A stretch of 64,000 nucleotides of DNA from Candidatus Egerieisoma sp. GTDB taxonomy: Bacteria > Bacteroidota > Bacteroidia > Bacteroidales > UBA932. Location: positions 17,924 to 81,923 of the forward strand of contig JAZNXX010000003.1 in assembly GCA_045594125.1 (NCBI GenBank), read 5' to 3'. Positions 1 through 64,000 of the stretch are shown piece after piece. The position numbers and the translations under genes were made by a program. How positions within the stretch are numbered: the stretch's first letter is position 1; each line of letters starts with the position of its first letter. Below the pieces are notes generated by a model. It worked only from the letters and a program-made list of their open reading frames with translations. It was not told the DNA's origin and did no database searches.

Positions 1-81
1 GTAAGGTACAAGACAATGAATATTCTTGTCAATAAAGCTGCTGTACCGTCACATATTCTTGAAAAATTGAAATAATATCTG

Positions 82-528
82 GTGTATAGATATTCGCATA
101 CTGATATTGAGCGGTTTCTGGAGGCACAGGATTTTCCTTTCTCCGGATATGATGTTGCATTGGAGGAGATTAGGGCGGGGGAGAAGATGAGCCATTGGAT
201 CTGGTATATATTTCCGCAACTTAGGACTCTTGGCAAGAGCAACCACGCGATATATTATGGCATAGCAGATAGTGATGAGGCCTGGAGGTATCTTGCCAAT
301 CCTACATTGAACTTAAGGATTAGGGAGATTACCCAGGCTTTATTGGAACATAAGGAGAAGAGCGCAGTTGAGATTTTGGGCCATATCGATGCCCTCAAGG
401 TGCGCTCTTCAATGACAATGTTTGATTGCATCTCTCCCGACGATATTTTTCAGGAGGTGCTTGATGCCTTTTATGACGGCACCCGTTGCCAACTGACACT
501 TGCGGCAATGGCGGAGGATATGGGGTAA
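82..528 (+). CDS. DUF1810 family protein
   Basis: 148-aa ORF with a GTG start. The N-terminal 'SHWIWYIFPQL..LG.S..A..YGI' signature is recognised from memory as DUF1810. Confidence 0.75.
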   Translation: MYRYSHTDIERFLEAQDFPFSGYDVALEEIRAGEKMSHWIWYIFPQLRTLGKSNHAIYYGIADSDEAWRYLANPTLNLRIREITQALLEHKEKSAVEILGHIDALKVRSSMTMFDCISPDDIFQEVLDAFYDGTRCQLTLAAMAEDMG

Positions 529-555
529 TGTCCTGCCGCTTGTTGATACGGCTCT

Positions 556-1461
556 CTAATTAAGTTGTTGGAGTGCCGATTGGGCGTTTTCTTCATACTC
601 CTGAATTCCGCACTCCTTGAGGATGTTGAGATATTTTATTGCATCCTCTCTCTTTCCCTGCATTTTGCAAAGGATTGCAAGGTTTGTCATAATGAGATAA
701 TCATCTGGTGAAACCGTCAAGGCTTTTCTGTAATACTCCTCAGCTTTCTCATATTCACCCTTATAATATGCAGTGCTACCAAGATCGGAGATATATATTG
801 CATTCTCAGGGAAACGATTATGTGCCTTCTCTACCAGTAAGGAGGCAAGATCTATCTCTCCGGCATCCATAAGGTATGCAAAATATTCCTGGAGACCTTC
901 GGTAAAGAGCTCATAGCTGTCGGTGCGTTCTTCCGAAAAGTTCCATTTCCAAACTGCCCCGTTAACTGTGGAGCGGTCAATTGCTTTCAGCAATATCGCA
1001 ATGCATCCTTCGTAGTTGCCGCTGTAGTACATAACGTGAGCCTTGCCAAAGTAGAAGTCAAGTCTGTCGGGATAGAGGGCAATACCCTCATCAATCTTTT
1101 TGAATCCTTTTTCCAATAGCTCATCCTTAGTATATATGGCCTCCCCTAAATATCCGGCAATATTTCCGGTGGTGTCGGTAAAAGGAATGTATTCTCCCTT
1201 GAGAGGCTTCTCTTTTGAAATTGTAACCATACTTTCGATGGAGACGAGAAAATAGTAGTTGAGCCAAAGTGAATAAATCTCGGCATATTGGGGATTCTCC
1301 GCTTCCCAACTCTCCAGATCCAATCTCGCCTGTTCATATCTCTTTTCGTTTAAGCTGGTAATGATTTCGTAGAATCTGTTTGAGTTGTTTTGGCTGTTTT
1401 GGCCATACAACTGGAAGATAAATAGTATTGTAACCAATAATGTAGAGATAAATTTAAGCAT
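556..1461 (-). CDS. secreted tetratricopeptide-repeat protein
   Basis: 301-aa ORF with an N-terminal hydrophobic signal (LLVTILFIFQLYG). TPR-like repeats, e.g. 'YYKGEYEKAEEYYRKALTVSPDD' and 'GKREDAIKYLNIL'. Confidence 0.7.
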   Translation of the reverse strand: MLKFISTLLVTILFIFQLYGQNSQNNSNRFYEIITSLNEKRYEQARLDLESWEAENPQYAEIYSLWLNYYFLVSIESMVTISKEKPLKGEYIPFTDTTGNIAGYLGEAIYTKDELLEKGFKKIDEGIALYPDRLDFYFGKAHVMYYSGNYEGCIAILLKAIDRSTVNGAVWKWNFSEERTDSYELFTEGLQEYFAYLMDAGEIDLASLLVEKAHNRFPENAIYISDLGSTAYYKGEYEKAEEYYRKALTVSPDDYLIMTNLAILCKMQGKREDAIKYLNILKECGIQEYEENAQSALQQLN

Positions 1462-1572
1462 AACTTTCTGATTGCTTTATTTTGACAATTGGTGTTCCGG
1501 AGCCTAATCTGCAAAGTTATTCAATATTATCAGCAAATGCAATGGAAAGAAAATTTTTAGTTGTAAATTTGG

Positions 1573-2142
1573 GTGATTAAATTATTGGGTTTTATGTTGG
1601 TAATTCATCCGGAAGACAGGACAACTGCATTTCTCTCTATCCTTTATGATGGGAGGGAGGTGCGTCTTGCAGATCAGAGAACTGATAATTCCCAGTTGAA
1701 ACATCTGTTGAACCATACATCCAGATCGGAGAGGATCATGTTGCTGGGCCACGGCTCTGATTGCGGATTGTTTTCGAGGGAAAATGACAGGGGCGGGCAA
1801 TTTGACAGGCTGATAATCCAACACTCTCACGCATATTATTTGCGCAGACATAGCGGCAATATCATTGGAATCTGGTGTCACGCAGATCTGTTTGCCAGAA
1901 AAGAGGGACTGCACGGACTCTATTCAGGAATGATAATATCAGAAGAACCGGAGGCACAGGAGTATGGAATCATTGCCACTCAACAGATTATAGATGAGGC
2001 CAATCAGAAGATGTTTGGCCAGTTGCGCCAGCTGCTTGATGAGGGGTGCCCTCTGCACGAAATCCCCTGCCGTCTCAAGGCGATGGATGAAATCAGATCA
2101 CAGTTGACAGAGTTCAACTACAGCAGTTTTTATTATCTGTAA
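1573..2142 (+). CDS. hypothetical protein (orphan)
   Basis: 189-aa ORF with a GTG start; an alternative ATG lies at 1594. No family recognised. Followed by the terminator at 2218-2253. Confidence 0.5.
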   Translation: MIKLLGFMLVIHPEDRTTAFLSILYDGREVRLADQRTDNSQLKHLLNHTSRSERIMLLGHGSDCGLFSRENDRGGQFDRLIIQHSHAYYLRRHSGNIIGIWCHADLFARKEGLHGLYSGMIISEEPEAQEYGIIATQQIIDEANQKMFGQLRQLLDEGCPLHEIPCRLKAMDEIRSQLTEFNYSSFYYL

Positions 2143-2217
2143 TCTGCAAGGGAAGAGTAATAAAGATAATTAACTGAGAAAGACTCTCCAAGAGTAAACC
2201 AAACCAGAATAAACAAC

Positions 2218-2253
2218 AAAAAAAGCAGCTACATTGTGTTGTAACTGCTTTTT
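2218..2253. terminator. bidirectional rho-independent terminator
   Basis: Stem agcagctaca/tgtaactgct pairs 9 of 10 positions, with a 6-nt loop. It is flanked by an A-run on one side and a T-run on the other. It lies between the 3' ends of the 1573-2142 ORF and tRNA-Phe. Confidence 0.6.
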
Positions 2254-2257
2254 CATG

Positions 2258-2330
2258 TGGTGTCACCAGGAATCGAACCGGGGACACAAGGATTTTCAGT
2301 CCTTTGCTCTACCAACTGAGCTATGACACC
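2258..2330 (-). tRNA. tRNA-Phe (anticodon GAA)
   Basis: The reverse complement GGTGTCATAGCTCAGTTGGTAGAGCAAAGGACTGAAAATCCTTGTGTCCCCGGTTCGATTCCTGGTGACACCA folds as a cloverleaf. The anticodon loop is CTGAAAA and the T-loop is GGTTCGATTCC. CCA is not encoded. Confidence 0.92.
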
Positions 2331-2368
2331 ATCTTTTGTTTACCAACGGTGTTTCCCGTTTGGGATTG

Positions 2369-2399
2369 CAAAGATAGGCATTATTTTTAATAATCCAAA
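2369..2399 (-). promoter_or_regulatory. Bacteroides-type promoter for tRNA-Phe (TTTG-N19-TAtcTTTG)
   Basis: On the minus strand, TATCTTTG lies at 2376-2369 and TTTG at 2399-2396, with 19-nt spacing. This matches the published Bacteroides -33/-7 consensus. It is 39 nt upstream of the mature 5' end. Confidence 0.5.
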
Positions 2400-2537
2400 T
2401 TTATTTGATAAAATTCTTTAATTTTTTTGTTTTTTTTCATTGGGGGAAACTTTTATAAGCATTCGGAGCAACTTTTATGAGGTTTTTCTCACCCCCATCT
2501 TCCATTTTTTTTACTTTGACAAGTGGCTGTTGCTGCT

Positions 2538-2545
2538 TATCTTTG
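2538..2545 (+). promoter_or_regulatory. candidate -7 box (TAtcTTTG) upstream of priA
   Basis: Exact TAnnTTTG motif 48 nt upstream of the priA ATG. Confidence 0.35.
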
Positions 2546-2592
2546 CATAGGCATATCTTATGCCGCCTTTTGTGAGAGTGTGATTCCGTTAT

Positions 2593-4647
2593 ATGTGCAA
2601 TTGTCAGGAATATATATATTTATCGGTTATCTTGCCAGTGAAGTTCAGGGGCAAGATAAGTTATATTGCAGATAAATCATTGGGCGACAGTATATCTGTA
2701 GGGTCTTGGGTTAAGGTTGATCTTACAGGTAGAGTCTACCCTGCAATTGTCAGGGAGGTAACATCATCACCCGACAGTTCAAATCCTGATATTCTCTATA
2801 AGGAGATTCTGGAGGTGATGGATGAGGAGCCTGTCTCGCCTCTGATGATAAAATTCTGGCAAATGATGGCGGATTACTACCTATGTACTGTTGGAGAGCT
2901 CTTTAAGGCTGCCTATCCGTCAATGGTTGTCAGACAGGGCAGCGTAAGGTCGCGTGAAGTGCCTGCAGACTTCTTTAAGAAGATTGCCCAGGAGAGTATC
3001 TCTGAACCGGTATTGTCAGAGGCTCAGGGGAGGGCTATCGGGAGAATCCGACACTTCTTTAAAGATGATATGGTGCCAGTCCTTCTGCAGGGTGTTACAG
3101 GGAGTGGAAAGACAGAGATCTATGTTTCGCTTGCCGCAGATTATCTTAAGAGAGGTAAGAGCGTGCTCTTTATGGTTCCGGAGATTGCTCTTACTAAACA
3201 GCTGCAGGAGCGTCTCAAGGGATTTTTTGGAGAGCGGCTTCTGGTTTACCATTCCAAACGGACGGTAGCCCAAAAGGGTAGGATACATAGAATTCTGTCG
3301 GGACACTATGCAAAGGAGTCGGGAGTTGGCTCTCCTGATGAGGCAATGGTTGTACTTGGAACAAGGTCGGCTCTCTTTTTGCCATTCAGAAATTTGGGAC
3401 TGATTGTGGTTGATGAGGAACACGATTCGAGTTACAAACAGAGTGAGCCGGCGCCAAGGTATCAGGCTCGTGACAGTGCAATTATGCTCTCCAGCCTTTA
3501 CGGAGCCAATATTCTGCTCGGATCGGCAACTCCATCGCTTGAAAGCGAATACAACTGCAGTATAGGCAGATTCCGGAAGGTTCTCCTTACGGAGAGGTAT
3601 TTTGGCTATTCTCCTGTTGATATTACAATTATTGATACAATCTGGGCCAGGAAGAGCGGCCAGATGAGGGGGAATTTTTCCCAGCAGCTCATCAATGCAA
3701 TAGGAAGCAATCTTGAAAAGGGAGGACAGGTTCTTGTCTTCAGGAACCGCCGTTCATATTCTCCCATAGTGGAGTGCAGTGAGTGCGGAACCATTGCAAA
3801 GTGTCCAGAGTGTAATGTCTATCTGAGTTATCATAAATATAACAATACATTACGATGCCATTATTGCGACTACTCAAAAGAGGCAAACAGATGGTGTAGT
3901 GAGTGCGGAAACGAATCGATGGTCTATAAGGGTGCCGGAACGGAGAGAATTGAGGATGAATTGAGGGAGATCTTCCCGCAATACAGGATAGAGAGGTTTG
4001 ATGCCGATATTGCAGCAAGCAAGAGGGAAGAGGAGAGGGTGCTGGGGGCATTTGCCTCCGGTGAAGTTGATATACTTGTAGGCACGCAGATGTTGAGCAA
4101 GGGGTTTGATTTCAAGAATCTCAATATGGTTGTTGTGCTTCAGGCAGATACCATCTGGGGAATACAGGATTTCAGGGCAGACGAGAGGGCTCTTCAGCTC
4201 TTGAGCCAGTTGACAGGACGGACAGGCAGAAGAGGCCAGAAATCGGCTATTTTGATCCAGACAAACCAGAAAGAGTATCCTGTACTCAAGCAGTTGGGAA
4301 ATATATTGCAGAGTGGAGTTCCCGCTATAGCACCGCTTCTAAGGGAGAGATGCGATTTCTCTTTTGTCCCTTATGTCAGGATGGTGAAGATCTCTGTCAA
4401 ACATAAGAATCCTGAGAAACTCAATGTCATTGTGGAAGAGGTGGGCAAATTGCTTGGTGCAATTGGGGCCAAAGAGGTGACAGGACCCTTTATCCCTCCA
4501 GTAGATAGAGTGAGGGGTGAGTGGATAAGATCTTTCTATGTCAAGTTTGCACGTGATTCCAGACTTGCCGGACTTAAGAACAGGCTTATTGCAGGAATAG
4601 AGCAGCTTAAGGTTGGCAATGGTGTAATAGTGGATGTGGATCCGTAA
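2593..4647 (+). CDS. priA: primosomal protein N' (replication restart helicase PriA)
   Basis: 684 aa. Walker A 'GVTGSGKTEIY', DEAH-like 'VVDEEHDSSYK', Cys-rich zinc region 'CSECGTIAKCPECNVYLSYH...LRCHYCDY...CSECG', and helicase motif VI 'QLTGRTGRR'. Confidence 0.92.
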   Translation: MCNCQEYIYLSVILPVKFRGKISYIADKSLGDSISVGSWVKVDLTGRVYPAIVREVTSSPDSSNPDILYKEILEVMDEEPVSPLMIKFWQMMADYYLCTVGELFKAAYPSMVVRQGSVRSREVPADFFKKIAQESISEPVLSEAQGRAIGRIRHFFKDDMVPVLLQGVTGSGKTEIYVSLAADYLKRGKSVLFMVPEIALTKQLQERLKGFFGERLLVYHSKRTVAQKGRIHRILSGHYAKESGVGSPDEAMVVLGTRSALFLPFRNLGLIVVDEEHDSSYKQSEPAPRYQARDSAIMLSSLYGANILLGSATPSLESEYNCSIGRFRKVLLTERYFGYSPVDITIIDTIWARKSGQMRGNFSQQLINAIGSNLEKGGQVLVFRNRRSYSPIVECSECGTIAKCPECNVYLSYHKYNNTLRCHYCDYSKEANRWCSECGNESMVYKGAGTERIEDELREIFPQYRIERFDADIAASKREEERVLGAFASGEVDILVGTQMLSKGFDFKNLNMVVVLQADTIWGIQDFRADERALQLLSQLTGRTGRRGQKSAILIQTNQKEYPVLKQLGNILQSGVPAIAPLLRERCDFSFVPYVRMVKISVKHKNPEKLNVIVEEVGKLLGAIGAKEVTGPFIPPVDRVRGEWIRSFYVKFARDSRLAGLKNRLIAGIEQLKVGNGVIVDVDP

Positions 4648-4668
4648 GTTTCCCGCTTGCCCGTGCAG

Positions 4669-5709
4669 TTAATGCAATATTCTCGATATGAGTTCTATCA
4701 GGAGGTCACCCTCTGTAGCTGTGCCGCTGTTTCCACTCTTGAATTTATAGTCGCACTCCTTTATGGCGGCTATGATTCCCATTACCTTGGGGTAGGTGTA
4801 ATTGCGTATAGCTGTTGCATACTCTTTCTCCTGATATCCATAAGCTCCAGCCTGCTTGGCTGCGCTCTCAGGTGAACATTTCAACTGTTTTAGATAGGAG
4901 TAGGCTTTCAAGAGTTTGGTGAAGTAGAAGAAAAGTGCTCCCAAAGTCATTGCAAGCGGATATTTTTTTGGATTCTCTCCAAAATGGAATGCCACTTTGT
5001 AGGCCTTTTCCGCATTGCGGAAGGAGAGGGCTTTACACAATTCAAATGCTGAGAATTCACGGCTGACACCAATGTTTACCTCTATATCCCTAATAGTAAT
5101 CTCCTTAACACCGTCGGGAAGGCTTTTAATCAGTTTGTCAATCTCCAGAACAATTTTTCTCAGATTATTGCCGGTATATTCAGCCATCAGGGCGGCAGCT
5201 TCTCCGGTAATTGAGATCTCCTTTCCCGACAGGTATCCCATTATCCATTCGGCAACCTTCCACTCCGGAACAGCAGAAGATTCAAAAATCTCAGCTTTCC
5301 CTTTGAGTGATTTGTAGAATGTTCCCCTTTTGTCGATGCTTTTGTTTGTATAGACAAGGGCAAGCACACTCTCAGGAGCAGGAGATTGTGCATATATCTC
5401 AAGTGAATTCAGTCCTATAAGGTTCTGGGCCTCCTTTACAATGATAAGCTGCCTCTCTGCAAAGACAGGGTATCTTCTGGCAAGTGTGGCAATCTCAGCA
5501 CCGTTAGTATCGGAACCATATACGATTGTCTGGTTGAAATCTCTCTCAGAGGGTTGAAGCACATTGTTTATCAACTCATCTACAAGGATATCGGAATAAT
5601 AAGGCTCCTCACCCATAAAGAGGTAGATCTCCTTGAATTTTCCCGCCTTGATATCATTCAGAATCGCATTGAATTGGATTGAATTGTCCTGTGCCTGCTG
5701 CTTTGCCAT
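4669..5709 (-). CDS. holA: DNA polymerase III subunit delta
   Basis: 346 aa. The N-terminus 'IKAGKFKEIYLFMGEEPYYSDILVDEL' and the overall length are typical of HolA. Confidence 0.85.
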   Translation of the reverse strand: MAKQQAQDNSIQFNAILNDIKAGKFKEIYLFMGEEPYYSDILVDELINNVLQPSERDFNQTIVYGSDTNGAEIATLARRYPVFAERQLIIVKEAQNLIGLNSLEIYAQSPAPESVLALVYTNKSIDKRGTFYKSLKGKAEIFESSAVPEWKVAEWIMGYLSGKEISITGEAAALMAEYTGNNLRKIVLEIDKLIKSLPDGVKEITIRDIEVNIGVSREFSAFELCKALSFRNAEKAYKVAFHFGENPKKYPLAMTLGALFFYFTKLLKAYSYLKQLKCSPESAAKQAGAYGYQEKEYATAIRNYTYPKVMGIIAAIKECDYKFKSGNSGTATEGDLLIELISRILH

Positions 5710-5768
5710 ATCAGTGTAATATATGCCATAAAAGTAAACAAATTTCCACCAACAACAAATTTTAATCT

Positions 5769-5776
5769 TATCTTTG
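5769..5776 (+). promoter_or_regulatory. candidate -7 box (TAtcTTTG)
   Basis: Exact TAnnTTTG motif 26 nt upstream of the 5802 ATG. Confidence 0.35.
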
Positions 5777-5801
5777 TGGAGGTTTTATTTTGTTCCGGTG
5801 A

Positions 5802-6215
5802 ATGAAAGATCTTGTCTATGACCCGTTAAGGAGAAAGTATGTTGCTCTGACTCCAGAAGAGAGGATAAGGCAGTCCCTGATTGTCTGGTTGAATAAGGAG
5901 AGAGGGTATCCCCTCCAGCTTATGGCAAGTGAATATTCAATTGGGTACAACAACAGAAAGTTCAGATGTGATATAGTCTGTTTCAACAAGAGGCTTGAGC
6001 CATTATTGATTGTGGAGTGCAAGTCGCCGGAGATAAAATTGGGAAATGCCGTTCTGGAGCAGATAAGCAGATATAATCTTCAGATGAGAGTTCCTTATCT
6101 TGTAATAACAAATGGAACAAATACTTATGTCTGTAGATATAATGCGGAAGAAGGGGAGGGTAAGTATGAGTTCATAACAGATATTCCCGATTACAATTCC
6201 ATTAAACAGAATTAA
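5802..6215 (+). CDS. HsdR N-terminal (PD-(D/E)xK) domain protein, stand-alone
   Basis: 137 aa with 'CDIVCF...PLLIVECK' (D...ExK). Its position next to holA is a common Bacteroidota arrangement. Confidence 0.7.
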   Translation: MKDLVYDPLRRKYVALTPEERIRQSLIVWLNKERGYPLQLMASEYSIGYNNRKFRCDIVCFNKRLEPLLIVECKSPEIKLGNAVLEQISRYNLQMRVPYLVITNGTNTYVCRYNAEEGEGKYEFITDIPDYNSIKQN

Positions 6216-6232
6216 ACAGTAGCAGAGAGACA

Positions 6233-7663
6233 ATGAATAGAGAGATGGAAATCAACAGAGAGATGGATACAAAAGAGTTTTTGCGCCACAGGATTTTTGG
6301 GATAATCTCCGAGGTGGCGGCAGAGAGCGGAGTGAGGGCATTTGCCATAGGAGGGTATGTGAGGGATTGTTTTTTGAAAAGACCATCCAAGGATATTGAT
6401 ATAGTGGTTGAGGGGAGCGGTATTGAGATAGCAAGAAAAGTGGCGGCAGCTGTAGGAAGCAGGGTATCGGTATTTGAAAATTTCGGTACTGCAATGTTCA
6501 GGTGCGACGGAGTGGAGATAGAATTTGTAGGGGCAAGAAAAGAGTCATACAGGAGAAATTCGAGAAAACCGATTGTGGAGGATGGAACTCTTGAGGATGA
6601 CCAGGAGAGAAGGGATTTTACCATCAATGCTATGGCCTTCTCGTTACAGAAAGAGGATTTCGGACGGCTTGTAGATCCCTTCAACGGTATTTCTGATATG
6701 CAGGTAGGTCTTATAAGAACCCCTCTTGATCCCGATACGACCTACAGCGACGATCCATTGAGAATGATAAGGGCCATAAGGTTTGCAACCCAGCTTATGT
6801 TTGAAATTGTGCCGGAGTCGCTTGAATCCATCTCCAGAAACAAAGGGAGGCTCTCTATCCTTTCAAGGGAGAGGATAAGCGACGAACTCAACAAGATATT
6901 GTTGTCACCCAAACCTTCAATAGGGTTCTGCCTTTTGGAGAAGACAGGTCTCCTTGAACTGATAATACCCCAGCTTGTCAAGTTGAGGGGGGTGGAGACT
7001 CTTGAAGGCAAAGGGCATAAAGATAATTTTGCCCATACAATGCAGGTATTGGATAATGTTGCTGAAAAGAGTGACAATCTCTGGCTTAGATGGGCGGCGC
7101 TATTGCACGATATAGGAAAGCCTCTTGTGAAGAAGTTTGAACCTGGAATAGGGTGGACATTCCATAGCCACGATTTTGTGGGTGGAAAGATGGTCAGGGA
7201 GATTTTTGTAGGCCTGAAGATGCCTCAGAATGAGAAGATGAAGTATGTGCAGAAGATGGTACAGCTCCATCTCAGACCGATAGCTCTTGTTCAGGATGAG
7301 GTGACAGACTCCGCAGTGCGCCGGTTGCTCTTTGATGCGGGGGATGATATAAATGACCTGATGATTCTATGCGAGGCTGACATCACCTCAAAGAATGACA
7401 GGACCGTTGCAAAACATAAAGGAAATTATCTGCTTGTCAGACAGAAACTTGTTGAAGTTGAGGAGAAAGACAGGATCAGAAACTTCAACAATCCGATAAA
7501 TGGCGAAATTATAATGAAGAGGTATAATATAGAGCCTTGTCACGAAATCGGAATAATCAAGGAGTATGTAAAGGAGGCTATTCTTGAGGGGGTAATTGAG
7601 AATAATTTTGAACAGGCCTATGCCTTGATGGAGAAGAAGGCGGCTGAACTCGGACTCAAGTAA
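6233..7663 (+). CDS. cca: CCA tRNA nucleotidyltransferase / poly(A) polymerase family with HD domain
   Basis: 476 aa with 'GGYVRDCFL..PSKDIDIVV', 'RRDFTINAMA' and the HD motif 'LLHDIGKP'. Confidence 0.85.
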   Translation: MNREMEINREMDTKEFLRHRIFGIISEVAAESGVRAFAIGGYVRDCFLKRPSKDIDIVVEGSGIEIARKVAAAVGSRVSVFENFGTAMFRCDGVEIEFVGARKESYRRNSRKPIVEDGTLEDDQERRDFTINAMAFSLQKEDFGRLVDPFNGISDMQVGLIRTPLDPDTTYSDDPLRMIRAIRFATQLMFEIVPESLESISRNKGRLSILSRERISDELNKILLSPKPSIGFCLLEKTGLLELIIPQLVKLRGVETLEGKGHKDNFAHTMQVLDNVAEKSDNLWLRWAALLHDIGKPLVKKFEPGIGWTFHSHDFVGGKMVREIFVGLKMPQNEKMKYVQKMVQLHLRPIALVQDEVTDSAVRRLLFDAGDDINDLMILCEADITSKNDRTVAKHKGNYLLVRQKLVEVEEKDRIRNFNNPINGEIIMKRYNIEPCHEIGIIKEYVKEAILEGVIENNFEQAYALMEKKAAELGLK

Positions 7664-7805
7664 TACCCGTATCGGGCTCTGCAAGAATATCGGTTGCAAG
7701 AGTATCAGACTGCAAGAGAGAAGGGCAACTTCGCACGGCACCCGGCAGGATGTCACTTGAAGCTGCCCTCTCTTTTTATCGCTTTATTGAAATTCGTAAA
7801 ACTCT

Positions 7806-8279
7806 CTAGAAACAGTATCTTACGCCAAAAGCTATACCTGTCCAGTCTGCCTCGTTGTCTGGGGTAAAGTAGAATCCGGGACGATAGTCAACTGAGAGCA
7901 GAAGGGGAATCTTCGGGAATGTATACTCAATACCGGCCTGGGCAAGAACTCCGAGACTGAATCCCTCCTTGAAGTCATTGTTGCTCCACGCTCCCATACC
8001 TGCACCGGCTCCAGCATACCATTGCCATATTCCGGATGTATTTACAGGAAGGTCAAAGAGCCATTGGTATGTTGCTCCTGCTGAAAATCCATATCTGTTG
8101 AAACCCAATGTTCCCTCAATTCTGCTTGATGGGGCCAGATATCTTTGGTAAGAGAGGTCTGCTCCCCAGCCTCCCCTTATACCTATGGCATTTTTGTAGC
8201 CATTGCCGCCCTGGGCATTGGCCGAAAGTGAAAATAGAGATGCCAAAACTACGGTAGTCAAAAACAATAATCTCTTCAT
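7806..8279 (-). CDS. small outer-membrane beta-barrel protein
   Basis: The start was moved to MKRLLFLTTVVLASLFSLSANAQ, which gives a signal peptide. The sequence is Gly/aromatic-rich with alternating beta-strands and ends in C-terminal 'GVRYCF'. Confidence 0.65.
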   Translation of the reverse strand: MKRLLFLTTVVLASLFSLSANAQGGNGYKNAIGIRGGWGADLSYQRYLAPSSRIEGTLGFNRYGFSAGATYQWLFDLPVNTSGIWQWYAGAGAGMGAWSNNDFKEGFSLGVLAQAGIEYTFPKIPLLLSVDYRPGFYFTPDNEADWTGIAFGVRYCF

Positions 8280-8292
8280 AATACTACTCAAT

Positions 8293-8778
8293 TTATAATT
8301 GTTTTGCTGCAATAAATTTGCCAAAAATGCGGGCTGCCGACTCCACCATCATTGCACAGGGCCTTTTTTTATAATATTCTGCTGTCCTTTCCTGCGCAAT
8401 ATGTGTTATCCCGTTCTCCTTTATATCCCCCAATCCGAGGAGCTCCCCACAATTGAGAGAGCGGTTTTCAGCCTTGAATGCCGCTGCAAGTTCCTGTACT
8501 ACTTTGTAATTGGCCGATTTGCCCTTTCCATCCGACGGATCTGTGGACCCACACTCCATTCCTGCAAGGATGAACATTCCGCAGGCGGCACCGCAGGTCT
8601 CGCGCATCCTTCCTATTCCTCCTCCAAAAGAGGAGGCTATCCTGAGCATTGTCTCAATATCTGCATTATAATAATCGGCCCAGGCGCCAACAACACTCTG
8701 AGAACAGTTGTAGCCCTGTTTGAAGAGCTCCACTGCCTTGGCTACCCTCATTTCAATATCTTGATCGGTAATCTTCAT
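8293..8778 (-). CDS. C_GCAxxG_C_C family protein
   Basis: 161 aa with 'YNCSQSV' and 'ETCGAACGMFILAG' (C-GCAxxG) motifs. Confidence 0.8.
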   Translation of the reverse strand: MKITDQDIEMRVAKAVELFKQGYNCSQSVVGAWADYYNADIETMLRIASSFGGGIGRMRETCGAACGMFILAGMECGSTDPSDGKGKSANYKVVQELAAAFKAENRSLNCGELLGLGDIKENGITHIAQERTAEYYKKRPCAMMVESAARIFGKFIAAKQL

Positions 8779-8781
8779 ATT

Positions 8782-10896
8782 TTATGATATTTGTGAATAA
8801 TCTCTCTTTATCTTTCCATCTTTGCGCAGGATAGCGAGCTGTTGGAGAAGCAGCATATTTTCGCTCTTTTCAAGGAGCGGGTCATTGTCGAGGATACTCT
8901 GTGCCAGTCTCCTTGCATCTTCAAGAATATGGGTGTCCCTGCCGAGATTGGCTATGTGCAGGTCCATTGCAAGACCGCTCTGGCTTGTACCCTCAATATC
9001 TCCAGGCCCCCTCATCCTCAGGTCGGCCTCAGCCAGTTCAAAGCCATCCTGTGTCTGGCACATCAGGTCAATTCTCTGTCGGCTCTCATTGCTCATCTTG
9101 TAGCCTGTCATCAGTATACAGTAAGATTTCTCAGAACCTCTGCCAACCCTGCCCCTCAGCTGGTGGAGCTGGCTCAATCCAAATCTCTCGGCACTCTCAA
9201 TGACCATTACTGAGGCATTGGGTACATCCACCCCAACCTCAATGACAGATGTTGCAACAAGAATATGCGCTTTACCCTTTGCAAAAAGCTCCATATCGTG
9301 GGCTTTGTCCTCATTCTTCTGTTTGCCGTGGACAACTGCTGTAATGTAATCGGGTGCCCTGAACTCCTCTACGATGGCCTGATATCCCTCTTCGAGGTTC
9401 TTGTAGTCCATCTTTTCACTCTCCTTTATGAGCGGATAGACTACAAAGACCTGCCGTCCGGAATCTATCTGCTTTCTCATAAAGTCAAATATTCTTTTTC
9501 TCTGATGTTCAGATGCGTGTATTGTCTCTACGGGTTTACGTCCAGGTGGCAGTTCATCAATTACCGATACATCAAGGTCTCCAAAAAGTGTCATTGCCAA
9601 TGTTCTTGGAATGGGGGTTGCCGTCATTACAAGTATGTGTGGCAAAACCTCTGACTTGTTCCAGAGACGGGAACGTTGCTCTACACCAAAACGGTGCTGC
9701 TCATCTATAACAGCCAGTCCGAGACTGTTGAATTCTACATTCTCCTCAATCAGCGCGTGGGTGCCTACTATAATCTTCAAACTGCCCTCTTTCAGTTGCG
9801 CAAGTGTATTGCGCCTCTCTTTTGTCTTTGTGCTTCCTGTAAGCAGACCGACAGTTACACCTGTATTGGCAAGGAGCTTGTAGATGCCCTTAAAGTGTTG
9901 TTGTGCAAGCACTTCTGTTGGAGCCATTATACAGGCCTGGTATCCGTTGTCTACTGCAATAAGCGAGATTAGGAGGGCAACCATTGTCTTTCCGCTGCCC
10001 ACATCTCCCTGTAGGAGCCTGTTCATCTGTCTTCCGCTTATCATATCACTGCGCATCTCCTTTATCACCCTTTTCTGGGCTCCTGTAAGCGGAAAAGGGA
10101 GGGAGTTGTAGCAGCTGTTGAAGGCCTCCCCGACACGTTTCATTACAATTCCTCTCTCCTTCTTCATCCTGACAGCTTTCTGTTTGAGAAGACTGAGTTG
10201 CAGATAGAAGAGCTCCTCATATTTCAGTCGGGCCTGGGCCTGTTGCAATGCCACACTGTTCTCAGGAAAGTGGATACTCTTGAGAGCCTTCCGTAGTGGT
10301 ATGAGCCCTTTTCTCTCCAGGATATATTGGGGGAGAGTCTCCTCAACTCTCTGCAGGTACTTTTCGATCAGGGTCTGTTCCAGCTTTGAAAAGGCCTTGT
10401 TGCCCAGATTGCTGTTCTTTAATTTCTCCGTACTTGAGTAGACCCCCATCATAGTGCTACCTCCAAAGCAGAGGTCGGAGGTGGGGGAGGTCAGCTCCGG
10501 ATGGACCATATTGACCGTTCCGTTGAAGTCGGATGGCTTTCCGAAGGCAATATACTCCGAACCGACTGCCAGCTTCTCCTTTATCCACTTTATTCCCTTG
10601 AAGAAGACGAGATCGATTGAACCTGTCGCATCACGCATAGTGGCAACAAGCCTCTTGTTGGAGGGTTGGCTGCCGGCCATATTTATTGAGGTAATCTTTC
10701 CCCTTATCTGGATGTATGCCATTGTGGGAACCACTTCTGAAATGGTGTAGATGTGGCTTCTGTCGAGATATCTGAATGGGAAGAAGTAGAGTAAATCCCT
10801 AAAGGTGAAAATGCCGAGCTCCTTTGAGAGAAGCTCTCCCCTTTTGGGACCTATCCCCGGAAGATATTTGATATCTGAATCAAGAATATTTGCCAT
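8782..10896 (-). CDS. recG: ATP-dependent DNA helicase RecG
   Basis: 704 aa. The N-terminus 'YLPGIGPKRGELL' is followed by a wedge domain, 'LQGDVGSGKT', 'VIDEQHRFGV' and 'LHQLRGRVGRG'. Confidence 0.92.
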   Translation of the reverse strand: MANILDSDIKYLPGIGPKRGELLSKELGIFTFRDLLYFFPFRYLDRSHIYTISEVVPTMAYIQIRGKITSINMAGSQPSNKRLVATMRDATGSIDLVFFKGIKWIKEKLAVGSEYIAFGKPSDFNGTVNMVHPELTSPTSDLCFGGSTMMGVYSSTEKLKNSNLGNKAFSKLEQTLIEKYLQRVEETLPQYILERKGLIPLRKALKSIHFPENSVALQQAQARLKYEELFYLQLSLLKQKAVRMKKERGIVMKRVGEAFNSCYNSLPFPLTGAQKRVIKEMRSDMISGRQMNRLLQGDVGSGKTMVALLISLIAVDNGYQACIMAPTEVLAQQHFKGIYKLLANTGVTVGLLTGSTKTKERRNTLAQLKEGSLKIIVGTHALIEENVEFNSLGLAVIDEQHRFGVEQRSRLWNKSEVLPHILVMTATPIPRTLAMTLFGDLDVSVIDELPPGRKPVETIHASEHQRKRIFDFMRKQIDSGRQVFVVYPLIKESEKMDYKNLEEGYQAIVEEFRAPDYITAVVHGKQKNEDKAHDMELFAKGKAHILVATSVIEVGVDVPNASVMVIESAERFGLSQLHQLRGRVGRGSEKSYCILMTGYKMSNESRQRIDLMCQTQDGFELAEADLRMRGPGDIEGTSQSGLAMDLHIANLGRDTHILEDARRLAQSILDNDPLLEKSENMLLLQQLAILRKDGKIKRDYSQIS

Positions 10897-10956
10897 AATA
10901 CAAAGATATGAAAAAAAAGTTTTGTATATTGCGAGGTTTTAATTTTTATCGCAGTT

Positions 10957-12039
10957 ATGGCAAAAGTAAGAGTAGGTATCACTCAAGGTGATACCAATGG
11001 GATTGGATATGAGGTTATTATAAAAATGCTGTCTGACGCAAGGGTGTTGGATATGTGTACCCCAATTATATATGGATCATCAAAGGCTTTCGGTTTTTAC
11101 AGAAAACAGATTCCTGAGACCGAAAATATAAATACCAATGTGGTGTCATCTGCAAAAGATGCTCATCCAAAGAGAGTTAATATTGTAAACTGTATTCCTG
11201 AAAATTATCCGATAGAACCGGGCCAGCTGACCCAAGAGGGGTCGAAGGCGGCAATTGCCGCACTTGAAAGGGCGGTTGCAGAGCTTAAGGAGGGGATGAT
11301 TGATGTGCTCGTTACAGCCCCTTTCAACAAGAGGGCGGTAAATGAGGAGACCTTCAAGTTCCCCGGACATACAGAGTATCTTGTAAGCGAATTCGGGGCA
11401 ACTGACGGACTTATGTTCCTCTGTGCCGACAAGATGAGGGTGGGAGTGGCTACAAACCACCTTCCCATCTCAAAGGTTCCAGCTGCCATTACTGAGGAGA
11501 GGATCTTGAGCAAGTTGAGGCTTATGAACGAATCGCTCTTGAGGGATTTCAATATTGTAAAACCAAAATTGGCAGTGTTGGGGTTAAATCCCCATTCTGG
11601 AGATAGGGGCCTTTTGGGTGATGAGGAGATAAATATCATCGGACCGGCCATAAAGAAGGCAAAAGAGGAGGGAATTCTTGCATTTGGACCATATCCGCCT
11701 GACGGTTTTTTCAGTATCAATATGCAGTATAAATTTGATGCAGTGCTTGCAATGTACCACGACCAGGGACTTATTCCATTCAAGTCGCTTGCATTTGACG
11801 CCGGAGTAAACTTTACTGCGGGCCTTCCTATAGTGAGGACCTCTCCAGACCACGGAACTGCCTATGACCTTGCAGGTGAAAACAAGGCAAATCCGCAGTC
11901 AATGTATGCATCATTGTATCTGGCAATTGATGTCTACAACAACAGAAAGAGGTATGATGAGATGCATAAAAATCCGCTGCCTCTCAAGGAGACCGATACA
12001 ACACCGAAAGAGAGGGGCGGCAAGCCGGTAATTGCATAA
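10957..12039 (+). CDS. pdxA: 4-hydroxythreonine-4-phosphate dehydrogenase
   Basis: 360 aa with 'GDTNGIGYEVI', 'GHTEYL', 'LNPHSGD' and 'YHDQGLIPFK...RTSPDHGTA'. Confidence 0.9.
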   Translation: MAKVRVGITQGDTNGIGYEVIIKMLSDARVLDMCTPIIYGSSKAFGFYRKQIPETENINTNVVSSAKDAHPKRVNIVNCIPENYPIEPGQLTQEGSKAAIAALERAVAELKEGMIDVLVTAPFNKRAVNEETFKFPGHTEYLVSEFGATDGLMFLCADKMRVGVATNHLPISKVPAAITEERILSKLRLMNESLLRDFNIVKPKLAVLGLNPHSGDRGLLGDEEINIIGPAIKKAKEEGILAFGPYPPDGFFSINMQYKFDAVLAMYHDQGLIPFKSLAFDAGVNFTAGLPIVRTSPDHGTAYDLAGENKANPQSMYASLYLAIDVYNNRKRYDEMHKNPLPLKETDTTPKERGGKPVIA

Positions 12040-12066
12040 CCGGGTGAGGTTGTAGAGGAGAAATTT

Positions 12067-12531
12067 ATGGATGATTCTATCATATATCTCTATACTGACG
12101 GATCCAGCAGGGGAAATCCCGGACCTGGAGGCTATGGGGTTGTTCTGAAGTGCGGGAAGCACTACAAAGAGCTGTCGGAGGGTTATAGTTCCACTACAAA
12201 TAACAGGATGGAGCTGTTGGCTGTAATTGTGGGGCTTGAGGCGATAAAGAGGAAGAATGCAGTTGTGCATATATATAGCGACTCCTCCTATGTGGTCAAG
12301 GCCATCAATGAGGGTTGGCTCGATAAATGGTTGAAAAAAGGGCTTGAGAAGCAGAAAAATCCCGATTTGTGGCAACGTTTTGTTGCTGTATGGAAGAGAC
12401 ACAGAGTCTCATTTTTCTGGATAAAGGGCCACGCGGGCCATCCGGAGAATGAGAGGTGCGACAAACTCGCGGTGGAGGCAGCGCTCTCGGCTGATTTAAA
12501 AGAAGATAAAGGATATTGCGGCCAAAATTAA
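12067..12531 (+). CDS. rnhA: ribonuclease HI
   Basis: 154 aa with 'YTDGSSRGNPGPGGYG', 'TNNRMEL', 'DSSYV' and 'VKGHAGHPENERCDKLA'. Confidence 0.9.
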   Translation: MDDSIIYLYTDGSSRGNPGPGGYGVVLKCGKHYKELSEGYSSTTNNRMELLAVIVGLEAIKRKNAVVHIYSDSSYVVKAINEGWLDKWLKKGLEKQKNPDLWQRFVAVWKRHRVSFFWIKGHAGHPENERCDKLAVEAALSADLKEDKGYCGQN

Positions 12532-12556
12532 ATTCTTTATTGTAAGAATAATGATA

Positions 12557-12564
12557 TATCTTTG
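12557..12564 (+). promoter_or_regulatory. candidate -7 box (TAtcTTTG) upstream of gpsA
   Basis: Exact TAnnTTTG motif 41 nt upstream of the ATG. Confidence 0.35.
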
Positions 12565-12604
12565 TAAAGTTTGAGGTTTTATAACGGATATCGGATTAAA
12601 AACT

Positions 12605-13618
12605 ATGAAGACATTCTTTGAGAGAAAAAATCTGCGCTATGCAATGGTGGGTAGCGGAAGTTGGGCTACAGCGTTAATAAAACTATTGTTGAACCATCAG
12701 GAGTGTATAGGGTGGTACCTGAGGGATGAAAAGAAGATAGAGAGGATAAGGAAGACTGCCCACAATCCAAGCTATCTGCAGTCTGTCAATCTTGATCCAG
12801 ACAGGCTGAATATGAGTACAGATATTAATGAGGTGGTTGAGAATGCGGATGTGATACTGTTTTGTACACCATCTGCCTATTTTATGAAGACAATGTCCAA
12901 CCTTACAGTCTCATTGGAGAACAAATTCATAATCTCAGCCATTAAAGGTTTTGTTGATGAGAAGAATCTTACAATAGCAGAGTATTTCCACAAATTCCAT
13001 AACCTCCCGTTCGACAGGATTGGCGTAATAAGCGGACCTTGTCACGCAGAGGAGGTCTCAATGGAGCGTCTCTCATATCTGACTCTTACCAGCAAACATA
13101 TTGAAGTGGCAAGGGCTCTTTGTGATGTATTTGCCTGTGACTATATCAAGACTATGCCTGGAACAGATATCTATGGAGTGGAGTATTCGGCTGCCCTCAA
13201 GAATATCTACGCCATAGCTGCCGGAATATGCCACGGTTTGGGCTATGGTGACAACTTTATGGCGGTGCTTATGACAAATGCATATCACGAGATTGCGGAG
13301 TTCCTCAATGCTACCCATCCCGACAAGGACAGGGTTCTTACAACATCTGCATACCTTGGAGATCTGCTTGTGACCGGATACTCGCAGTTCAGCAGAAACA
13401 GGACATTCGGAAGTATGCTCGGCAAGGGATATTCGGTAATAAGTGCCCAGATGGAGATGAATATGGTTGCTGAGGGTTATTATGCTTCAAAATGCATCAA
13501 CGAGATAAACAAGGAGTACAGGATAGATATGCCGATAGCTGAGGCTGTCTATAAGATTTTGTACGAACAGAGATATCCTGCTTATGTAATTAAGCAGCTC
13601 ACAGACAAATTGTATTAA
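12605..13618 (+). CDS. gpsA: NAD(P)H-dependent glycerol-3-phosphate dehydrogenase
   Basis: 337 aa with 'GSGSWATAL', 'KGF...' and 'ALKNIYAIAAGI'. Confidence 0.88.
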   Translation: MKTFFERKNLRYAMVGSGSWATALIKLLLNHQECIGWYLRDEKKIERIRKTAHNPSYLQSVNLDPDRLNMSTDINEVVENADVILFCTPSAYFMKTMSNLTVSLENKFIISAIKGFVDEKNLTIAEYFHKFHNLPFDRIGVISGPCHAEEVSMERLSYLTLTSKHIEVARALCDVFACDYIKTMPGTDIYGVEYSAALKNIYAIAAGICHGLGYGDNFMAVLMTNAYHEIAEFLNATHPDKDRVLTTSAYLGDLLVTGYSQFSRNRTFGSMLGKGYSVISAQMEMNMVAEGYYASKCINEINKEYRIDMPIAEAVYKILYEQRYPAYVIKQLTDKLY

Positions 13619-13637
13619 TTGATTAAAAATATATTTT

Positions 13638-14972
13638 ATGATTTCGGTAAATTTAAAAGCTGCGGGTGAGTTTATTCCCGAAAAGCTGTATGGTGAATAT
13701 GTAGAAAAGGCTTACGCCGGACTTGAGACAGTTCTCTCGGGTAATGGCGCCGGAAATGATTTTTTGGGTTGGGTTACTCTTCCAAGTGAGATAGACAACA
13801 AACTTATTGATGATTGCAATGCAATCGTTGAGAGGTGGAAAGGTGTTGTTGATGTTGTTGTGGTGGTTGGAATCGGTGGTTCATATCTCGGTACCAAATG
13901 TGCAATTGAGGCCTTGTCGCACACTTTTGCAGCAAGTATGCCATCTGCATTCCCAAGAATAGTATATGCCGGACATAATATGTCGGAAGATTATGCTGCC
14001 GAGCTTATGGAGTATTTGGCAGACAAGAAGTTTGCAATTGTTGTCATCTCAAAATCCGGTACAACTACAGAGCCTGCCATTGCATTCCGTATCCTTAAGG
14101 AGAGCCTTGAGAGCCGTTTTGGAAAGGAGGTTGCCAGAGAGAGGATTGTTGCAGTTACAGATGCATCCAAAGGAGCCTTGAGGACATTGGCTACGCAGGA
14201 AGGATATTCAACATTTGTAATTCCTGATAATGTGGGCGGACGTTTCTCAGTGCTTACTCCTGTAGGTCTTCTTCCTATTGCCCTTGCCGGTTTTGATATT
14301 GCAAAGATGGCTGAAGGTGCAAGAGAGATGCAAAGGGAGTGCGCAGTCAAATCTGCTGAGAATCCGGCAATCAAATATGCTGCAGTACGTAACCTCTTCT
14401 ATAATGAGGGCAAAAATATTGAGATATTGGTGAACTACAATCCTAAGTTGCAATATTTGGGAGAGTGGTGGAAACAGCTTTATGGAGAGAGTGAGGGAAA
14501 GGATGGAAAAGGTATTTTCCCTGCATCTGTAAACTTCTCTACCGACCTTCACTCAATGGGCCAGTATATCCAGGAGGGTGAGCGTACAATGTTTGAGACA
14601 AATGTATTGGTCAAAGAGCAGAAACATTGTGTTACAATTGAGTCTGACCCGCAAAATCTTGACGGATTGAACTTCCTTGTAGGAAAGAGGATTGAGCAGA
14701 TCAATCAAATGGCCCAGTTGGGAACACGTCTTGCCCATACCGACGGAGGAGTTCCTAACATTGAGATTGAGATTGAGAAGATTGATGAATATAATATGGG
14801 AGCGCTCTTCTATATGTTTGAGATAGCTTGCGGTATCAGCGGATATATGTTGGGTGTAAATCCTTTCAACCAGCCTGGTGTTGAGGCATACAAGAAGAAT
14901 ATGTTTGCGCTTTTGGACAAACCTGGACACGAGGAGGCTTCAAAGGCAATTAAGGAGCGTTTGGGATTGTAA
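13638..14972 (+). CDS. pgi: glucose-6-phosphate isomerase
   Basis: 444 aa with 'GIGGSYLG', '[10 protein letters not shown]', 'GGRFSVLT' and 'ESEGKDGKG'. Confidence 0.9.
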
Positions 14973-14996
14973 TATCCCTTTAAAACGGCCGGCAGT

Positions 14997-17900
14997 ATGG
15001 AAAGCAGTGGAGAGAATATCTGTCAGGATGAGTTCCTGAGGCTTGTGGCAAGAGCATTTGTCGTGAATGAAGCAGATGCGCCATCCGCAAATGGAATGCC
15101 TTTTGGAGATATATGTTTTGTCTTCCCCAACCGCAGGTCAATGAAATTTTTCCAGAAGTATCTGGGTGAGGAGTTCGGCCGTGTAAAGTCACGGCCGCTT
15201 TTCTCTCCCCAAATGGTCACCATCAGTGAGCTCTTCAGCTCCATAAGCGGTCTTGAGAGCGTGGATCCCATTGAAGCCCAGTATATTCTCTACCGTAACT
15301 ATATTGCATTGAAGTATGGTGATGAACCTTTCGACAGTGCCACGCTTAAGGAGCCTTTTGATGAGTTTATCCACTGGTCTTCTGCAATAATATCCGATTT
15401 CGGGGATATCGACAAATATCTTATAGATGCTTCACAGCTCTTCAATAATGTTAAGGACCTTAAAGAGATAGAGAGCGACTACTCCTTTCTCTCAGATAAC
15501 CAGCGTGCAGCTGTGGAGATGTTCTGGAGGAGCTTTCTGGGAGGAGGAGATAACTTCAAGAAGGAGAGTTTCTCTGCCTTGTGGAAGATTATGTACCCGT
15601 TATATCTCAATTTCAGGGAGGAGTTGAGGAGAAGCGGCCGAGGATATGAGGGGATGATCTATCGGGATGTGGCTGAAAAACCGGATGCCTGCAGTTTTGC
15701 AAGAGTGGTCTTTATTGGGTTCAATGCCCCAAACAAATGTGAACAGCGGCTGATGAGGTGGCTGAAAGAGCAGGGCAGGGGAGATTTCTATTGGGACTTT
15801 TATGGGCCTATGGTTACCGACAGGGAGAATAAGGCCTCACTCTTCATATCAGAGGCTGTTGCAGAATTTCCGTCAAAATATAGGATAGAGTCAGACTCTC
15901 CGATACCCCAATTCAACCTTATAGGTATTGCATCGGGCGTCGGACAGGCTTTTGTTGCTTCAGATATCATCAGGGAACTTGATCTTGGAAACCCGATCAA
16001 GACAGCTGTGCTTCTGCCTGATGAGAATCTGCTGCTTCCTCTCCTTAATTCATTGCCGGAGAACTGCTCTCCAATAAATGTCACTATGGGATACCCCATA
16101 ACATCTACTCCGTTGGTGAGCTTTATGAAGTGTATCTCCGAACTTCAGAAAGATGTTGTGACAAGTGGAGAAAAATCACTTTTTTACCATAACTCCATAA
16201 GGACTCTGCTCAGACACGAATATATAAGGCAGTTTGCTGATGAAGAGGCACGCAGGATAATAAAGAGCATTATGGAGGAGAATATCATATATCTCGATTC
16301 CAAAGATGAGATACTCTCCAGAATTGAGTCTCCGTTACTCAAGATGATCTTTACAGTTGCCCCGACTGCAGAGGTGCTGATGGATTATCTTCTTGATATC
16401 CTTAAAGAGCTTGATTTGCTCACAACCAGACTCAATAAAGAGTTCATCTTCCAATATTACAAGGCAGTAGAGAGGGTCAAATCACTACAGATTCCTATGA
16501 AAAAGGAGACTGCTCTCAGACTTATAGGACAGATAACGGGCTCATTGACAATACCGTTTAGAGGAGAGCCACTGGCCGGAGTGCAGGTTATAGGTTCATT
16601 GGAAGTAAGGGCTCTTGATTTCGACAACCTCATAATACTCTCAATGAATGAGGGAAAATTTCCCGCGTCATCCCAGTCAGATTCGCTCATACCATACAAT
16701 TTGAGAGTGGGATTCGGTCTGCCCACATACGAACTGAAGGATGCAATTGCAGCCTATCACTTCTATAGAAGCATCTATCGGGCCAAACGGGTCTGGATGG
16801 TGTATGATACCAGAGTTGAAGGATTGAACAGCGGTGAAGTGAGCCGTTTTGTAAAGCAGCTTGAGTATCATTACAATATACAGCTGGACAGACAGGTGGT
16901 CTTGTCTGCACCAGTTGTCAATAAGAGTGGAGCGGAGATAAAGATTGAGAAGGATGATTTTGTAATGGCGAAACTCCGCCACTCATATACCGACGATGAT
17001 GCAACGAAAAACCTCTCGGCAAGTGCACTTAATGCCTATCTTGCCTGTCCTCTACAATTCTATCTGCAATATGTTGAGGAGATAAGGGAGGAGAATGAGA
17101 TTGAGGAGAGTATTGAGGCCGGGACCTTTGGAACCATCTTTCACGATGCTATGGAGGAGATCTATTCCAAATATATCTCGGAGGTTGTGACTGCGGAGAT
17201 AATAGATTCGGTTTTGGCCAACCGTAGGGAGCTTGAGAGGATAATAGAGGCGAAGTTCAAGAAGAACAGGATAAGGGAGATTACCGGAAGAAATCTCATA
17301 ATAAAGGAGGTAATAATGAAGTATGTAACTCTTACCCTCCTTGAGGATAAGAAATATGCTCCATTTACATACTGGGCCGGAGAGGAGAAATTCTACCATA
17401 AATTGAAACTATCCAATGGAATGAGGGTGAGATTCAAGGCTGTAATTGACAGAATTGATTCGGTTGGAGATGAATTGAGGGTTATAGATTATAAGACCGG
17501 CAGTGTGGAGAAACCCTCATCACATTTTGAGATTCCACAGCTCTTTGAAAGGAATCCCTATAAACAATACAAGGCGTATGTACAGCTCTATCTCTATGCG
17601 TTGATACTTGATGAGATAAGAAAGGAGAGGGGGGCGGTAGCACTGAAGAGTGGTGCAAAGCTCACTCCGGAGTTGGGAGAGCAGACAACAAGATTCAATG
17701 TGGCTCTCTATCCGCTTGCTTCACTCAAGAGCAATTCAATTTTGGTTGAGCCGGTAACAGAAGGAAATCTGTCGCTCTATAGAGAGAGCCTGGTAAACTG
17801 CGTGGAGGAGATTTTCAACAGGGATATACCATTTGTACAGGCAGAGGAGGGGAGCAAAATTTGTGAATATTGTATATTTAAAGAGATTTGCGGCAGATAG
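14997..17900 (+). CDS. AddB-like PD-(D/E)XK nuclease subunit with iron-staple cysteines
   Basis: 967 aa. I saw no Walker A motif. The nuclease motif is 'IDRID...RVIDYKTG'. The Cys set is 'LACPLQFY' plus C-terminal 'CEYCIFKEIC' (CX2CX5C). Confidence 0.75.
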   Translation: MESSGENICQDEFLRLVARAFVVNEADAPSANGMPFGDICFVFPNRRSMKFFQKYLGEEFGRVKSRPLFSPQMVTISELFSSISGLESVDPIEAQYILYRNYIALKYGDEPFDSATLKEPFDEFIHWSSAIISDFGDIDKYLIDASQLFNNVKDLKEIESDYSFLSDNQRAAVEMFWRSFLGGGDNFKKESFSALWKIMYPLYLNFREELRRSGRGYEGMIYRDVAEKPDACSFARVVFIGFNAPNKCEQRLMRWLKEQGRGDFYWDFYGPMVTDRENKASLFISEAVAEFPSKYRIESDSPIPQFNLIGIASGVGQAFVASDIIRELDLGNPIKTAVLLPDENLLLPLLNSLPENCSPINVTMGYPITSTPLVSFMKCISELQKDVVTSGEKSLFYHNSIRTLLRHEYIRQFADEEARRIIKSIMEENIIYLDSKDEILSRIESPLLKMIFTVAPTAEVLMDYLLDILKELDLLTTRLNKEFIFQYYKAVERVKSLQIPMKKETALRLIGQITGSLTIPFRGEPLAGVQVIGSLEVRALDFDNLIILSMNEGKFPASSQSDSLIPYNLRVGFGLPTYELKDAIAAYHFYRSIYRAKRVWMVYDTRVEGLNSGEVSRFVKQLEYHYNIQLDRQVVLSAPVVNKSGAEIKIEKDDFVMAKLRHSYTDDDATKNLSASALNAYLACPLQFYLQYVEEIREENEIEESIEAGTFGTIFHDAMEEIYSKYISEVVTAEIIDSVLANRRELERIIEAKFKKNRIREITGRNLIIKEVIMKYVTLTLLEDKKYAPFTYWAGEEKFYHKLKLSNGMRVRFKAVIDRIDSVGDELRVIDYKTGSVEKPSSHFEIPQLFERNPYKQYKAYVQLYLYALILDEIRKERGAVALKSGAKLTPELGEQTTRFNVALYPLASLKSNSILVEPVTEGNLSLYRESLVNCVEEIFNRDIPFVQAEEGSKICEYCIFKEICGR

Positions 17901-17902
17901 GT

Positions 17903-20900
17903 ATGGAGAAACTGGTTAAAGTATATAAGGCGTCAGCCGGCTCGGGCAAGACTCATACACTTACAAATGAGTATATAGATATCATCTTGAAGGATGAACT
18001 TGCATATAAGCATCTGCTTGCAGTAACCTTCACCAACAAGGCTACTGATGAGATGAAGCAGAGGATCCTGAAAGAGCTGCACAAATTGGCCAATACTCCG
18101 GGTCAGAGAGGAGAGATGGCCAGAAGTGTACTTATCAGGATACTTCATGACTATTCGGCATTTGCTGTAAGTACAATTGACCGCTTCTTCCAGGGAATTA
18201 TGAGGGCCTTTGCAAGGGAACTCGGAAGGATGGTCACCTATAGCGTGGAACTTGATTCTGATATGGTGAGGATGGCTGCCATTGACAATATGTTTGCCAA
18301 TCTCGACAAGAAGGAGTATAAAAAGCTGTTGGAGTGGCTGATAGGTTTCTCTCTTGAGAGGATTGAAAATGGAGAATCCTGGAAGATAGAGGGTGAGATT
18401 TCCAAATTGTCGGAGAGCCTATTTTCTGAGAGTTTCAAGTTGAAGAACGGAGGCTTTTCATCCCAGTCGGTAGCTTTGGAATTGTCGGAGAGAATCTCCC
18501 GTATTTCGGAATTGAAGTCAAGGTTGCGGCAGATAAAAAAGGAGTTTGAAGGGGAGGCTTTTGCAATCTCCAAAAGGGCACTTGATATTATTGCAGGTGC
18601 AGGATTGGATGTGACAGATTTCAAAGGGGGCAAGAATGGAGCTATGAGAACATTCCAGTACCTTGCTTCGGGATTGAGGTTTGACCAGGAGCTCAAGGCT
18701 ACATTCCTTTCGTTGTATAATGCTCCGGAGTTGTGGTACCCGAAGAGCAGAAGCAAGGAGGCATATAAGTATGAAGAGGCCTCAAATGCAGGGCTGAATG
18801 GTGCAATAGGGGAGCTTATCTCGTTATATGACAGTAAATTGTCGCTCTATCTTACAGTTGGATATGTGGAGAGGAATCTCAACAGCCTCGGTATATTGGG
18901 CAGCATTTATGACCATATCCTGCAATATTGCAGGGAGAAAAATATTATACTTCTCTCCGAAACTACAGAGTTGCTGGGGAGAATAATAGATGGAAGTGAT
19001 ACTCCATTCATATATGAAAGGACCGGAACCTGGATAAACAACTTTATGTTGGATGAATTCCAGGATACCTCAACGATGCAGTGGAGAAATTTTGAACCGC
19101 TGCTCTCAAACAGTATTGCCAACGGAGATGTAAACCTTATTGTAGGAGATGTAAAACAGAGTATCTACAGGTTCCGTAATTCAAATTGGGAAATTCTCAA
19201 GAGCGGGATTGATGATGAGTTCGGTGATGCCGTCTTTCACGATAAGCTGAAATTCAATTGGCGAAGTGCCGCCAATATTGTCGATTTCAATAATGACTTC
19301 TTCAAATATGCAGCAAAAGCGGCCAAATTCATATATAATCCAATGTTTGCGCTGGCTGAGGGGGAATTCAGTGATGATGATCCGTTGAGCCGGCACTATT
19401 CGGGTGTAATAGAGGAGATATATAAGGATCTTGAACAGAAGCTGCCTGATGAAAAGAGTGGTGAAGATGGAGGATTTGTGGAGATTTCACTCTTCTGCAA
19501 GAGTGATATAAAGGATGGGGGATGGAACTATGATGAGGTTGTGAGGGCCTATCTGTTGAAGAGTGTTGCCCGCGTAATAAGGAATGGGTACCGGCAGAAA
19601 AAGATAGGTATTCTTGTAAGGAACAGATATCAGGGAAGTATGGTTGCCCAGTGGCTTATTGGGGAGGGGTATAGAGTGATCTCTTCAGATTCATTGCTAA
19701 TCTCTTCATCTGAGGCTGTGAATGGGGTTGTAAATATACTCAAATGGATAGAGGATCCCGACAATATCTCAATAAAGATATACTCAATACTTTCTAAGGG
19801 AAACTCAAAATTCCCGCTACCATCTCCTGAGGAGTGCGAGAGGTTGAAGGTTATGCCTCTCTACCAGATGTGTGAGGAGGTTATAAGGTGTCATCTCCCG
19901 GCAGAGCATAAGGAGGATATTGCCTTTTTACAGCTTTTCCTCGACCTTGTGCTGGATTTCAATGTAAAGAATGGAAGCAATCTTTCTGCCTTTCTCAAAT
20001 GGTGGGGTGAGGATGGATGCAGAAAATCCATCTCTTCACCGGAGGAGCAGGATGCCATTCAGGTTATGACTATCCATAAAGCCAAAGGTCTGGCATTTGA
20101 TGTGGTTATATTGCCATTTTTCAACTCTCCTCTCGACCATTATGCCAACAAGAGCCCTCTTTTGTGGAGCAATGCCCTCTCAAAGGTTGTCGGGTATGAT
20201 TCGCCTCTTCCTGTAAGATATGGTTCGGGATTGAAAAAGACACTCTTCAAGGAGGATTATTATCAGGAGAAGATGGAGGCCTTCATTGATAACCTCAACC
20301 TTGCTTATGTGGCCTTTACCCGTCCAAGGAGGGAGCTTATAATATTTGCAGAGACTCCCGACAGGGATAAATATGGAGACCCTAAGGAGGATTCTGCGGT
20401 TTCACACATTCTCACCTCTTATCTTGAACATATAGAGAAAAAGGAGGACTATAATATTGCAGTAAGAGAAAAGACTGCAGTTGTCGGTGATGAGAAGATT
20501 ACCTCCCTTACCTATACCATCGGGGAGCCGGCAAAGGCAAAGAGTGTGGATGAGGATGATTCAGGCTGGTTCAATCTGGGCAGCCATTTGTCGGAAGGTC
20601 TTGATTTGTCGAGAATCGCAACATCATTGCAGAGCGGATCTGTAAATGAGAATCTGACACTAAGAGACAAAGGTGTAATTATGCACGATATCTTTGCAGG
20701 AATCAGGAGCAAGGAGGATGTTTGCAGGATTCAGGATCCGCAGATGAGGGAAATTGTTTTGGAAAAGCTCGCTTTTGTTGAGGAGTACGGATGGTTTTCA
20801 GACAGTTATGATGTGTATAGGGAGTGCAGTATAATAACTGAAGATGGAACAATATACCGTCCGGACAGGATTCTTGTGAAGGATGGTTCGGCAATAGTCA

Positions 20901-21055
20901 TTGATTATAAATTTGGAGGGTATGAGGGCTATAATAAAAAATACCACAAGCAGGTGAAAAATTATATGCAACTGCTTGTGGCTACCGGTCTTGGCTCTGT
21001 TACAGGATATCTGTGGTATGTAACAGGCAATAAAATTGAAAAGGTAGACCTTTGA
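17903..21055 (+). CDS. AddA-like UvrD/Rep-family helicase with C-terminal nuclease domain
   Basis: The ATG at 17903 is preferred over the TTG at 17888. Motifs: 'ASAGSGKTHTL', 'LDEFQDTS', 'IHKAKGLAFD', and C-terminal 'RPDRIL...VIDYKFG...YHKQVKNY'. Confidence 0.8.
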   Translation: MEKLVKVYKASAGSGKTHTLTNEYIDIILKDELAYKHLLAVTFTNKATDEMKQRILKELHKLANTPGQRGEMARSVLIRILHDYSAFAVSTIDRFFQGIMRAFARELGRMVTYSVELDSDMVRMAAIDNMFANLDKKEYKKLLEWLIGFSLERIENGESWKIEGEISKLSESLFSESFKLKNGGFSSQSVALELSERISRISELKSRLRQIKKEFEGEAFAISKRALDIIAGAGLDVTDFKGGKNGAMRTFQYLASGLRFDQELKATFLSLYNAPELWYPKSRSKEAYKYEEASNAGLNGAIGELISLYDSKLSLYLTVGYVERNLNSLGILGSIYDHILQYCREKNIILLSETTELLGRIIDGSDTPFIYERTGTWINNFMLDEFQDTSTMQWRNFEPLLSNSIANGDVNLIVGDVKQSIYRFRNSNWEILKSGIDDEFGDAVFHDKLKFNWRSAANIVDFNNDFFKYAAKAAKFIYNPMFALAEGEFSDDDPLSRHYSGVIEEIYKDLEQKLPDEKSGEDGGFVEISLFCKSDIKDGGWNYDEVVRAYLLKSVARVIRNGYRQKKIGILVRNRYQGSMVAQWLIGEGYRVISSDSLLISSSEAVNGVVNILKWIEDPDNISIKIYSILSKGNSKFPLPSPEECERLKVMPLYQMCEEVIRCHLPAEHKEDIAFLQLFLDLVLDFNVKNGSNLSAFLKWWGEDGCRKSISSPEEQDAIQVMTIHKAKGLAFDVVILPFFNSPLDHYANKSPLLWSNALSKVVGYDSPLPVRYGSGLKKTLFKEDYYQEKMEAFIDNLNLAYVAFTRPRRELIIFAETPDRDKYGDPKEDSAVSHILTSYLEHIEKKEDYNIAVREKTAVVGDEKITSLTYTIGEPAKAKSVDEDDSGWFNLGSHLSEGLDLSRIATSLQSGSVNENLTLRDKGVIMHDIFAGIRSKEDVCRIQDPQMREIVLEKLAFVEEYGWFSDSYDVYRECSIITEDGTIYRPDRILVKDGSAIVIDYKFGGYEGYNKKYHKQVKNYMQLLVATGLGSVTGYLWYVTGNKIEKVDL

Positions 21056-21070
21056 TTTTAATGAGGAACC

Positions 21071-21664
21071 TTAGATTGTCTGACCCTGGAAGATTGTAGA
21101 CTGATCGTAAGGAACAAGAACTCCAGACATTGTCAACTCATTACTGTTGAAGTTAGGGTAGATTGTAAGGTTAACCCTGTTTGTTCCTGGAACGATGAAC
21201 ATAGTCACTCTTGCAGAGATTGCAATTCCCTGAACTGAGAATGTGTAGTTAATTACACCCTTCTTGTCTGTAGTCATCTTGATATTGGAAGGTGCTCCCT
21301 CAACGGTAATGCCTCCTACACCATTAGGACCGGGATTGAAGTTGCTGGTTGCAATCTGTACAACAGCATTATTGTCGTTGATGTAGATGAAATTGGTAAT
21401 TGCCGATACATATTGCACCATACCTCTTGGAGAGGTGAGTTGGTCAACTTCCACAACAAAAGATTGGTCCTTGACAGCCTGCACACCCTTTTCATAGGCA
21501 ATCTGCTCCTGCGCTGCATAAAATTTCTTTTTAGCCTCCTTTTTGGCTTTCTTTATCTCTTTTGCACTCATTTGACCCTGATCCTGAGTCTCTTGTGCAA
21601 TAGCTTGATTTATACCTACCGATAGAGTAAGTAAAGCGACTAATAGGTAACTTAATCTTTTCAT
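21071..21664 (-). CDS. hypothetical secreted protein
   Basis: The start was moved to MKRLSYLLVALLTLSVGINQAIAQ, which gives a signal peptide. A Lys-rich helix is followed by a beta-rich domain. No confident family call. Confidence 0.5.
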   Translation of the reverse strand: MKRLSYLLVALLTLSVGINQAIAQETQDQGQMSAKEIKKAKKEAKKKFYAAQEQIAYEKGVQAVKDQSFVVEVDQLTSPRGMVQYVSAITNFIYINDNNAVVQIATSNFNPGPNGVGGITVEGAPSNIKMTTDKKGVINYTFSVQGIAISARVTMFIVPGTNRVNLTIYPNFNSNELTMSGVLVPYDQSTIFQGQTI

Positions 21665-21753
21665 AATATTAAATTTTAAAAACATACATTGAAACAAACA
21701 ATATGCCCATTTGTTTTCAGAAGGTCATATTTGTTGTCTGACACCGTCTGTAC

Positions 21754-21767
21754 ATATATATATATAT
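21754..21767. repeat. (AT)7 dinucleotide microsatellite
   Basis: Seen directly as atatatatatatat in the divergent intergenic region between 21664 and 21887. Confidence 0.9.
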
Positions 21768-21886
21768 GGTGCGGTGTTCATTATATTTCAACAAAAATAA
21801 TAATTTTTTGATAAAAATAAAATCCCAGTAATGCAACAAAAGTACTCTACCGCTGTTTTATAAGAAATTTTTAAATATTTCAAATT

Positions 21887-23065
21887 ATGAAAAAGATATT
21901 ACTACTCTCAATCATTATGCTTTCAGGCATATTCCTCTATGCTCAGGATGAAACAGTTATTGATATCCAATCCCAGCGCGGACCATATATTACAAATGGA
22001 TTCTTTGACAACTGGTTCATCTCGGCAGCCGGAGGTGTTCAGATCTACTATGGAGAAAATGACTGGCACGGCTCTTTTGGCAAGCGTCTTGCCCCTGCAA
22101 TGGATATCTCTTTGGGTAAATGGATTACACCATCAACCGGAGTCAGATTGCAATACTCCGGTTTGCAGGCTAAAGGGTGGAATTTTGGTGAATCGCCCTA
22201 TTCTCACGGCAAACCGGACGGCAATTTCTACAGGGAGAAATTCAATGTGATGAACCTGCATGCCGATTTCTTGTGGAATATCTCAAATGCAATAGGAGGT
22301 TACCGTGATGATAGATTCTGGGATGTTATTCCATATGTAGGTTTCGGATGGGCAAGGTCGGCTGCAAATGATATCCATAAAAATGAGTTGGCTGCAACCG
22401 TCGGTATCCTCAATACCTGGAGAATTTCCGATGCGCTTGACTTCAATCTTGAGGCTAAATTGATGATGGTAAATGAGAGATTCGACTATGTAGTAAGGGG
22501 AAAGGCATTTGAAGGGATGGCAACATTGACAGCAGGTCTCACATACAACTTTCCTGCAAGAACATTCAAGAGGGCTTCGGATATTATTGTTATAGAGGAT
22601 AATACACAATATATCAATACTATAAATGATCTTGAGAGACAATTGGCAAAAGCCCGTGCTGCCCACGATGCAATGCAGAGCGAATTGGCCGCAGAGAGGG
22701 AGAGAATTCCTGAGGTAGTAACCGAACCATATCCGGTAATGCCTGATTTGGCAATCTTTTTCCAGATAGGCAAGGCCAAGATTACAGATAAGGAGATGAT
22801 AAATCTGGGATATATTGCCGATGTAATCAAACAGGTTCCCGACAAGAAGTTTATCCTCTTTGCTTCGGCCGACAAGGAGACAGGTACGCCTGATTTCAAC
22901 CAGAAATTGAGTGAGAAGAGGGGCAAGGCTGTTTATGATATCCTTACTGAGAAATATGGTGTCAACCCTGAACAGTTGACAATAGAGGCGGTAGGTTCAA
23001 GCGACCAGCGTTTTGACGGTGCGTCATTCAACAGGGTTGTAATTATTGAGGATGTAGAGATGTAG
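21887..23065 (+). CDS. OmpA family outer-membrane protein
   Basis: 392 aa with a signal peptide, an N-terminal beta-barrel and a coiled-coil linker. The C-terminal OmpA-like domain reads 'FFQIGKAKI...ADKETGTPDFNQKLSEKRGKAVYD'. Confidence 0.85.
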   Translation: MKKILLLSIIMLSGIFLYAQDETVIDIQSQRGPYITNGFFDNWFISAAGGVQIYYGENDWHGSFGKRLAPAMDISLGKWITPSTGVRLQYSGLQAKGWNFGESPYSHGKPDGNFYREKFNVMNLHADFLWNISNAIGGYRDDRFWDVIPYVGFGWARSAANDIHKNELAATVGILNTWRISDALDFNLEAKLMMVNERFDYVVRGKAFEGMATLTAGLTYNFPARTFKRASDIIVIEDNTQYINTINDLERQLAKARAAHDAMQSELAAERERIPEVVTEPYPVMPDLAIFFQIGKAKITDKEMINLGYIADVIKQVPDKKFILFASADKETGTPDFNQKLSEKRGKAVYDILTEKYGVNPEQLTIEAVGSSDQRFDGASFNRVVIIEDVEM

Positions 23066-23108
23066 GCAAATTTACAGATAGACCACAATTAAACAATGTA
23101 TAGTTAAG

Positions 23109-24542
23109 ATGAAAAGAGTAAAAATTTTTATTTGTACTCTTGTCACAATCGGGGCGGCATCATTTACAATGGTAAATGGTGCCGTTGCTCAAGATGACGG
23201 GAGTAAGAGCGGGAGGGATATGGTCATCCTCGACGGTAATGCATCCGCCCACTCAGTTGAATTGCCTCAGACTATAAAGTCGGGTGAGGAGAAAGATTAT
23301 GTATTTCTCTTTGGCAATGTGCATCGCGATACGGCAGTCCTCCGGGTTCTGTTACAGAATGCCCCTGACTATTTCAATGCCCCTGATATGCCACGGTTTG
23401 CCATAATCGGCAAAGAACGTAAATTTTACCTTGGAATAGGAGGATTTGTCAAGAGTTCGGTAAGTGTTGATCTTGGCAATCCGGTGGAGAATCCACTCTG
23501 CTTCGTAACCTCTTCCATCCCAATGGATAACCGGGCGGGAGATGATGCGTTGCTCCAAATGAGTGCGGGAGCATCCAATCTCTTCTTCAACTTTGTAGCT
23601 TTGCCACATACAAGAAATCAGATAGGAGCCTATTTCAATTTTGATTTTTCCGGAAATAATGCCAACTACGGCTTTTCATTAAAATCGGCATATCTTACCT
23701 ATAAGGGATTTCTTATAGGCTATAATCCAAGCCTCTTTACAGATGGAGCGGCCTCTGCGCCAACTGTAGACCAGCAGGGTCCCAATGCAATGACCTTTCT
23801 CTTCAATGCGGTAATTGATTATCAGTACAGGATAAACAGCCACTGGAAGGTTGGTGCCGGATTGGAGCTGCCTGTTGTAGATGCCACATATAATAACCGT
23901 TCCTATGCTGTGAACCAGAGGATTCCGGATATTCCATTCTATGGTCAATACAGCTGGGCAGATGGAGCGGGATGGATAAGGGTCTCTGGGGTATTGAGAA
24001 ATATGTACTATCGAGATATTGACAGGAATAAAAATAGGGATATTGTAGGATATGGAGTTAAATTGAGCGGATGCACACCATTGGGAGGCGGTTTCAAAAT
24101 GTTTTATCAGAGTGTTTTTGGAGAGGGTATAAGCAGTTACATACAAGATATGCAGGGGCTGGGTCTTGATATGGTTCCTGTCACATCTGGCGATGGCGCA
24201 GACGGTACGCTCAAGAGAGTTTCAGCCTGGGGCTCATATTTGGGATTCCAATGGCAGATATCAAACAAATTCCTCACATCGGCAACATTCAGTATGGTTG
24301 AGTCGGATTTGCCGGAATCAGAATACAAAACATTTGTACCGGGAAGGGAGATCCGTCTGCATAATGATTTTATGCCGTCTGATACCTATAAAAGCGCAAA
24401 ATATGTTGTTGCCAACCTCTTCTACAACATAACACCCTATATAACAGCCGGTGTTGAGTATCTGTGGGGATGCCGGGAGAATGTAAATGGTGAATTCAAG
24501 CAGGATACAAGATTGCAGAGTGCTTTGAGAGTGAATTTCTAA
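23109..24542 (+). CDS. putative outer-membrane porin (beta-barrel)
   Basis: 477 aa with a signal peptide ending in AVAQ, alternating aromatic/Gly-rich strands and a terminal 'ALRVNF'. The subfamily was not resolved. Confidence 0.55.
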   Translation: MKRVKIFICTLVTIGAASFTMVNGAVAQDDGSKSGRDMVILDGNASAHSVELPQTIKSGEEKDYVFLFGNVHRDTAVLRVLLQNAPDYFNAPDMPRFAIIGKERKFYLGIGGFVKSSVSVDLGNPVENPLCFVTSSIPMDNRAGDDALLQMSAGASNLFFNFVALPHTRNQIGAYFNFDFSGNNANYGFSLKSAYLTYKGFLIGYNPSLFTDGAASAPTVDQQGPNAMTFLFNAVIDYQYRINSHWKVGAGLELPVVDATYNNRSYAVNQRIPDIPFYGQYSWADGAGWIRVSGVLRNMYYRDIDRNKNRDIVGYGVKLSGCTPLGGGFKMFYQSVFGEGISSYIQDMQGLGLDMVPVTSGDGADGTLKRVSAWGSYLGFQWQISNKFLTSATFSMVESDLPESEYKTFVPGREIRLHNDFMPSDTYKSAKYVVANLFYNITPYITAGVEYLWGCRENVNGEFKQDTRLQSALRVNF

Positions 24543-24588
24543 TTTGATAGGCAGATCTCACCTTTTCTGCATTTTATAGAGATAACAA

Positions 24589-24622
24589 AACCCCAAAAGT
24601 TTTATCTATGACTTTTGGGGTT
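24589..24622. terminator. bidirectional rho-independent terminator
   Basis: 12-bp stem aaccccaaaagt/acttttggggtt between convergent genes. Confidence 0.6.
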
Positions 24623-24631
24623 CATTTTATC

Positions 24632-25198
24632 TTATCTGACACCTTTCTTAAGATTGAATGCTGTACTCATAAGTGTGCAGCCGGCGATGATGCAACTAAC
24701 TCCCACCCAAACAATGACTGCCTCAACTCCAAATAACAACGGATACAGGATTATAATAAATGAGCAGACAATAAGAGCCAATGCCCAGATGATAGTCCAG
24801 CCCCATCCCGACCCCTTTACATCACTGAGGTCGCTGCCTATGCCAATCAAGGTAAATCCCTTGAAGAGGAGCCAGAAGCCGAGGAAGTAAGGGAGTACCG
24901 CCGCTGAAATGAATGGCATAAGGGTAAGCAGAATGCCAAGGATAACCTCAATGATTCCGGATATCATCAGCCATCCTCTCCGATTCAATGTTTTTGTTGT
25001 AGAGACAACAATGTAGACAATACCCGAAATGAGGATAGTAATGCCGAATAGCAGTGACATTGTTGCATAACTGATTACAGGAAAGAGAAAAACTGCAATT
25101 CCCAATAGAGCTACAATAATTCCCGAGGTAAGGATCAACCACCAGTATTTTATACAACCGTGGTATTTGTCGGATAAATAATTTAAAATTCTCTCCAT
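24632..25198 (-). CDS. HdeD/DUF308 family membrane protein
   Basis: The start was moved to MERILNYLSDKY. Repeated TM pairs are present, e.g. 'WWLILTSGIIVALLGIAVFLFP' and 'GWLMISGIIEVILGILL'. Confidence 0.7.
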   Translation of the reverse strand: MERILNYLSDKYHGCIKYWWLILTSGIIVALLGIAVFLFPVISYATMSLLFGITILISGIVYIVVSTTKTLNRRGWLMISGIIEVILGILLTLMPFISAAVLPYFLGFWLLFKGFTLIGIGSDLSDVKGSGWGWTIIWALALIVCSFIIILYPLLFGVEAVIVWVGVSCIIAGCTLMSTAFNLKKGVR

Positions 25199-25324
25199 CT
25201 TTTTAATAATTAAACAGTGATTTTTAGAATTATATAAAAGTTCAGCACCCAACGGTAAATTGTATTTTTCTGCACAATTTCTTTTTGGAGTCACTATAGT
25301 TTCGCAGCAGAAAACGAAACTCAA

Positions 25325-25933
25325 ATGACAAAGAAAATGGACGCAAAATTCAAATTTTCAAAGGTGCAGACCTCCATTTGCCTTAAATTGATTGTAGCAA
25401 TCTGTATGCTCCTACCACCCGGTGTGGCTACAGCGCAGCGGATGACGGCCTCTACAAACCTTCTCAATTATCTCAACTTTGGAACAATCAACGGTGAGTT
25501 TGGTTTAGCTCTCAACCAACATTTATCGCTCTCTATCCAGGTGAAATATAACCCTTTTATATATATATACAATTCAGGTGAAAGCCAGTTCCAGAACAAG
25601 CAGTTGACTGCAGCGGGCGGATTAAGATACTGGCCGTGGCATGTATGGTCGGGCTGGTTCGTATCAGGAACAGTAGGCGGTACAGAATTCAACAGAGGTG
25701 GAATTATTTCTCAGGAGACCTATGAAGGGAGTGCTGTTGGAGTGACATTGGGGGGAGGCTATGCACTGATGCTCAATCCCCATCTCAATATGGATTTTGG
25801 GGTGGGAGTTATGGGGGGCTATGCAGATTATGTAAGATACAGGTGTCCCAAATGCGGTCCGGTGGAGATGAGGCAGAAGAGGCTTTTCATCGCTCCAAAC
25901 AATATTCTGGTGCAGCTGTCGTATCTCTTCTGA
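25325..25933 (+). CDS. DUF3575-like outer-membrane beta-barrel protein (first gene of pilus locus)
   Basis: 202 aa with a signal peptide and beta-barrel-like repeats. The DUF3575 / DUF3868 / fimbrillin gene order is typical of Bacteroidales. Confidence 0.6.
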   Translation: MTKKMDAKFKFSKVQTSICLKLIVAICMLLPPGVATAQRMTASTNLLNYLNFGTINGEFGLALNQHLSLSIQVKYNPFIYIYNSGESQFQNKQLTAAGGLRYWPWHVWSGWFVSGTVGGTEFNRGGIISQETYEGSAVGVTLGGGYALMLNPHLNMDFGVGVMGGYADYVRYRCPKCGPVEMRQKRLFIAPNNILVQLSYLF

Positions 25934-25977
25934 TATAATCAAGGAATATATTGTCGGATTAATGATTATGCAAAATT

Positions 25978-27993
25978 ATGGCGTGTAGGCTTCGTGAAAA
26001 TATTTCTCACCTCTTATTGCTCACACTTCTCATTCAGGGGCTATACTTGGGGAGCGGGTGTACCAACAGGAAGAAATTGAAAGAGTTGAATTACCAGAAG
26101 GTGGTTGCCGGTCTTTCAATGGGTAGCCAGGAGGTGGAGTTTGCCTCTGTGAGGGACTCGCTTCTCGAGAGTGCACCTGAGGAGAGGATAGCTGTTGTGG
26201 ATATACAGGGAAAGGTGTTGATAATGGATGCTGTCAAGGATGATGAATCGGGAGAGATGGTCATTACAGACAGACTAAAGGCGGTGGTGGTAGAGGCGAA
26301 GTTCAGGAATATTGCTGAGCGCAATGGCTTCGTTGATATTGCCTTTGAGGTTAGTGTTCCGCCTGTTATGTTGAGTTCTGACTGGCAAGTGAGACTTGCG
26401 CCATCTCTCTTTTATCTTGATGATACATTGTCGTTGGAGAAGATATATATAACAGGAGAGAGATATCGCGAAGAGCAGTTGCGCGGTTATGAACTTTATA
26501 ACAAATTTCTTAACTCTATACTGCCAGACTCTTGTGACTTTATGGCCACATACACCCGCAGACATCTGCTGGAGACATTTCTTGAACGTAATTTCCAGAA
26601 GATAGCTCGGCTTAAAGAGGATTCGTCATTTGTGGAGGCCAGTTATGCGGAGAGCCTCTTTGGAGTTTCAGAACTTGCTGCAATTGAACATTATACCAAG
26701 AATTACCTTATAAGGAGGAATAACAGACGAATCTCAAATAAAGAGAAGATGTTTGCCAAATATGTAAAGGTACCAATTGATGTGAATGGCGTAAGGCTCG
26801 ATTCTGTGGTGGCAGATGCCGATGGTACAGTAAGGTACCACTATGTCCAGACAATAAGGAGCACCAAAAATCTCCGTAAGGTTGACCTTATTCTTGATGG
26901 AGAACTCTATAAGGGAGACAAGAGGCTCTATTCTATGCCAACTTCAGATACGCTTACATTCTATATAAGCTCAATGACATGGTTTGCAGACAGGTCAACA
27001 CGCTATCTCAAGAAGATAATCTCAAGAAATGCAATGGCGAACACCTCTGCTTTTATAGATTTCTCACTCGGGCAATTCCGGCTTGACGACACATTGCATT
27101 CTAATGAAAAAGAACTGGAACGGATAAAGCGCAATGTGGCAGATATATTAAGTATTGATGATTATGTAGTGGACTCACTCAAGATAACTGCATATTGTTC
27201 TCCAGAGGGCAGCTTCAGTTTCAACAGCCAGCTGGCCCGCAAAAGGGCCCACTCAATCAAGGAGTATTTTCTCAACTATATAGCGAGTTATAAGGACAGT
27301 GTCAGAAATTCCACTTGGGAACTGGGATTGGGGGATGACAATAAGGGGGGAGAAAGAGGTTACGGAGCCGATGAAACTTACACAAAACCTGCAGAAGGGT
27401 TGATAAAGGTGGCTTGGCAAGCTGAACATTGGGAGAAACTGAAAAGACTTATACTTCGGGATAGTACAATTGAGGGCGCTTCAATAGTAGAGCGTTTATG
27501 GAGCATTGAAGATCCTGATACACGGGAGAAACTTCTCAGAAGCTTTAAAGAGTACCGCTATATAAGGGAGCAATACTATCCGTTACTGCGCACTGTCCAG
27601 TTTGACTTTTTCCTCCACAGGAGGGGAATGATAAAGGATACTATCCATACAACAGAAGTTGACACCCTCTATATGAGTGGGGTAAAGGCTCTTGAAGAGC
27701 GCGATTTCCAGAAGGCTGTAACAATTCTCCGTCCTTATGGTGATCTCAATTCTGCAGTAGCCTATATCTGTATGGATTACAATAATTCGGCACTTCATAT
27801 TCTGGAGAATCTCCCTAAAAGCGCATTCAGGGATTATATGTTGGCAGTGGTCTATTCAAGACTCGGCAACGAGCAGATGGCAGTTGAACATTTTATCCAC
27901 TCTGTAGCACAGGATCCCTTTATGAAACATCGTGGAAATCTTGATCCGGAGATATCATCTCTGGTGAAAAAATATCAATTAACCAATTTATAA
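25978..27993 (+). CDS. DUF3868-like lipoprotein with OmpA-like segment and C-terminal TPR
   Basis: 671 aa with lipobox 'LGSGC', the OmpA-like segment 'AYCSPEGSFSFNSQLARKRAHSIKEY', and a TPR-like C-terminus. Confidence 0.55.
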   Translation: MACRLRENISHLLLLTLLIQGLYLGSGCTNRKKLKELNYQKVVAGLSMGSQEVEFASVRDSLLESAPEERIAVVDIQGKVLIMDAVKDDESGEMVITDRLKAVVVEAKFRNIAERNGFVDIAFEVSVPPVMLSSDWQVRLAPSLFYLDDTLSLEKIYITGERYREEQLRGYELYNKFLNSILPDSCDFMATYTRRHLLETFLERNFQKIARLKEDSSFVEASYAESLFGVSELAAIEHYTKNYLIRRNNRRISNKEKMFAKYVKVPIDVNGVRLDSVVADADGTVRYHYVQTIRSTKNLRKVDLILDGELYKGDKRLYSMPTSDTLTFYISSMTWFADRSTRYLKKIISRNAMANTSAFIDFSLGQFRLDDTLHSNEKELERIKRNVADILSIDDYVVDSLKITAYCSPEGSFSFNSQLARKRAHSIKEYFLNYIASYKDSVRNSTWELGLGDDNKGGERGYGADETYTKPAEGLIKVAWQAEHWEKLKRLILRDSTIEGASIVERLWSIEDPDTREKLLRSFKEYRYIREQYYPLLRTVQFDFFLHRRGMIKDTIHTTEVDTLYMSGVKALEERDFQKAVTILRPYGDLNSAVAYICMDYNNSALHILENLPKSAFRDYMLAVVYSRLGNEQMAVEHFIHSVAQDPFMKHRGNLDPEISSLVKKYQLTNL

Positions 27994-28012
27994 ACAATTA
28001 AAAATTAAATTT

Positions 28013-29122
28013 ATGAAAAGAGACTTGATTAAAAATGGCAGTGTAAGAACTTTTGCAACATTTGCAATCTCAATGGCAATCCTGTTTGGAACTGCATCTT
28101 GTGACAAATCTGAAACTACGCTCCCTTATGAGCAGGAGGAGAGCATTGTGGAGAAGGAGTGTTCTTTCAGAATCTCCCTTGTGCCTCAGACAAGGGCAAC
28201 GGGTGCAGGACACGGAGTACAGTCGGATGACAACATTGTAAACAAAGTTGAATTCTTTATCTTCCGTAATGAGGGTGAGGATTCTGGAAACCTTGATACA
28301 TACAAGAAGATAGAGGGGGACGAGCTGGTCTCTCTTACAGATATCTCCATTACCAGTACAACCGGAGCCAAAAAGATTTATGTGGTTGCAAACTCCCATA
28401 TTACTGATTGGGGAAGCATCTCTACAATCAGCGACTTTGAGAGTAAAGTCTCAATGTTGAACAGCGAACAGATTAAAGATTTTACAATGATCGGAAATGC
28501 AGAAGTAACACTCCAGAGTGCAACGGATGTGACAATACCTATCTCCAGATTGGTAGCAAGGGTTCTGCTTTCAGGTATCAGTACCAATTTTGCAGGTACT
28601 CCGTATGAGGGAGAGGAGCTCTCGAATGTAAAGGTCTATCTGATCAATGCCAATGGAGAGAAGAGATACATTGACGGTGCGGATGATGCAACTCCTGTCA
28701 TCTTCAACAGCAAATCTGCGGTAGCAGACGATATCGCTTCGTTTGGGATGGCAAACTGCATTTATGATGAGATTACACAACCTGTCACCGACGCTGGTTA
28801 TACGACAGAACACTATTTCTACTGTTATGAGAATATGGCAGAAGAGGAGAATGATGATGTGAGCTTTACCCGATTGGTTGTCCAGGCTGATCTTTGCGGC
28901 ACAACCTACTATTATCCGGTAAATATAAACCGTGAAGGGTTCGGGCATACAGGTGAGAGCGACCACGCCGGAGTAAGAAGCAATACTTCATATAGCCTTA
29001 ATATAACAATAACCCGTCCGGGATCATTGGAGCCGGATGATATTCTTGAATATGGAGCACTCTCTGTAGATCTTAATGTAGCCGACTGGATTACCATACC
29101 TGTAGTAATGGTTAACTTTTAG
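28013..29122 (+). CDS. fimbrillin (FimA/Mfa1 superfamily, type V pilus stalk candidate)
   Basis: 369 aa with lipobox 'GTASC' and an Arg-containing pro-peptide site 'PQTRATG'. The motifs 'KIYVVAN' and 'RLVARV' are typical of fimbrillins. Confidence 0.6.
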   Translation: MKRDLIKNGSVRTFATFAISMAILFGTASCDKSETTLPYEQEESIVEKECSFRISLVPQTRATGAGHGVQSDDNIVNKVEFFIFRNEGEDSGNLDTYKKIEGDELVSLTDISITSTTGAKKIYVVANSHITDWGSISTISDFESKVSMLNSEQIKDFTMIGNAEVTLQSATDVTIPISRLVARVLLSGISTNFAGTPYEGEELSNVKVYLINANGEKRYIDGADDATPVIFNSKSAVADDIASFGMANCIYDEITQPVTDAGYTTEHYFYCYENMAEEENDDVSFTRLVVQADLCGTTYYYPVNINREGFGHTGESDHAGVRSNTSYSLNITITRPGSLEPDDILEYGALSVDLNVADWITIPVVMVNF

Positions 29123-29124
29123 AG

Positions 29125-29958
29125 ATGGGAAGATATATATTTTTGGCAGGAATAATATATATCGCAATAAGCTCATGCTCAACAATCAGAGAGGATAGAG
29201 ATGAATGTCCTTGCTGGAGTACTATAGATTTTTCTCAGGTAGACAGCTCTATATCCTCTCTTCATATATGGTTCCTGTCAGAAGATGATGAACTGTTGTT
29301 GAGAGACACATTGTTTCCGGATAATTACGGTATACCCTATAATGTTGAACTTGAGAGGGGCAAATTGCGGTATTATGTGTGGGGGAATATACGCTCCTGT
29401 ATGGAGCTCAATGATATTGGAAAGAGCTCCTCCACACTATTCAGGAGGGACAGTTCCGAAGCAGATTCCTTATTTTTCTACGGTAACTGTATAGATGCAG
29501 CGGGAGAATCCTGTTGTGATACAGTCATTGTCGGTAAGGAGCATATATGTGTGGAGGTTGTACTGCTCGGAGTAGCAGAGGAGATTGGCTTGCCTGTGTT
29601 GGAACTCTCCGGGGCTGCATCGGGTTACAGGATAGACCGTACCATTGTGGATGGTGAATCTCCCATAGTGGCTACCCCTGTTGTGGACAATTCTGGCAAC
29701 TACAGGTTCAATTTCGTTATGACACGCCAATCCTCAATGGAAAAAGTGGTTTTTTCACTCTTCTTCGAAAGGGAAGGCGGTGAGAGGATAGAGTCTGTGG
29801 AGGAGTATCCGTTGGGTAGGGTTATGGAGTCCTCAGGCTTTGATATGGAACGCAAGGATCTTGCGGATGTAAAGATAGTGATTGACACTTCGTTGGGGTT
29901 ATTTACCCTAAAATGTGAAGATTGGCATTCAGTTTCACCTATAAAGATTAGATTTTGA
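29125..29958 (+). CDS. FimB/Mfa2-like pilus anchor candidate
   Basis: 277 aa with lipobox 'AISSC'. Its size and its position 2 nt after the fimbrillin gene fit an anchor subunit. Confidence 0.5.
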   Translation: MGRYIFLAGIIYIAISSCSTIREDRDECPCWSTIDFSQVDSSISSLHIWFLSEDDELLLRDTLFPDNYGIPYNVELERGKLRYYVWGNIRSCMELNDIGKSSSTLFRRDSSEADSLFFYGNCIDAAGESCCDTVIVGKEHICVEVVLLGVAEEIGLPVLELSGAASGYRIDRTIVDGESPIVATPVVDNSGNYRFNFVMTRQSSMEKVVFSLFFEREGGERIESVEEYPLGRVMESSGFDMERKDLADVKIVIDTSLGLFTLKCEDWHSVSPIKIRF

Positions 29959-29959
29959 T

Positions 29960-32947
29960 ATGGAAAGAAGGTTCTCTTGTATGGTTGTGGCGCTTTGCCT
30001 TACCATAATAACCTCCTGTATACAGAGGGAGGAGGTAAATTATGAAGAGTCCGGAAGGGTTGGCAAGGAGTCACTGAAACTCAATTTCAAGTTCAATCTT
30101 GTTGAACAAAAGAGCCGGGCTGCAGTGGATGAGATTCTTGTCAGGGATGTGAATCTATACTTTGTAAATAGTGCAGGATATGTGGTGGAGTGGATATTTC
30201 ATCAATCAGGAGGAGAAATAGTTTGTGAGCTCATCAAGGAGCGTTCTTATACAGTATATGCTATAGCCAATGCAGGCTATAAAATTGAGGCAAGGAGCAG
30301 GGATGAGATTGAGAGGCTGGAGATTGCCTTTTCCCACAGCCTTGCCAATATGGAGGAGTATGGTGTACTGCTTATGTGCGGCAAGAGCAGTGAAGGAGTA
30401 TTGACGGATGGAGATATTGTAAATATCGACCTTCAGAGAGCTCTCTCCAAAATCGTACTCAAATGTGACTATTCGCAGTTGAACAGTGATGTAGAGATTG
30501 AGGTGAAAAGGGTTATGCTGAAAAATGTGCCGTCGGGAACACTGCTCTATGGACCCAACAGAATAGCCTCCAAAGAGGGGGTAACTGTAGGCAGAGAGGT
30601 GATAGAGCCGGCAAAAAGCGAACTCCAGGAGGGAATTGTTCTCTACCAGTTTGAAAATATGCAGGGTACACTTCTCGCCTCAAATAAGGATGAAACCCTC
30701 AAATTATGGCCAGAAGGCAGTCTCTACTCTGATATATGCAGCTACCTTGAAATGGAGGCGCAATACTCTTCAGCCAGAAAGGAGGGCAAGATACTCTACC
30801 GGTTCTATCTTGGAAAAGATATGACCTCCAATTTTGATGTGGAGAGGAATACCCAATATACCGTAAACCTTAACTTTCGTGGGGATGGTGCCGTGGATGA
30901 GAATAGCTGGAGGGTGGATAACAGCGAGATAGTCGATCTGGTCACCTCACTTGAACTTGCTCCCGATTACCATAAATTCTTCGGACTGGAAGGCTCGCTC
31001 CCGATAGTTGCCAGGATAATGCCGTTGACAGCAGCCAATAAAATTCTCCGGTGGCATACATCAGATGAATCTGTAGCCTCGGTAACAGATGAGGGAATAG
31101 TCTCTCCTGTTGGGTATGGCAACTGTAATATTGTTGCGGAGACCACAGACGGATCCGGTATACAGGCGATCTCCAGAATTGATGTGGTGGAGAAGATTCC
31201 CGTAGATACGATAATATTGAATCCTCCGTTTATGTTCATATTGCCGGAGTCGACATACCAGATGGAGGCGCTTATCTATCCTGAAGATGCCTCAATAAAA
31301 GATCTGATATGGACGAGTGCCGATACGACTGTTGCAACAGTTGATAGTAAAGGCCTGGTAAAGAGCATCAATGAAGGGGTCTCCATCATTATGGCAACAA
31401 GTGTTGATGATACTACAAAGTCAGGTATGGCCTATATGATTGTAAGTCCGCCTACTCTGGAGATATCTCCTGTTGAAATTACACTTTTTGTGGGAGAAAA
31501 GGCAAATCTCAACTACTCAATTTTCCCTTCAGCACCTATAAGGTTCGAATCAGAAGACAGCTCAATAGCTTCGGTTATGGAGAATGTCGGTGTAATAACA
31601 GCCCATTCACCGGGAAAAGTTAGAATCAAGGCAATGGCAAATGACATTGTAAAATATTGCGAAGTGACGGTAAGAGTTCCAGAAATTCAGTTTGCCGAAG
31701 AGCATATTGTAATGTATGATGGTGAGATACGGACTATCCCGATGTCAAAATATGAAGTATATAACAATGATATGTGGGTCAGCTTCTCCCCTGAAGGAAT
31801 CCTCGAAATAGAGAAGCAGATAGGCAGCAATCTGGAAGTTAAGGCTTTGAGGGAGGGCGTAGTTACAATAATTGCTGAGGTATACGACGGCAATACCACA
31901 ACCTGTGAAGTGACTGTGGAGAAGCTGCGGATTGTTCCAGATGAAGATGATGTGGTGACATACAAACATTTCTTTACCGATATAGGATACAAAATATATC
32001 CCGACCATGCAGCTGCTCTCCTGCCTGAATTGACAATCCCGGAAGGGGCCAAAAGTTATATAGTGCAGCCTGATTCCGAAAATTCACCTGCAAGGATTAT
32101 GGCGATAGGGGAGATGGAGACTCCTGTTCCGCTTACACTCTCTATAAGTGGACGTCAGGATGTATGTGCGACAATATATTGTACAGCCAAATCACCTTCA
32201 ATCAAGGAGAGGATAACGGCTGTGGTAAATATGGGCCATCAGCAGACTGTTGAGGAACTGTTGCTCGATTTGCCACCTCAGGCAGTGCCTGACTACACAA
32301 TTGAGGCCTCTCCCGCAAATAAAAATGGTACTCCTGGCGATGGAATTATAGTGGATCTTCCAAATTCAAGGGTGCTTTTTAACAATCCGTGTAGAGCAAA
32401 CGGGCTTTATAATCTCAAGGTCAGCTATGTGGGTGATGACGGTTATTGTTCAAACAATGAGCTTGTCTGCGATATAGAGGTCTATGAAACGATCTATCTT
32501 GTAGGGGTAAGCAAGACCGACAACACCAGCAAACTCTCCTCCAATCCCGATATATACAGGTACCAGAATGAGATTATGGGCGTATGGCTTGCCCATCCAA
32601 ACTCCCTCTTTTACCAGGATGGAATAGTGGAGGACCTCGGATTAAGTTATATATATGATGGAGAGGTATATACAGATTCCCATACAGGAGTCTACAAGGA
32701 GTATGAATTTACATTTCTGCAGGATGAATATTATCAGTATGCACTTGATGAAGGGGCATTTATCTACAATGGAAAGAACAGGCCCCTATATTATCACGAA
32801 TATTTTGCCCTTAAACCAGGGTTGAGCACTCCATATCATATCTCCAGCAATGGAAACTACCATTATATCTATTCAAGGCAGTTCATGTCTGGATTTTCAA
32901 ACCTTGATTCTCCAGATTGGGATAAGATATTTGATTATGTATACTAA
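29960..32947 (+). CDS. large fimbrillin-like lipoprotein with tandem Big_2 (bacterial Ig-like) domains
   Basis: 995 aa with lipobox 'IITSC' and an N-terminal fimbrillin-like segment ('VNLYFVN', 'YTVYAIANA'). At least four Big_2-like repeats are present, e.g. 'VASVTDEGIVSPVGYGNCNIVAET' and 'VATVDSKGLVKSINEGVSIIMATS'. Confidence 0.65.
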   Translation: MERRFSCMVVALCLTIITSCIQREEVNYEESGRVGKESLKLNFKFNLVEQKSRAAVDEILVRDVNLYFVNSAGYVVEWIFHQSGGEIVCELIKERSYTVYAIANAGYKIEARSRDEIERLEIAFSHSLANMEEYGVLLMCGKSSEGVLTDGDIVNIDLQRALSKIVLKCDYSQLNSDVEIEVKRVMLKNVPSGTLLYGPNRIASKEGVTVGREVIEPAKSELQEGIVLYQFENMQGTLLASNKDETLKLWPEGSLYSDICSYLEMEAQYSSARKEGKILYRFYLGKDMTSNFDVERNTQYTVNLNFRGDGAVDENSWRVDNSEIVDLVTSLELAPDYHKFFGLEGSLPIVARIMPLTAANKILRWHTSDESVASVTDEGIVSPVGYGNCNIVAETTDGSGIQAISRIDVVEKIPVDTIILNPPFMFILPESTYQMEALIYPEDASIKDLIWTSADTTVATVDSKGLVKSINEGVSIIMATSVDDTTKSGMAYMIVSPPTLEISPVEITLFVGEKANLNYSIFPSAPIRFESEDSSIASVMENVGVITAHSPGKVRIKAMANDIVKYCEVTVRVPEIQFAEEHIVMYDGEIRTIPMSKYEVYNNDMWVSFSPEGILEIEKQIGSNLEVKALREGVVTIIAEVYDGNTTTCEVTVEKLRIVPDEDDVVTYKHFFTDIGYKIYPDHAAALLPELTIPEGAKSYIVQPDSENSPARIMAIGEMETPVPLTLSISGRQDVCATIYCTAKSPSIKERITAVVNMGHQQTVEELLLDLPPQAVPDYTIEASPANKNGTPGDGIIVDLPNSRVLFNNPCRANGLYNLKVSYVGDDGYCSNNELVCDIEVYETIYLVGVSKTDNTSKLSSNPDIYRYQNEIMGVWLAHPNSLFYQDGIVEDLGLSYIYDGEVYTDSHTGVYKEYEFTFLQDEYYQYALDEGAFIYNGKNRPLYYHEYFALKPGLSTPYHISSNGNYHYIYSRQFMSGFSNLDSPDWDKIFDYVY

Positions 32948-32971
32948 TCCTGAATGATTGTCAAAAGTTGT

Positions 32972-33022
32972 CAAAAAGTATCCTTTTCTTTGCAGTAAAT
33001 TAATAACTTAAAGAAAAGGATA
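32972..33022 (-). terminator. rho-independent terminator (for the DUF2461 gene)
   Basis: Perfect 12-bp stem tatccttttctt/aagaaaaggata. On the minus strand it is followed by a T-run. Confidence 0.55.
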
Positions 33023-33124
33023 TGGCATTCATTATGGATTTTATAGGTATTTGTGGGATAGCGGGTCTGTTGTCGACAATTATTTTTATGTGGAGAAGAA
33101 TAGACTCGCTTTTGGAAAGAGCTG

Positions 33125-33850
33125 TTACATCTCATCAAGCGCAAAGTCAACTGCCAAATTCATAAGCCGGTTGAATTGATGGCAAAGTTTGAACTTTTCG
33201 TCAAGATATTTGAGCAGCTCTTCATTCCCTCCTGCAATAATATGGTGAGGAAGCGGAAGACCTATGGAGAAGTCCTTATGCTTGAGAAGCTCTTGCCATC
33301 GCTCCTCAACATTCTCGAATCCGCGTGGAAGGCGCTTTAGTATGTTGCTTTTGTCGAGTTCAAACCCTTTGGCCTCACCGATTGCATTGAGAATCGAATC
33401 CCCATTTACAGAAATTTCATCTCTAAGACTCTGTAAAACCTTTGCGTCAGGACAATATAACCCTGCTGCAATAAGTGAGTTGCCGAGAAATCCGGTAATG
33501 TTCTGCAGACTTTTTAAAGAGAGCTCTGTTTGTGACGGTTCAAGATGAAAATAGTAGCCTGCATAGGGTGACTTCTTGCCTTTTTTACAAATGTATGCCC
33601 CCATATGCGTTTTATATGGCGATTTGTCCTTGCTGAATCTTGTATCTCTATAAATTCTGTAGGTACAATCTTTTACAGAAAGATCTGACTCTGCTATCTC
33701 CTGATCCCAAAGTGAAATCCTATCTATCAGTTTCTCTGTAAAGTCATTGAATATTGCCTGAACTTCAATATATCTCTCCTTATTATTTTGGAACCACTCC
33801 CTGTTATTGTTCTGCGACAATTCCGACAAAAAAACATATACTCTCTCCAT
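33125..33850 (-). CDS. DUF2461 (TIGR02453) family protein
   Basis: The start was moved to MERVYVFLSEL. Motifs: 'NNNREWFQNNKERY' and 'YRIYRDTRFSKDKSPYKTHMG'. Confidence 0.8.
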   Translation of the reverse strand: MERVYVFLSELSQNNNREWFQNNKERYIEVQAIFNDFTEKLIDRISLWDQEIAESDLSVKDCTYRIYRDTRFSKDKSPYKTHMGAYICKKGKKSPYAGYYFHLEPSQTELSLKSLQNITGFLGNSLIAAGLYCPDAKVLQSLRDEISVNGDSILNAIGEAKGFELDKSNILKRLPRGFENVEERWQELLKHKDFSIGLPLPHHIIAGGNEELLKYLDEKFKLCHQFNRLMNLAVDFALDEM

Positions 33851-33923
33851 ATCGGTAAAATTTCTATACAAAAGTAAATAATAAGGGAATAATAAACTAA
33901 ATTTGCAGTTTAATTTTGTATAG

Positions 33924-34688
33924 ATGGTCAGGGAATTTGATATATTTCTGATGGTTATGAGTGGAATTGCACTCATCGTATTTGTTACGCTCTATTTTGT
34001 GACGGCAGGCTATGGCAAGTTTGTATCAAGGAAGTGGGGACCATCTGTCGATAACAGGATAGGGTGGCTGCTGATGGAGGCGCCGGTCTTTATTGTTATG
34101 CTTGTCTTGTGGATAAAGAGCAGCAGAGCCTTCAACCCTGCAATTATGGCTATGGCTGCAATTTTCCAGCTCCACTATTTCCAACGCTCATTTATCTTTC
34201 CCCTCCTTATGAAAGGCAAGAGCCGGATGCCGCTCCTGATTATGGTTATGGGTATCCTGTTCAATACTGTGAACGGACTTATGCAGGGGGGATGGCTGTT
34301 CTATATCTCACCTGAAGGTACATATACTGCGGATTGGTTGGTATCGTGGCAATTTATATCGGGAACACTGATATTTTTTTCAGGATTTATAATAAATCTC
34401 CATTCCGACAATATTATACGTAATCTCCGCAAGCCTGGAGATACCAGCCATTATCTTCCTCAGGGAGGCCTTTTCAATTATGTTACCTCTGCCAACTATT
34501 TTGGCGAGATTCTGGAATGGTTGGGATTTGCCCTCCTAACCTGGAGTATGGCTGGAGTTGTATTTCTCTGGTGGACTATTGCCAATCTGGTGCCAAGAGC
34601 AAACAGCATATATAAAAGATATGGTATTGAGTTTGGGGATCAGATGAAAGAGAGAAAGTTGAAGAGGATATTCCCATTTATCTATTAA
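33924..34688 (+). CDS. 3-oxo-5-alpha-steroid 4-dehydrogenase (steroid 5-alpha-reductase) family membrane protein
   Basis: 254 aa, polytopic. The C-terminal 'GGLFNYVTSANYFGEILEWLGFAL' is characteristic of the SRD5A family. Confidence 0.8.
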   Translation: MVREFDIFLMVMSGIALIVFVTLYFVTAGYGKFVSRKWGPSVDNRIGWLLMEAPVFIVMLVLWIKSSRAFNPAIMAMAAIFQLHYFQRSFIFPLLMKGKSRMPLLIMVMGILFNTVNGLMQGGWLFYISPEGTYTADWLVSWQFISGTLIFFSGFIINLHSDNIIRNLRKPGDTSHYLPQGGLFNYVTSANYFGEILEWLGFALLTWSMAGVVFLWWTIANLVPRANSIYKRYGIEFGDQMKERKLKRIFPFIY

Positions 34689-34699
34689 AATTCTGGACA

Positions 34700-35920
34700 A
34701 TGGAATCTAAACTGTTTACCCCTTGTAAATTGGGTCCTGTTACATTGAGAAACAGGACTATTCGTTCTGCTGCATTTGAAAATATGGCAACGGGCAACAA
34801 CCCTTCAAAAATGCTGTTGGATTACCATCGGAGTGTGGCTGCGGGAGGTGTGGGAATGACAACTCTTGCATATGCATCGGTAACTCAAAGCGGATTGTCT
34901 TTTGCAGACCAGTTGTGGCTCAGACCGGAGATTGTTCCCGATTTGAGGGTAATAACAGATGCTATACATAAAGAGGGTGCTGCTGCATCCATTCAGATAG
35001 GCCATTGTGGTAATATGAGCCACCGGGAGTTTACCAAGTGTATACCTCTGTCGGCCTCTAATGGTTTCAACCTCTATTCTCCCACATTCCACAGAAAACT
35101 TTCGGAAAGAGAGATGATCGAGATGGCAAAATCTTTTGGCCAGGGTGTCTCTCTGGCAAGGGAAGCGGGCTTTGATTGTGTTGAGGTACACGCCGGTCAC
35201 GGTTATCTTATCAGCCAGTTCCTGTCGCCATATACAAATAGAAGAAGGGACCAGTATGGAGGTTCTTTAAAAAACAGGATGAAGTTTATGCAGATGTGTA
35301 TGAACGAGGTGATGGAGGCTGCCAAGGATGATATGGCCATTGTGGCAAAGACCAATATGAGCGATGGCTTTAAAGGTGGTAACGGAGTTGAGGAGGGGCT
35401 TGAGATAGCCCGGGAGTTGAAGAATCTGGGCCTTCACGGTCTTGTCTTGAGTGGAGGATTTGTCAGCAAGGCACCTATGTATGTGATGAGAGGTGCTATG
35501 CCTATCAAATCGATGACATATTATATGAAGTTATGGTGGCTTAAATATGGAGTGAGGATGGCTGGCCGTTATATGATCCCGACTGTCCCCTTCAAGGAGG
35601 CCTATTTTCTGGAGGATGCTCTCAAATTCAGGGAGGCAATCCCTGATATTCCACTGATTTATGTGGGAGGATTGGTTTCAAGGGAGAAGATTGACGATGT
35701 ACTTGATAAAGGTTTTGAATTTGTGCAGATGGGCCGTGCTCTGTTGAATAATCCATCTTTTGTGAATGATATGAAGAGAGGGGTGGAGCGTTGCAATTGT
35801 GGCCACTCCAACTATTGTATAGGGCGTATGTATTCAAGGGAGATGGCCTGTCACAAGAGTTTGAAGGAGCAGCTTCCTGACAGTTTGAAAAGGGAGATTG
35901 AGAGGCTGGAGCAAATGTAA
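34700..35920 (+). CDS. NADH:flavin oxidoreductase, Old Yellow Enzyme family
   Basis: 406 aa with 'RNRTIRSA' and 'VEVHAGHGYLISQFLSPYTNRRRDQYGGSLKNR'. Confidence 0.85.
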   Translation: MESKLFTPCKLGPVTLRNRTIRSAAFENMATGNNPSKMLLDYHRSVAAGGVGMTTLAYASVTQSGLSFADQLWLRPEIVPDLRVITDAIHKEGAAASIQIGHCGNMSHREFTKCIPLSASNGFNLYSPTFHRKLSEREMIEMAKSFGQGVSLAREAGFDCVEVHAGHGYLISQFLSPYTNRRRDQYGGSLKNRMKFMQMCMNEVMEAAKDDMAIVAKTNMSDGFKGGNGVEEGLEIARELKNLGLHGLVLSGGFVSKAPMYVMRGAMPIKSMTYYMKLWWLKYGVRMAGRYMIPTVPFKEAYFLEDALKFREAIPDIPLIYVGGLVSREKIDDVLDKGFEFVQMGRALLNNPSFVNDMKRGVERCNCGHSNYCIGRMYSREMACHKSLKEQLPDSLKREIERLEQM

Positions 35921-35943
35921 TGGCGTAAAATGACGGTAAAGTA

Positions 35944-36840
35944 ATGGATAAAAATGGAGCTATGAATAGGACAGGAGTGTTGGTTCATAATGGAAAGTGT
36001 GCATTGGTTACGGGTGCAAGCTCTGGTATGGGGTTCCATTATGCCTCCCAACTTGCGGCCTATGGCTACAATGTGATATTGGTAAGCAATAGGGCTGAGG
36101 AGGTTATTGAATCTGCCGGGACTATTGCTGGAGTGCACAAATGCAAGGTGATAGAGGGGTTGTCGGATTACACCGCGGAGTCAAAAGATTATCTGTCGGC
36201 GTGCGGACAGTGGGTAGCAGGAATATATAAAGATCTTTCCAGACCAGATTCGGCAAAGGAGCTCTATGATCTTTCAGAAGAGCTTAATCTTGAGGTTGAG
36301 GTCCTTATAAATAATGCAGGAATCTTCTTTTTCAGGGATATTCTGGATTGTACACCCGAGAAGGTCTCAACAATTGTGAATCTCCACGTATACACGGTGA
36401 CTATGTTGTGCCGCTATTTTGGAGAGAGAATGAGGAGCCGAAGAAGAGGTTACATTCTCAATATGTCTTCAATCTCTGTCCATACGCCATTCCCGGCGAT
36501 ATCACTATATACAGCCACAAAAAGTTACATTAGAACAATGTCAAAGGCCTTCAGGCTTGAGATGAAGGAGTTTGGTGTAAGGGTGCTTGTTGTCTCTCCG
36601 GGTGCGGTAGCAACGGATCTTTACAACCTTCCAAAGAATCTCCAGCAGTTGGGCATATATATAGGAGTCATATACAGGCCTGAAAAACTGGTGGGGAGAG
36701 CTCTCAGGCGACTCTTTAAGGGAAAGAAAAAAGAGTATATACCAGGGGCTGTGAACTATCTCTTCAAGCCTATATACTCAATTCTTCCGGAATGGTTCAA
36801 GATGTGGGCCCGCAAAAAGACAGCTTCATTCAGAAGGTAG
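35944..36840 (+). CDS. SDR family oxidoreductase
   Basis: 298 aa with 'VTGASSGMG', 'NNAG' and 'YTATKSY' (YxxxK). Confidence 0.85.
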   Translation: MDKNGAMNRTGVLVHNGKCALVTGASSGMGFHYASQLAAYGYNVILVSNRAEEVIESAGTIAGVHKCKVIEGLSDYTAESKDYLSACGQWVAGIYKDLSRPDSAKELYDLSEELNLEVEVLINNAGIFFFRDILDCTPEKVSTIVNLHVYTVTMLCRYFGERMRSRRRGYILNMSSISVHTPFPAISLYTATKSYIRTMSKAFRLEMKEFGVRVLVVSPGAVATDLYNLPKNLQQLGIYIGVIYRPEKLVGRALRRLFKGKKKEYIPGAVNYLFKPIYSILPEWFKMWARKKTASFRR

Positions 36841-36861
36841 TTATCTTAAAATAGAGTTGTG

Positions 36862-37710
36862 ATGGAGCAGAAGATTGCAGTTATTACTGGTGGAACCGGG
36901 GGCATAGGAGGTGAGGTCTGTAGCCATCTCATCTCTTCCGGATATGAGGTGTATGTCGCATGCAGGAGGATGGAAAAGGGAAAAATATTGATGGAAACTC
37001 TGCAGAAACGGTATCCTGATATGGTTGATATGGATAGAAGTGTACACTTTATTCCAGCAGATCTGGTCTCATTCTCCTCTGTGGATAACTTCTGCAACTG
37101 TATACTTGAATCGCTGGAAGGCAGAAAGATTGACCTTCTGATAAACAATGCCGGGGCCATTTTGCCAAGATTTACTGTAACAGAAGATGGATATGAGGGA
37201 ATGATGCAGATAAATTACCTCTCAGCAATGAGGATAACAGAGAAACTCCTCCCAAATATAAGAGGTAAGGTTATCAATACACTCTCCTGTACCGTTGTGG
37301 CAGGTACGCCTGCCCTTCCTGAAAAGTACCATAAAGGTTCAGACGAGCATAAATTGTGGACTCTTAAAAGCCTTGAACTCTATAGCAATGCAAAGCTGAT
37401 GCTGGCACTATATACCATAGATTTGCATAAAAGAGCTGCCGGTCTGGAGATTATGGGGGCTGATCCCGGGATAGTGGATACCGGCATAATAACAATGGGA
37501 CGATGGTATGATCCTATTGCCAATATTCTCTTCAGACCATTCATAAAGAGTGCAGCATCAGGCGCCTTACCAATAATAAGAGCCATTGAATATTCGGGGG
37601 AAGATAGAATTGTACAGAGCGGCAATTCTCCAAAACTCTTTAAAGGAGATAAAATAAGATGTTTCCCAAAGAGGGTGCTTGATCTATTCCAGCGTAAATT
37701 TATCTTTTAA
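36862..37710 (+). CDS. SDR family oxidoreductase
   Basis: An ATG at 36862 lies one codon inside the GTG at 36859. Motifs: 'ITGGTGGIG', 'NNAGA' and 'YSNAKLM' (YxxxK). Confidence 0.85.
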   Translation: MEQKIAVITGGTGGIGGEVCSHLISSGYEVYVACRRMEKGKILMETLQKRYPDMVDMDRSVHFIPADLVSFSSVDNFCNCILESLEGRKIDLLINNAGAILPRFTVTEDGYEGMMQINYLSAMRITEKLLPNIRGKVINTLSCTVVAGTPALPEKYHKGSDEHKLWTLKSLELYSNAKLMLALYTIDLHKRAAGLEIMGADPGIVDTGIITMGRWYDPIANILFRPFIKSAASGALPIIRAIEYSGEDRIVQSGNSPKLFKGDKIRCFPKRVLDLFQRKFIF

Positions 37711-37778
37711 CAGCGTAAATTTACCCTTTTGCAAGGCTTTTATGTTGAAATTCGCAAATATTGCATCAAAAATGCGAT

Positions 37779-39071
37779 ATGAAGAATTGTTCCAATTTTA
37801 TCTCTCTGGCACTGCTGTCAATACAGCTGATTGCCCTCTCATGCAGCAAGGATTTTGCCGATATAAAAACAGATTCCGGAAGCTCAGGAACTCTCCCGTT
37901 AAGGGATACTCTTCGGACGGTCGGTTATTTAGGCATTATAACTCTTAATGAGCTGGCGGTTAATGATACGGACCTTCTCTGGAGTGTGATTGAGGGTGAG
38001 GAGTGTGTGACCCTTACCGATTCTGTCATTATTGGAAGAAGAAAGGGCAGTGCTCTGCTGAAAGCCGCTTCTGGTAGCCTGGCAGGGCATATCAGAGTTG
38101 AGGTTACCGGTGAAAACTACATCCCTGTAGAGAATCTTCTGTTTGAAGTCAATGGAAGGGAGTCTCTCTCCGGGGATACACTGCTCCTTCAGAGCTGTGA
38201 TTGGGTTGGCCTTCTTCTGAAAGGGGTAAAGCCCGATAGTGCATCGCATCCGGCTATAAAGTCATTCAAGGCACTGTCTACACACTCTACCGGTGAACCT
38301 GATGAAGAGGGAAGCGCACTTTTTATGCGCAGTGTTATGGGGCTTGAAGAGGAGGAGATCAAGCTGCTCTCCCAAATACCATCACCGCTAAAATTGGGAT
38401 TCAGGGTCTATCCTTTTGTAAACCACTTTATCTTTATCGACAACAATCCGGATATCCACACCGATGACAGGCTCATTCCTGCTGACTCCATCCCAAGTAT
38501 GCTTCTTGAGTATGAACAGGAGATATATCCCGAGGGTTTAAGACTCTCGGAATGGGACCTATGGCAACTCGGAAAATATTTTACACGTGATGAGATATCT
38601 GTGAACAGAACCAGACACAGACTCTATTTTACAGATCTTGACAATTCTATAGAGATATGTAGGGAACAGAGGGGAAGCTATACGGGCATCTTTATAAAAT
38701 CAGGCGAAGAGCTGGAACTGGAGTGCAGTTTAAATGTGCCGGAGGAGTTTGAAAGTGGACTTTATTGGGCGGACGGTGTTTTTGAGGTTCACTCCAAATC
38801 ACTTGGAGAGGTCTATTCATTCGGAAACTATGCAAATAATGGCGGTAAACTTAAAATAAGCAGTTCAGGCCGTCTTTCACTTGACAGCTCTTTTTCAATT
38901 GATGGCAAGGATACCGCATATATCGGTACAGTATCTGCAATCCTGCTGCCTGATGACTGCAAAGAGTATTCTGCCCTCCATTTAAAGTATGAAGACCAGA
39001 ATTTCAATAAATGGATAGAGGAAATCTGCGGTATAAAAAACAGTGTGAAAATATATTGGATAAGAGATTAG
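37779..39071 (+). CDS. hypothetical lipoprotein with N-terminal Ig-like (Big_2-like) domain
   Basis: The start was moved to MKNCSNFISLALLSIQLIALSC, which gives a lipobox. The segment 'LLWSVIEGEECVTLTDSVIIGRRKGSALLKA' is Big_2-like. The rest is unassigned. Confidence 0.55.
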   Translation: MKNCSNFISLALLSIQLIALSCSKDFADIKTDSGSSGTLPLRDTLRTVGYLGIITLNELAVNDTDLLWSVIEGEECVTLTDSVIIGRRKGSALLKAASGSLAGHIRVEVTGENYIPVENLLFEVNGRESLSGDTLLLQSCDWVGLLLKGVKPDSASHPAIKSFKALSTHSTGEPDEEGSALFMRSVMGLEEEEIKLLSQIPSPLKLGFRVYPFVNHFIFIDNNPDIHTDDRLIPADSIPSMLLEYEQEIYPEGLRLSEWDLWQLGKYFTRDEISVNRTRHRLYFTDLDNSIEICREQRGSYTGIFIKSGEELELECSLNVPEEFESGLYWADGVFEVHSKSLGEVYSFGNYANNGGKLKISSSGRLSLDSSFSIDGKDTAYIGTVSAILLPDDCKEYSALHLKYEDQNFNKWIEEICGIKNSVKIYWIRD

Positions 39072-39146
39072 AATGATTTGCAGAAGGTTACGCTTCTTTT
39101 TCCTGTAATGGAAAGTTGACGGAAATAAAAAGCGTGATATAAAAAG

Positions 39147-39200
39147 GCCCGGTTGCGACTCTTTACATTTAAAGGGTTGCAATTCGGGCTTGGTTTTTTT
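39147..39200 (+). terminator. rho-independent terminator
   Basis: Hairpin gcccg-g-ttgc ... gcaa-tt-cgggc (5 + 4 bp with a small internal loop), followed by tggttttttt. Confidence 0.55.
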
Positions 39201-39300
39201 GAGATGGAGAAGGAGGTATTTGTCTGCGATATTAAATAGCCGATTCATAAAAGTGACCTGCAAATAATGTGACAATTTTAAACTTTATTACTATACAACT

Positions 39301-41160
39301 ATGATTCTGACACTGAATACTAAATTTGAGGGATATACTCCGGTGCAGATGCTTGGCAAGAGTACTTCATACAGGGAGGTGTATCTGGCGAAGGACTGCT
39401 GGGAACTGGATGTTGTTCTTACGGTATATGATATGAACAAATTGCCTGAGTGCTTTACAGATGGAAAGATTCCTGAGTTTGAAGTTATCCCACTATTGAA
39501 AAATGAAGTTTTTCCTGCATACTCTGATTGTGGCGACTATAACAATGGTGGTGTTTCATTACGGTGGATGGTAACAAAATATGTTGGTAGCACTACATTG
39601 ACTGAGTACATAAATTCAGATTGTCTCTACAATGAACGGGAGATGCTGCGCCAATTCTATAACTTGTTAGTTGCTGTTAAGGAACTTTCATTGCGTATGG
39701 GTGGAGGTTGTTGCAATAATATTTCTACGGATAATATTATTGTCTCGATGACTCCATCTGGAGAGATAAAGTGGTACCTGGTAGGGCTTAATTGCGTCTC
39801 TGGGACCTGTAATGGCCGTGCAACATTTGATACTAGTGTGCCATCTCTCATCTTTCGTGCCCCCGAAACATTGGTTGGACACTATAATGTCAGAACTGAT
39901 ATCTTCTCATTAGGCATTGTACTTGCGATTATTCTGCAAGGCAAACACCCTTGGGATGATTTTGTGAGAACAAATTCCGGGTTTCCGATAACTGCTATTG
40001 TAAAGTTGATGCGGGAAAATCCACCTGTATTATCCCATTCTGATGCACTAAATATTATCATAGCCAAAGCAATTGCAACTAAACCCTCTGAGAGATATAG
40101 GACTATTGAGGATATTGCTTTTGCTATAGCAAAATATCTTGGAGATGAGAAATTGAAGGGTTTTGAATGCTTTGCTCCTGAACACTCAAAACCTGTTTCA
40201 AGACTTTTCGAACATAAAACTGAAGAGGAGGTGCCAGTTGATAGTATGATACAACAAGCTCTTTCGCAACCAAAGTCCAATGTCCGGATTGAACGGGTTA
40301 AGGGCAATGGTTTCAAGGATGTGGCAGGTATGAAACAACTTAAAACTCTGCTGTCACGTAACTTTGTGGATATTGTCCAGAATCGCTGGCTGGCAGCACA
40401 ATTCCAGATTACTCCCCCGAACGGTACCTTATTGTGGGGGCCTCCGGGAACCGGCAAGACATTCATCTCACGCAAGCTTGCGGAGGAGAGCGGAATGTTA
40501 TTCAGTCTTATCAAGCCCAGCGATTTGGGTAATATCTATATCCACGGTTCGCAGAGTATGATTGCAGACCTCTTTACCCGCAGTGAGGAGCTGGCTGCCA
40601 AAAATAACTGTGGTGTTCTGCTGGTATTTGATGAGTTTGACAGCCTTGTGCCAAAGCGAGACGCCAATAAGGATAATAATCAGGCAAATGAGGTGGCAGA
40701 GTTCCTTACAAGGCTTAACGATTGTGCCGAAAAAAATGTCTATGTTGTTGCCACTACCAACCGTATTGACGCTATTGACCCAGCCATTATCCGCAAGGGA
40801 CGTATGGATGAGGTGATATATGTAGGACTTCCTGATGAAGAGGCCCGCAAGGAACTCTTGGAGCTGGAGCTGCTAAAACGTCCGCACGAAGATATAGACA
40901 CTGCCCGGATAGTAGAACTGACCAAAGGTTACTCATCAAGCGATATAAGTTTTATTGTAAAGGAGTGTGCGAGATGTTCATTTGATGAGAGTATCAAATC
41001 AAGGCATTTGGTAAAGATAAACCAGTCTCTGCTTGAGAAGACAATAGCCGGAACAAGACCTTCAGTGACTGAAGAGGAACTACGCCGCTTTGAACGGATT
41101 AAAGAATCGTTCACAAGAGAACATAAAAGGGAGCCGCTCAGAATAGGTTTTGTAAAATAG
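39301..41160 (+). CDS. protein-kinase-like (predicted catalytically inactive) domain fused to a classic-clade AAA+ ATPase
   Basis: 619 aa. The N-terminal half keeps kinase subdomains VIII/IX ('FRAPETL', 'TDIFSLGIVLAIIL.GKHPW'), but HRD is 'CNN' and DFG is 'LVG'. The C-terminal half has 'DVAGM', Walker A 'GPPGTGKT', Walker B 'LLVFDEFD', sensor-1 'VVATTN' and 'PAIIRKGRMD'. Confidence 0.8.
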   Translation: MILTLNTKFEGYTPVQMLGKSTSYREVYLAKDCWELDVVLTVYDMNKLPECFTDGKIPEFEVIPLLKNEVFPAYSDCGDYNNGGVSLRWMVTKYVGSTTLTEYINSDCLYNEREMLRQFYNLLVAVKELSLRMGGGCCNNISTDNIIVSMTPSGEIKWYLVGLNCVSGTCNGRATFDTSVPSLIFRAPETLVGHYNVRTDIFSLGIVLAIILQGKHPWDDFVRTNSGFPITAIVKLMRENPPVLSHSDALNIIIAKAIATKPSERYRTIEDIAFAIAKYLGDEKLKGFECFAPEHSKPVSRLFEHKTEEEVPVDSMIQQALSQPKSNVRIERVKGNGFKDVAGMKQLKTLLSRNFVDIVQNRWLAAQFQITPPNGTLLWGPPGTGKTFISRKLAEESGMLFSLIKPSDLGNIYIHGSQSMIADLFTRSEELAAKNNCGVLLVFDEFDSLVPKRDANKDNNQANEVAEFLTRLNDCAEKNVYVVATTNRIDAIDPAIIRKGRMDEVIYVGLPDEEARKELLELELLKRPHEDIDTARIVELTKGYSSSDISFIVKECARCSFDESIKSRHLVKINQSLLEKTIAGTRPSVTEEELRRFERIKESFTREHKREPLRIGFVK

Positions 41161-41220
41161 CTGATAGATATTCTGGGATATGGCACTCTATAATTATTGA
41201 ATAAATCACAAATTAATATT

Positions 41221-41712
41221 ATGAACCAGAAAGAGATTATAATTGACGAACTGAAGGCGATGGGTTTTGAGCCTGTCGAATTGGACGATATAGGCTATCG
41301 CTTCAAGTACGATGGGGTGAATTATCTATATGCGCCTAACGAAAATGATGAACAGTTTTTACGCATCGTTATCCCTAATCTGCAAGAGGTAACGGATGAG
41401 AATAGAGTAGCGGTGCTGGAGGCTATGCAAGAAACCAATTTGATGCTGAAGTATGCAAAGGTTTGCATTTTGTATGGGGATAGTGTATGGGCAATTTATG
41501 AGCATCGTTTTGATTCCACTGAGAATTTGACAGATTTGATGGAGCACATTATCAGTGTTCTTAATACAACTCAGCGGGTCTTCTACAAAATGATGAATGG
41601 TGAAGAGGTCGTTGGATCTCCAAAGAAGAGTGATGATTACTCTGACGATGCCATAGAGGCAGAATTGCAGAAGAGGCTTGATAGCATTGGGGATAGTGAG
41701 GAATATAACTAA
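41221..41712 (+). CDS. small acidic protein, YbjN/T3SS-chaperone-like fold suspected
   Basis: 163 aa from the ATG at 41221; the track starts at the TTG at 41197. The pattern 'IIDELKAMGFEPVELDD.GYRFKYDG..YLY....DEQFLRIVI' resembles YbjN-family topology. It is a paralogue of the next ORF. Confidence 0.6.
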   Translation: MNQKEIIIDELKAMGFEPVELDDIGYRFKYDGVNYLYAPNENDEQFLRIVIPNLQEVTDENRVAVLEAMQETNLMLKYAKVCILYGDSVWAIYEHRFDSTENLTDLMEHIISVLNTTQRVFYKMMNGEEVVGSPKKSDDYSDDAIEAELQKRLDSIGDSEEYN

Positions 41713-41723
41713 AAAATAGTGAT

Positions 41724-42107
41724 ATGAATACATATGAACTGGCAAAAAAATTTATAGCTGGACAGCGATACCGGGTATGTTACGAAGAGTGTTCGGAAGG
41801 TTGCATTGTTTTCCGTTACCAGATGAATACAATGCATATCTTCGTAAACACTGAAGATGAACACTTCTTATTTATGACATTGCTGAATTTTACAGATGTA
41901 ACTAAGGAGAATTTAGAACAGGTTGAGGAAAACTGCCATCAGTTAAACAAAGAGACAAAACTCGTAAAATTTTATGTTATGAACGATATGATTTTGGCAA
42001 CAGTGGAGGCATATTACCTCGCCGAAGAGGATTTCAATTTTCAGATGATGAATGCTCTAAAGCATCTTGTAGAGGCAAAAGTAATGTATAAAAAGTTGTA
42101 CGAATAG
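41724..42107 (+). CDS. small protein, paralogue of 41221-41712 (YbjN-like suspected)
   Basis: 127 aa, 11 nt downstream of the previous gene. 'FRYQMNTMHIFVNTEDEHFLFMTLLNFTDVTKENLEQVEE' aligns with 'YRFKYDGVNYLYAPNENDEQFLRIVIPNLQEVTDENRVAVLE'. Confidence 0.6.
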   Translation: MNTYELAKKFIAGQRYRVCYEECSEGCIVFRYQMNTMHIFVNTEDEHFLFMTLLNFTDVTKENLEQVEENCHQLNKETKLVKFYVMNDMILATVEAYYLAEEDFNFQMMNALKHLVEAKVMYKKLYE

Positions 42108-42181
42108 TTAATAGAGCTATTATAAATAGGACAAACTTATACTGGATATCCGATAAATATATTCTTTAAATGTAACACAAT

Positions 42182-42358
42182 ATGATTATGAAAAAGGTGA
42201 AAGAAGTACGAGGACTAAAATGTCCAAACCACGATTATGTAAGGGATAACTACCATTTCTTGTATGAGGAGGCATATTTGGGCGCAAAACCTCTGCCGAG
42301 TACAAGATGTATAAAGTGTGGCTATACAATGTCATTGCACAAGGCTCAGAAGTATTAA
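42182..42358 (+). CDS. 58-aa zinc-ribbon-like miniprotein (not in the ORF track)
   Basis: My own translation is MIMKKVKEVRGLKCPNHDYVRDNYHFLYEEAYLGAKPLPSTRCIKCGYTMSLHKAQKY*. It has a CPxH...CxxC arrangement and is co-directional within the cassette. Confidence 0.4.
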   Translation: MIMKKVKEVRGLKCPNHDYVRDNYHFLYEEAYLGAKPLPSTRCIKCGYTMSLHKAQKY

Positions 42359-42386
42359 TCAAATTATAAAACTAAACTATAACAAT

Positions 42387-43061
42387 ATGACAAAGATCTG
42401 TTTCCCAAATTATAATAAAGGTGAGTTTGCATCGTTGGCCGACGCATTGAAATTTATGCGCCGTAATGACAACTTCGTTTCAAGATATGCATTGTGCAAT
42501 ATTGTGCAATACAATATCTGCTACCGGAATCACCTGCGTCAATACGGTATTGACAGCTTGATTTTCAGGCTTCTTGATGAGGCGCCTAAGTTGAAGCAAG
42601 AGAGGGTGCTGCTTTATTATTTGCGTAAATGGGCAAAAGATGAAAAACTTGCTGATTATGATATCCAGTGTTATAATATAAAAGATAAAGTAACCATTCT
42701 AGGGCATACATTTAATGGCCTTGAAGATATTAGTGAACACTTTGAACTATATACCAGGGATGGTTATGGCGCTATGCACCATCTGTTTTCGGTGGAAGAC
42801 AGAGAGTACGACGATATACATATAGGCCATTTTTTTGAAAACTATCCAATTTTTGACAGCTCGGATCTAAGTGATGACCGCACCTATCAGAACTACATCT
42901 TTCGTTCCAATCCTATTACTGAAAGTGATATGCAGGAGGCCTTCAATGTATTCCACGGCTTTAATTTCTGCAGAGTGCACGAAAATATTCCGGTTGAGAC
43001 TCTGCCCATTCTCTACTATAACGGGAATGGTAAGTATATGCTGCTGGCAACAAAAAGATGA
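42387..43061 (+). CDS. hypothetical protein (orphan, 224 aa)
   Basis: The ATG at 42387 is preferred over the GTG at 42318, which would overlap the miniprotein ORF. No recognisable motif. Confidence 0.55.
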   Translation: MTKICFPNYNKGEFASLADALKFMRRNDNFVSRYALCNIVQYNICYRNHLRQYGIDSLIFRLLDEAPKLKQERVLLYYLRKWAKDEKLADYDIQCYNIKDKVTILGHTFNGLEDISEHFELYTRDGYGAMHHLFSVEDREYDDIHIGHFFENYPIFDSSDLSDDRTYQNYIFRSNPITESDMQEAFNVFHGFNFCRVHENIPVETLPILYYNGNGKYMLLATKR

Positions 43062-43123
43062 CACTTTGGCAAAGAGGTTTAAGGATACAAAAACAAATTG
43101 ACATTTAAACTGATTATTCTATT

Positions 43124-43297
43124 ATGGAAACAAAAACTGGCTCAAATGTAAAACATACAGCTGTCAAAGTGACTCTTATTGCTGTTATTTCACTTATGCT
43201 GCTTATCCCTTTGGCAATGATAGAGGATGTTATTAATGATCGTGAACAGACAAAGGATTCCGTTACAGAGGAGGTGGCAGACTCCTATGCGTTGTGA
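43124..43297 (+). pseudogene. creD: creD (cell envelope integrity protein) 5' fragment, 57 codons only
   Basis: 'VKVTLIAVISLMLLIPLAMIEDVINDREQTKDSVTEEV' matches the N-terminal TM helix and following motif of CreD ('LLLLIPIMLIRQVIVERADYRSDVEDAI' in E. coli). Full-length CreD is about 450 aa. Confidence 0.6.
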
Positions 43298-43382
43298 TGT
43301 ATCTTACTGCAGGAATCAATAATAGACCGACAGCCAAGAGTGAATAACGTTGGTGCTGTTTGACTGAATCTGTCGGGCAAAG

Positions 43383-43429
43383 GAGAGGCCGGATCAAAAT
43401 TGCTTTTGACCCGGCCTCTCATCTTTTTT
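43383..43429 (+). terminator. rho-independent terminator
   Basis: Perfect 10-bp GC-rich stem gagaggccgg/ccggcctctc, followed by atctttttt. Confidence 0.65.
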
Positions 43430-43461
43430 AAATATCCATCAGTACAGGAAGTGACAAGGGC

Positions 43462-44343
43462 TTAATAACCCATATTGTCACCATTCAAAATCTTGTTGAA
43501 GTGCCAGATGTGCTGTTCCAATGCAAAACCCCAATATGGCCAGGAGTGTTTGCCCGGGCTGAGAATCTTAATGTGAGGAACATCATATTCACGGCATTTT
43601 GCTGCAAAGACATCTGTACATTGTGCATAAACATCGTGGTATCCTGCTGTTACGATGATTGGTTTGTCCATTGCCCTCAAAGTGTCGGCAAGAGGAACAA
43701 CACGGTTGACAGCACTCTCAGAATCAATACGCTCCTTTTTATCACCGATTACCTTGGCTAATTCGGTATCTCTCAAACTTGTGAGCTGGAGGTCAAGGAC
43801 ACCGCTCATACTGCCTGCAGCCCTGAAGTTCTCAGGATGATCAAGGAAGAGATTTACTGCACCGTGTCCTCCCATACTCAAACCTGTAATGAAGGTGCTG
43901 TCGGGAACAAGATTGAATCTCTCTTTAAGGAGCGGGAAGCACTCTTCATCAAAGAATTTGCGCCACTGCATCTTTGTTGTATCAGTATTGTTGAGGTACC
44001 AGCTGTTGTAGAATCCGTCAGGACAGATAATTCTGAAACCGGTGCGGTTGCTGATCTCCTGGATATCGTGCTTGTTGCTCCAATCTTTATAGCATCCGCT
44101 CCATCCGTGCAAAAGTAGAAGTGTAGGAATTGTGCCGGATTCAGAAATGTTTCCCTGGCAGCAAGCCGGGGTGAATACAAGAATAGAGTCGTTGCATTTC
44201 AAGTTCGATGACTCGATGACAATGAGTTGTGGAGCAGATTCAGCTTTGTTGGCCTCTTCTGAACAACAGCTGCTGTTGGCAATCATGCCAAACGACAGAG
44301 CCGCAAACAAAATCAGATTGGTTAGTTTTTTCATATAATTCAA
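43462..44343 (-). CDS. secreted esterase / alpha-beta hydrolase (putative esterase family)
   Basis: 293 aa with a signal/lipobox region 'ANSSCC', 'LLLHGWSG' and the nucleophile elbow 'GLSMGGHGA'. Confidence 0.75.
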   Translation of the reverse strand: MNYMKKLTNLILFAALSFGMIANSSCCSEEANKAESAPQLIVIESSNLKCNDSILVFTPACCQGNISESGTIPTLLLLHGWSGCYKDWSNKHDIQEISNRTGFRIICPDGFYNSWYLNNTDTTKMQWRKFFDEECFPLLKERFNLVPDSTFITGLSMGGHGAVNLFLDHPENFRAAGSMSGVLDLQLTSLRDTELAKVIGDKKERIDSESAVNRVVPLADTLRAMDKPIIVTAGYHDVYAQCTDVFAAKCREYDVPHIKILSPGKHSWPYWGFALEQHIWHFNKILNGDNMGY

Positions 44344-44422
44344 CTTTATAAATGTTTAAGTGGCGGCAAAATTAGCAATAAAAGGAGATATTTTTTCAAT
44401 AAATAAGTTTAATTTTGCAATT

Positions 44423-46492
44423 ATGGAAAATACGAATATAAAAGTTACAAAGAGTATCTTCAGAAACAAGATAACTTATTTGAGCCTCTTCGTAGCCTTT
44501 GTGGTGATGATGTTGGCCTATCCGAATGACGGAAAATTCAAATATGATTATCATAAGGGGCGCCCTTGGCTATATGAGACATTGACTGCACCAATTGATT
44601 TCCCGCTGCTCAAGACTCAGGCCGAAATGGTCAGGGAGAGGGATGATGTTGCCTCCAAGATAATTCCTTATTATATATATGACGAGGAGTTGCTGGGTGA
44701 GACACTCTACTCTTTTGCTATGTTGAAGATGCCGTTCCAGGACTCTGTTGCCTCTGTCGTGGATTCGGTTATCACATCTGCATTCAGAACTGTATATGAA
44801 AAAGGCCTGATTGCCGATCATGCCGTTTCCCAGCAGGATTCAGAAGTTGGAGATGTCAACTACATCTTTGTACAGAGAAGAAAAGGAACTGTCGAGATGT
44901 CAAAGGGAGAACTTTATACACAAGGAAAAGCTTTGCGCCTGATCAGACAGGAGCTTATGGGGGCATTGCCTACGATGAGTTCCGATTCAATTATGGCACA
45001 ACTTAAAGTTGACTCATATCTTGTTCCAAATCTTGTATATGATGCGGCTACAACAAAAATAGTTCATAAAGAGGCTGTCAACTATATCTCACCTACAAAG
45101 GGTATGGTGTATACCGGACAACTGATAGTCTCTGAGGGTGAGACAGTAACAGCTGAGATAGAGCAGATGCTTGACTCATATAAGGCGGAGTATATCCTTA
45201 GTATGGGATATTCGGGAAGCCGTTGGCAGATGCTGCTGGGACACTCCATCTTTATACTTGTAATCTTGTCTTTGCTCTATGTTACAATATATTTTGTTGA
45301 TGCGCAGATCTTGAAGCAGAGCAATAAATTTATGTTTCTCCTTTTTGTTGTGGTTTTGGCATTTGTCAGTACAGTTCTTGTAAGGAATGTTGCTGTAGAG
45401 TATCTCTATCTGATACCATATGCCGTTTTTGCCCTCTATATGATGGCATTCTTCCACGCAAAGATGGTCTTCCCTATTTATATGATTTCATTGTTGCCAT
45501 TGCTGATAACAACAGAGTATGGCATAGAACTCTATATAATGAATATTTTTGCAGGAGGTGCAGCCCTTGTTGCCTTCTCTTATCTCAATAGGGGATGGCT
45601 GCAGTTTATGAACTCACTGCAGATTTTTGTGGGAATGTTGCTGATTCACGTAGCCTTTGAACTTGTTGAGTTGGGTTCTATAAATGATATTTCTTACACA
45701 ACACTATTATACATATTCCTCAACTCTCTCTTTGTGGTAGCGGCATACCCTTTGGTATTCCTTCTGGAAAAGATATTCTATCTTGTCTCAAATGCAACAC
45801 TCAAGGATTTGTCGGATACAAACAATGCGCTGCTTCAGGAACTTGCCCGTAAGGCTCCCGGTACATTCCAGCACTCGTTGCAGGTTGCAAATCTTGCAGA
45901 AAGGGCAGTAGATGCAATTGGTGGAAATGCAAGGCTGGTTAAGGTTGGAGCGATGTATCACGATGTGGGTAAAATAGGCAATCCCCAATGTTTTATTGAG
46001 AACCAGGCTCCAGGAATCAATTTCCATAAGGATTTGTCACCAATGGAGAGCGCCAGGGAGATTATTAAACATGTGCAGGTGGGAGAGGAGCTGGCGAAAA
46101 AATATCATCTTCCTCAAATTATCAGAGAGTTTATAACCTCTCACCACGGATGTTCACAGACCGGCTATTTCTATACAAAATATTGTAATGAAGGTGGAGA
46201 TCCTGCAAACATAGGAGAGTTTACCTACAAAGGTACACTGCCTACAACCAAAGAGCAGGTTGTTGTGATGATGGCTGATGCAGTAGAGGCAGCTTCACGC
46301 TCGTTGAAGGATTATTCGGTGGAGAGCATTTCCAAACTGGTCAATGGAATATTGAGTCAGAGGATGTCGGATTCGCAGCTGATCAGGGCTGATATATCAA
46401 TAAAGGAGATCAACATTGTAAAATCGATCTTCATCAAACATCTTGGTGAGATATATCACGCGAGGATTGCTTATCCTCATAAGAAGAAGTAA
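44423..46492 (+). CDS. 7TM-HD (HDIG) membrane phosphohydrolase, PgpH/YqfF-like
   Basis: The start was moved to MENTNIK. An extracellular domain and a 7-TM block are followed by the HD domain 'HSLQVANL...MYHDVGK...SHHG'. Confidence 0.85.
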   Translation: MENTNIKVTKSIFRNKITYLSLFVAFVVMMLAYPNDGKFKYDYHKGRPWLYETLTAPIDFPLLKTQAEMVRERDDVASKIIPYYIYDEELLGETLYSFAMLKMPFQDSVASVVDSVITSAFRTVYEKGLIADHAVSQQDSEVGDVNYIFVQRRKGTVEMSKGELYTQGKALRLIRQELMGALPTMSSDSIMAQLKVDSYLVPNLVYDAATTKIVHKEAVNYISPTKGMVYTGQLIVSEGETVTAEIEQMLDSYKAEYILSMGYSGSRWQMLLGHSIFILVILSLLYVTIYFVDAQILKQSNKFMFLLFVVVLAFVSTVLVRNVAVEYLYLIPYAVFALYMMAFFHAKMVFPIYMISLLPLLITTEYGIELYIMNIFAGGAALVAFSYLNRGWLQFMNSLQIFVGMLLIHVAFELVELGSINDISYTTLLYIFLNSLFVVAAYPLVFLLEKIFYLVSNATLKDLSDTNNALLQELARKAPGTFQHSLQVANLAERAVDAIGGNARLVKVGAMYHDVGKIGNPQCFIENQAPGINFHKDLSPMESAREIIKHVQVGEELAKKYHLPQIIREFITSHHGCSQTGYFYTKYCNEGGDPANIGEFTYKGTLPTTKEQVVVMMADAVEAASRSLKDYSVESISKLVNGILSQRMSDSQLIRADISIKEINIVKSIFIKHLGEIYHARIAYPHKKK

Positions 46493-46510
46493 GGCCAGCT
46501 AAAAAAGGCC

Positions 46511-47818
46511 TTATTCCTCTTTATTTTGATTGGAGATTCTTGCATCCTCGAATTTCTGTTTCATCGTAGGATTATTGCGTGTCAGTCTCCTGATTGTCAA
46601 ATCCTGGGCCTTGTCGTTTGCCAGGCGGAGGTTATTCTCGGAGCCTATCAATGCATCCTTGATCTTTTGCAGATGGAGGATGGATTTGTCAATCTCATCA
46701 ATGGCAATCTTGAACTTTTCGCTTGCAATCCTGTAGTTTTTCCCGAATTTCTCCTGAAACTCCATAAGTGAATTTTCAAAATTTGTAACATCAATCTCCT
46801 TGCTCTTGGCAAGTTTAAGCTCCCTTTTGTACTCAAGGCTCTTTTTTGATGTCTGTACAAGCAGTGTGATGATAGGAATGAAGAATTGTGGACGGATTAC
46901 ATACATCTTCGGATAGCGGTAGGAGACATCCACGATACCTCCATTGTAGAGTTCGCTGTCGGGTTCAAGAAGTGATACAAGAACTGCAAATTCGCACCCC
47001 TTCTTGCGGCGGTCTTCATCAAGTTTCTTGAGAAAGTCCTCATTTTTATGTTTCGTTGCAGTGGTATCCATCTCATTCTTCATCTCAAACATAATTGAGA
47101 TGTACTCGATACCCTCCTCCATATCCTTAAAGATAAAATCTCCCTTAGTACCGTCAGAGGCATCATTATCCTTCTCAAAGTATGCATTCGGCATTATAGG
47201 ACGCAGCATCTGGTTAAAGAGTGTAGAACAATGTATTTCAAGTGTCTCTCCAACCATTTTTGTACTCATCCTTGTTTTGAGATCCTTATAGTAGTCGACA
47301 AGTTCCTGTTTGGCCTTAAGCTCCTCATTGTGACGCTTTATCATTTCAGATTCGTGGTTTATGACCCTCTCTCTCTCCAGCTCCGCTTTGGATTTCAGCA
47401 GGGCAATCTCCGCCTCCTTTGCCTGGAGGGTCTGTTGAGATCTGGTGCGCTCTTCAAGAACTGCAACTTTTAGTTTTGCATCTTGCTCCTTGATGGCAGA
47501 ATTCAATTGGGCAATTTCTGCATCCTTTGCCATCTGTAACCTTACCATTTCGGACTCCTTCTGATCACGGATTTTCCCTATCTCTGCCTCTTTAGCATTA
47601 AGTTCCATCTCTTTTTGTGAAATTATCTCATTGAAACTCTGCTGTGCCCTGTTTGTAGCCAACTCCTGTTCAACCCTTATTTGTGCTTTAAGTTCGGCAA
47701 TGCGCCGTTCAACCTCTTTGTCAAATTCTGCACTCTTTACCTGATTTACGATAGTGGCGTAATCTGCCTCGTCAACTTTGAATATTGTACCGCATTTGGG
47801 ACATTTTAGCTCTTTCAT
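46511..47818 (-). CDS. DUF2130 family protein (Zn-ribbon + coiled coil + PD-(D/E)xK-like C-terminus)
   Basis: The start was moved to MKELKCPKCGTIFKVDEADY. A long E/K/Q-rich coiled coil is followed by C-terminal 'GDFIFKD...ISIMFEMK'. Confidence 0.78.
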   Translation of the reverse strand: MKELKCPKCGTIFKVDEADYATIVNQVKSAEFDKEVERRIAELKAQIRVEQELATNRAQQSFNEIISQKEMELNAKEAEIGKIRDQKESEMVRLQMAKDAEIAQLNSAIKEQDAKLKVAVLEERTRSQQTLQAKEAEIALLKSKAELERERVINHESEMIKRHNEELKAKQELVDYYKDLKTRMSTKMVGETLEIHCSTLFNQMLRPIMPNAYFEKDNDASDGTKGDFIFKDMEEGIEYISIMFEMKNEMDTTATKHKNEDFLKKLDEDRRKKGCEFAVLVSLLEPDSELYNGGIVDVSYRYPKMYVIRPQFFIPIITLLVQTSKKSLEYKRELKLAKSKEIDVTNFENSLMEFQEKFGKNYRIASEKFKIAIDEIDKSILHLQKIKDALIGSENNLRLANDKAQDLTIRRLTRNNPTMKQKFEDARISNQNKEE

Positions 47819-47840
47819 ATAAAATATTATAAGAATTATC

Positions 47841-47848
47841 CAAAGATA
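47841..47848 (-). promoter_or_regulatory. candidate -7 box (TAtcTTTG on minus strand) for the DUF2130 gene
   Basis: The plus-strand sequence caaagata lies 22 nt upstream of the ATG at 47818. Confidence 0.35.
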
Positions 47849-47867
47849 GTAAAATGTATATATAGAT

Positions 47868-49106
47868 TCACCGTTCAAAAGCAAAAAAAACGGCTTTTCC
47901 CATTGTTGATTCAAACTCCTCTTTTAAGAAGCCTCTCAAACCGAAGTGATCTACAACCTCGTGGAGATAGGTTTTTCTTGCATCCTCAATGGTTCCGTGA
48001 GCCGAAAGATTTACCACAACTTTACCGGTTGCGGGCTCATGCCAACCTTTGTTTTGAGTATTCTTCTAATCGTAGATATACTCTGGAGCTACACCAAGAA
48101 CATTAGCTATTTCGTCTATCTTTTCTCGCATTACCTCTTCTGAGTGCTGCCGTGACTGGAGTGGGGTTGAGGATTGGCGGTAAAGTTTAGCGTTTTTAAT
48201 ATTAGCACTATCTGGATATGCAAGACCGGTCTTATCAATAAATTTCCCAGTATTCAAAAAATCTTCAATCGATTCAAGAATTTGCACTAAAGGCTTACCC
48301 TTTGCTTGAGCAAGACTCTTTTTACTGTAGAAAAATTCCTTAACGCTCGCCTTTCCATCTTTCAAAATGCCTATATTTCTCTTGCCGGAAATTACAATAC
48401 TAATTGCATCATACTCTTCATTCTTATCAAAGTTGGAAACCACCGCATTATGATTACTTATCCTAAATGTAATATCCCCTATCGGAGTAGCAAAGGTTCT
48501 GTAGTGGCTTGAACCTTCTTTGTTTAATCCAAGTTGCCTTGATACATCGGTAATAAATCCTCTTGCTTTATTATCACGCCTATTCTTGTATATTTCTTGA
48601 AGTTCTTTTATATTTGTGATATAATCACTTGGCACGGCCGGGGCATTAACTACTTTTGTAGGGGCTACGGTGTCGGGTGATTTCTTTTTATACATAAACA
48701 CCATCTTACTGAACAATCCAGCGCCTTTGTATCGGTTGAATGTGTTTATATCAAGATTGTCAAGTAGTACCTCAAGTGCATTCTCCAATACATTAAGCGC
48801 ATCTGTCTGCTCAGATTCGACACCAGGTATCTGAATACCAAGAATCCTCTTTATGCCATTGATAACTTGTCTCCAAAGTTTCTTAGCCTTCAATGCAGCT
48901 CTGAACGCTGGATTGGCAAGCTCTGCCATCATCTCGTGAACATCAGTCAAGCCGTACTCGTTATTAGCTGCATCAATACCGTCTTTACCTTTGATAAGCG
49001 AAGTGAAATATGGATCATCCTTGATTGCAGTATATACATCTGCAATCCGAATATACTTTATACTTTCTGGGGAGCATTTCTGTGAGATTTTGAGAGCTAT
49101 TTGCAA
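47868..49106 (-). pseudogene. N-terminally truncated, stop-interrupted gene remnant of unknown (probably mobile-element) origin
   Basis: The frame is open from about 49130 with no ATG or credible start; the track uses a TTG. An in-frame TAG at 48066-48068 is followed by 65 more in-frame codons (KNTQNKGWHEPATGKVVVNLSAHGTIEDARKTYLHEVVDHFGLRG...). It lies next to the 3' end of tRNA-Lys. Confidence 0.45.
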
Positions 49107-49134
49107 AGGGGGTGGGCACGCCGATGAGCCTTAC

Positions 49135-49234
49135 ACGCTCTGTAGGGCCTATTTTCGGTCCCGACCCCTCCAAATTTTACCGGGTTGGGACCCCTATACG
49201 CTCTACGGCCACGATTTCGGTGCCCAACCCCCTT
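49135..49234. repeat. GC-rich imperfect direct repeat (about 37 nt x2) with embedded hairpin
   Basis: 'acgctctgtagggcctattttcggtcccgacccc' and 'acgctctacggccacgatttcggtgcccaaccccc' start 63 nt apart. ggtcccgaccc (49158-49168) can pair with gggttgggacc (49183-49193). Confidence 0.6.
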
Positions 49235-49293
49235 GCGTGGCTTGCGCAGGCGAAAAAAAATTTATCCTATGCAGGATGAAGGAGCAATAAAAC

Positions 49294-49317
49294 AAAAAAA
49301 GCGGCTTTTCAGCCGCT
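49294..49317 (-). terminator. rho-independent terminator after tRNA-Lys
   Basis: Stem agcggct/agccgct with loop tttc. On the minus strand it is followed by a T7 run. Confidence 0.65.
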
Positions 49318-49324
49318 CTTTCTG

Positions 49325-49397
49325 TGATCCGCCTGGGGCTCGAACCCAGGACCCCAACATTAAAAGTGTTGTGCTCTACCTGCTGAGCTAGCGAATC
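49325..49397 (-). tRNA. tRNA-Lys (anticodon UUU)
   Basis: The reverse complement GATTCGCTAGCTCAGCAGGTAGAGCACAACACTTTTAATGTTGGGGTCCTGGGTTCGAGCCCCAGGCGGATCA folds as a cloverleaf. The anticodon loop is CTTTTAA. Confidence 0.9.
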
Positions 49398-49456
49398 AAT
49401 CCCTATTTCCCTTACTTCTGAAACCCTCTTGAGGAGCTCCGTTCCGTTTGGGATTG

Positions 49457-49487
49457 CAAAGGTAGACATTTTTTTTAACAAACCAAA
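49457..49487 (-). promoter_or_regulatory. Bacteroides-type promoter for tRNA-Lys (TTTG-N19-TAccTTTG)
   Basis: On the minus strand, TACCTTTG lies at 49464-49457 and TTTG at 49487-49484, with 19-nt spacing. The module is near-identical to the one upstream of tRNA-Phe. Confidence 0.5.
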
Positions 49488-49621
49488 TTTATTTTCAAAA
49501 AATGTGCTTTTTTATCTCAATTTTTAGAAAATGTCGGACTAATTTGGCAAAATGAACAAAAACTCTTTGGATACTTTCACACATTCTATAATTTTGCGCA
49601 ACAGGGTAAATTTATGACGGA

Positions 49622-50659
49622 ATGGAGTTTGAAGCTGATTTTCTCTCTTTTTTGAATGAAGCGTCGGTTGATTATCGGAAAACCGGTGCAAATCTCTTCT
49701 ATTTTCCAAACTACCGGCTCCATATTTTGCTGATACACCTCTCAAATCCGGATATTTTTGGAGAGCATCCGTTGGTTGTCTCAGGGAGCTTTGTAACTGC
49801 AAATGTAGCTGAAGAGTCTGAGGTACTCCCAGATATACTTTACCTTTACGAAGACAGATGGTTTAGTGAGAAAGAGCTTATCAAGAGCAGGATACTTCTC
49901 CGTCTCGGACATTTTATCCCGGTTTTTGCAAGAAAATGTAAAGTGCTTGACAATGAGATGATAAAGTCGTCATCAGAGTTGAATGCCAAGATAAAGGAGC
50001 TATTTGTAAGTTCGCACTCATATGGTGATGCAAAGTCGAAATATGCATTTGCATTGGAGTATGAAGGTATTATAGTGGCAGCAGCGACCTTCTCTGCCCC
50101 AAGGGTAATGACAAGGCAGCTACTCCGGCAGGTGGCTGGCGGGTATTCCTATCTTGCATATAAAGAGGATGGTATGGCGGTTAACGGTGTTGTCTCTGAT
50201 GGGTATGGAGCAGGAAGTGGTGGTTGCCGGATGGAGGAAGGTAGTTGCCGGATGGAAGATGGGGTGATTGTAGCAAAAATGGTAGACTCCTATGAGTGGG
50301 TCAGATATGCTTCACTCCCGGGATATAGGATTGTTGGAGGAATGGGCAGATTGCTTGAGGCTTTTCTAAAGCATATAAGGAGAATCAGGAGGGAGAAGGG
50401 GAACTCTTTGCCAATAGAGGTTATGACCTATTCCGATACAGAGTGGTCGGATGGCAATGTATATCGTAAACTCGGATTTGAATTTGTGCAGTACAGACCT
50501 CCTGTTGAGTTTTACATCAATCTTGACAGTTGGGAGAGAATATCAGTAAAAAAAGCATCCCGACAGGGATTCTCTCCGGTGGGGGAGGAGCTGTCGGGAA
50601 GATTTATAAGGGTGAAAAATATGGGCAGCAGAAAATATCTGCTCTATTGCGGTGTTTGA
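49622..50659 (+). CDS. hypothetical protein, possible GNAT-like C-terminal region
   Basis: 345 aa. Only a weak resemblance: 'YRIVGGMGRLLEAFL...MTYSDTEWSDGNVYRKLGFEFV' looks like the acetyl-CoA-binding end of a GNAT. Contains an internal tandem repeat. Confidence 0.4.
   Translation: MEFEADFLSFLNEASVDYRKTGANLFYFPNYRLHILLIHLSNPDIFGEHPLVVSGSFVTANVAEESEVLPDILYLYEDRWFSEKELIKSRILLRLGHFIPVFARKCKVLDNEMIKSSSELNAKIKELFVSSHSYGDAKSKYAFALEYEGIIVAAATFSAPRVMTRQLLRQVAGGYSYLAYKEDGMAVNGVVSDGYGAGSGGCRMEEGSCRMEDGVIVAKMVDSYEWVRYASLPGYRIVGGMGRLLEAFLKHIRRIRREKGNSLPIEVMTYSDTEWSDGNVYRKLGFEFVQYRPPVEFYINLDSWERISVKKASRQGFSPVGEELSGRFIRVKNMGSRKYLLYCGV
50223..50264 (+). repeat. 21-nt tandem duplication inside a CDS
   Basis: gttgccggatggagga (50223-50238) and gttgccggatggaaga (50244-50259) have period 21 and encode GCRMEEG/SCRMEDG. 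Confidence 0.8.
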
Positions 50660-50752
50660 CAGCAGCTCTCCTCCACTCTGCATATTCCGGTCGGGACAAC
50701 ACTATGCCAAATTGAATTGCAGCCTGATATGCCAAATTGAGTTACAGCCCTT

Positions 50753-53308
50753 TTATTTCAATCTTGTTATTGCTGTTGTATTCTTATCTTTTGAGAGTCC
50801 GAGTGTTATTGTGGCTCCGGGCTTGATTTTTCCGCTTATTATAGCCTCAGCAACAGGATCTTCGATATATCGCTGTATTGCCCTCTTCAAAGGTCGTGCG
50901 CCATATTGCGGATCATAGCCGGCCTCGGCAACAAACTTTTTAGCCCCAGCTGTGAGTTTCAATGAAAAACCTGCCTGAGCAACTCTTGTGTAGAGATGTT
51001 TGAGTTCAATCTCAATAATCTTTTCAAGATTCTCCTTAGTCAATGAATTGAAGAGTATCTGCTCATCAATCCTGTTTATGAACTCCGGAGTAAAGGTCTT
51101 CTGGATAGCCTTCTCCACAATCTCACGTTTGCCGCTCTGGGAATCACGTTTTGAACTGTTTGCAAAGCCAAGCCCCTTGCCAAACTCCTTGAGCTCTTTG
51201 GTACCTATATTGGATGTGAGAATAAGCAATGTATTCCTGAAATCAATTCTACGGCCATTGCTATCGGTAAGTTTGCCCTCGTCAAGCACCTGGAGCAGAA
51301 TATTGTAGATGTCCGGATGAGCCTTCTCAATCTCATCAAGAAGAACTACGGAGTAGGGCTTTCTTCTCACTCTCTCCGAGAGCTGTCCCCCCTCATCATA
51401 TCCCACATATCCAGGAGGCGCTCCAATCAGACGGCTGACAGCGTGCTTCTCCATATATTCGCTCATATCAATCCTGATAAGGGCATCCTGAGTGTCAAAC
51501 ATAAACTCTGCCAACATTTTTGCAAGCTGTGTCTTGCCTACACCGGTAGGACCAAGAAAGAGGAATGTGCCTATAGGTTTGTTAGGATCCTTAAGCCCGG
51601 CTCTGCTCCTTTGGATGGCTCTTGTAACCCTCTCAATAGCCTCCTCCTGACCGATAATCCTCTCTCTCAATGTATTTCCCATATTGAAGAGTTTGTTTCC
51701 CTCGCTTTCGGCAATCCTGTTTACGGGTATTCCTGTAGCCATACTCACAACCTCTGCAATATCCTCCTTATCAACTATATCAGGATTCTTGCTTCTCTTT
51801 TTATCCCACTTCTCCCTGAGTCTCTCAAGCTCCGCCGCCTTTTCACGCTCAAGATCACGATAGATGGCTGCCTTCTTGAAATCCATCTCGGCAGCGCTCT
51901 TCTGTTTGGCCTCTCTGATTGATGCCAGAGCGCTCTCCGCCTCCACAATCTGTTTAGGCGCTTTAAGGTTTCTGATATGGACACGGCTTCCGGACTCGTC
52001 AAGTATATCAATGGCCTTGTCGGGCAGACAGCGGTCGGAGATATATCTCTCGCTCAAACCCACGCAGGCCCTGATAGCCTCTGGTGTATAGATGACATTG
52101 TGGTGTTTCTGGTAGTGTTCCTTGATCTGTTCAAGAATGGTTATGCTCTCATCAAAAGAGGTAGGCTCAACCATAATCTTCTGGAACCTTCTCTCAAGAG
52201 CGCCATCCTTCTCTATAAACTGACGGAATTCATCCAAAGTTGTTGCTCCGATGCACTGCAGCTCTCCCCTTGCCAAGGCGGGCTTGAGCATATTGGCAGC
52301 ATCAAGAGAGCCTGCGGCACCTCCGGCTCCAACAAGTGTATGCATCTCATCAATAAAGAGTATGATGTTTGGATTCTTTCCTATCTCGTTGAGAATGGCC
52401 TTCATCCTCTCTTCAAATTGCCCGCGGTATTTTGTGCCGGCAACAATTGAGCCTATATCAAGCGAGACAATTCTCTTGTTCATAAGGTTTGCAGATACCT
52501 TTTTCTGGGCAATTCTTATTGCAAGTCCCTCAGCTATGGCTGATTTGCCTACACCTGGTTCTCCGATGAGAACCGGATTGTTCTTTTTTCTCCTGCCCAG
52601 AATCTGTGCAAGTCTCTCAATCTCCTTCTCTCTTCCTACAACAGGATCGAGCCTCTCCTCCCTCGCAGCTTTGGTGAGATCAAAACCAAAACTGTCAAGA
52701 ACAGGGGTAGAGCCTGATTTTACCTTTGCGGCAGGCTTCTCCTCCCTTTCATTATCCTTATGTTCCGATATGCTGTTCATTGATGAAGAATTGTCACTTT
52801 TACTATACGCATCGCGGTTCCCGCCACTATTATCAACAAATTTCGGCGATTTTTGTTCATTGCCCTTGAAGGTTCTCTCAACACACTCCCTGACAGAATC
52901 ATACGAAATGCCGCCATCGGCAAGCAGCCTTATAGCGACACAATTCTCCTGCCCCCTGAGAATGGCAAGCAGAAGATGGGCAGCGTCAGGCTGGTACTGC
53001 CTGCTTGTAGCCCTTGCTTCGAGATACATAACCTTTAAGGCATTTTCAGAGGCTTTGGAGAGAATGATACGGTTGGCATTCTCAAGTGGAATCATCTCCT
53101 TTTTCTTTATTTCAACCTCAATCCCTCTCTTGAGTTCAACCATATTTATCCCCAATTTGTCAAGGACCACAATGGCCGAATTTTCACCCTGACGGACCAT
53201 TCCCAATATAATATGGTCTGTCTCAAGAGTGTAGCTTCCGAGCCTTATTGCCTCCTCCTTTGCATAGTTGAGGAGCTCATTCAATTCGTTGGATAATTGT
53301 AGATGCAT
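50753..53308 (-). CDS. clpC: ATP-dependent Clp protease ATP-binding subunit (ClpC-type, two AAA+ modules)
   Basis: 851 aa. Clp_N repeats are followed by 'GEPGVGKSAI', a UVR-like helix 'DFKKAAIYRDLEREKAAELERL', 'GPTGVGKTQLAK' and 'LLDEIEKAH'. Confidence 0.9.
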   Translation of the reverse strand: MHLQLSNELNELLNYAKEEAIRLGSYTLETDHIILGMVRQGENSAIVVLDKLGINMVELKRGIEVEIKKKEMIPLENANRIILSKASENALKVMYLEARATSRQYQPDAAHLLLAILRGQENCVAIRLLADGGISYDSVRECVERTFKGNEQKSPKFVDNSGGNRDAYSKSDNSSSMNSISEHKDNEREEKPAAKVKSGSTPVLDSFGFDLTKAAREERLDPVVGREKEIERLAQILGRRKKNNPVLIGEPGVGKSAIAEGLAIRIAQKKVSANLMNKRIVSLDIGSIVAGTKYRGQFEERMKAILNEIGKNPNIILFIDEMHTLVGAGGAAGSLDAANMLKPALARGELQCIGATTLDEFRQFIEKDGALERRFQKIMVEPTSFDESITILEQIKEHYQKHHNVIYTPEAIRACVGLSERYISDRCLPDKAIDILDESGSRVHIRNLKAPKQIVEAESALASIREAKQKSAAEMDFKKAAIYRDLEREKAAELERLREKWDKKRSKNPDIVDKEDIAEVVSMATGIPVNRIAESEGNKLFNMGNTLRERIIGQEEAIERVTRAIQRSRAGLKDPNKPIGTFLFLGPTGVGKTQLAKMLAEFMFDTQDALIRIDMSEYMEKHAVSRLIGAPPGYVGYDEGGQLSERVRRKPYSVVLLDEIEKAHPDIYNILLQVLDEGKLTDSNGRRIDFRNTLLILTSNIGTKELKEFGKGLGFANSSKRDSQSGKREIVEKAIQKTFTPEFINRIDEQILFNSLTKENLEKIIEIELKHLYTRVAQAGFSLKLTAGAKKFVAEAGYDPQYGARPLKRAIQRYIEDPVAEAIISGKIKPGATITLGLSKDKNTTAITRLK

Positions 53309-53427
53309 TCAAAAAATTTTTTGCGAAAATAGTAAAAAGAAATCCAAAGATATAAAATATGTAAAAAGTGTTTAAATTTGCCATTTCTATAGCTGACTAT
53401 TCAAAAAAAATAGCTATTTTTGGCTGT

Positions 53428-53435
53428 TATTTTTG
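53428..53435 (+). promoter_or_regulatory. candidate -7 box (TAttTTTG) upstream of gyrA
   Basis: TAnnTTTG motif 30 nt upstream of the ATG. A second copy lies at 53415-53422. Confidence 0.35.
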
Positions 53436-53464
53436 TATATGAAATTACATAGGAGAATAAATAG

Positions 53465-55969
53465 ATGGAATTAGAAGAGACACAAGGCAGGATACAGAGA
53501 ATCAACATTGAAGACCAGATGAAAAGTGCTTACATCGATTATTCAATGTCGGTTATCGTATCCCGTGCACTCCCCGATGTAAGAGACGGATTGAAGCCGG
53601 TACACAGACGTGTATTGTTTGGTATGAGCGAATTGGGCTTGACATCAGGAGGACAATACAAGAAATCAGCCCGTATAGTGGGTGAGGTTTTGGGTAAGTA
53701 TCACCCTCACGGTGATTCCAGTGTATATGACGCAATGGTAAGGTTGGCCCAGGATTGGAGTATGCGTTATATGTTGGTTCAGGGTCAAGGAAACTTTGGT
53801 TCGATTGATGGCGATTCTGCTGCGGCAATGCGTTATACCGAGGCCCGTTTCAATGCTTTGGCTGAAGAGGTTCTGCTTGACCTCGATAAGGATACAGTTG
53901 ATTTCAAGAATAACTTTGATGATACGCTTCAGGAGCCTGTCGTATTGCCTTCAAAGGCACCGCTTCTACTCTTGAACGGAGCTTCAGGTATTGCTGTAGG
54001 TATGGCAACAAATATGGCTCCACATAACTTGAGGGAGATTTGTGATGCAATTGTTGCCTATATCCACAACAAGGAGATTACTACAGACGAACTTCTGCAC
54101 TATGTAAAGGGACCGGATTTCCCTACAGGCGGTATAATTCTCGGCCTTCAGGGTATCAGGGATGCATTTGAGACAGGCAAGGGAAGAATTGTAGTGAGGG
54201 CCAAGAGTGAGATAGAGGTAAGTGAGAGCGGCAGGGAGACCATAGTCATTACAGAGATTCCCTATATGGTCAACAAGAGGGAACTGATAGAGAAGATTGC
54301 AGAACTCGTTGAGGATAAGAAGATAGAGGGTATCTCGTATGTAAACGACGAGAGCGACCGTAACGGTATGCGTATAGTTATAAAACTCAAGATGGGAGCC
54401 GTTGCAAATGTGGTATTGAATACATTGTTCAAATATACACCGCTCCAGTCAAGTTTCTCTGTAAACAACATTGCACTTGTTGACGGACGTCCGCGTCTGT
54501 TGAGCCTCAAGCAGCTTATCAAATATTTCGTGAAACACCGTCACGAGGTGGTTGTGCGCAGGGCACAGTTTGAACTCAACAAGGCTGAAGCGAGAGCCCA
54601 TATCCTTGAGGGATTGCTCAAGGCGCTTGATTTTATAGATGAGATCATTGCAATAATCAGGGCTTCCGAGACTGTGGACCAGTCGAAAGAGGGTATTATG
54701 GAGAGATTCGGATTCTCAGAGGCACAGGCAACAGCAATCGTAGAGATGAGGTTGCGTCAGTTGGCGGGATTGGAGAGAATCAAGTTGCAGAGAGAGTACG
54801 ACGAACTTATGAAGCTTATCAACCACTTGAAGGATGTATTGGCAAATGTCGACCTTCAGATGGAGATAATCTGTGAAGAGATGGAAGAGCTCAAGGCAAA
54901 ATTCGGTGATGACAGAAGAACTGCAATCGAACTCTCTGCAGATGAGTTCAATCCGGAAGATTTCTATCCTAATGAGGATGTCGTGATAACAATTTCACAT
55001 CTTGGTTACATCAAGAGGACACCTCTCTCTGAGTACAAGCTGCAGAATAGGGCAGGAGTGGGCTCAAAGGGTTCAACTACAAGGGATGAAGATTTCATTG
55101 AGCATATATATGTTGCAAATATGCACAGTACAATGCTCTTCTTTACCAAAAACGGAAAATGTTTCTGGCTCAAGGTTTATGAGATTCCAGAAGGAACCAA
55201 GACCTCAAAAGGCCGTGCAATACAGAATGTCATAAATATTGAGCCTGATGATAAGGTATGTGCATACATAAATGTTGCAAACCTCAATGACAGCGAGTAC
55301 ATCAACAACAACTATATAGTTTTGGGTACAAAACTTGGAGTTGTGAAGAAGACTTCGCTTGAGGCATACTCACGTCCAAGGGCAAATGGTGTAAATGCAA
55401 TAACCATCAAGGATGGAGATGAACTGTTGGAGGCAATCCTTACAAATGGTTCATCACAAATCCTCATTGCAGGCAGGGACGGCAAGTGTGTCAGGTTTGA
55501 TGAGAATGACTGCAGGGCTATTGGAAGAACAGCGGCAGGAGTCAGAGGCATAACTCTTGGAGAGGGCGATGTTGCGATTGGTATGATTTGTGTAGAGCCT
55601 GGTAAAGAGGGGGCCGAAGAGAAGACAATTCTTGTGGTAAGCGAGAATGGACTCGGCAAGAGATCCGTACTTGATGATTACAGGATAACAAGCAGAGGAG
55701 GTAAAGGTGTCAAGACTCTCAACATAACTGAGAGGACAGGAGCCTTGATTGCACTCAAGTCTGTCGATGACAATAACGATTTGATGATTATCAACAAGTC
55801 GGGTATAACAATAAGGGTTGCAGTTTCCGATATTCCTGTCTCCGGAAGGGCAACACAAGGTGTAAAACTGATAAATCTTCGTGAAAACGACAGCATAGCG
55901 GCTGTATGCGTTGTAAACAAGAGCGAAGAGAAACAGAGTGAAACAACTGAGACTGAAAAAACTAATTAA
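53465..55969 (+). CDS. gyrA: DNA gyrase subunit A
   Basis: 834 aa with '[27 protein letters not shown]', '[20 protein letters not shown]' (QRDR), the active-site 'AAMRYTEA', and a C-terminal beta-pinwheel. Confidence 0.95.
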
Positions 55970-55980
55970 TAAACAAAAAT

Positions 55981-57294
55981 ATGAGAAAAGTATTTATTTC
56001 ACTGGTACTATTGATGTTTGTAGCACAGATCAATGCACAGACAAAAGCATCTGTTGATGCAGCAAAAGTTTTGGATAAAGCTAAATTGGAGGTTGAGAAC
56101 CCTAAAAAAGCTTCAAATCCTGCAAGTTGGGTAAAATTGGGTACTGCATATGCAGACTGCTATGACGCTCCTATCCAGGGCCTATGGCAAGGTGCTTCTC
56201 AAATGGAGGCAAAAATGTTGTTGAAAGATCAGCAGATCATCTCTTCAGCACAGGAGGAGATCAACGGCAATGTTTACAATGTTGACCAATATGAGGATAA
56301 AGCTATCTATTATGATGCAAACGGTACACTTGTAGCTTGGGTAGTAAAAGCTCCTGCAGTTAAAGATGTAGATGTATTGGCAGAGTCTTTCAAAGCATTC
56401 TGCAAAGCTAACGAGCTTGATGCAAAAGGTTCGCAGAAAAAAGTTCTTACAGAGTCTCTAAAAGCTCTTCAAGGCCGTTATATCAATGAGGCTATGTCTT
56501 GCTACTCAATTGGAAACAACAAATCAGCATCTGAGAACTTTGAGGCCTCTTTGGCAGTTTCGTCACATCCTCTTCTCAACATTGTTGACAGCACAATTAT
56601 GTATTACACTGCTGTTACTGCTGCAGCTGCAGGTGACAGAGAGAGAGCTATCAAATGGCTTACCGAGTGTACAAAAATCGGTTTTGATCAGGATGGTGAT
56701 GTTTACGCAGCATTGTCAGACAACTACAAACAGTCTGGTGACACTGTAAAATCAAAAGAGATTCTTAGCATTGGATTTACCAAATATCCTACAAACCAGG
56801 GTATCCTTGTATCATTGATCAACCTTTATATGGAGACAAACGAGGAGCCTTCAAAATTGTTTGAGGTATTGAAAGTTGCTCAGGGTAACGAGCCTAATAA
56901 CCCAAGTTTGTATTACGCTGAGGGTAACATTCACTTGAAATTGAATGATAAAGAGAGCGCAATCAAAGCATATCAAAAATCACAGGAGATTGATCCTAAC
57001 TACTTCTGGGGTTACTTCAGCGAGGGTAAAACCTATTATGACTGGGCTGTAGAGATTCAGGAGCAGGCTAATATGGAGTCAGACGACAACAAGTATATGG
57101 CTTTGTTGGAGCAGTTGGACAACACTTTGATGAGCGCAATCAAACCTCTTGAGAAGGCATTCAGTATAGAGGAAGATGCTGAGCTAAAAGCTTATGTTGC
57201 TGAGCTTTTGAAGAATGTATTCTTCCGTTTCCGTGAGAAAGGTGAGGAGTACAAAACAGGATACGAGAAATATAACGGCTTCCTTCAGAAATAA
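55981..57294 (+). CDS. secreted TPR-repeat protein
   Basis: 437 aa with a signal peptide ending in INAQ and TPR-like repeats, e.g. 'YYAEGNIHLKLNDKESAIKAYQKSQEIDPN'. It lies downstream of gyrA, as in many Bacteroidales. Confidence 0.7.
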   Translation: MRKVFISLVLLMFVAQINAQTKASVDAAKVLDKAKLEVENPKKASNPASWVKLGTAYADCYDAPIQGLWQGASQMEAKMLLKDQQIISSAQEEINGNVYNVDQYEDKAIYYDANGTLVAWVVKAPAVKDVDVLAESFKAFCKANELDAKGSQKKVLTESLKALQGRYINEAMSCYSIGNNKSASENFEASLAVSSHPLLNIVDSTIMYYTAVTAAAAGDRERAIKWLTECTKIGFDQDGDVYAALSDNYKQSGDTVKSKEILSIGFTKYPTNQGILVSLINLYMETNEEPSKLFEVLKVAQGNEPNNPSLYYAEGNIHLKLNDKESAIKAYQKSQEIDPNYFWGYFSEGKTYYDWAVEIQEQANMESDDNKYMALLEQLDNTLMSAIKPLEKAFSIEEDAELKAYVAELLKNVFFRFREKGEEYKTGYEKYNGFLQK

Positions 57295-57482
57295 TAATCT
57301 GAATTGAAGACAGATATTTAGGAGAGGCTGGCCCAATGGTCAGCCTCCTCTTGTATCTGGCACTTTTATTCTCAGCAGAGATAATGTATATGAAAAAGGG
57401 TAACCTCTCTTGGCTACCCTCTCTCAAAAACATTTGCTGTTTTACGCAGTAAACTATATTTAATTTACTCTCTATTCTAAAA

Positions 57483-59501
57483 TTATTCAATAATTGTCAT
57501 CTCATCAAGCAGATGCTCTGCTCCTGCAAGTTTGTCGATTATAAAGAGTGCGAATCTGATATCAAGAGCTATGTTTCTGCATACCTGCGGGTCAAAGACA
57601 ACATCACTCATTGTGCCCTCCCATACACGGTCGAAGTTGACACCAATAAGATTTCCGTCGGCATCAATTACAGGACTGCCTGAGTTGCCGCCGCTGGTGT
57701 GGTTGGTTGCAATGAAGGCCACAGGAACAGAGCCGTCTACATTCCATCGGCCATAATTCTTAGTCTTGTAAAGCTCTCTCAATTTTTGGGGAACATCGTA
57801 GTCGTAAATTTGTGGATTATCTTTCTCCATAATACCGTCAAGTGTCGATACCGGTGTAAAATAGATGGCATCAGATGGAGAATATCCCTTTACAGAGCCG
57901 TAAGCTATACGGAGTGTGGAGTTTGCATCAGGATAAAAAACTCTATCTCCGTTTGTGGAGCTGTTGAACTCTATCTGTCCCCTCATATAGCTTCTGTAGA
58001 GGAGGGTGATCTCCTGATTGATGCTGTCGAGAAGAGGTTTGTAATTTTTGATAAAGTGTCGGTTTGTCTCCATATAGAGCTCTCTTGCCAACTCAATTGA
58101 GTCATTGTCGTAAATGGCATCAGCCCACTTCTCCACAGAACCCATCTCTTTGAGCGTCTCTATAAAATATGGGGCCTTGTATTTGTCATCAATCACCCGG
58201 TTGGACTCATTCATCAGGGCAATAAAGCTCTTTTTGTCGATGGGTTTATAGTAATCCTTGTAGAATAGGGCAGAATCTGTGCGGTTTATATTTCCTGCAT
58301 AGCTTACAAACTCAATTGCATTAATTGCCTCTTTCTGGAAATCGCTTACCAGCGAAAGCTCCTCAATCTGCCCATAGAGTCGGGCCAGTTTCTCAACCAC
58401 ACCTTCATATTGCGGTTTCCCCTTTGCCCATTCAGCAAAGTCAGCCTCATATTTGCGTTTGTTTTCAATGGTATTCATCCTTACAATACCCTTCATCTCA
58501 CCCTGCCATTTCTTCCAGGCATTTGAGACATTTGCATTCTTTGAGGCATATTTTATCCTTACAGCCTGATCCCTCTCCATTTCACTGTTCTGAATGTCGA
58601 GACGGAGTGTTCTCAATCTTATCTTGTTGGGATTGGCCACATTTGCAGTATAGTCGACCGCGTGCGACATCAGATACTCATTGGTTCTTCCTGGAAATCC
58701 GTATACGAGGGTAAAATCACCCTCCTTGATACCCGATGCATTTATCTTGAAGAACCTTTTTGGAGTGTAAGGCACATTCTCTGGAGAGTAGTCGGCAGGC
58801 TCATTATCCTTTCCTGCGTAGATTCTGAAGAGACTGAAATCGCCGGTATGGCGTGGCCACATCCAGTTGTCGGTATCGCCTCCGAATTTTCCGATTGATG
58901 AAGGCGGTGCACCTACAAGTCTCACGTCTGTATATACCTTATATACATAGAGGAAATATTGGTTGCCATAATATAGAGGTGCAATTCTTGCCTTAAGACC
59001 CTTCCCTTGGGCAACTCTATGGTTGATAATCCTCTTGGAATTCTTCTCTATAACAGCAAGGCGCTCATCCTCGCTCATCCCTTCACTGTAGCCCTCAAGC
59101 ACCTTGTCGGTAACATCCTCCATACATTCAAGAAATGCAACCCAAAGATTGGGAGTCACAAGCTCCTCTTCTCGTGTCATAGCCCAGAATCCATCTTTCA
59201 GATAGTCGTGTTCTACAGAACTGTGATACTGGATCTTGCTATATCCACAGTGGTGGTTAGTGATGAGCAGCCCCTCATTGGAGATAAGCTCTCCGGTACA
59301 TCCTCCGTTAAAATGGACAATGGCATCCTTAAGGGAGGAGTTGTTGATACTGTAAAGATCCTCGGCCGTAAGCTTGAATCCTTTTGCCTGCATATCGCTG
59401 ATTCTCTCTGCAATCTGTGACGGAAGCCACATACCCTCATCTGCTGAAAGGGTAAATGTTGCAGAGAGGAGGCAGATAAAGATAAGTAACCTCTTTCTCA
59501 T
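57483..59501 (-). CDS. S46 family dipeptidyl-peptidase (DPP7/DPP11-like)
   Basis: 672 aa with a signal peptide followed by 'ADEGMWLP', 'TNHHCG' (His) and 'GGNSGSPVIDADGNLIGVNFD' (Ser). Confidence 0.85.
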   Translation of the reverse strand: MRKRLLIFICLLSATFTLSADEGMWLPSQIAERISDMQAKGFKLTAEDLYSINNSSLKDAIVHFNGGCTGELISNEGLLITNHHCGYSKIQYHSSVEHDYLKDGFWAMTREEELVTPNLWVAFLECMEDVTDKVLEGYSEGMSEDERLAVIEKNSKRIINHRVAQGKGLKARIAPLYYGNQYFLYVYKVYTDVRLVGAPPSSIGKFGGDTDNWMWPRHTGDFSLFRIYAGKDNEPADYSPENVPYTPKRFFKINASGIKEGDFTLVYGFPGRTNEYLMSHAVDYTANVANPNKIRLRTLRLDIQNSEMERDQAVRIKYASKNANVSNAWKKWQGEMKGIVRMNTIENKRKYEADFAEWAKGKPQYEGVVEKLARLYGQIEELSLVSDFQKEAINAIEFVSYAGNINRTDSALFYKDYYKPIDKKSFIALMNESNRVIDDKYKAPYFIETLKEMGSVEKWADAIYDNDSIELARELYMETNRHFIKNYKPLLDSINQEITLLYRSYMRGQIEFNSSTNGDRVFYPDANSTLRIAYGSVKGYSPSDAIYFTPVSTLDGIMEKDNPQIYDYDVPQKLRELYKTKNYGRWNVDGSVPVAFIATNHTSGGNSGSPVIDADGNLIGVNFDRVWEGTMSDVVFDPQVCRNIALDIRFALFIIDKLAGAEHLLDEMTIIE

Positions 59502-59627
59502 ACATTATTGGATTTTGATTGTTATTGTTAGTTATAAAAATATATTCTTTTCCATCCCTACGCAAATTTAGAAAACTTTTATTACTTTTGAGATTGCTAA
59601 TTCTTAAAATTCATAACCGGCAGACAG

Positions 59628-60743
59628 ATGAACAAACTTGCAAAATATATTGTGGCGGCTGTTGTTTGTGCAGTGATACTCTTTTTGGCGTGGTATTTCA
59701 GCTCTGTACTTACCTGTATAATTTTGTCGGCAGTCTTTTCTCTGATAGGTAAACCTGTAATGGAGTTTCTGACCTCCATCAAGATTGGAAGATTCAGGTT
59801 GGGAAATTCTGTTGCCTCACTTCTGACAATGATATTGCTTGCATCTGTATTGTCCTGCCTGATAATCTTTATAGTACCTCTCTTTGGAACGATAATCAAG
59901 GAGATGAGTGCCATAAATATAGAGGAGTTGAGAATGAAACTGGCCGGCCCGCTTGCAAAGTACAATATTGTGATGCATGAGGCTTTCCCCACTATGGATG
60001 CCAGTGTCACAATTGAGAATATGGTTGTTGCACAGTTGAAAGAGATTTTTGACTTTTCTCTTGTCTCAAATACCTTCTCATCAATAACCTCATTCATAAT
60101 TGACCTCTTCATATCTGCATTTACCATAGTATTTGTGACATTTTTCTTTCTGAAAGATTCCAATATGTTCACAAATATCATCCTGCTCTTTGTCCCTTCA
60201 AAGTATGAAGAGAATACCAAGAGGGCTATGGAGAGTATAAACAGGCTTCTGGTGAGATATTTTACGGGAATTAGCCTGGAGGCACTGCTTATAACAATAT
60301 TGAATACAATCGGTCTCCATTTTATCGGAGGACTCTCTTTCCAGCTTTCGGTAGTACTTGCCTTGATATCCGGTGTGATAAATGTTGTTCCCTATATAGG
60401 CCCTCTTGCAGCTGGAGCCTTTGGAACACTTATAGGTGTGGCCTCACTGTATGGAGGAGTAGGGGAGCCTGCGCTTGGCGTGTTAATTATCAAGCTTGTG
60501 GCAATCTTTGTGGTAACCCATCTTGTAGATGTCTTTATATTCCAGCCATATATCTATTCCAACAGTGTAAAGGCCCATCCTCTTGAGATATTTCTTGTCA
60601 TTTTGCTTGCCGGAAATATTGGAGGAATAGTTGGAATGCTCGTTGCCATTCCTGGATATACAGTGCTCAGAGTCTTTGCAAAGGAGTTCTTCTCCAACTT
60701 TGAACTTGTGCAGAAGTTGACAGAACGGATTGGTATGGAGTGA
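59628..60743 (+). CDS. AI-2E family transporter (PerM-like permease)
   Basis: 371 aa, polytopic, with 'VINVVPYIGPL' and 'HPLEIFLVILLAGNIGGIVGMLVAIP'. Confidence 0.8.
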   Translation: MNKLAKYIVAAVVCAVILFLAWYFSSVLTCIILSAVFSLIGKPVMEFLTSIKIGRFRLGNSVASLLTMILLASVLSCLIIFIVPLFGTIIKEMSAINIEELRMKLAGPLAKYNIVMHEAFPTMDASVTIENMVVAQLKEIFDFSLVSNTFSSITSFIIDLFISAFTIVFVTFFFLKDSNMFTNIILLFVPSKYEENTKRAMESINRLLVRYFTGISLEALLITILNTIGLHFIGGLSFQLSVVLALISGVINVVPYIGPLAAGAFGTLIGVASLYGGVGEPALGVLIIKLVAIFVVTHLVDVFIFQPYIYSNSVKAHPLEIFLVILLAGNIGGIVGMLVAIPGYTVLRVFAKEFFSNFELVQKLTERIGME

Positions 60744-60767
60744 ATTTGGAATTGTGTAAACAAAAAA

Positions 60768-60791
60768 AAGAGCGGCAGATCTGCCGCTCTT
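60768..60791. terminator. bidirectional rho-independent terminator
   Basis: Perfect palindrome aagagcggcagatctgccgctctt flanked by an A8 run and T-rich sequence, between convergent genes. Confidence 0.65.
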
Positions 60792-60808
60792 TGTATCAAG
60801 AGACAATC

Positions 60809-61060
60809 TTACTTCTCAAGTCTGGTATTTGCTGCCTCAACATTGATGGTACGTCCCATATGCTCTGTACCGTTAAGTGCAGCAATCGCTGCCATACCCT
60901 CTTCCTCATTAGGCATCTCTACAAAACCGTAACCTTTTGATCTGCGGGTTTCCTTGTTTAAAATTATTCTTGATGCAGTAACCTCTCCATATGGAGCGAA
61001 CAGTTGAGCAAGATCCTCTTTTCTGGCTTTAAAGCTCAAACTTGAAATAAAGATGTTCAT
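60809..61060 (-). CDS. RNA-binding protein with RRM domain
   Basis: 83 aa with RNP-2 'NIFISSL' and RNP-1 'KGYGFVEM'. Confidence 0.85.
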   Translation of the reverse strand: MNIFISSLSFKARKEDLAQLFAPYGEVTASRIILNKETRRSKGYGFVEMPNEEEGMAAIAALNGTEHMGRTINVEAANTRLEK

Positions 61061-61310
61061 TATAAATTATACTTATTAGGGTTAAAAAAGTTTTATCAAT
61101 TCATCGCTGTATATAAACAACACCACAAAGCTAATATAAAATTAAAGTATAAGAAAAAAATAAGAACAATAGAACACTTAATATGTGTTTATTGCTATAC
61201 ATCTATTTTGAATGACATTTCTTCAATATTATTGGTTTTAAAATGCTGTAAAGTTGATTGTCTGATGTTTAAGTTCTTTTTTCAAATAGTTTAAATGAGT
61301 AGTTGAATAA

Positions 61311-62423
61311 TTAGTTTCCCATCCATAATATAAAGATATTCAGTAAATTAATTGATATGTTCAGTAAAGTGGTCGTTATTTCTCCAATTAAGGGGACTCC
61401 ACCAGTCACTACGGAGAGTACAAGAAGCTCTATAATAACCTCTACAAGGGGTACAGCAACAATATTGGCAATTATGAAGAACCTTGCTATTGTCCCGAAA
61501 TAGAAGAGTATAAATGGAGCGGTGGATATTTGGCAGGAGATTGAAAGTGCCGACAAGTCAAATGCTCTATATAGTGCCCTCACCAGCAGATTACGCTTCT
61601 TTTTTTCTGGAAAACACCTCTCCATAGCCCCCTTTATTGCCGGGTATATTGCAATAATTCCAAACAGAGCGGCAAAAGAGAGCTGAAAACCTATATCCGT
61701 CAGATCGTCTGGCCTGATAAGGAGAATTATGGAGGCCGACAGAAGCAGACTTGTCCATCTTCCACCTCTTCTGTGGTGTATTTGTGACATTTTCCACACA
61801 ATAATCATAATGGATGCCCTCATAAGGGAGGCACCCATTCCACATATATAGCAGTAGAAGAGGATTGCAGCAGAGGCAATATAGCTTTTGGCTATCCTGC
61901 TTGTCTGATTGAAATTTAGAAAAAAGAGCATTATTCCAATTATCCTGTAAATTATGGCAACGTGAAGTCCGGAGAGGGCAAGTATATGCATTGTACCGCT
62001 TGTCTTGTAACTTTTTTTCAGTTCCGGGCCAATGTTGGATTTCTCCCCTGTTACAAAGGCTGTCACAACAGCGCTCTCCCGTTCCGATGGAATTTTTCCG
62101 GATATGACTGAGCCCATTTTTTCTCTCAGATCTCCATTGTATTGGGGCAGAATTTCAATAGATGGACGGTTCATATTGCAAAAGCCCAGCAACAGAAAGA
62201 GGGCCGGGGAGAAGACTCTTATAATTATCCGGTAACGGCTGTTCCCTCTGCCAGCCCGTCTGGAAGCGGTGAAGTGGAGGTGGATTATTGCCACAAGCAA
62301 AGGGGTAATGAGCAGAAAGATGGCCGGTTGGCCTATTTGGCACTCTGAAAAATATCCCAGAAGGGAGCCGATAAGGTTCCCTGAAAGAAACAGCACCAGA
62401 ATATAATCACCCCCTCTATCCAT
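61311..62423 (-). CDS. ComEC/Rec2 family membrane protein (competence channel domain only)
   Basis: 370 aa, polytopic, with 'SGTMHILALSGLHVAIIY'. No C-terminal metallo-beta-lactamase domain is present. Confidence 0.72.
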   Translation of the reverse strand: MDRGGDYILVLFLSGNLIGSLLGYFSECQIGQPAIFLLITPLLVAIIHLHFTASRRAGRGNSRYRIIIRVFSPALFLLLGFCNMNRPSIEILPQYNGDLREKMGSVISGKIPSERESAVVTAFVTGEKSNIGPELKKSYKTSGTMHILALSGLHVAIIYRIIGIMLFFLNFNQTSRIAKSYIASAAILFYCYICGMGASLMRASIMIIVWKMSQIHHRRGGRWTSLLLSASIILLIRPDDLTDIGFQLSFAALFGIIAIYPAIKGAMERCFPEKKKRNLLVRALYRAFDLSALSISCQISTAPFILFYFGTIARFFIIANIVAVPLVEVIIELLVLSVVTGGVPLIGEITTTLLNISINLLNIFILWMGN

Positions 62424-62516
62424 ACCTCCAAAATTGCCGGAAATCTGTTTTGGACCAAAAAATCAGATTCCATTCCTACAAAAATAGTAAAAGTTGAATT
62501 ATCTTTGCTTACAGAA

Positions 62517-63497
62517 ATGAAAAAAATAGCATTCATAGTCAACCCGATTTCAGGTACACTCGACAAGAGTTCCCTATTGCACTATCTGGAAAATACTTTT
62601 ACAGAGTCAAGGGGATATTCCCCCATATTCTATATGACAAAGGGAAGTGGGGATGCCTATAATGCAGCCTGCCGTTTCAAGGATGAGAAATTTGACATAG
62701 TTGTGGCTGTGGGTGGCGACGGCACCGTAAACCAGGTTGCAAAGGGAGTTGTAAATTCCAACACAAAACTGGCCGTAATACCTGTTGGCTCCGGAAACGG
62801 TTTGGCACGTCACCTCAAGATACCGCTTTCCTACTATCTGGCAGTAGAGGTGATATTGCAGGAGAATGTGCAGCTGATAGATGCGGGAAAGATTAATGAT
62901 GAGATCTTTTTTTGTACAGCAGGGTTGGGATTTGAGGCAGTTATTGGCGACAGATTCAACTCTGCAGGAACACGTGGACTGATAACTTATATAGAGTTTT
63001 GCGCAAAGGAGTATGTAAATTACAGGCGCGAAAGGTACCGTATAGAGATGCCTGGATATAAACTTGATACAAAGGCCTTTCTCATCACCTTTGCAAATTG
63101 TTCCCAATGGGGCAATAATGTCTTTATAGCCCCTGATGCCGATATCTCGGATGGAATGTTGGATATGGTCATCTGGAAGAGGGCCCCACTGATCTCAATG
63201 CCCCATCTGACAGCAGGCCTCTTTCTCAAGACAATACAATATTCCGAATTTATTGATACATTCAAGTGCCGGCAGATAAAGATTGTGAGGGAGCAGCCCG
63301 GACTGATACAGTTCGACGGGGAGAGCCGGATGATGGAGAGGGAGATAACAGTTTCGCTGCTGCACCACGCAGTAAAGGCCATTGTGCCGGGAGAGTATGA
63401 CCTTCTCTCCTATGCAAGGAAAATTGTTCCGCAGATAAAGGAACAGCTCTCAAAACTTGAAGATTTTATACAGGATGCCGCTGATGGATTGAGATAA
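62517..63497 (+). CDS. diacylglycerol/lipid kinase family protein (YegS/BmrU-like)
   Basis: The ATG at 62517 is preferred over the TTG at 62505. Motifs: 'IVNPISG', 'VVAVGGDGTVNQVA' and 'IPVGSGNGLAR'. Confidence 0.82.
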   Translation: MKKIAFIVNPISGTLDKSSLLHYLENTFTESRGYSPIFYMTKGSGDAYNAACRFKDEKFDIVVAVGGDGTVNQVAKGVVNSNTKLAVIPVGSGNGLARHLKIPLSYYLAVEVILQENVQLIDAGKINDEIFFCTAGLGFEAVIGDRFNSAGTRGLITYIEFCAKEYVNYRRERYRIEMPGYKLDTKAFLITFANCSQWGNNVFIAPDADISDGMLDMVIWKRAPLISMPHLTAGLFLKTIQYSEFIDTFKCRQIKIVREQPGLIQFDGESRMMEREITVSLLHHAVKAIVPGEYDLLSYARKIVPQIKEQLSKLEDFIQDAADGLR

Positions 63498-63550
63498 ATT
63501 CATCACGGCATTTTTTTAAAATTTTTATACCAAATAAGTGGTATATTGAT

Positions 63551-63558
63551 TATCTTTG
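63551..63558 (+). promoter_or_regulatory. candidate -7 box (TAtcTTTG) upstream of ackA
   Basis: Exact TAnnTTTG motif 57 nt upstream of the ATG. Confidence 0.35.
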
Positions 63559-63614
63559 TAGATAAAAGTTTTTAATTAGGGAATATTAATCTATAAAAAT
63601 ACTGAATTTATACT

Positions 63615-64000
63615 ATGATTGTTTTAGTTTTGAATTGCGGTAGCTCATCATTGAAATATCAGGTACTTGATATGCAGAATGAGAATGACTACTCACTTTT
63701 GGCAAAAGGCTTGGTTGAAAGAATTGGTCTGGAGATGGGAGACATTACCCACAGTGTTACAGGTAAAGAGAAACACAAGGTACATCAGCCTATCCCTACT
63801 CATACAGAGGGAATCAAGGGCGTTCTTGACCTACTTGTTGATGCAGAGCACGGAGTGTTGGAATCTCTTGCTGATATCCAGGCTGTAGGACATCGTGTTG
63901 CTCACGGTGGCGAATATTTCAATTCAAGCAAACTTATTGATGCCTCTGTAATTGAGGGTATAGAGAAGTGCTGCGAACTTGCACCTCTTCACAACCCTGC
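63615..64000 (+). CDS. ackA: acetate kinase, 5' part (runs off the window end)
   Basis: Not in the ORF track because no stop falls within the window. My own translation is MIVLVLNCGSSSLKYQVLDM...VGHRVAHGGEYF...ELAPLHNP, which carries the hallmark AckA motifs. Confidence 0.9.
   Translation, partial: MIVLVLNCGSSSLKYQVLDMQNENDYSLLAKGLVERIGLEMGDITHSVTGKEKHKVHQPIPTHTEGIKGVLDLLVDAEHGVLESLADIQAVGHRVAHGGEYFNSSKLIDASVIEGIEKCCELAPLHNP

Follow-up and report, generated by a model that had tools for sequence, protein, structure and literature searches.

A pseudokinase–AAA+ fusion gene linked to YbjN-like chaperone genes in an accessory cassette of Candidatus Egerieisoma

Do five closely spaced genes in a Bacteroidales genome form one system, and what might they do? 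The genes lie in a 64,000-nt stretch of Candidatus Egerieisoma sp. (GCA_045594125.1, JAZNXX010000003.1, 17,924 to 81,923, forward strand), the whole of which was analysed here and is called the window. A preliminary description had proposed them as a candidate defence-type system built around a fusion of a dead kinase and an AAA+ ATPase. The five co-directional ORFs were re-found where it had placed them, on the + strand at 39301–41160, 41221–41712, 41724–42107, 42182–42358 and 42387–43061, with intergenic gaps of 60, 11, 74 and 28 nt; for genes 2 (41221) and 5 (42387) the shorter choice of start is supported by homologue alignments. Two strong hairpin terminators bracket the cassette. The 5′ boundary is an intrinsic terminator (39145–39200, + strand; previously given as 39147–39200) that closes the upstream gene (37761–39071) and consists of a hairpin at 39145–39191 (−29.5 kcal/mol, z = −6.0; 0 of 200 shuffles as stable) followed by a U7 run. 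The 3′ boundary, common to the unit and a convergent esterase gene, is an unstranded hairpin terminator at 43383–43430 (−26.8 kcal/mol, z = −6.2), in which inverted repeat I4 (94% complementary) precedes a U-run. It lies 3′ of a creD remnant (43124–43297, + strand; Pfam CreD, E = 6e-10) that is probably co-transcribed with the cassette and marks a deletion on its 3′ side. This creD gene had been called decapitated; it is the N-terminal 57 aa that are retained (Pfam positions 3–46 of 428) and the body that is lost, the remaining ~380 aa being absent between the remnant and the terminator.

Gene 1 (39301–41160, + strand) encodes a 619-aa protein, with 2385 homologues found, in which Pfam recognizes a Hanks-type kinase domain (Pkinase, E = 1e-10, 41.9 bits, cut-off 31.7) and a single classic-clade AAA+ ATPase (AAA, E = 1e-27, 97.7 bits; AAA_lid_3 also matched). 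Alignment of the kinase domain (residues ~1–290; 39301–40170, + strand) to PknB revealed Thr41 at the position of the β3 lysine, C138-N139-N140 at that of HRD and G-L-N at that of DFG, with no acidic residue near the last in this alignment. These substitutions are conserved in the near family, and the APE motif, DIFSLG, HPW and the subdomain XI Arg265 are invariant. Judged by its residues, the domain is a catalytically dead pseudokinase, as the preliminary description had held. The AAA+ module (residues ~336–619; 40306–41160, + strand) was compared across 11 sequences with identity down to 52%. Conserved among them are Walker A GPPGTGKT, Walker B LLVFDEFD, sensor-1 N487, the SRH arginines R498 and R501, the aromatic pore loop Y413-I-H-G416 and a GYSSSDIS lid motif, with every motif position invariant except the Thr of Walker A and I414 of the pore loop. 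At the level of sequence, ATPase motifs and pore loop are thus intact. The C-terminus carries a conserved R-[IV]-G-F motif.

The closest known proteins are Cdc48/p97/VAT, PAN and FtsH. The best PDB match of the whole protein was Cdc48/p97 (E = 1e-70; best stretch, the D2 domain), and the AAA+ module is 30–40% alignable to Cdc48 D1 and D2. With the classic AAA+ unfoldases it shares Walker A and B, sensor 1, the SRH arginine fingers, the aromatic pore loop and AAA_lid_3, and its N-terminal domain sits at their substrate- or adaptor-binding position. In contrast to Cdc48, gene 1 has a single AAA+ module rather than tandem D1–D2; the CDC48/PAN/FtsH-type NCBIfam models all scored below their cut-offs (CDC48, 141 bits against 803). 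It also lacks the double-psi barrel/OB N-domain of the classic unfoldases and a protease, and its N-domain is instead the Hanks-type pseudokinase.

Genes 2 and 3 were said to encode two paralogous, small, acidic YbjN-like proteins, and both sequence and structure comparisons bear this out. Gene 3 (41724–42107, + strand; 127 aa, pI 5.1) exceeded the Pfam YbjN cut-off (23.3 bits against 22; TY-Chap1 weak), and its AF2 model (pLDDT 91.6) matched E. coli YbjN 6VU7 in Foldseek (TM 0.73–0.76, prob 1.00), with further matches to AmyR, DR1245, SycH, ExsC, SycE and CesT (TM 0.6–0.76 for the whole set, YbjN included); its fold is thus that of YbjN and the type III secretion chaperones. Gene 2 (41221–41712, + strand; 163 aa, pI 4.28) matched Pfam YbjN below the cut-off (E = 2.5e-3) and is paralogous to gene 3 (hhalign against the gene 3 family, 99.2%, E = 1.5e-19). 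The pair resembles the TY-chaperone superfamily (YbjN and the class I T3SS chaperones), from which gene 2 differs by an extra acidic C-terminal tail of ~35 aa. The adjacency of two paralogues suggests a dimer, as in SycN/YscB. Unlike T3SS chaperones, however, the pair is accompanied by no secretion system, and in place of an F1-type ATPase its partner is a Cdc48-like AAA+ protein that carries a pseudokinase. The fold of the partner is not HORMA, and on this count the analogy to TRIP13-HORMA drawn earlier fails.

Neighbourhoods of homologues, a small sample of ~16 lineages rather than a census, indicate which genes belong together. A YbjN-like gene adjoins the fusion gene in 13 of the 14 independent lineages with readable flanks (two paralogues in ten, one in three), including members with an N-domain identity of only 27–34%; the exception is one lineage (L003/L004) with a fusion gene and no chaperone nearby. 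In 10 lineages gene 2 comes directly 3′ of the fusion gene. From locus to locus, identity in gene 1 correlates with identity in gene 2 (r = 0.81) and in gene 3 (r = 0.92). Gene 4 (42182–42358, + strand) encodes a basic 58-aa miniprotein. It is intact in one related lineage besides that of the window, and in L085–87 an in-frame stop makes it a pseudogene. Its earlier assignment as Zn-ribbon-like remains putative: the CxxH...CxxC pattern is kept in three intact homologues (L001, L081 and L082; ~90% identity), and Pfam and NCBIfam gave weak Zn-ribbon matches only. Gene 5 (42387–43061, + strand; 224 aa) has 227 homologues, whose alignment shows 21 invariant columns and near-invariant Cys, His and Asp. 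It is still an orphan, with no match of the family in Pfam, NCBIfam, PADLOC or PHROG and none of its AF2 model (pLDDT 82.9, pTM 0.81) in Foldseek searches of PDB and BFVD (TM at most 0.2 against PDB, E > 0.04). Gene 5 is linked to the core in 3 of 14 lineages and also occurs without the fusion protein, in one Prevotella genome alone among housekeeping genes, which argues against a toxin dependent on this machinery; it is a candidate client, sensor or enzyme, and the best candidate for client or sensor. Co-travel with the fusion, proposed as a check for the YbjN-like pair and the 224-aa protein alike, was found for the former and not for the latter. Genes 4 and 5 are optional, lineage-specific accessories, and the conserved unit is a (pseudo)kinase–AAA+ protein with one or more YbjN-like chaperones, in the window genes 1–3, rather than the fixed five-gene system first proposed.

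The cassette is accessory, as had been suspected. None of the window's flanking genes lies next to homologues at 23 related loci (tblastn), the flanking genes differ at each sampled locus, and species-representative matches have a dispersed distribution that takes in Alistipes-labelled MAGs, Prevotella, Egerieisoma, Lentimicrobiaceae and Duncaniella. Its composition is also atypical. A recount of arginine codons in gene 1 gave 23 CGN to 13 AGR (hand tally, ~24 to ~12). Over the whole cassette the ratio is 38:24, compared with 253:650 for the remaining 40 genes of the window (odds ratio 4.1, Fisher p = 1.9e-7), and the GC content is 0.400 against 0.429 for the window.

In relatives, the core stands in long arrays with a CHAT protease, SIR2 and PTP phosphatase, RelA/SpoT-like HD, vWA, DUF1232, and a NUDIX regulator with an ADP-ribosylglycohydrolase, and these arrays differ in modules gained or lost between close relatives. 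The window holds a stripped-down version, with no recognizable effector, protease, ADP-ribosylglycohydrolase or regulator; the earlier statement on the absence of a recognizable SIR2 or other effector thus holds for the window but not for the relatives. A literature search found no paper describing a pseudokinase–AAA+ protein combined with a YbjN-like chaperone, in line with the preliminary description, which knew of no described system of this composition. We propose that the cassette arrived by horizontal transfer and is a reduced copy of a Bacteroidales accessory protein-remodelling module, chaperone-assisted and ATP-driven, and put the chances of this reading at about even.

A possible, though doubtful, alternative places the cassette outside conflict, as a regulatory or proteostasis module whose kinase-derived AAA+ remodeller and YbjN-type adaptors would govern a stress or signalling pathway by partner switching, comparable to ExsC/ExsE or CesT/CsrA. 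Proteins of the YbjN / type III chaperone fold include the regulators AmyR, ExsC, CesT–CsrA and PA14_16140; minimal two-gene forms lie beside ordinary genes (priA in L008/9, CotH or lipocalin in L184–186); and the island neighbours are mostly signalling enzymes (PP2C, PTP, kinases, RelA/SpoT, sirtuin), with a possible sigma-like protein, U415 (E = 0.07). The SIR2, CHAT, PTP and ADP-ribosylglycohydrolase genes of the related L081 island matched no PADLOC model. Against this stand the patchy distribution, variable genomic position and foreign-like codon use, as well as the gain and loss of modules between close relatives, a hallmark of conflict systems.

Such features, together with relatives that adjoin CHAT, SIR2, REase-type and SLFN/AlbA genes and an IS110 transposase, make a defence role for the cassette plausible. 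That it is a self-contained anti-phage system of the abortive-infection type, with the pseudokinase as sensor of a phage cue, the AAA+ protein as remodeller of the chaperones and gene 5 as the released toxin, is nevertheless unlikely. The invariant polar residues and conserved Cys and His of gene 5 are compatible with an enzyme, but gene 5 is missing from most core-bearing loci, and its solitary occurrence in Prevotella would be improbable for an unguarded toxin. Gene 1 does match the PADLOC models of IetA, the TRIP13 AAA+ of CBASS type III and the PD-T4-6 kinase. These matches are generic, at the level of AAA and kinase domains, and no specific match to the cassette was found in PADLOC: IetS protease, HORMA and CD-NTase are missing, and the NCBIfam IteA equivalog scored 78.8 bits, its cut-off being 510. 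The kinase domain of gene 1 is also predicted to be dead, in contrast to PD-T4-6, a protein kinase. The window also contains no nuclease, pore-former, TIR or SIR2 and no defence genes flanking the cassette, and no member of the family was found on viral contigs. The defence-type system proposed at the outset is accordingly not borne out.

The arrays of relatives do overlap the ARG-centric systems, which are predicted to counter ADP-ribosylation (Iyer, Burroughs, Anantharaman and Aravind, Viruses 2022, PMC9503650, section 3.8), and the cassette could be read as an orphaned remnant of their chaperone/ATPase sub-module, left without glycohydrolase, phosphatase and regulator, that once helped to reverse ADP-ribosylation of host proteins, the AAA+ protein and TY-chaperones handling modified or misfolded targets. 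A NUDIX-wHTH regulator and an ADP-ribosylglycohydrolase share the array with the core in L081 and L083/84 and directly follow gene 5 homologues in L083/84 and L174–177. R-P/PTP, calcineurin-like and alarmone-type HD phosphatases, vWA and TY-chaperones are present as in the published list, modules are likewise accreted and lost between relatives, and a deleted creD gene abuts the cassette. We still consider this reading improbable. In the window the chaperone element is present and the defining enzymes are all absent, and the core exists independently of ARG, lacking ARG or NUDIX in L005, L085–87, L088–90, L091–93, L183 and L203 and forming a bare two-gene unit in L182 and L184–186. The published component list includes TY-chaperones and vWA but no AAA+ or kinase component (PMC9503650). 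With all five window ORFs intact and every gene 1 ATPase motif kept, decay is not evident. Last, a secretion-related unit that prepares gene 5 or other cargo for export, like T3SS pairs or T7SS EccA, is very improbable: the class I type III secretion chaperone fold of gene 3 and a weak NCBIfam EccA match (2e-5) would fit it, but no secretion apparatus genes occur in the window or any related locus inspected, gene 5 carries no signal sequence or recognizable export domain, and the gene 1 ATPase is of the Cdc48 type rather than the F1 type of T3SS.

The protein-remodelling reading allows us to suggest how the module may work. Gene 1 most likely assembles as a hexameric classic AAA+ unfoldase that would thread protein through its YIHG pore loops. 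The pseudokinase, with phosphotransfer chemistry lost and the substrate-binding C-lobe intact, would serve as a docking or sensing platform in place of the Cdc48/p97 N-domain. For the two paralogues of YbjN / type III secretion chaperone fold, the most likely assembly is a heterodimeric adaptor, which would hold a client by an extended peptide and hand it to the ATPase. ATP hydrolysis could then strip or unfold the client, which would be released, activated or recycled, by analogy with T3SS chaperone–effector complexes that are dissociated by their ATPase. The copy in the window stands without the signalling and conflict-type enzymes that, in its relatives, the module probably gates or services.

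The cassette comprises five open reading frames (ORFs) on the forward strand, gene 1 (39301–41160), gene 2 (41221–41712), gene 3 (41724–42107), gene 4 (42182–42358) and gene 5 (42387–43061), separated by gaps of 60, 11, 74 and 28 nt, just as the preliminary description had placed them. Alignments of homologues favour the internal ATG starts of gene 2 (41221) and gene 5 (42387) over longer ORFs with TTG or GTG starts. The unit is bracketed by strong intrinsic terminators at 39145–39200 on the 5′ side (−29.5 kcal/mol, z = −6.0) and 43383–43430 on the 3′ side (−26.8 kcal/mol, z = −6.2), and its intergenic spaces hold no convincing terminator. Downstream of gene 5 lies a creD fragment (43124–43297), earlier taken to be decapitated and in fact tail-less, as the N-terminal 57 residues are retained (Pfam CreD positions 3–46 of 428). 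Because the next terminator after this remnant is the one at 43383–43430, it is probably co-transcribed with the cassette. What survives of creD is its first 57 codons, the other ~380 having been deleted (43124–43297, 43298–43430), and a promoter-like TTGACA-16-TATTAT sequence is found just upstream of the remnant, at 43098–43125.

The cassette deviates in composition from the rest of the window, with an arginine codon ratio (CGN:AGR) of 38:24 where the remaining 40 genes have 253:650 (odds ratio 4.1, Fisher p = 1.9e-7), and with a GC content of 0.400 against 0.429 for the window. For gene 1, a recount gave 23 CGN and 13 AGR codons, so that an earlier hand tally was essentially right. The flanks in the window are ordinary chromosomal or housekeeping genes (a fimbrial operon, oxidoreductases, ClpB and GyrA), and nothing marks the locus as cargo of a mobile element or prophage: neither flanking direct repeats nor an integrase were found there, and the nearest tRNA is 6 kb from the cassette, with no tRNA target nearby. 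The gene 1 family was not found on IMG/VR viral contigs in two scans, which returned generic AAA+ domains only, and an IS110 transposase lies near just one relative. A metagenome scan for related loci, dominated by a generic Walker A pattern, retrieved unrelated AAA+ genes only.

Gene 1 encodes a 619-aa fusion of a Pfam Pkinase domain, scoring above cut-off, with one AAA domain and an AAA_lid_3 domain. The N-terminal part has a Hanks-type kinase fold (Pkinase 41.9 bits, gathering threshold 31.7) that aligns with PknB over ~250 residues (residues 24–272), and the C-lobe signature (APE, DIFSLG, HPW and Arg265) is invariant in an alignment of 11 family members (alignment A1). The residues of an active kinase have been replaced: the β3 lysine is Thr41, HRD reads C-N-N with Asn140 at the position of the catalytic aspartate, and DFG reads G-L-N, a segment without any acidic residue. 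The AAA+ part, which is closest to Cdc48/p97, VAT, PAN and FtsH, carries the features of the classic clade, namely Walker A and B, sensor-1, arginine fingers, an aromatic pore loop 1 and a helical lid. In A1, whose members go down to 52% identity, Walker A (GPPGTGKT), Walker B (LLVFDEFD), sensor-1 N487, the second-region-of-homology arginines R498/R501, the pore loop Y413-I-H-G416 and AAA_lid_3 are all conserved. Since every mechanistic AAA+ motif is thus kept, gene 1 should, on its sequence, be a working, substrate-threading ATPase. The protein ends in a conserved R-[IV]-G-F motif (window 41140–41157), 0–3 residues from the terminus and with G616 and F617 invariant; it bears a loose resemblance to proteasomal ATPase docking tails, although no chambered protease is encoded nearby.

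With the N-domain alone as query, a HMMER search against 1.8 billion representatives retrieved dozens of 50%-identity clusters of proteins of ~580–645 aa that match from residue 1. Most of these clusters have the dead configuration (H-Y/F-N, G/x-L-x and Thr/Val), and one distant subclade (homologues P0308, P0312, P0315, P0319, P0346, P0353 and P0411) retains the β3 lysine, H-N-D and D-L-G and is, judged by these residues, probably an active kinase. The members of this subclade whose loci were read, P0308 and P0353 (loci L182 and L184–186), have just one YbjN/TY-Chap1 gene instead of a pair of paralogues. In a Candidatus Egerieisoma metagenome-assembled genome (MAG), a second kinase–AAA+ paralogue, 30% identical, lies divergently upstream of the main one (L006 8020–9606, minus strand).

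Genes 2 and 3 are paralogues of each other (hhalign 99.2%, E 1.5e-19) and encode acidic proteins (pI 4.3 and 5.1, respectively), gene 2 with an extra acidic tail of ~35 residues that is found in six of the eight aligned homologues. Gene 3 belongs to the YbjN/TY-chaperone superfamily by its Pfam YbjN score (23.3 bits, cut-off 22), and gene 2, which at 18.5 bits falls under that cut-off, is tied to it by the hhalign match. Sequence-profile searches of the PDB were uninformative for both proteins, and the fold came only from the predicted structure. The AlphaFold model of gene 3 (pLDDT 91.6) matches E. coli YbjN (6VU7) with a Foldseek TM of 0.73–0.76 and a probability of 1.00, and it also superposes on AmyR, DR1245 and the class I type III secretion chaperones SycH, ExsC, SycE and CesT.

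To follow the cassette across relatives, loci were sampled from species-representative genomes (among the matches listed, which are not a census of taxa) and from the contigs encoding 12 diverse homologues, and were compared using tblastn and a clustering of all their ORFs. A YbjN-like gene adjoins the fusion gene in 13 of the 14 independent lineages with readable flanks, and is missing only in L003/L004. Ten lineages have two such paralogues (the window, L001/81, L085–87, L005, L083/84, L203, L088–90, L091–93, L006 and L183) and three have one (L008/9, L182 and L184–186). The linkage holds where N-domains are just 27–34% identical to that of the window, the apparently live-kinase clade included, in which the neighbour has a precomputed Pfam TY-Chap1 match and, in L184–186, a YbjN match too. 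Across loci, the sequence identity of genes 2 and 3 varies in step with that of gene 1 (r = 0.81 and 0.92). The genes flanking the cassette in the window (two SDRs, a 436-aa lipoprotein, an esterase and a 7TM-HD protein) are absent from the related loci checked by tblastn; the upstream lipoprotein, missing from every related locus, was rejected as a member of the unit. Because the flanks differ everywhere among the sampled loci, the reading of gene 1 as a housekeeping gene of a syntenic core is ruled out.

What travels together is a core of three genes, genes 1–3, with genes 4 and 5 as optional extras, rather than the five-gene system first proposed. Gene 4 encodes a basic protein of 58 aa, and its CxxH...CxxC pattern is kept in its three intact homologues; among the loci compared, intact copies are confined to the window and the clade closest to it. 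Its homologue at L085 12880–13050 (also in L086 and L087) is a pseudogene with an in-frame stop and a lost CxxH half-site, from which it follows that gene 4 is dispensable for the core. Gene 5 has 227 homologues, and its alignment shows 21 invariant columns together with a number of Cys, His and Asp residues that are nearly invariant; its model is confident (pLDDT 82.9, pTM 0.81). Foldseek found no significant structural neighbour of this model in PDB or BFVD, and searches of Pfam (including a per-member scan), NCBIfam, PADLOC, PHROGs and PDB profiles returned no more than noise below threshold (Xol-1_N, SUKH_6). Gene 5 is found with the core in three of the 14 lineages, and occurs without it in a CHAT/NUDIX/ADP-ribosylglycohydrolase (ARG) array (L174–177) or, in a Prevotella genome (L178/179), on its own amid housekeeping genes. 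A DUF1810-like coding stretch at window 91–519 shows 64% identity to the DUF1810 genes that the gene 5/NUDIX/ARG island of L174 carries; lying 39 kb from the cassette, it may be a coincidence or else a second fragment from this family of islands.

Most relatives carry the core within a long array of co-directional genes, which runs from a CHAT-TPR protease through a 56-aa gene and two genes of ~450 and ~415 aa to the fusion gene and the two chaperones. The set that follows varies and is drawn from a PTP/R-P phosphatase together with SIR2; a NUDIX-wHTH regulator together with an ADP-ribosylglycohydrolase; either RelA/SpoT-like proteins or an alarmone-type HD domain on its own; proteins of the vWA, DUF1232, PP2C and WG-repeat kinds; a calcineurin-like phosphatase; and gene 5. 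The ~450/~415-aa pair directly precedes the fusion gene in most relatives (L081 7283–9988, L085 7322–9988, L203 1474–4263, L183 1489–3758) and is absent from the window. Neither protein has a Pfam or PADLOC match; the ~415-aa protein resembles ECF-sigma region 2 weakly (E 0.07), and part of its C-terminus looks by eye like a helix-turn-helix. In three separate lineages, L085–87, L088–90 and L203, a full-length RelA/SpoT-type protein (626–657 aa; HD, synthetase, TGS and ACT) is encoded a few genes downstream of the core and may be an island-specific alarmone enzyme or a housekeeping gene at a shared insertion site. A tblastn search of all island proteins against the whole window found nothing near the cassette beyond the fusion gene, the chaperone pair and genes 4 and 5. 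The copy in the window is a minimal version of these much larger arrays.

On the best-supported reading, the core works as an AAA+ remodelling machine assisted by chaperones. Gene 1 would act as a hexameric unfoldase, with its pseudokinase N-domain serving to dock or sense, and a putative heterodimer of YbjN-fold adaptors would present a client via an extended peptide; ATP-driven extraction might then leave the client released, activated or recycled. A conflict-type or ADP-ribose-related role is what the company of the core in other genomes and its pattern of gain and loss point to. The lack of an effector in the window, the bare two-gene forms beside ordinary genes and the lack of support from defence databases argue for caution on this role, and a regulatory partner-switching role is a serious rival.

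Among described systems, the 'ARG-centric' systems, which are predicted to counter ADP-ribosylation (Iyer et al. 2022, PMC9503650, section 3.8), share components with the relatives: the variable set of the relatives' arrays matches the published list, made up of a NUDIX or WYL regulator, an ARG, R-P, calcineurin or HD phosphatases, and vWA or TY-chaperones (PMC9503650). Genes 2 and 3 qualify as the peptide-binding chaperone (TY-Chap, vWA or SseB) of such systems, and an ARG is present in the related loci L081, L083/84 and L174–176. In the window, tblastn of island proteins found no ARG core gene and Pfam no ARG match in the cassette or the neighbouring genes scanned (~21.9–59.5 kb), and the NUDIX- or WYL-HTH regulator and coupled phosphatase, both present in relatives, are likewise absent (Pfam, tblastn). 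TY-Chap1 is defined in the same paper, which does not mention an AAA+ or kinase partner (PMC9503650).

The PADLOC matches of gene 1 (IetA, TRIP13, PD-T4-6 and MAD6/8) are domain-level, and the required partners are absent. IetAS was rejected, with 78.8 bits to the NCBIfam IteA equivalog NF042959 (cut-off 510) and no IetS serine protease in the cassette, and so was PD-T4-6, whose match is domain-level at 49.5 bits and whose catalytic kinase residues gene 1 lacks. The analogy drawn earlier with TRIP13–HORMA of type III CBASS fails on fold, the partners being YbjN and not HORMA proteins; CD-NTase and HORMA had no matches in Pfam or PADLOC, and TRIP13 membership was rejected on scores and missing partners. 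CDC48/p97 proper (TIGR01243) has tandem D1–D2 domains and an N-terminal double-psi barrel, whereas gene 1 has a single AAA+ domain and a kinase-like N-domain and scores 141.5 bits against a cut-off of 802.65. The SIR2, CHAT, PTP and ARG genes of one related island matched no PADLOC model, and full-text literature searches for the combination found no description of it. The interpretation in the preliminary description is thus partly supported: there is an accessory module built on a dead-kinase/AAA+ fusion, of which these searches found no account, but the defence role that it raised as a candidate is unproven.

The remodelling machine could conceivably be an undescribed NTPase-centred switch, in which a (pseudo)kinase–AAA+ unfoldase with adaptors of the YbjN/type III chaperone fold would, through ATP-driven unfolding, free or activate a variable range of effectors (CHAT, SIR2, ADP-ribose enzymes and gene 5) in Bacteroidales conflict islands; we regard this as a tentative proposal, on balance doubtful. 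If true, it would provide bacterial immunity or counter-ADP-ribosylation with a new regulatory core, and the enigmatic YbjN family, which is widespread and whose function is poorly understood, with its first mechanistic context outside secretion. In the systems we are aware of, proteins of the type III chaperone fold pass clients to F1-type ATPases. The conserved genetic linkage between chaperones of this kind and a Cdc48-like unfoldase provides a direct, testable hypothesis for their function. The kinase–AAA+ fusion is itself an unusual bacterial architecture, and its clades, most with a dead kinase and one with an apparently live one, form a natural series for the change from kinase to docking domain. 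Gut Bacteroidales are under-represented in defence-system screens, which have mostly used E. coli and Bacillus; should the module act as a gate for the SIR2, CHAT and ADP-ribose enzymes of its relatives, it would constitute a new regulatory core among the conflict systems of these bacteria.

Follow-up and report, generated by a model that had tools for sequence, protein, structure and literature searches.

Hanks-type folds in which all three catalytic motifs are degraded are relatively common in prokaryotes, and seven families of bacterial Ser/Thr pseudokinases have been catalogued (ActPs1-3, GLW, CP1, DYD and DLHK), all of unknown function (2025 review, PMC12599244). As described in that review, the seven are set apart from the protein studied here, since none includes a fusion to PF00004 and Bacteroidota go unmentioned (PMC12599244). 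CP1 is likewise joined to what the review calls a predicted ATPase (PMC12599244); this partner belongs to COG3899. Proteins of the GLW family carry GLW in place of HRD and are membrane proteins; the GLW motif is absent from our protein. A dead kinase fold with a non-catalytic role is also found in EssB/YukC of the type VIIb secretion system (PMC12599244). It resembles our protein by analogy alone, both being dead kinase folds. EssB is a membrane protein that stands alongside the ATPase EssC without being fused to it.

We analysed a stretch of 64,000 nucleotides from a gut Bacteroidales, Candidatus Egerieisoma sp. (hereafter the window), and the sequence analysis confirmed that one of its genes is predicted to encode a catalytically dead kinase fold joined to an intact Cdc48-like motor. 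The gene (39301..41160; like all features described below for the fusion and its two downstream neighbours, on the + strand) encodes 619 residues, and the order pseudokinase, linker, classical AAA+ ATPase follows from the list of open reading frames, from Pfam matches (Pkinase, AAA and AAA_lid_3) and from full-length homologues that are 40-82% identical. The Hanks-type kinase-fold domain without the Lys/Asp/Asp residues spans residues 1-285 (39301..40155), as delimited with hhalign, AlphaFold2 and Foldseek. A linker of about 50 residues (286-335, 40156..40305) comes next, with pLDDT below 50 at residues 289-305, where the AlphaFold2 model ends, and with a FECF motif conserved in the family consensus. 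A single classical-clade AAA+ module similar to the D2 domains of Cdc48, p97 and VAT (40306..41157) completes the protein. A preliminary description of this DNA had placed the kinase-like part in residues 1-290 of the 619-residue frame (39301..40170), which is correct, and every peptide that it quoted is present in the protein. No description of an architecture combining a kinase fold with a classical AAA+ module was found in the literature or the curated libraries searched, and neither the fusion nor the YbjN-like genes next to it nor the conserved neighbours could be assigned at the family level with PADLOC, PHROGs or NCBIfam.

The N-terminal domain is matched by Pfam PF00069 (E 1e-10; 41.9 bits for a cut-off of 31.7), and its top match in the PDB by phmmer is PknB (E 3e-8). 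The preliminary description had aligned the domain by eye and concluded that the three canonical catalytic residues were lost. This register was upheld by hhalign, in which a profile of 38 family sequences was compared with 49 canonical kinases (probability 100%, E 4.8e-40), and the HMMER alignment to PknB, the MAFFT alignment with homologues and hhalign concur that the VAIK Lys, the HRD Asp and the DFG Asp are all missing. The degenerate Gly-rich loop and beta2 strand, LGKSTSYREVYLAK, occupy residues 18-31 (39352..39393), as indicated by the sequence, its conservation and the alignments; of GxGxxG, only the first Gly is present in the window protein, as had been noticed, and this same Gly is not conserved among relatives. 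At the beta3 position, within VVLTVY (residues 38-43), Thr41 (39421..39423) stands opposite PknB Lys40 in all three alignments, and class-B sequences, the subset of the family to which the 38 relatives belong, have Thr, Ile or Val there. The alphaC Glu, Glu59 (39475..39477), is retained and invariant in the family alignments.

The catalytic loop lies in the peptide GGGCCNNISTDNIIV (residues 134-148), where Cys138-Asn139-Asn140-Ile-Ser-Thr-Asp-Asn145 (39712..39735) replaces HRDxKxxN according to HMMER, hhalign and family conservation. Cys138-Asn139-Asn140 is opposite PknB His136-Arg137-Asp138, Ser142 corresponds to Lys140 and Asn145 to Asn143, exactly as first proposed. The change of the HRD His into Cys holds for the window protein and its closest relatives, but not for most of the family, in which the His is retained (GGSHNN or GGGHYN). 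As for the DFG motif, its equivalent Leu160-Val161-Gly162-Leu163-Asn164 (39778..39792), within IKWYLVGLNC (residues 156-165), contains no acidic residue. The replacement of DFG by LVG that had been read from the sequence is reproduced by hhalign, which sets Leu160-Val161-Gly162 on PknB Asp156-Phe157-Gly158; the family-internal alignment differs by two residues, the IDLGH of active-looking members falling on Gly162-Leu163-Asn164. This ambiguity, together with the general risk of alignment by eye, is what could be invoked for the idea that the catalytic residues were merely mis-registered and that the domain would be a normal, active Ser/Thr kinase. We consider this idea very improbable: no Asp or Glu occurs between Glu155 and Asp177 (residues 156-176), so that the DFG Asp is absent in both plausible registers, three independent methods concur, the position of the HRD Asp is an invariant Asn, and the intact version of the family motifs (Lys, HND, DLG) can be seen in active-looking relatives. 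No displaced Lys/Asp/Asp triad appeared under any alignment method used.

In contrast to the catalytic motifs, the skeleton of the C-lobe is retained, as the preliminary description had pointed out: FRAPETL (185-191), TDIFSLGIVL (199-208) and GKHPW (214-218), all within 39853..39954, are preserved by sequence, conservation and hhalign, and so are Asp200 of subdomain IX and Arg265 of subdomain XI. None of the three residues expected of a competent kinase (beta3 Lys, HRD Asp, DFG Asp) is thus found in the window protein, and since a pseudokinase is defined by sequence as lacking at least one of the three motifs while its fold is kept and conserved, residues 1-285, which have lost all three, are a pseudokinase in this sense.

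Retention of the fold, which had been anticipated, agrees with the predicted structure. The alignment-based AlphaFold2 run, which covers the kinase-like domain and ends at residue 305, gave a model with a pLDDT of 88 and a pTM of 0.87, and when this model was submitted to Foldseek the top 50 matches were all protein kinases, with PknB kinase domains first (E 1e-15, TM 0.69-0.79). Conservation of the substituted positions was followed among homologues: Asn140, at the HRD Asp position, is invariant in the 38 class-B sequences, as are Arg25, Tyr24, Glu59, Glu189 and Arg265, and the same position is Asn in 44 of 61 kinase-AAA+ fusions. The kinase-like domain is under purifying selection and not in decay: dN/dS, calculated against an 82%-identical orthologue, is about 0.12 there and 0.04 in the AAA+ part.

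The invariant Arg25 (39373..39375), in the degenerate Gly-rich loop and beta2, deserves attention. WNK kinases make up for the absent beta3 Lys with a basic residue where the third Gly of the Gly-rich loop would be, and Arg25 sits likewise: in the profile alignment it is exactly opposite WNK1 Lys233 (SYREVY compared with SFKTVY), the WNK1 sequence having been confirmed against PDB 5w7t. Given this position, and with Arg25, Glu59 and Asn140 of the cleft all invariant, binding of a nucleotide or some other ligand is conceivable, and the domain may not be purely non-catalytic. An alternative to a simple recognition domain is that the kinase-like domain is not inert and binds a nucleotide or a small ligand through Arg25 and Glu59, in a manner similar to WNK Lys233, either as an allosteric gate of the AAA+ ring or for a non-canonical reaction. 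Besides the exact alignment and the invariance of Arg25 and Glu59 in 38 relatives, this would fit with the N-lobe cleft residues Tyr24, Glu26, Val42, Tyr43 and Pro49, which are conserved equally with the structural core, and with the near mutual exclusion of Arg25 and the beta3 Lys among the 61 fusions (Arg only in 43, Lys only in 14, both in 1 and neither in 3). However, this last pattern may reflect a single inherited event and not repeated covariation. WNKs are active kinases whose basic residue is a Lys and whose HRD and DLG are intact, whereas in the window protein the basic residue is Arg and both Asp are gone. Moreover, the Gly-rich loop is lost, the metal-binding Asn145 is not strictly conserved (Thr in 13/61), and ATP binding is nearly always absent when all three motifs are degraded (PMC12599244). 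We thus regard this alternative as unlikely, and the kinase-like domain as more probably a binding or scaffold module, as first suggested, and specifically a non-catalytic recognition domain of an unfoldase, a role that we infer.

The second half of the protein had been described as a fully intact motor, and by sequence this stands. The AAA+ module is matched by Pfam AAA (PF00004, E 1e-27) and, in the PDB with phmmer, by Cdc48 (6chs, E 4e-72) and p97 (E 1e-71). Its motifs are near-invariant in the family: Walker A GPPGTGKT at residues 380-387 (40438..40461), the pore loop with YIHG at 413-416 and its aromatic Tyr413 (40531..40554), Walker B VFDEFD (40618..40641), sensor-1 with Asn487 (40744..40761) and the Arg fingers Arg498 and Arg501 (40786..40809). 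The module belongs to the classical clade of AAA+ ATPases by its PF00004 motifs, and the protein lies outside the CDC48 family proper, which is defined by tandem D1-D2 modules and an N-domain (TIGR01243, 141.5 bits for a cut-off of 802.65), having a single AAA+ module. What it shares with Cdc48, p97 and VAT, whose D2 domains it matches, is the aromatic pore loop, the C-terminal lid and all the ATPase motifs, and the logic that we propose would be identical, an N-terminal recognition domain sitting atop a threading ring. It differs in that those proteins have two AAA+ modules and a double-psi-barrel N-domain, while the window protein has one module and a kinase fold.

The combination had been called unusual for bacteria. 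This holds for the description of the architecture, as stated above, but not for its abundance: among the 150 best representatives (clusters at 50% identity) 54 are kinase-AAA+ fusions, such fusions occur in 13 GTDB species genomes, and many Bacteroidales assemblies from gut metagenomes contain the family. The closest cluster nominally has 1006 members, a figure not to be relied on since an unrelated 415-residue protein is among them. When the N-domain by itself was used in a word-indexed homologue search, close relatives and fragments were all that it retrieved, and a metagenome scan with the family alignment keyed on generic AAA+ patterns and returned mostly unrelated AAA+ genes, its kinase fusions being L035-L037 and L039 only. 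In IMG/VR no relatives were found, and phage records gave generic AAA+ matches only.

About 12 of the 61 fusions still possess Lys, Asp and Asp. Such active-looking proteins (e.g. L013, L035, L036 and L037; P0157, P0166 and P0191) have the same architecture, with 574-640 residues and 24-34% identity, and they share with the window protein a distinctive AAA+ subfamily whose pore loop reads IYIHGSQ. They differ by the beta3 Lys, HND/HNE...N and DLG/DFG, which are kept, and by the absence of Arg25. For three of them the operon also encodes an Hsp70-like protein of about 835 residues, and in two of these three operons a TerB gene lies downstream; none has the YbjN pair. A neighbour-joining tree calculated from the AAA+ domain alone places the Lys/Asp/Asp members at its base, so that the dead kinase domain is the derived state. 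The losses of catalytic residues are, on the alignments, a trait of the family, and the pseudokinase probably descends from an active non-RD kinase with the fusion to a Cdc48-D2-like AAA+ module already in place.

Looking downstream of the fusion, two small genes are found. The first (41221..41712) encodes a putative YbjN/type-III-chaperone-like protein of 163 residues from its ATG, with an alternative TTG start possible at 41197; its composition reveals an acidic C-terminal tail, and its match to PF10722 is weak (18.3-18.5 bits, below the cut-off of 22). The second (41724..42107) encodes a putative YbjN/TY-Chap1-like protein of 127 residues, a tailless paralogue of the first, which matches PF10722 with 23.3 bits, above the same gathering cut-off, and, more weakly, PF22551. 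The two are connected by jackhmmer; among 21 members of this YbjN-like family, 11 match PF10722 and 8 match PF22551 at E<0.1, with weak Pfam scores, and when the PDB was searched with the family profile, neither a YbjN nor a CesT structure was retrieved. The two paralogues are located 12-60 nt downstream of the fusion in 17 loci, at identities down to about 40%, while the flanking genes vary. The fusion and the two YbjN-like genes are a conserved three-gene unit. The active-looking L036 (29% identity) has one YbjN-like gene downstream, and in a clade at 49% identity (L006-L012) the fusion gene is alone, without YbjN-like neighbours, so that the partnership is not obligatory. The frame immediately upstream, of 436 residues (37761..39071) and with a lipoprotein-like signal, was considered as a member of the unit and rejected, no homologue adjoining any relative. 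The conserved upstream genes of other genomes (families of about 450 and 420 residues, two HExxH proteins and a SpoVK-like AAA+) have no counterpart anywhere in the window.

These surroundings bear on another possibility, that the unit serves in anti-phage defence or in another kind of conflict, with an IetA-like ATPase as its AAA+ part and, as its kinase-like domain, an inactive sensor or decoy directed at a phage protein. The neighbours of the unit vary in other genomes (two HExxH proteins, a SpoVK-like AAA+, SIR2, WG-repeat proteins and a dynamin-like GTPase), MoxR-vWA conflict systems use inactive kinase domains as effector modules (PMC7159879), and in PADLOC the AAA+ part is matched best by IetA (E 9e-24) and the N-domain by the kinases PD-T4-6 (E 8e-14) and MkoA (E 1e-10). 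However, these matches reflect generic AAA+ and kinase similarity, the NCBIfam IteA model (NF042959) gives 78.8 bits for a cut-off of 510, no protease gene, IetS-like (subtilisin-like) or other, adjoins the fusion gene in the window, and no PADLOC model matches any of the conserved neighbours of the unit. The viral searches described above argue in the same direction, and the window has housekeeping genes on both sides of the unit. A conflict system thus appears improbable.

Taken as a whole, the data are probably best explained by a pseudokinase that arose from an active fused ancestor and now serves as the recognition domain of an AAA+ unfoldase with YbjN-like partners. We infer hexamer formation, unfoldase activity, the recognition role and a physical link with the YbjN pair. 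The fusion protein would form a hexameric ring, as do other classical AAA+ proteins, and polypeptides would be threaded through its Tyr-bearing pore loop; the dead kinase domains would be the N-terminal recognition domains of the ring, as the N-domains are for Cdc48 and VAT. The likeliest partners would be the two putatively co-transcribed YbjN/type-III-chaperone-like paralogues, acting as a heterodimeric adaptor or client-holder, the first of them perhaps using its acidic tail to dock on the kinase-like cleft or to initiate threading. A more elaborate version, which is speculative and which we hold to be doubtful, is an unrecognised protein-remodelling machine of Bacteroidales, in which the dead kinase would be a pseudo-substrate receptor for the acidic tail of the adaptor, perhaps sensing nucleotides through its WNK-like Arg25-Glu59, and chaperone-bound clients would be passed to the Cdc48-like ring for unfolding, the active kinase of the ancestor having phosphorylated the same partner.

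With two small chaperone-like genes almost always coming after it, the gene looks less like an isolated oddity than like a member of an undescribed and fairly widespread family of bacterial pseudokinases. Experimental work on bacterial pseudokinases is very scarce, and this family offers a compact and soluble case with candidate partners encoded alongside. Its physical link with a well-understood motor should make the role of the dead kinase fold readable as ATPase or unfolding activity, and the existence of active sister proteins makes direct comparison and 'resurrection' mutagenesis possible. The YbjN-type proteins, which among proteins with the type-III-chaperone fold form the most common and least understood branch, would also gain a concrete functional context.

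In the 619-aa ORF at 39301..41160 (+), Pfam detects a protein kinase domain (PF00069, E 1e-10; 41.9 bits, cut-off 31.7) and a classical AAA domain with its lid (PF00004, E 1e-27). An AlphaFold2 model of residues 1–305, built on a 38-sequence alignment, showed strands and helices in the expected order (pLDDT 88, pTM 0.87), with low confidence in the linker (286–335) from residue 289 to the end of the model at 305. Its best PDB matches in Foldseek were PknB kinase domains (E 1e-15, TM 0.69–0.79). The antisense ORF 39882..40514 (−), inside the AAA+ coding region and with equivalents in 19 loci, runs across the best-conserved part of that coding sequence; a shadow ORF, rather than a gene, is the simplest reading.

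A preliminary description, made by eye, had called the kinase domain a pseudokinase. All the peptides it quoted were found where it had placed them, and its register of the catalytic residues was the same in a phmmer search of the protein against solved structures (top match PknB, E 3e-8), in a MAFFT alignment of 114 full-length homologues with PknB, and in an hhalign alignment between profiles built from 38 family members and 49 canonical kinases (probability 100%, E 4.8e-40), where the Lys/Asp/Asp triad was absent from the window protein. As indicated by the PknB positions, the β3 Lys is lost (Thr41 for Lys40), as are HRD (Cys138-Asn139-Asn140 for His136-Arg137-Asp138), the catalytic-loop Lys (Ser142 for Lys140) and the DFG Asp (Leu160-Val161-Gly162 for Asp156-Phe157-Gly158); Asn145 is kept (Asn143). 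The DFG register is ambiguous, the within-family alignment setting 'IDLGH' of the active-looking members (fusions keeping Lys/Asp/Asp) on Gly162-Leu163-Asn164; since neither Asp nor Glu occurs between Glu155 and Asp177, the DFG Asp is missing whichever register is chosen. The sole Gly remaining in the Gly-rich loop is the first, as had been noted, and even that one is not kept in relatives. APE and subdomain IX are preserved, as was also claimed, the latter at Asp200, and so is Arg265 of subdomain XI. Altogether, these data confirm the original observation on this protein, and its main interpretation, a pseudokinase, holds.

Tyr24, Arg25, Tyr43, Glu59, Leu100, Asn140, Glu189, Ile253 and Arg265 are invariant in 38 relatives (28–73% identity over the kinase-like domain). 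Among the substituted positions, Asn140 is thus a fixed replacement, but the His of HRD is kept in most relatives ('GGSHNN', 'GGGHYN'), the Cys-Cys of this region being peculiar to the nearest ones. Against an 82%-identical orthologue, dN/dS was about 0.12 in the kinase-like domain and 0.04 in the AAA+ module, both values being rough because dS is near saturation. The kinase-like domain is constrained rather than decaying. In a clade at 49% identity (L006–L012, e.g. L007 6001..7857), 'LVDLDC' replaces the 'LVGLNC' of the window protein, so that acidic residues are back near the DFG position; despite this, the catalytic Asp is still Asn.

When 1.8 billion cluster representatives were searched exhaustively with the N-domain, 70 matched at E≤1e-10. 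The combination had been described as unusual for bacteria; we found no description of the pseudokinase-AAA+ architecture in the searchable literature, but it is commoner than stated, with 54 kinase-AAA+ fusions (574–703 aa) among the best 150 matches. About 12 of 61 fusions look active, retaining a DLG/DFG motif and an HND...N catalytic loop besides the β3 Lys; 44 have Asn in place of the catalytic Asp and no DFG Asp. In a neighbour-joining tree of the AAA+ domain alone, only indicative since it is midpoint-rooted and without support values, the active-looking members are basal and the degenerate ones form, with few exceptions, one large clade. Loss of the catalytic residues thus appears to be a derived trait of the family. 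The closest genomic relatives (49–85% identity, best segment) are metagenome assemblies of Alistipes, Bacteroidaceae, Prevotella and other Bacteroidales, the names of several of which point to sheep or roe-deer gut samples.

Arg25, in β2, never varies in the degenerate class and is missing from the active-looking one: 43 of the 61 fusions have Arg25 but no β3 Lys and 14 the reverse; both occur in one fusion and neither in three. This pattern may reflect a single ancestral change rather than repeated covariation. Profile alignment sets Arg25 exactly on WNK1 Lys233 ('SYREVY' versus 'SFKTVY'), which is where the catalytic Lys has moved in the 'with-no-lysine' kinases. The WNK1 sequence used was verified against PDB 5w7t. 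Unlike the window protein, which has neither, WNKs keep both catalytic Asp residues, and ATP binding is nearly always absent from pseudokinases degraded in all three motifs (PMC12599244). Arg25 together with the invariant αC Glu59 would be compatible with a conserved cleft for a ligand.

The claim of an intact AAA+ motor was borne out. Residues 336–619 match the D2 domains of Cdc48, p97 and VAT (E 1e-69 to 4e-72), and Walker A (GPPGTGKT), Walker B (Asp444-Glu445), sensor-1 Asn487, Arg498 and Arg501 are invariant or nearly so in 57 fusions, as are His415-Gly416 of the pore loop 'IYIHGSQ', whose Tyr413 is the majority residue in the consensus. With a single AAA+ module and 141 bits to TIGR01243 (cut-off 803), a CDC48-family protein proper was ruled out.

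Two genes follow on the same strand, 41221..41712 and 41724..42107 (+). The first starts 37–60 nt after the fusion gene (163–171 aa, from the ATG at 41221 or a possible TTG at 41197) and the second lies 12 nt beyond it (127 aa). They are paralogues of each other (jackhmmer). Their matches to YbjN (PF10722) and TY-Chap1 (PF22551) are weak but recur across the family, in 11 and 8 of 21 members respectively; an acidic low-complexity C-terminal tail is always on the first and never on the second. This trio persists in 17 loci, at identities as low as about 40%, with varying flanking genes. An active-looking fusion at 29% identity (L036) is likewise followed by one YbjN-like gene, and the association therefore seems to predate the loss of the catalytic residues. 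It is not universal, the fusion gene being solo in the L006–L012 clade. Three distant active-looking fusions (L013 3422..8183; L035 4658..10127; L037 813..5580) lie in operons with an Hsp70-like protein (~835 aa) directly upstream and a small protein downstream, TerB (PF05099) in L013 and L037 and matching no family in L035; we found no description of such a system.

In many genomes (L001 51..5988; also L003, L011, L115, L119, L122 and L123) a larger set precedes the trio: a SpoVK/CbbX-like AAA+ protein (AAA + AAA_lid_6), a DUF1232-like protein, a ~450-aa family without match, a ~420-aa family whose C-terminus, by eye, looks like a sigma-70 region-4-like helix-turn-helix, and two paralogous HExxH (zincin-like) proteins of ~245 aa, with WG-repeat proteins nearby. 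The 90%-identity cluster of P0001, the closest homologue, reportedly has 1006 members, a number unusable as an abundance estimate since the cluster looks chimeric: many are 415-aa proteins unrelated to P0001, whose length and C-terminal motif make them candidate members of the ~420-aa family. The window contains no member of the larger set. Its trio has short-chain dehydrogenase genes on one side and an esterase gene on the other, and FimA-type fimbrillin genes, typical of Bacteroidales, are among the flanking genes; the cluster at 28013..32947 (+), P_gingi_FimA/FimA4_C then a 995-aa DUF4906 + Big_2 protein, supports a Bacteroidales origin of the window. After the second YbjN-like gene, an unlisted 58-aa ORF (42182..42358, +) has a CPNH...CIKC pattern reminiscent of a small zinc ribbon; its overlap with the listed GTG start of the 247-aa ORF 42318..43061 (+) makes ATG 42387 the likelier start (224 aa). 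The latter ORF matches no family in any library, has two paralogues (45–49% identity) ~2–4 kb downstream of the trio in the orthologous Alistipes locus L001 (10857..11654, 12051..12752), and may be loosely associated with the trio.

None of the seven bacterial Ser/Thr pseudokinase families reviewed in 2025 (ActPs1-3, GLW, CP1, DYD, DLHK) is described with a PF00004 fusion, and Bacteroidota are absent from that review (PMC12599244); CP1 is fused to another predicted ATPase, COG3899. MoxR-vWA conflict systems (PMC7159879) also employ inactive kinase domains, as effector modules. No curated model in NCBIfam, PADLOC or PHROG matched at family level, NCBI names one relative only 'ATP-binding protein', and neither IMG/VR nor phage records, with generic AAA+ hits set aside, gave any sign of a phage origin.

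Classical AAA+ proteins are hexameric rings that thread polypeptides, their N-terminal domains picking substrates or adaptors (Cdc48, VAT, PAN, FtsH). The dead kinase fold would be such an N-domain; the window protein retains the part of a kinase that holds the peptide substrate (APE/P+1 region, αF scaffold) and the conserved cleft. The dimeric fold of YbjN, a proposed protein stabiliser, is that of the class I chaperones of type-III secretion, which keep clients partly unfolded (PMC13466201). The two paralogues are therefore the natural candidates to form a heterodimeric adaptor or client-holder, in which the acidic tail of the first could plausibly be a docking or threading-initiation element. 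The fusion thus brings together two known kinds of protein, a pseudokinase of bacteria and an AAA+ unfoldase whose N-domain presumably serves recognition, and the conserved partner pair and active sister proteins make the fusion experimentally tractable.

Follow-up and report, generated by a model that had tools for sequence, protein, structure and literature searches.

Two neighbouring genes, P1 and P2, lie directly downstream of a gene for a pseudokinase-AAA+ ATPase in the window, the whole 64,000-nucleotide stretch of DNA that was analysed. Their products are true paralogues, two diverged proteins for which the structural models predict the YbjN / class I secretion-chaperone fold ('TY-chaperone' superfamily), and the trio points to an undescribed chaperone-plus-unfoldase module. 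Our preferred reading, in which we place middling confidence, is that a P1-P2 heterodimer serves as a client-holding adaptor of the pseudokinase-AAA+ unfoldase within an accessory conflict-type module.

The gene pair and its predicted fold

The features of the cassette are collected in Table 1. The first-pass annotation had reported two genes in close succession straight after an AAA+ gene, and both open reading frames are indeed found there on the forward strand, 11 nt apart; the stop codon of the AAA+ gene falls at 41160 and P1 starts 60 nt further downstream. The ATG at 41221 was taken as the P1 start in preference to the upstream TTG at 41197, because all orthologues open with MNQKE or MKQKE. 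A simple terminator scan gave only weak, chance-level hits between the intact genes of 39301-43061; the hairpin that closes the cassette, beyond which lies a convergent esterase gene, is absent from the scan output. A 436-aa lipoprotein gene (37761-39071) was considered as a part of the module and rejected, as it has no homology to the c3 and c4 genes that precede the trio elsewhere.

Table 1. Position of the P1/P2 gene pair, its partner gene and the adjoining features in the window
Feature	Position	Strand	Remarks
Protein-kinase-like domain with lost catalytic residues fused to AAA+ module, 619 aa	39301..41160	+	Pfam, NCBIfam
P1, 163-aa protein, predicted YbjN/TY-chaperone fold	41221..41712	+	ATG 41221, TAA 41712; domain = residues 1-126
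P1 C-terminal extension: acidic low-confidence linker, then short predicted amphipathic helix YSDDAIEAELQKRLD	41611..41709	+	
P2, 127-aa paralogue without tail, predicted YbjN/TY-chaperone fold	41724..42107	+	ATG 41724, TAG 42107
58-aa ORF, frequently next after P2	42182..42358	+	Homologues at same position elsewhere
224-aa protein, family c5, variable accessory island member	42387..43061	+	Homologues in related loci
GC-rich hairpin and T-run, ends cassette between convergent genes	43383..43429	.	Sequence reading

BLASTP aligned P1 with P2 at 23% identity over 124 columns (E 1e-4), pairing the same residues that had previously been aligned by eye. The profile comparison upheld the paralogy: hhalign of the P1 and P2 family alignments gave E 5.3e-12 and a probability of 97.5% over 124 columns, and the P1-family HMM matches every P2 orthologue, as the P2-family HMM does every P1 orthologue (E 1e-5 to 1e-11). 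The residues common to the two proteins are the DE.F strand, P52, the VT.EN helix cap, K77/K80 and L..H in the last helix, and the P2 family has invariants of its own (Q33, N35, C71, N75, E95 and DF.FQ). Identity to the window proteins is 67% (P1), 69% (P2) and 76% (ATPase) in locus L015, and 37%, 44% and 34%, respectively, in L031; the three proteins diverge at similar rates.

P2 matches the Pfam YbjN family (PF10722) at 23.3 bits (E 7.9e-5), above the gathering cut-off of 22, and P1 falls just under this cut-off at 18.5 bits (E 0.0025). A weaker second match of P2 was to TY-Chap1 (PF22551) at 15.5 bits, below the gathering cut-off of 27, and P1 gave no match to this family. PF10722 was matched by 15 of 74 P1/P2 orthologues (E <= 0.01), and a minority of orthologues match PF22551, to E 1e-6. 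AlphaFold2, supplied with the family alignment, modelled residues 1-130 of P1 with a pLDDT of about 90 and the topology H-E-E-E-E-H-E-E-H, and P2 with a pLDDT of 93 and a pTM of 0.85. Foldseek searches of the PDB with both models returned, at a probability of 1.00, YbjN (6vu7), AmyR (5fr7/5frk), 3cxj, PA14_16140 and DR1245, as well as the class I type III secretion (T3SS) chaperones SycH, SycN-YscB, ExsC, CesT, SicP and SycE; the ExsC-ExsE and CsrA-CesT structures were also among the matches. The TMq to YbjN/AmyR was 0.71-0.75 for P2, with 0.72-0.75 to YbjN 6vu7 itself, and 0.57-0.60 for full-length P1, tail included. Searches of PDB sequences with profiles built from the P1, P2 and wide families gave nothing significant, so the fold assignment rests on Pfam and structure comparison.

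A YbjN (PF10722)/T3SS-chaperone fold was what the first-pass annotation had suspected, and the Pfam score of P2 together with the Foldseek matches bears this out. The secondary-structure layout given there is also reproduced by the models (a helix, three to four strands including DE.F, a helix starting from the conserved N and two strands), which add a long C-terminal helix that it lacked. The HORMA-like alternative found no support and was rejected, as neither model has a HORMA protein in its 50 best Foldseek matches, nor does Pfam list one at E <= 1. A function in type III secretion was likewise rejected: FHIPEP (SctV/FlhA) had no match in the organism's own genome, which is 90.5% complete, in a search whose positive controls worked, and P1 and P2 are not secretion chaperones in a genome without a type III or flagellar export gate.

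The two proteins differ in their C-termini. The tail of P1 was modelled with a pLDDT of 36-59 and a helix predicted at residues 142-156. An acidic C-terminal tail is present in 27 of 29 P1 clusters, and in about two thirds of the clusters the acidic linker is followed by a helix motif, [ST][DE][DE]x[LIV]Exx[LI]xK.L, which reads YSDDAIEAELQKRLD in the window; one clade has a purely acidic tail, and in L036 and L104 the tail is almost absent. It is never present in P2 orthologues. Whether P1 tail loss goes together with a deletion in the pseudokinase C-lobe was considered and set aside as evidence, since both are seen in one lineage only (L036).

The partner ATPase and its linkage to the pair

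The 619-aa product of the gene upstream of P1 matches Pfam Pkinase (E 1e-10), AAA (E 1e-27) and AAA_lid_3, and the NCBIfam CDC48 subfamily (E 3e-41), its AAA+ module belonging to the classical clade (Cdc48/FtsH/PAN-like). An alignment with 12 orthologues shows T/I/L in place of the beta3 Lys of the kinase, Asn in place of the HRD Asp and mostly Gly in place of the DFG Asp; the catalytic residues are lost in all orthologues that bear the tandem pair, which keep the APE region, Walker A/B and the YIHG pore loop. The motifs of the AAA+ motor are intact, and the kinase is dead. The shorter fusion forms, of 594-599 aa, differ in the linker between the domains rather than in the kinase lobe.

Related loci were collected by two routes. 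P1 and P2 queries were run against a protein database and its contigs, species-representative genomes and metagenome contigs, the last with a narrower alignment, as the broad alignments were too divergent, and yielded 38 loci. Queries with the kinase-like domain gave homologues of 76% to 34% identity, which were examined on their contigs. The routes combined gave 45 loci, many of them near-duplicates from related samples, which form 29 clusters at 90% P1 identity; their open reading frames were assigned by simply taking the longest ORF.

P1 is followed by P2 in all 37 loci of the first route with readable downstream DNA and in six further loci reached via the kinase-AAA+ protein. Every fusion homologue of the second route precedes a P1 orthologue and then a P2 orthologue. 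Among the 15 loci examined in detail, all have a kinase-AAA+ orthologue (34-76% identity) immediately 5' of the pair. The same holds for 32 of the 38 first-route loci, where the orthologue is complete, cut by the contig end or truncated (L104/L105, in which the ATPase is reduced to its last ~117 codons). Intact P1-P2 genes stand beside a ten-residue ATPase remnant in L023 and without an ATPase in L112, and the upstream DNA of L029, L100 and L118 is too short to judge its presence. The intact pairs of L023, L104/L105 and L112 suggest that the pair may survive without the ATPase, at least transiently. Order and linkage persist to about 35% identity and across many gut Bacteroidales lineages, with host bins of Alistipes, Prevotella, Bacteroidaceae, Muribaculaceae and Paludibacteraceae from animal guts. 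The first-pass annotation would have been refuted by homologues of the pair that never adjoin AAA+ genes; instead, the pair follows the pseudokinase-AAA+ gene in nearly every sufficiently long locus. As all other neighbours vary, this ATPase is the pair's only constant partner; such linkage would fit an adaptor and a regulator alike.

Distribution and variable neighbours

The DNA of 37760-43460 gave no match in 40 genomes of the genus, though both flanks are conserved, and the kinase-AAA+ fusion occurs in one of 24 other genus genomes, as a different version of 36% identity. Two relatives carry the esterase/HD block on the opposite side of the reductase/SDR cluster, which places the cassette at a rearrangement junction. 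Its distribution is accessory and, as part of the preferred reading, the trio would form the fixed core of a horizontally spread 'conflict-type' island of gut Bacteroidales.

The family profile matched only five of 400 genomes across the phylum. The matched genes are stand-alone YbjN/TY-Chap1 genes that adjoin an amidohydrolase gene, a radical-SAM enzyme gene or dnaK, and none of them adjoins an AAA+ gene; stand-alone Bacteroidota relatives reach 35-36 bits against TY-Chap1 (PF22551), above its cut-off of 27. Searched against 1.84 billion representative proteins, the profile retrieved 1588 small relatives with a single domain, of which 547 score below E 1e-10. Among 125 sampled family representatives, PF10722 was matched by 50 (E <= 0.01) and PF22551 by 37. 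The best 150 of the 1588 representatives were inspected for fusions of P1 to P2, or of either to other domains, and are single small domains only; two of them have UBA domains. No relative was found on viral contigs.

In the window the cassette is a minimal version, consisting of the trio, the 58-aa ORF and the 224-aa protein; ARG (ADP-ribosylglycohydrolase), Nudix, phosphatase and vWA genes were looked for there and none was found. The genes around related trios were compared in 16 loci. Upstream are two unknown proteins, c3 (about 450 aa; 9 of 16 loci) and c4 (about 415 aa, with faint similarity to sigma-70 region 2; 8 of 16). A DUF1232 protein is present in 11 loci, the 58-aa ORF (cluster c12) in four, and c5, the 224-aa family, in six. 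Homologues of the 58-aa ORF, 55-86 aa in length, follow P2 in L025, L027 and L034. Those of c5, 47-71% identical, occur in L017, L025 (two copies), L032 and L038, directly 3' of P2 in the last two, and the family has many invariant His/Cys/Asp/Tyr residues. The 58-aa ORF gave no match in the family, PADLOC and PHROG libraries, c5 none in Pfam, PADLOC and PHROG, and P1 and P2 none in PADLOC and PHROGs.

Other neighbours in related islands comprise vWA and WG-repeat proteins, PTP and PP2C phosphatases, an ARG with a Nudix-NrtR regulator, SIR2, a CHAT-TPR protease and a CbbX-type AAA+ protein. An ARG-PTP gene lies near the trio in L015/L017, and a set of Nudix-TF, ARG, PP2C and vWA genes beside it in L032/L038. 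The organism's own genome carries an ARG-PTP-ARG gene on another contig (C58) without other island genes, 89% identical to the one adjoining the trio in L015. Since the window cassette has no ARG, Nudix, phosphatase or vWA gene, the link to protein modification comes from the relatives, which alone suggest a role in reversing such modification.

Proposed mechanism, alternative readings and related systems

Class I T3SS chaperones are dimers that hold a segment of their effector or client extended and partly unfolded, and they pass the client on to an ATPase, by which the chaperone is stripped off and the client unfolded. Those with the fold predicted for P1 and P2 (SycN-YscB 1xkp, SycH, ExsC, CesT) are a precedent for an extended client segment and for hand-over to an unfolding ATPase. 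SycN-YscB (1xkp), a heterodimer of two paralogues, is a precedent for pairing as well. The systems differ in that P1 and P2 have as their partner a classical AAA+ ring joined to a pseudokinase, against the F1-like SctN ATPase of type III secretion, and in that P1 and P2 are cytoplasmic and part of an accessory island in a host genome that lacks the export gate.

We propose that P1 and P2 pair as a heterodimer in the SycN-YscB fashion, for which the strict 1:1 co-occurrence, the fixed order, the family-specific invariants and the fused two-copy TY-Chap2 (PMC9503650) argue. The exclusive linkage of such a heterodimer to the ATPase would speak for a direct functional partnership, in which the dimer would bind peptides as the dedicated partner of the pseudokinase-AAA+ protein. 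Gripping a stretch of the client in extended form, the dimer would present the client to the Cdc48-like ring, which would unfold it or disassemble a complex in an ATP-driven manner. The acidic tail of P1 may dock on, or be engaged by, the ATPase, at the pseudokinase substrate groove or the pore. The variable genes, including PTP, PP2C, ARG, Nudix regulator, vWA, SIR2 and CHAT, suggest as clients proteins that are foreign or carry a modification (phosphate or ADP-ribose). Several observations stand against this adaptor reading: the pair stays intact in a few loci with a truncated ATPase or none (L023, L104/L105, L112), the window cassette lacks the modification-related genes, most members of the wider kinase-AAA+ family have no YbjN-like neighbour, and more distant YbjN-like genes of Bacteroidota have no AAA+ neighbour. 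PADLOC, PHROG and viral contigs gave no direct support for a role in defence.

The linkage to the ATPase is equally expected if the P1-P2 dimer is instead a substrate or regulator of the ATPase that sequesters a regulator or effector until the ring dismantles the complex, an alternative that we regard as unlikely yet deserving of weight. The pseudokinase would then be a sensor that gates the AAA+ ring, and the ring would pull on the P1 tail, in the manner of HORMA/TRIP13 or of ExsC partner switching. A disordered acidic tail of 20-40 residues on P1 alone is the kind of handle that an unfoldase needs, the AAA+ part has weak PADLOC matches to TRIP13 and IetA, and TY-fold proteins such as ExsC and CesT are sequestering regulators, whose ExsC-ExsE and CsrA-CesT complexes were returned by Foldseek. 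However, the HORMA-like fold was not found and no third partner to be sequestered is conserved across the loci; by computation this switch and the client-holding adaptor look the same. The pair might also be a private chaperone or antidote of a downstream effector such as the 224-aa c5 protein, with the ATPase only loosely connected. Class I chaperones are typically encoded next to their client, and the uncharacterised c5, with its invariant His/Cys/Asp residues, is encoded two genes downstream; the downstream gene, however, differs among loci (c12/c5, c6, DUF1232, SIR2 and others), and c5 occurs in 6 of 16 loci only, whereas the ATPase is constant, which makes this reading improbable.

It is more improbable by far that P1 and P2 are generic YbjN-type stress proteins whose proximity to the ATPase is meaningless, or classical type III secretion chaperones. 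Pfam does place them with YbjN, and in other Bacteroidota YbjN/TY-Chap1 genes stand alone in housekeeping surroundings, in one case next to dnaK. Order and linkage are nevertheless kept to about 35% identity in many lineages, the cassette is accessory (absent from the 40 genus genomes, with the fusion in one of 24 others), and the 90.5%-complete genome has no FHIPEP. The known YbjN-type proteins themselves, E. coli YbjN (6vu7), Erwinia AmyR (5fr7) and Deinococcus DR1245 (4h5b), resemble P1 and P2 in fold and size, with a TM of up to 0.75 and only 7-14% sequence identity. They are encoded by single, stand-alone genes with stress or regulatory phenotypes, whereas P1 and P2 are tandem diverged paralogues, one of them acidic-tailed, linked to an AAA+ gene. 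A 2026 review describes YbjN as the most widespread yet least understood branch of its clan (PMC13466201). Searches of full texts gave no paper that connects YbjN-like proteins with AAA+ ATPases or with a kinase-AAA+ fusion, nor any published description of the pseudokinase-AAA+/P1/P2 trio.

TY-Chap proteins were predicted by Iyer, Burroughs, Anantharaman and Aravind (2022, PMC9503650) to be peptide-binding chaperones in ARG-centred systems, which would counter viral ADP-ribosylation; TY-Chap2 is the fused two-copy version, and the text of the paper names neither an AAA+ ATPase nor a protein (pseudo)kinase among the components of the ARG-centred systems. TY-Chap1/2/3 belong to the same superfamily as that assigned here to P1 and P2, some of whose orthologues match PF22551, and relatives of the trio likewise adjoin Nudix-NrtR TF, ARG, PP2C/PTP and vWA genes. 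The window cassette differs in having neither an ARG, nor a Nudix/WYL-HTH regulator, nor a phosphatase. HORMA-TRIP13 (CBASS) and IetA-IetS likewise have, in an accessory locus of defence type, a small adaptor or partner protein encoded next to a classical AAA+ remodeller. The window locus has no HORMA fold, no cyclase and no IetS protease, and the PADLOC matches to TRIP13 and IetA cover the generic AAA+ module alone.

YbjN paralogues in fixed order with a Cdc48-like unfoldase provide a concrete heterodimeric adaptor or handle hypothesis that is easily tested, and the trio would add an ATP-driven, pseudokinase-headed component to the predicted ADP-ribose/phosphate-reversing conflict systems. 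If it is defensive, it would represent a protein-targeting immune mechanism in a phylum with a poorly explored defence repertoire. We raise tentatively, as a somewhat doubtful generalisation, that YbjN-family proteins in general serve AAA+ unfoldases, either as adaptors that present clients or as tail-bearing handles, and that the trio is a pseudokinase-gated unfoldase machine that recognises and dismantles modified or foreign proteins in phage or other conflicts. If this holds, one of the most widespread families of uncharacterised bacterial proteins would gain a biochemical function, and a new type of immune module acting at the protein level would be defined.

A further comparison is offered by modules with an active kinase-AAA+ protein, in L004 (same genus) and L084, which have a homologous fusion of 34% identity and a YbjN-like neighbour closer to P1 than to P2. 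Unlike in the window pseudokinase, the kinase motifs of these fusions are intact (K, HND, DLG), and a single tail-less chaperone-like gene lies upstream, whereas the window has a tandem pair downstream; the tandem P1-P2 pair is the signature of the dead-kinase branch. A YbjN-like neighbour was seen in two of ten sampled members of the wider kinase-AAA+ family. In nine other Bacteroidales genomes, the active-type fusion occurs mostly with an Hsp70-like gene and an unknown 165-179-aa protein, and L084 alone has the YbjN-like gene. In L004 the module is followed by a ClpP gene, and the YbjN-like, ClpP and Hsp70-like neighbours together indicate that the fusion family keeps company with protein-handling partners.

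Genomic setting of the cassette

The region comprising the lipoprotein gene and the cassette, i.e. the pseudokinase-AAA+ fusion gene, the tandem YbjN-like genes P1 and P2, the 58-aa ORF and the 224-aa protein gene (window 37760-43460), had a DNA match in none of 40 genomes of the genus. In two genomes (G830 and G821) the esterase/HD-membrane block and the reductase/OYE/SDR cluster stand in switched order, with the block on the cluster's other side, which places the cassette at an inversion or rearrangement junction. Copies of the hairpin at the cassette end (see table), with 85-97% identity, are spread over many contigs in many genomes of the genus, and the window's own genome has them on two further contigs; this recurrence suggests that it is a member of a dispersed terminator-like repeat family.

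Features located in the window and at related loci
Feature	Location	Strand	Remark
P1-P2 pair beside truncated kinase-AAA+	L104/L105 5575-6779; L023 204-1348
ADP-ribosylglycohydrolase-PTP-ADP-ribosylglycohydrolase protein, 847 aa	G000 (own genome) contig C58:31087-33630 (L121 9087-11630)	minus
Distant version of the module (L004)	G010:C66:41290-46035		same genus
TY-Chap1-scoring gene	L050 8501-11198 (G107; with dnaK)		stand-alone; 35 bits
c4 protein (neighbour cluster), ~415 aa	L015 4300-5571 and orthologues		absent from window
224-aa protein	window 42387-43061
GC-rich hairpin GAGAGGCCGG...CCGGCCTCTC, then T-run	window 43383-43429

Neighbouring proteins

The c4 protein, which precedes the kinase-AAA+ fusion in 8 of 16 loci, faintly resembles sigma-70 region 2 / ECF sigma factors, with E 0.08 in Pfam and 0.13-0.5 in the PDB profile comparison, and could represent a diverged regulator of the sigma type. 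A small family marked by very many invariant residues (ILGHTF, ADYDI, HG.NFC..HE, LP.LYY) includes the 224-aa protein, which gave no matches across all libraries searched and could be an enzyme or effector. At L015/L017 an ADP-ribosylglycohydrolase-PTP counterpart is encoded ~3 kb downstream of the fusion-P1-P2 trio; the 847-aa protein of the own genome, 89% identical to it, is encoded alone, on a contig other than the trio's and without linkage to it.

Truncated copies and other branches

At L104/L105 and L023 an intact P1-P2 pair adjoins a kinase-AAA+ remnant, of which only the last ~117 codons (L104/L105, with a radical-SAM/SPASM-like 791-aa gene alongside) or about ten codons (L023) are left; the module seems to be in decay at these loci. 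The gene order at L004 is M48 peptidase-TerB protein, a single 126-aa YbjN-like gene without the tail, a 622-aa kinase-AAA+ with intact K/HND/DLG motifs, and ClpP (Pfam E 1e-52). In seven Bacteroidales genomes (L083, L085-L089) the kinase-AAA+ gene belongs to a separate branch of its family; it is flanked upstream by Hsp70-like (830-850 aa) and EssA-like (300 aa) proteins and downstream by an uncharacterised protein of 163-179 aa, and the YbjN-like gene is absent from this branch. Within the wider YbjN / TY-chaperone family, a UBA/UBA-like domain accompanies the TY-chaperone domain in 2 of 125 aligned representatives (alignment A5), and at L050, from another Bacteroidota class, dnaK is divergently adjacent to the TY-Chap1-scoring gene.
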